A stretch of DNA of 7,341 nucleotides from contig JAAOMT010000383.1 of the NCBI GenBank assembly GCA_016748015.1, forward strand, positions 1-7,341, read 5' to 3'. Positions 1 through 7,341 of this stretch are shown here, piece by piece; position 1 is the stretch's first letter, and the number at the start of each line of letters is the position of its first letter. The DNA is from Geosiphon pyriformis uo1. Taxonomy: Eukaryota; Fungi; Glomeromycota. A program made the translations under genes and the position numbers. The notes below the pieces were generated by a model, which was not told the DNA's origin, made no database searches, and worked only from the letters and a program-made list of their open reading frames with translations.

Positions 1-16
1 ATATATATATATATAT
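1..16 (+). repeat. (AT)8 microsatellite, truncated by the window edge
   Basis: atatatatatatatat. Confidence 0.8.
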
Positions 17-371
17 TTAATTATTATAATTTTAATATTTATTAACTTAATTTATTACTTGAATTAATTATTAAATTTATTAATAAAATTAATAAAACAA
101 AAATTCTACAATAAAAAAATTGTTTTCAAAAAATAATTATTAATAACTCAATTAGAATTATATAAATTAAATCTGAAATACTCATACATAACCATATAAT
201 CTAATTACATTCGAAATCAACTCAACTTTGCTTAAAATAAAATTTATTAAAAAAGTAGAATTATGATAACAGATGGCTAAATAATAAAGCTTAACGAAAC
301 CTTTCAAAAGACTAACAGTTAAAATCTAAATAGTAATATTCTTGATGTTAAGTGCATATCTATTTTCTGAA

Positions 372-2120
372 TCATTCATTCTCCTCTTCTTCATCTTCTT
401 CGGCTTCTTCCAACCATTTAGCAAAAGGTTTAGCCTTGTTACGAATTTCTTTGTTGATTTCGGGGTCAACATAATTGACGTTGGCTGTCCTCTTGAAATC
501 TTTAGATTCGCTTTCCTCGCCAGCAATCCAGGCTTGAAATACCTCTTCTTCGATCAATTCGGCTTGATAATATTCCATCAAAATCTTGCAAATAACTTTA
601 CTGTCTAGTAATTCTGGGTACTTCTCTATCAAAATTTCTGTAGCACCTAACAGGTCTCGTTGATCATCTACATTATGGATGAACTTAAAATTGAACGAAT
701 AAGTTAGAGCCGAAAATCAAGGATTTGGCGTTAAGTATAATTTGAAACATAAATACCTTTACAATAAACTTGGCTCTCTTTTGAATTTGCTTAGAAATGG
801 TAGCATCTTTGCGGAAATGAGAATCAAAGAGACCTAAAACCAATATTTCCAACATTTTATCATTTTCCTTGGAAAGACCTAATTCTTTGATTTTTCTATA
901 AATATCCTTGGTAGGGAGACCCTTGTTTTCTTTCAACCATTCGGCAAGCTGATCGTGAGGATCTAGTTCATCAGAACTTCCGTCATCTTCTACTTCATTA
1001 TCGCCAATTACAAGGGAAAGATTGACGCCATTTTCTAAATCCTTCATACGGCGACGAACTGCTTCTGGAGATGTTTCTTCAACCCAATCATCATCATCTT
1101 CACGGTTTGGATCGATAGGAAGTTCAGCGGCTGCTGCGTTGATAGCACGAGTAAGCTCGTCTTCCGAAACTTCTTCCGAGCCTTCACCTTTAGTAGGTGT
1201 GGTAGGACTCTCAGGTAAATCACCATTACCACTTTTCTTGGTGGTGGCCTTTTTTCCCTTTTTGCTTTTTTCTTTTGGAGTGGGTGGATTTTTTAGAATA
1301 TAGGTTACCAACTTGTGACGCATATCCACTTCAGTCCTTTGACCGCAGGCTTTACAATCACGAATAACTTTTTGAGTCTTGCCAGCGATTATCTATAAGG
1401 AAAAACTTGGTTAATAACTAGGTGCTAAACGAATCTTAAAATGATTGAAGAACAAAGCATTACTGACCAAATCAGTTTCAGGATTTTGGCATCCAGCACA
1501 AAGAACAAATTTCTTGATAAAAACATCCAGAAGTTCTTGGAGTCTAGAAGCTTCATGGGCACCATTTACAATGTAACGATCATTTTTATCGTCACATTTT
1601 ACTTGAGCGCCAAGCTCACATCCAAAGAATTTAGTAGGATCTAATGAGTTGAATTTTAATTATATAAGAAGCAAAATCGTTATTATAATCTGAGGGGATG
1701 GAGAAAAATCAAGGGGTAAGGATGCTTGAAACTTACAAGTAGGTGGACGACCTAACGAACGAGCAATATCGGACATATTAGGTACGACTGTTTTAATTCC
1801 ATTTCCTTTACCTTCAATCTTGAGAAGAAAAATGTAGATCAATTATTATCAAAGATATTTAAACCGCAAGAATGTTATGGGCTCATATCTATTTTTATTT
1901 ATTTATAAATTATTCAATAAAAGCTTTTTATTCAGAATCAAGCTTTTTCCGTAAGTTTATTTGACCACTTGTTTTTATCCTGGGATCTTCAAGTTTAAAT
2001 CGATTTTTGTTAATATTCCAGAAATTTGTTCAGATCGGTCTTTACCTTGGATATAAGTTTTGGCATTTTATATCGATAAAATCTGTCCTGTTCATTGCCT
2101 CCAATGTTGAGGGTATCCAT
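372..2120 (-). CDS. TIF5: Eukaryotic translation initiation factor 5 (eIF5), 425 aa; complement(join(372..683,757..1392,1468..1640,1737..1818,2046..2120))
   Basis: Spliced by hand: exons of 75+82+173+636+312 = 1278 nt, in frame, all introns GT..AG. Protein begins [65 protein letters not shown]. Contains the FYRYKMP catalytic Arg motif, GNGIKT, a Zn ribbon (CAGC...CKAC), a Lys-rich linker, a DWEAR-like motif ([17 protein letters not shown]) and W2 acidic/aromatic boxes ([15 protein letters not shown]; [14 protein letters not shown]). Start context aatcATGG is strong (A-3, G+4). Confidence 0.97.
684..756 (-). other. eIF5 intron 4 (73 nt, phase 0)
   Basis: AAG|gtattt...ctctaac (branch point)...ttttaag|TTC links the 685..1329 ORF frame to the 372..632 ORF frame. 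Confidence 0.88.
1393..1467 (-). other. eIF5 intron 3 (75 nt, phase 0)
   Basis: TTG|gtcagt...attaac...tttttccttatag|ATA restores NPETDL-IIAGK. Confidence 0.9.
1641..1736 (-). other. eIF5 intron 2 (96 nt, phase 1)
   Basis: T|gtaagt...cattag|AT restores PPTYPTKFFG. Confidence 0.93.
1819..2045 (-). other. eIF5 intron 1 (227 nt, phase 0)
   Basis: AAG|gtaaag...tttttcttctcaag|ATT joins ISK to IEGKGNG. Confidence 0.93.
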
Positions 2121-2385
2121 GATTACAAAAAGATTTATTAATATATAGAGGATGAGGGAGGCAAGGGAGAGGGTGAAGTTTGTAGTGTTGATAGTGGCGA
2201 AGAATTTTCAAATTAGACAAGAAAGGTTGAACGATTAACGGTGTTTGGGAGTCACAGAAATTCGTCGAAGAACAAAGAGAGATCAAAAGGGAGAAATTTG
2301 GCCAAACAACAGAAGCTTTTGAGTGTAGCGGTGTTTGTGGCAGATCGGTGGTTATATGTTCGCCTGATCCAAATGGTTCTGCTTA

Positions 2386-2493
2386 TTAAGTCATTAACTT
2401 CTTGCGTTTATGTTTCTGTATTAAACGTTTTCTATAAAGATGTTGACGCCCCTGAGATAGATTTTGTCTGTTTTCAGTTGATGTACAAAACAT
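2386..2493 (-). promoter_or_regulatory. eIF5 upstream ORF (35 aa, MFCTSTENRQNLSQGRQHLYRKRLIQKHKRKKLMT) with poor-context AUG and a second in-frame poor-context AUG at 2394
   Basis: Contexts are ttcATGt (U-3, U+4) and ttaATGa (U-3). The ORF ends in tandem TAA TAA. By eye these are the only two minus-strand ATGs between 2121 and 2776. Confidence 0.75.
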
Positions 2494-2545
2494 GAAGCGT
2501 TCGGATAAACAGACAACGTGTGGTAATAGTAACTGCTAAGAGTTG

Positions 2546-2580
2546 GACGGAGGGGAGGAGAATAGGAAAAATAAAGGTGC
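2546..2580 (-). promoter_or_regulatory. CT-rich tract, probable core promoter/TSS region of eIF5
   Basis: Minus strand reads cctttatttttcctattctcctcccctcc about 55 nt upstream of the uORF. Such pyrimidine tracts commonly lie near fungal TSSs; the TSS itself cannot be determined from sequence. Confidence 0.35.
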
Positions 2581-2982
2581 TATTAACGGTTTTCTAAAAC
2601 CTTTTTACAGCACAAGAAAACAAAGGTTTATAAGCTTTTATGACGAAGATCGTAATAAAAAAAATGCTTGATAATACTAAATATATATTATGGCAAAGCT
2701 TTTTGTAGAGGTGCGGAGTTTCCCTTGGGAACTGATTTTTAGTCAAAGTGATTAGGAGCCAAGGAAAAAAAAATTACATAATCCACTAAGATTTGGTGAT
2801 TACGAGTCTTTATTATATAAAAATTCAATTATAAATATAATTTTACCACCAATTGTTTAGTACCACTAGTTTGTCATATGTTAAATGTGGCTTATGCATG
2901 TATAATACATAATTAACCATTCAGATTTAGATTTAGTATTTCAATAATCAATTAACTTTTATTTTTTTAATAAAATTATTTA

Positions 2983-2990
2983 ATCTTTTT
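2983..2990 (+). repeat. Target-site duplication copy 1 (ATCTTTTT); copy 2 at 4695-4702
   Basis: Identical 8-mer at the poly(A) junction and at the point where the ORF2-like reading frame begins. Confidence 0.7.
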
Positions 2991-4694
2991 TTTTTTTTTT
3001 TATTCACTTAATGAGTGAGGTCCAAACACTACCTAGTACTATAAATCAAAGAAATGATTTAAACTAGGCATGAATCATGTATTTTTTACACATAACCAGC
3101 CACTTGAGCTGATTAGAACAACACTACATAGCTATATAAATTGAAACCAGGTCACTTATACCTGAAAAAACAAACAAAATTTGCAAAAACCAAAATGAAC
3201 ACCAAAAGCATCAGCAATGCCAAGCAATTTGACCACTTCAGCAGAAAACCCTAAAGCCAAACCAAAAACTGAGACAAGAGCTAAACCATCAAGTGGAATC
3301 AACCCATTCATCTTTATATAAGTGTGATGCTTAATATGAACTGATCAGACATCTTTTCTAAAAGCAAAACTAAGAGAGCACACAAATTTAACAATCTTCA
3401 AACCAGCAATCTTGGGATTGTGGAAGATGGAGACAGTTTTATAAAACCAACCATTAAAAACAAAATTCTTATAAAGAGCTGTAGATATAAAGGAGTCAGA
3501 AACACAGGATAACAATAGCTGCAATACACCTGAAGAAGAATAAGAGAAACCAGAAATCACCTTTTAGGAATCCACATGAGATTTCAATAACTAACATTGA
3601 GCAGAATTATCAATTTTACAAGAGAACACATGATCTGACATCTTCACATCACCATAATATAAGCACAATATACTAGGATAAAGTCTATTATAGAGGTGCT
3701 TTTGAATGACAACTGGCAGCTGATAGTGCAAAGCTTTCATGAAATAAACACATGCATTAGCTAAGGGTCTGCTGGTAAATCTGGTGGTTATGTGCAAGTC
3801 AGGATGCCATACCAACAATAAATAGAGCCAATCAATCTCAGAAAGCAAACTGTCTGCTAAAAACTTAGAACCAAAACCAACCTCTCAGTGTGCATGACAA
3901 ACTAAATAATAAATATTACAGACAAAATGTCTGAAATTGCCAAAAACAATAATACTATCAGCTGTTACAAAGTGTTCATTTAAGCAAAAAGGAAGATACC
4001 AACCAAAGATAGAAGTGGCACCAGTGATCACATCAGCGTGCTCATTTTCTGAAATGCCAGAGTGATCTTTTATCTTATGCCAGCTATTTCCCAAATTCTT
4101 ACTGCAAATAACATTGACAATATAACAATGTTTAACCCAAAACTGATTACAAAAGTCAGAATACACCAGACCCAATTCTAACCTACAAGCTTCCAAAGCA
4201 GATTGACTATCTGAAAACAATTGAACAGAGTTCAATAAAGAGACACACTTCAAAGCCAGTGCAATAGCCTGCAACTTTGCCAAAGTAGATAACATCAAAC
4301 CTAACACATCAACATCCAAACCCAAATCAATGTCCTCAAAAAAAATAACAGCACCAGCTTTATAGCTAACTGTGCCTAGATTACTAAGAGACCTATCTGT
4401 ATATACCAACAAACTGCTAGTATCATTCTGCGAGAGATAATTACAAACAGACATAAAATTACTAAATTCAAGAATGTTCAAAAAACCAATACCACTCAAA
4501 ACCAAAGAATAAGTGAAAGAGGAACTCACACCATCAAAAAATACAACAGAAAACTTAAACCACTCAGGAACAGAACCATAGGGGTCCAATTTCTTCCAAC
4601 ACTTGAAGATGTACCAATTAAAAACAGCACCATAATGATCACAGAACTGATCCACAAAAGCAATATCATACTGTTAGAAAAAAGAAAGAAACCT
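2991..4694 (-). mobile_element. 5'-truncated non-LTR (LINE-type) retrotransposon with RNase H and CCHC domains, poly(A) tail and TSD
   Basis: T16 at 2986-3001 is the minus-strand poly(A) tail (…gtgaataAAAA). ATCTTTTT flanks both ends (2983-2990 and 4695-4702). The element contains the decayed C-terminal part of ORF2 plus a 3' UTR of about 120 nt. Confidence 0.88.
3124..4694 (-). pseudogene. Decayed ORF2 C-terminus of the LINE: RNase H followed by a CCHC zinc knuckle
   Basis: ORFs 3885..4655, 3591..3848 and 3345..3560 share one frame and are separated only by nonsense codons. Degenerate RNase H motifs: VYTDRS (YTDGS), LAKLQAIALAL (AELQAI), FSDSQSAL, WHKIKDHSGISENEHAD (KVKGHSG..GNERAD). CLYYGDVKMSDHVFSC fits Cx2Cx7Hx3C with C->Y. 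One probable 1-nt deletion near 3165-3170 precedes the terminal TAG at 3124. Confidence 0.88.
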
Positions 4695-5325
4695 ATCTTT
4701 TTATTTAAAATTTATTTATTTATTCAAATTTTAATGGCTTTGTTATTATTTTTACAGTATTATTTTGTATGTTTTACAATATTAATTTTTTTAAAAAAAT
4801 TATCTTATTAATAAAATATGTAATAATATAATTTATTTGTATTTTTTTTATTTAACATATGATTTAATTACTATTTAGGCATGCTACAACAAAACCAGAC
4901 AAAATAAACATTCAATTATGTAATATAAATGAAAGACTGATTTGATGTGACTGTAAAATTAACTAATGTGACTAATAATATTATAATAATAGTGTTTATT
5001 CATAACTTATAGACTTGTTAATTTTAATGTTTCTTTTATTATACTAAAATAAAATAAATATAAATTATAACATAATTAATATAGGATTATCTCTATATAA
5101 AAATATAAATATGAAACTAACTTACATTAAATTTACCATAAAATCCAAAAATTACAGTACTATTAGAAATATTTTAAAAAAAAAACAAAAAAAAAAATTG
5201 CTCTATATGTTTTTAAAATAAATAACACCAAAATTCTCCAGAAATATTTAAATAAAAAAAAAATCACTTATGAAATTTATCAAATAAACAAACATTAATA
5301 CTAATATATGATAAACCTAAAAAAA

Positions 5326-5363
5326 AATAAAAACTTAAAGAATAAAACTTGAAGAATAAAACT
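5326..5363 (+). repeat. Short tandem repeat, about 2.7 copies of a 14-bp unit (AATAAAACTTRAAG)
   Basis: aataaaaacttaaag|aataaaacttgaag|aataaaact. Confidence 0.55.
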
Positions 5364-5431
5364 AATTAAAAAAGATATAATTCCAGAGAAAACAAATATT
5401 TAAGATAATACTGTTTTAATATTAATTAATA

Positions 5432-6541
5432 TTAACTTGATGTGATTTTTTTTTTCAACATCTAGAATACTAGCATTGTTATTTTTGCTATTGTCAAAAT
5501 TGCTAAAATTAATTATAGAAGAGAAATTTTATCTTGGTTTTAGATTACTTTTTGCTTAGTATTAGTTAATTGTTTTTTAGTCTGCTTGATTTGTTGTCTA
5601 ACTGTAGTTAATTTTTCTTTTAACTAAATTAGTTTTTGGTCTTTATTTATTTTTCTCCAAATTTTATTATATTTTTTGAAATTGTTGAATTTTTTTGCTA
5701 TTTGTTTATTTTCTATAATACTAACTTGCTAGTTATTTAAAACAGATATGCTTTCATTTAACAATTATTATTTTTTTATTTTGTATTTATAAAAGAAAGT
5801 AAAACATAAATTATGAACTTGTTGGTATGTTTTTCTTTTTTTTTGCTTTACAAGTTTACTTACTTGTCTTAAATTACAATCAATAAAAAAGTTATGGCAA
5901 TTAATCTTAGTTTTATATTTTTTTATTAATTCTTTAAGAATTTTACCTATTTAATTTCATGTTTTTTAGTCTATTTTATTGATATTAGAAGACAATTGTG
6001 CTTTAATAAGAATAATTACATAGCCAAGAAATTTATTATTATGTAATTTAGCAATTACTTTGCTCTTTTCAGCAATAATACCATTTTTATTTGGTAAAAA
6101 AGCTTTATTAATTTCTTTAACTTGTTTAAAAGTAGCTGGTTTGTAATGTTTTCTAATTTCTGTGCTTCTTTTGTCTATTATGCTATACTTGAACACTAAT
6201 TGCAAATAAAAATGTGGTGGCATGTTTTGGTCTACTAATTTACCAATAGACATATTTAATTAATAACCTACTGGATTGTAAACTTGTTCAATCTTAGCTA
6301 TATTTTCTTTTAAGACTGATAAAATATTTGCTCATTCTTGGACAGTTAAGTTTTTTAAATCATCAACATGCCTCTTGGTAACTATCACTATATGAGCTTT
6401 GGAATTAGGTCGTGGATTAACAGAAGCAAACATTGTTCCATGATCAGAAATAAGGCCTTTAAATTGACCGTTTTCATAAAGAAAGCATTGTTTAATACAA
6501 GCCATGCAATTTTTTACCATATTATTAAATTTTACAACCAT
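5432..6541 (-). pseudogene. Decayed intron-less gene: two tandem HIT (histidine triad)-like domains, coiled coil, C-terminal hydrophobic segment and basic tail; possibly of Mollicutes endobacterial origin
   Basis: ORFs 6332..6541 and 5966..6253 are in the same frame. Read-through gives MVKNCMAC...FASVNPRPNSKAHIVIVTKRHVDDLKNLTVQE[TGA]ANILSVLKENIAKIEQVYNPVGY*LNMSIGKLVDQNMPPHFYLQLVFKY, a HIT layout (CxxC, P-x3-H-x4-K-x-H, GYN-like, HxHxH/Q remnant). The second copy reads GIIAEKSKVIAKL...LGYVII...NINKID*KT[TGA]N*IGKILKELI...FIIYVLLSF. After A-run frameshifts: QKLI*LKEKLTTVRQQIKQTKKQL, then LL*LILAILTIAKITMLVF*MLKKKITSS*. The 3' half is less certain. Confidence 0.7.
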
Positions 6542-6571
6542 GACAAATCCTTAGTCATAATTTAGTACAAT

Positions 6572-7341
6572 TTATTCAAAACCATTTTGTACTGGCTTTG
6601 GACAAATAATATCTTTAAATTTATCTCTGACAAATGCACGAATGTTTTGGTAAAGATATTCATGCCTTTTGTAATCCAAGGGAGGAGGGTTTAGTACTGG
6701 AATTGAAAAGGATTTAATTTCTTTGGTAATTTCAGAAACACTTGCTTTTCTAGTTTTCAAAAAATTAAATTCTGTATAAGCACCATTAACAACCATTTGA
6801 GCTTTGACAATTCCAGGGTTAGCTGCTTCGAAAAGAAAATGCTGATACTTTTGCATGCCATTCAATTTCTTAAAGAAAATCCCCAACACAGAGTTAAGAT
6901 CTAAATATTGAAAGCCTTTTCCATTGTCATAACACTGAGCTTTATTTAATCCAGTTGTACTCGATTTTTTCACAACTTCAACAATATGATCCACACAATC
7001 TACTGTTGTTTTTCTGTAGTTTTTTAATTAATCCAAAACTACCATCACACTTAAATTTGGTATGTCCAGGTACCATGAAATTTAATTCGATACTTTCGTA
7101 ATAACCGCAAATTACTAAATATAGGTACTGACCACCCGCATTATCACAAGTAATCTTTAGATGTTTTTCGCCTTTATTCAGTCTCTTAATTCCATTGAAT
7201 AGCATGCTCAGGGTGCCATTAGGACCTTTCCCTATTATTTCGTTCTCATCAAGAACGTAATTGATTTGTTCGCGTACTGCTTCATCTTGGATACCAAATA
7301 AATGTACTTTACGCGGACTGAGATAGTAAATTTTATTTACT
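6572..7341 (-). pseudogene. 3' part of a DDE/DDD transposase pseudogene, Sola-like / DUF7869-type; runs off the window
   Basis: Frame is open from the window edge: IYYLSPRKVHLFGIQDE...NYVLDENEIIGKGPNGTLSML...KITCDNAGGQ...ELNFMVPGHTKFKCDGSFGLIKK. A frameshift at about 7019 leads into YRKTTVDCVDHIVEVV...KYQHFLF...YLYQNIRAFVRDKFKDIICPKP. The D-N-x-x-G-Q and GHTKF-x-x-D-x-x-FG motifs are typical of this family; the usual NKN stretch after GGQ is missing (in-frame deletion). Confidence 0.72.

Follow-up and report, generated by a model that had tools for sequence, protein, structure and literature searches.

The window examined here, i.e. the whole stretch of 7,341 nucleotides analysed from the fungus Geosiphon pyriformis, most probably carries a dead transposon written in genetic code 4 (TGA read as Trp), with a passenger gene from a protein family of Mollicutes-related endobacteria (MRE), lying in the fungal nucleus. 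The passenger is a broken tandem HIT-like gene, referred to below as the pseudo-HIT gene; its position and those of its neighbours are collected in Table 1.

Table 1. Features of the window, with positions, strand and the basis of each assignment
Feature	Position	Strand	Basis
Pseudogene for tail-anchored tandem (GalT-like) pseudo-HIT protein	5435..6541	-	Frame translation; code-4 tblastn
In-frame TGA, conserved Trp site 1 (..QE-W-xDILP..)	6332..6334	-	Start of long helix, HIT half 1
In-frame TGA, conserved Trp site 2 (..D-x-E-T-W-x-x-I-G..)	5957..5959	-	Start of long helix, HIT half 2
Two adjoining TAA codons at conserved Trp-Trp pair	5765..5770	-	Alignment column of P0002 ..RWWLP..
TAA breaking the frame in the G-Y-R motif	6260..6262	-	Comparison of copies
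DUF7869 DDE transposase gene, 3' part	6572..7341	-	Weak Pfam DUF7869; identity to C702 copy
Transposon end module, about 214 bp, starting ATATAGG	5079..5292	+	Alignable with C692, C604, C702
Flank common to window and C604 copy only (about 88%)	4879..5078		Alignment
eIF5 gene, intron-split, nuclear marker	375..1842	-	Pfam W2; weak eIF-5_eIF-2B
LINE-type retroelement remnant with RNase H domain	3159..4673	-	Pfam RNase_H, E 1e-6 on 3888-4655

The reading frame and its chromosomal setting

The pseudo-HIT gene is intron-less and spans about 369 codons from its ATG (6541-6539, minus strand; these coordinates were rechecked and are exact). Translation from 6541 gives a first HIT-like half at the N-terminus and then a second one, and the frame is interrupted by 2 TGA and 10 TAA/TAG. 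With residues 4-371 of P0002, an intact bacterial homologue described below, a code-4 tblastn search returned a single HSP at the locus (L013:2064-976, i.e. window 6523-5435). The first-pass annotation, made from the sequence alone, had described an intron-less tandem-HIT frame of extreme AT-rich composition, with TGA at 6332-6334 and 5957-5959; these points held (GC 24%, GC3 17%) and the coordinates are exact.

It had also pointed to a TAAGGA hexamer at 6553-6548, 6 nt before the ATG, as a possible Shine-Dalgarno sequence. The position is exact but the proposed role failed: the hexamer occurs only in the window and in its 93% twin on contig C604, and neither the remaining nuclear copies nor seven bacterial homologues are preceded by it. 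It is a chance occurrence.

An intron-split eIF5 gene (Pfam W2, E 1e-15 on 375-632; eIF-5_eIF-2B, weak, on 1663-1842) and a LINE remnant share the 7.3-kb contig C290 with the pseudo-HIT gene, the LINE remnant being placed between eIF5 and the transposon. Positions 640-2400, on the eIF5 side, are unique to this contig. In the short-read contigs of the organism the depth is even across 2400-7341, and the word depth of the HIT region (about 200-310) is that of the unique eIF5-side flank (220-240). Neither mnmG nor gatB of MRE was found in the Geosiphon assembly. Among the Logan short contigs of the same organism no piece bridges the element end by at least 31 nt on both sides. We consider it likely that the window copy sits in a nuclear chromosome, with the reservation that the join between eIF5/LINE and the element rests on the assembly, only short contigs covering the window. 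The linkage to a true nuclear gene claimed by the first-pass annotation stands with the same reservation. Since the 4879..5078 flank is common to the window and the C604 copy only, these two loci are likely to be segmental duplicates, or else both lie inside the same older repeat.

TGA codons occupy conserved tryptophan positions

Counted over 14 nuclear copies of the gene, the 7 conserved Trp columns contain 30 TGA, 8 TGG, 7 TAA/TAG and 10 other codons, against 39 TGA in 3986 codons outside these columns (Fisher p = 1.5e-41). For the window copy alone, stops fill 6 of the 7 Trp columns (TGA, TGA, TAA, TAA, TAA, TAG) and 6 of 356 positions elsewhere (p = 2e-9). Some nuclear copies have 17-19 TGA without a single TGG, and one further stop at the most: that on contig C669 has 19 TGA, no TGG and 1 other stop in 581 codons (p = 1.2e-8), and the C601 copy is open over 407 codons apart from 2 TGA. 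Nuclear pseudo-HIT copies thus bear a code-4, TGA-at-Trp signature. The remaining stops resemble C-to-T or G-to-A changes, e.g. CGA to TGA/TAA and CAA to TAA. For alignments and trees we used code-4 translations with X at TAA/TAG; in database searches the pieces between stops were used separately.

Both TGA sites of the window correspond to Trp in the bacterial homologues, encoded by TGA in P0003 and by TGG in P0002, so that the earlier proposal of Trp-like positions in both repeats held. The TGA at site 1 is common to the window, C604, C702, C692 and C657 copies. At site 2 C702 and C580 carry TGA like the window, whereas C692 and C592 carry TGG. At the Trp-Trp pair both codons are TGA in P0002, and the pair is TGA-TGG in L141, a metagenome contig from rhizosphere/soil; the simplest reading of the window's TAA-TAA, and a likely one, is that TGA decayed to TAA. 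In the G-Y-R motif C702 has CGA and C692 has TAT at the codon concerned; TAA is confined to the window and C604 and is a later nonsense change. The first-pass annotation had warned that the neighbouring LINE has TGA too. This caveat is outweighed by the enrichment at Trp columns, by selection and by the bacterial homologues.

Intact homologues stand among bacterial genes

Bacterial homologues of the nuclear copies exist. P0002 and P0003 are respectively 42% and 38% identical to the C601 copy; they are intact and stand on contigs of GC 32-33%, beside either an ABC transporter gene and nusB or gatB and mnmG. These housekeeping genes read TGA as sense (gatB 4 TGA and no TGG, mnmG 5 and none, also nusB and the ABC transporter). 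A third homologue, P0015, adjoins higB, pemK and HU, and the genes on all three contigs use TGA as sense without internal TAA/TAG. Homologues stand on contigs of up to 125 kb and in an MRE chromosome of 615 kb, and their neighbours include a phi29-type capsid gene. Among named sequences, the mnmG from a homologue contig comes closest (65-72% identity) to bacterial entries from four assemblies of arbuscular mycorrhizal fungi (Ambispora, Gigaspora, Funneliformis and Cetraspora). A more distant member keeping HxHxH is annotated in the complete MRE genome CP125275.1 (WNE40889.1), and a match with TGA inside was obtained in 5 of 5 genomes of the GTDB family of CP125275.1.

These relatives were not easily reached. 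A word-indexed protein search with the N-terminal piece of the C601 copy matched only Geosiphon's own annotation, and the homologues needed an exhaustive search; the family motifs found no relative among GTDB species genomes, the distant paralogue P0011 alone leading to the MRE genome. An exhaustive search of 1.84 billion representatives, and one of the Geosiphon genome, gave no fungal orthologue in the standard code. The family therefore likely consists of intact genes with multiple paralogues in the chromosomes of MRE of mycorrhizal fungi, bearing in mind that Geosiphon's own MRE is not among the genomes compared. The MRE origin put forward by the first-pass annotation is supported, in that the best homologues are bacterial with TGA as Trp and are not vertically inherited fungal genes.

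A predicted GalT-like pseudo-enzyme

The Pfam HIT profile (PF01230) of the canonical hydrolases Hint and Fhit matches the first half of family members with 22-58 bits (P0002 21.9, P0003 25.1, C601 copy 27, P0015 46.5, P0011 58.4), whereas the first 69 residues of the window copy stay below the cut-off (E 0.0017, 19.4 bits for a cut-off of 21.5). The triad region reads H-F-Y-L-Q-L-V in the window, H-F-Q-L-H-L-V in the C601 copy and H-F-Y-A-R-I-V in P0002. The first triad has degenerated to H-x-Y/Q-x-R/Q/H and, unlike that of Hint and Fhit, is without the nucleophilic His in the middle; no His is present in the second half, and HxHxH is kept only in the deep paralogues P0011 and P0015. The HIT identity first assigned to the gene must accordingly be corrected: as inferred from sequence alone, the members of the window family are HIT proteins by descent, not by chemistry (pseudo-enzymes). 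Since the triads are degenerate, nucleotidyl transfer is unlikely.

Fold tests were run on P0002 and not on the broken window copy. Its AlphaFold model (pLDDT 80.7) shows two halves, each with a beta-sheet and a long helix, and the two TGA sites of the window map to the start of the long helix, one per half. In the PDB the top Foldseek matches of this model were 6k5z, 1zwj, 1hxq, 4qvu and 4i5w (E 2e-8 to 5e-4, probability 1.0), the best ones being GalT, ADP-glucose phosphorylase, DUF4931 and Apa2. These tandem-HIT proteins (HIT branch III) likewise have two HIT-like alpha/beta halves per chain, and their N-terminal CxxC pair is kept in the pseudo-HIT family. Disparities nevertheless appear: sequence identity is 10-16% and TM-scores only 0.35-0.46, and the pseudo-HIT family has in addition a long coiled helix, a transmembrane anchor at the C-terminus and, in some members, an N-terminal multi-CxxC extension. 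The model thus predicts a GalT-like tandem pseudo-HIT protein with a C-terminal membrane anchor. Its role in the bacterium can only be inferred; a non-catalytic, nucleotide-binding, host-facing surface protein is a possibility that we hold with low confidence.

The gene is linked to a DUF7869 transposase

The stop codon of the transposase lies 31 nt upstream of the pseudo-HIT ATG. The transposase remnant has a frameshift near 6980-6994 and is truncated by the contig end; it is 76% identical in protein to the C702 copy (row C290:6990-7340), and Pfam DUF7869, weak on the remnant, reaches 6e-14 on that copy. The same order, transposase then HIT, recurs in C604, C702, C592, C601, L141 and the P0214 contig, and the two genes are convergent in C657, C659, C790 and L099. 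A DUF7869 copy adjoins 9 of the roughly 15 pseudo-HIT copies. The linkage of the pseudo-HIT gene to the transposase is thus established. On L141 the arrangement is near-intact, both genes being on the same strand; its HIT ORF (343 codons) has 5 TGA, 2 TGG, no other stop and one frameshift near the start, and is 77% identical in nucleotides to C702.

In the Geosiphon genome the transposase family is matched at least 84 times, mostly by copies with one conserved TGA, and some of these copies are intact under code 4 (602-612 codons). Intact transposase ORFs of 580-612 codons have 2-6 TGA each, and both the transposase and the ORFs downstream of it have TGA where Trp is expected. The end module of the window contains a short inward-reading ORF, aligns with C692 and C604, and recurs, inverted, on the far flank of the C702 transposase; in many soil elements a module 72-84% identical stands at either end, in opposite orientations. 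It may be a long terminal inverted repeat, although the other end of the window's element lies beyond the contig and no TSD can be read. DUF7869-type (Sola-like) eukaryotic DDE transposons with passengers likewise have a DUF7869 DDE transposase, many copies per genome, a terminal module of about 210 bp inverted at either end, and extra ORFs between transposase and end. They differ from the Geosiphon element in the latter's use of TGA at Trp positions; to our knowledge no nuclear transposon with this feature has been described.

The compartment of the element is less clear. No transposase was found on the contigs with bacterial housekeeping genes examined, and none by protein or Pfam search in five GTDB MRE genomes (Mortierellaceae hosts), this last search having no positive control and being uninformative; the transposase has accordingly not been shown to reside in MRE. 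TGG-only ORFs flank several soil and nuclear elements whose own reading frames are intact under code 4, which leaves undecided the compartment where the element is active. Pfam assigned no family to the TGG-only ORFs of soil elements and C601, and scanning for tRNA genes gave none in the window or at 17 element loci.

Nuclear copies are numerous, polyphyletic and decaying

At least 15 pseudo-HIT copies, including that of the window, are present in Geosiphon pyriformis; the 14 others lie within contigs of 0.19-2.3 Mb, adjoining LINE remnants. In the tree the nuclear copies interleave with code-4 homologues, the starred branches requiring at least 4 label changes among 33 rows, and the AU test rejects a single clade comprising the 14 nuclear copies (p = 0.0028, delta lnL 54.5). 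The nuclear copies are thus polyphyletic. It should be noted that the group submitted to the AU test was chosen after viewing a first tree, and that some metagenome rows are contigs below 2 kb of unknown compartment. The deep branches with intact triads fall in MRE, Mortierellaceae MRE among them.

Between the window/C604, C692 and C702 lineages, all with TGA at site 1, dN/dS is 0.22-0.37 (dS about 0.9); for the window against C604 the value is about 2 (dS 0.05). The C604 sister locus (L029) consists of Ns at about 3.9-7.2 kb, and this part was excluded. That the window copy has decayed is clear. The likely course is that the lineages split under purifying selection with TGA in frame, and that the window copy afterwards decayed neutrally.

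Proposed explanation and alternatives

In the explanation that we favour, positions 5079-7341 would be the right-hand part of a dead TIR-type DNA transposon copy, with a DUF7869 transposase and a downstream passenger gene written in the Mollicutes code. The pseudo-HIT gene would have evolved where UGA is Trp and entered Geosiphon chromosomes more than once, at least partly carried by the transposon. Nuclear translation would end at the first UGA, after 69 codons, leaving the copy dead on arrival, to drift toward AT and gain TAA/TAG stops. The first-pass annotation had also proposed death on arrival through the code difference, which is supported; its lone endobacterium-to-host transfer is corrected to one of at least 15 copies, resulting from several entries, as cargo of a code-4 DUF7869 transposon. 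That the transfer ran from MRE to nucleus and that the transposon was its vehicle is inferred, as is the bacterial role of the protein. A bolder reading, which we hold to be possible but less likely than not, is a two-way shuttle between MRE and fungal nucleus, the proteins being made in the bacterium: pseudo-HIT would be an accessory gene of an endobacterial-code transposon that keeps intact copies in fungal chromosomes and in soil worldwide. If so, the transposon would be the physical shuttle for the long-known gene exchange between the partners, the window copy being one footprint.

The most serious rival is a resident nuclear transposon whose UGA would be read as Trp in the fungus, by a suppressor tRNA or programmed read-through, with HIT as its own accessory gene and the MRE copies secondary. 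It can draw on the intact code-4 transposases of 602-612 codons in Geosiphon chromosomes, on the number of transposase copies, on the soil elements flanked by TGG-only ORFs, on dN/dS below 1 among transposase-linked HIT lineages, and on the failure to match the transposase in five MRE genomes, for what a search without positive control is worth. It is nevertheless unlikely: the tRNA scan was negative, HIT homologues stand among bacterial housekeeping genes without any transposase, the deep intact-triad branches are in MRE including those of Mortierellaceae, and no mechanism for element-specific UGA decoding in a fungus is known to us. Moreover, TGG-only genes are readable in code 4, and such cargo therefore suits a bacterial home, while the window copy is dead in every code. 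An assembly artefact, i.e. C290 as a chimera of fungal DNA with an MRE or other code-4 molecule, or contaminating bacterial DNA, is very unlikely. C290 is only 7.3 kb long, MRE contigs are reported inside Glomeromycotina assemblies (PMC10507103, PMC11423566), and the data available include no long read or long contig across 4700-5100. But the 14 other copies lie inside large contigs beside LINE remnants, MRE mnmG and gatB are missing from the assembly, the HIT region equals the eIF5-side flank in word depth, and decay as heavy as GC3 17% and 10 TAA/TAG is unlike a live bacterial gene.

Two other explanations are practically ruled out. One takes the locus for a normal fungal gene or pseudogene whose TGG codons became TGA by AT-biased G-to-A decay; it would agree with the AT-rich genome, with the C-to-T or G-to-A look of the other stops and with the TGA codons of the neighbouring LINE. 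It does not account for copies in which TGA occurs 17-19 times, TGG is lacking and other stops number one at most, for dN/dS of 0.2-0.4 between lineages already sharing TGA, for intact homologues using TGA on bacterial contigs, or for the lack of a standard-code fungal orthologue in the representatives and the genome searched. A mitochondrial origin (NUMT), the code-4 signal coming from a mitochondrial mobile element, deserves mention. Fungal mitochondria also read UGA as Trp. The code-4 signature alone cannot separate mitochondria from Mollicutes, and the compartment of the transposase is unproven; but the neighbours of the homologues (gatB, mnmG, nusB, ABC transporter, higB, pemK, HU, phi29-type capsid) are absent from mitochondrial genomes.

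Comparison with known transfers

The explanation by a code-4 transposon with an MRE-family passenger places the window beside NUMTs, NUPTs and Wolbachia-to-arthropod transfers, in which DNA of an intracellular partner is likewise found in host chromosomes, mostly non-functional and in neutral decay; as for NUMTs from code-4 mitochondria, the code mismatch makes the inserted DNA untranslatable. In contrast to NUMTs and Wolbachia inserts, the Geosiphon material is not random bulk, two housekeeping genes of donor type (mnmG, gatB) being absent from the nucleus, and the gene accompanies a DDE transposon that uses the donor's code, with many copies and several entries.

Gene transfer from fungus to MRE is documented (PMC10507103, PMC5982333). 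The bacterial genes of Rhizophagus are stated to have sources other than the known MRE (PMC5982333), and a 2026 review mentions transfer into the host genome merely as a late step that may occur (PMC13315312). We found no report of MRE-to-fungus transfer in the literature searched. The window locus and its 14 sister copies provide sequence-level evidence for this direction, the differing genetic code acting as a built-in tag of origin and the link to a code-4 transposon suggesting a concrete vehicle. They also bring to light an MRE protein family not described before, predicted to be tail-anchored and GalT-like, whose triads are dead and which shows many paralogues and mosaic recombination, a pattern expected of a host-facing surface protein. 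Finally, code-4 nuclear copies can lead astray both the annotation of fungal genes and the screening for MRE contamination; G9A89_007683, entered in the annotation as a truncated fungal protein, is one such copy.

The tandem-HIT gene of contig C290

The Geosiphon assembly comprises 128 Mb in 792 contigs, one of which, C290 (7341 bp), is the entire window. On the minus strand the HIT frame runs through a CxxC pair, a HIT-like half, a first TGA, a TAA, a degenerate triad (H-F-Y-L-Q-L-V), a second HIT-like half and a second TGA, and ends with a lysine-rich helix and what is left of a hydrophobic tail. It contains 2 TGA and 10 TAA/TAG over 363 aligned codons, with a GC content of 24% (GC3 17%). 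The locus is a dead pseudogene. The first-pass annotation had seen here, from the sequence alone, a bacterial-type tandem-HIT gene broken by TGA, and this observation is confirmed. Every one of its coordinates is correct, and the two TGA that it placed at the same position of both repeats do correspond between the halves: when a homologue is modelled, each falls at the start of the long helix. The hexamer that it read as Shine-Dalgarno-like did not hold, this motif being due to chance.

Features of contig C290 and their positions
Feature	Position	Strand	Remarks
eIF5 gene			intron-split; W2 domain, E 1e-15; same contig as HIT gene
Last eIF5 exon (W2) and 3' flank	200-640		repeated elsewhere (see text)
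Sequence unique within the assembly	640-2400		
LINE RNase H remnant			same contig as HIT gene
End module	5079-5292		214 bp; conserved element end
Short inward-reading ORF of end module	5111-5290	+	about 58 codons; broken
HIT-like pseudogene	ATG at 6541 to about 5435	-	frame translation
Double TAA	5770-5765	-	
TGA, second half	5959-5957	-	
TAA	6262-6260	-	
TGA, first half	6334-6332	-	
DUF7869 DDE transposase, 3' part	6572-7341	-	cut by contig end; same strand as and directly upstream of HIT gene

TGA at tryptophan positions of the nuclear copies

The Geosiphon genome contains at least 15 copies of the HIT gene, with identities from 93% down to about 36%. Two of them are decisive in showing that the TGA pattern exceeds chance. 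The C669 copy is open for 436 + 144 codons with 19 TGA, 0 TGG and 1 other stop (probability of TGA in 19 of 20 stops 1.2e-8, equal-stop null), and the C601 copy is a 407-codon frame in which 2 TGA are the only stops; it has 4 TGG, and its C-terminus forms a clear membrane anchor.

We aligned 14 nuclear copies with ten homologues, and seven columns are Trp in the close homologues. At these columns the nuclear copies have TGA 30 times, TGG 8, TAA/TAG 7 and other codons 10, against 39 TGA in 3986 codons elsewhere (Fisher p = 1.5e-41). The window gene reads TGA, TGA, TAA, TAA, TGG, TAA and TAG, these positions taking 6 of its 12 stops (p = 2e-9); its double TAA corresponds to a Trp-Trp pair spelled with TGA in homologues. 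In the C669 copy (loci L027 and L015, C669:924-926 kb) all Trp are TGA across roughly 580 codons. An N-terminal extension with several CxxC pairs marks one subfamily, seen in the C669, C659 and C790 copies; the bacterial protein P0003 has this extension too.

Bacterial homologues

The N-terminal piece of the C601 copy, used in an exhaustive profile-free search against 1.84 billion representatives, returned 69 matches. Because of in-frame TGA, the full-length homologues are not reproduced by table-11 translation of their contigs. P0002 (372 aa, 42% identical to the query) has 4 TGA and 4 TGG, P0015 has 9 and 3, and P0003 (500 aa) has 14 and 3, with TGA at both of the sites where the first-pass annotation proposed to look for Trp. 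Their neighbours are bacterial genes with TGA as sense and no internal TAA/TAG, in DNA of 32-33% GC: an ABC transporter and nusB in one setting, gatB (4 TGA, 0 TGG) and mnmG (5 and 0) in another, and in a third higB, pemK, HU and a gene for an LRR/HET protein containing 30 TGA. Over its first 335 residues, this MnmG shares 65-72% identity with entries from Ambispora, Gigaspora, Funneliformis and Cetraspora assemblies, but only about 51% with Erysipelotrichales and other Bacilli. Thus the gatB/mnmG contig belongs to the endobacterial lineage of mycorrhizal fungi.

WNE40889.1, a more distant member whose HxHxH triad is intact, is encoded on the complete chromosome CP125275.1 of the Mollicutes-related endobacterium (MRE) of Benniella AD185 (PMC10507103), and all 5 genomes of its GTDB family have a match containing TGA. 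One soil contig carries two paralogues in tandem, adjoining pemK. Given the bacterial contigs, the matches in MRE genomes and the tandem paralogues, the HIT family is a multi-paralogue MRE gene family; its deepest branches in the tree, with working triads, are bacterial. Three genes downstream of the gene for P0014, a HIT-containing paralogue of 863 residues, there is a gene for a major capsid protein of phi29 type (L142, a 125-kb code-4 contig of JGI 3300073945), a neighbourhood that could be prophage-like.

Fold and likely kind of protein

Pfam HIT scores above cut-off for the C601 copy and the bacterial members, and just under it for the window piece. In the AlphaFold model of P0002 (28-row alignment; pLDDT 80.7, pTM 0.73), each of the two halves combines a beta-sheet with a helix; a helix of 40 residues and a transmembrane helix at the terminus are also predicted. 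Among PDB entries, single-chain double-HIT enzymes match it best (E 2e-8 to 5e-4), the fold resembling GalT and uridylyltransferases, Arabidopsis ADP-glucose phosphorylase, DUF4931 and yeast Apa2; single-domain HIT proteins rank behind. In the window's subfamily the nucleophilic middle His is replaced by Tyr or Gln and the second half lacks His, and for this reason we read it as non-catalytic. It may be a tail-anchored, probably nucleotide-binding protein of a wall-less bacterium free in the fungal cytoplasm, a function that is inferred only.

Association with a code-4 transposon

The order transposase stop, about 30-60 nt, HIT start on one strand recurs in C604, C702 and C592, and is inferred for C601 from its upstream 160 bp (97.5% identical). 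At C604 the region expected to contain the body of the transposase, upstream of the HIT copy (L029, C604:342000-351999, positions about 3917-7190), reads N and did not enter the comparison. Transposase and HIT gene are convergent in C657, C659 and C790, and more loosely in C371. In all, 9 of about 15 HIT copies are linked to a transposase. The transposase itself has at least 84 matches across the 128 Mb of the genome, and most of these have exactly one conserved TGA within the 148-residue probe. Geosiphon transposases intact under code 4 have 602-612 codons with 3-6 TGA and are followed by TGA-rich ORFs. The intact ones at L136 (C633), L137 (C648) and L138 (C702:48500-55000), followed by ORFs of 215-312 codons with several TGA and 0-1 TGG, might be young or maintained elements.

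A metagenome scan gave 181 transposase relatives, 80 of which were retrieved for reading. On the longer contigs their code-4 ORFs reach about 580-604 codons with up to 5 TGA each; the median is only 508 codons because many contigs cut the gene. In these soil elements the ORFs upstream of the transposase use TGG only and the downstream ones are TGA-rich. Upstream ORFs of up to 939 codons with 0 TGA and 7-11 TGG occur at L063, L074, L103, L058, L116 and L125, and four large upstream or flanking soil ORFs had no match in Pfam. At L116 and L125 the end module lies between the TGG-only ORFs and the transposase, so these ORFs may be flank rather than cargo.

A minority of elements have the HIT gene in the downstream accessory slot: L099 (convergent), the P0214 contig (DUF7869, then HIT) and the rhizosphere contig L141. 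On L141 the transposase end is followed by a HIT ORF of 343 codons with 5 TGA, 2 TGG, no other stop and one frameshift near the start, 77% identical to the C702 copy over 1670 bp. This is in effect a nearly intact counterpart of the dead arrangement in the window.

The end module recurs, inverted, beyond the far side of the C702 transposase, and many soil elements carry it at one end or the other. No target-site duplication is readable for the window element because its other end lies beyond the contig. The short ORF of this module is intact in C702; a better copy (L037:6861-7037, minus strand) exists, and 72-84% nucleotide identity is kept across soil elements.

Selection, decay and number of transfers

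In a tree of 33 rows the nuclear copies are interspersed among code-4 homologues, the starred branches requiring at least 4 label changes. The window groups with C604, C692 and C702 (support 100/99), and C669 is sister to a metagenome sequence (99/94). When the set was cut to 14 nuclear copies plus 11 longer homologues, mostly full-length code-4 proteins, a single clade of nuclear copies is rejected (AU p = 0.0028), this group having been chosen after the first tree was known.

Between window/C604, C692 and C702, dN/dS is 0.22-0.37 at dS about 0.9 (code 4) and all have TGA at the first site; the lineages therefore split while translation of the gene still read TGA as sense. For the window against C604, dN/dS is about 2 at dS 0.05, in keeping with neutral, AT-driven decay. 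These two share 200 bp past the element end and are thus probably a duplicate made in the nucleus.

Probable nuclear location

The eIF5 gene and the LINE remnant on C290 speak for a nuclear setting. The sister HIT copies are embedded in contigs of 0.19-2.3 Mb, with retroelement remnants next to them. Searches of the assembly for MRE-type mnmG and gatB returned only weak exon-like matches to the fungus's own homologues. This indicates that the assembly has no MRE contigs and no bulk MRE pseudogenes, and argues for an element-borne route over random DNA uptake. The comparison of read depth suggested by the first-pass annotation was made with short-read contigs of the same organism: word depth is even over 2400-7341 (gene about 200-310, unique flank 220-240), and these contigs leave the junction unbridged. 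Nuclear linkage on C290 is therefore probable, without being independently proven. The last eIF5 exon and its flank have 97-99% repeats, twice on C454 and once at C604:374251-374441, about 24 kb from the sister HIT copy, the remaining eIF5 being unique to C290; contig overlap or a recent segmental duplication could explain this.

Alternative explanations

Decay of TGG to TGA in a fungal gene is all but ruled out, since it is contradicted by the TGA-only copies, the selection signal and the bacterial homologues. A mitochondrial origin is very improbable, as it does not fit the bacterial gene neighbours. We cannot disprove an assembly chimera for C290 taken alone, but this seems unlikely for the family. 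An element resident in the nucleus with UGA decoded as Trp is also unlikely: no tRNA gene is present on the elements, and a TGG-only cargo gene is fully readable in code 4. It cannot be excluded for the transposon, which was not found in five MRE genomes from Mortierellaceae hosts (without a positive control).

The interpretation of the first-pass annotation, MRE DNA in the nucleus, is thus supported and extended. The locus is probably a clean footprint, tagged by its genetic code, of DNA passing from endobacterium to nucleus in connection with a mobile element; direction and vehicle are inferred. Fungus-to-MRE transfer and MRE contamination of fungal assemblies have been described (PMC10507103, PMC11423566), bacterial genes of Rhizophagus are stated not to come from known MRE (PMC5982333), and mobile elements are abundant in MRE genomes (PMC4916391). 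The literature searched yielded no account of the pseudo-HIT family, of a code-4 DUF7869 transposon or of fungal chromosomes carrying MRE-coded DNA. New here are the finding that the passenger gene has its home on bacterial chromosomes, the fold of its product, the statistics on Trp columns, the pattern of selection then decay, the polyphyly of the nuclear copies and the near-intact counterpart of the window arrangement.

Mosaic copies and contig ends

C601 and L141 are 97.5% identical over the upstream 160 bp, which run from the transposase end to the HIT start, and their final 316 bp agree at 88.6%; their HIT cores are unrelated and unalignable at the DNA level. Recombination is known in MRE (PMC4916391); this mosaic is compatible with it and may reflect cassette-like behaviour in the HIT family. 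The last 706 bp of C601 (L018, C601:367770-370018) match the first 706 bp of C643 (L030, C643:1-9000) in reverse complement at 100% identity, and include the 5' part of the best HIT copy with 146 bp upstream. Past these 706 bp C643 diverges, and its HIT gene is truncated there. One repeat, probably the transposase, forms the end of both contigs.
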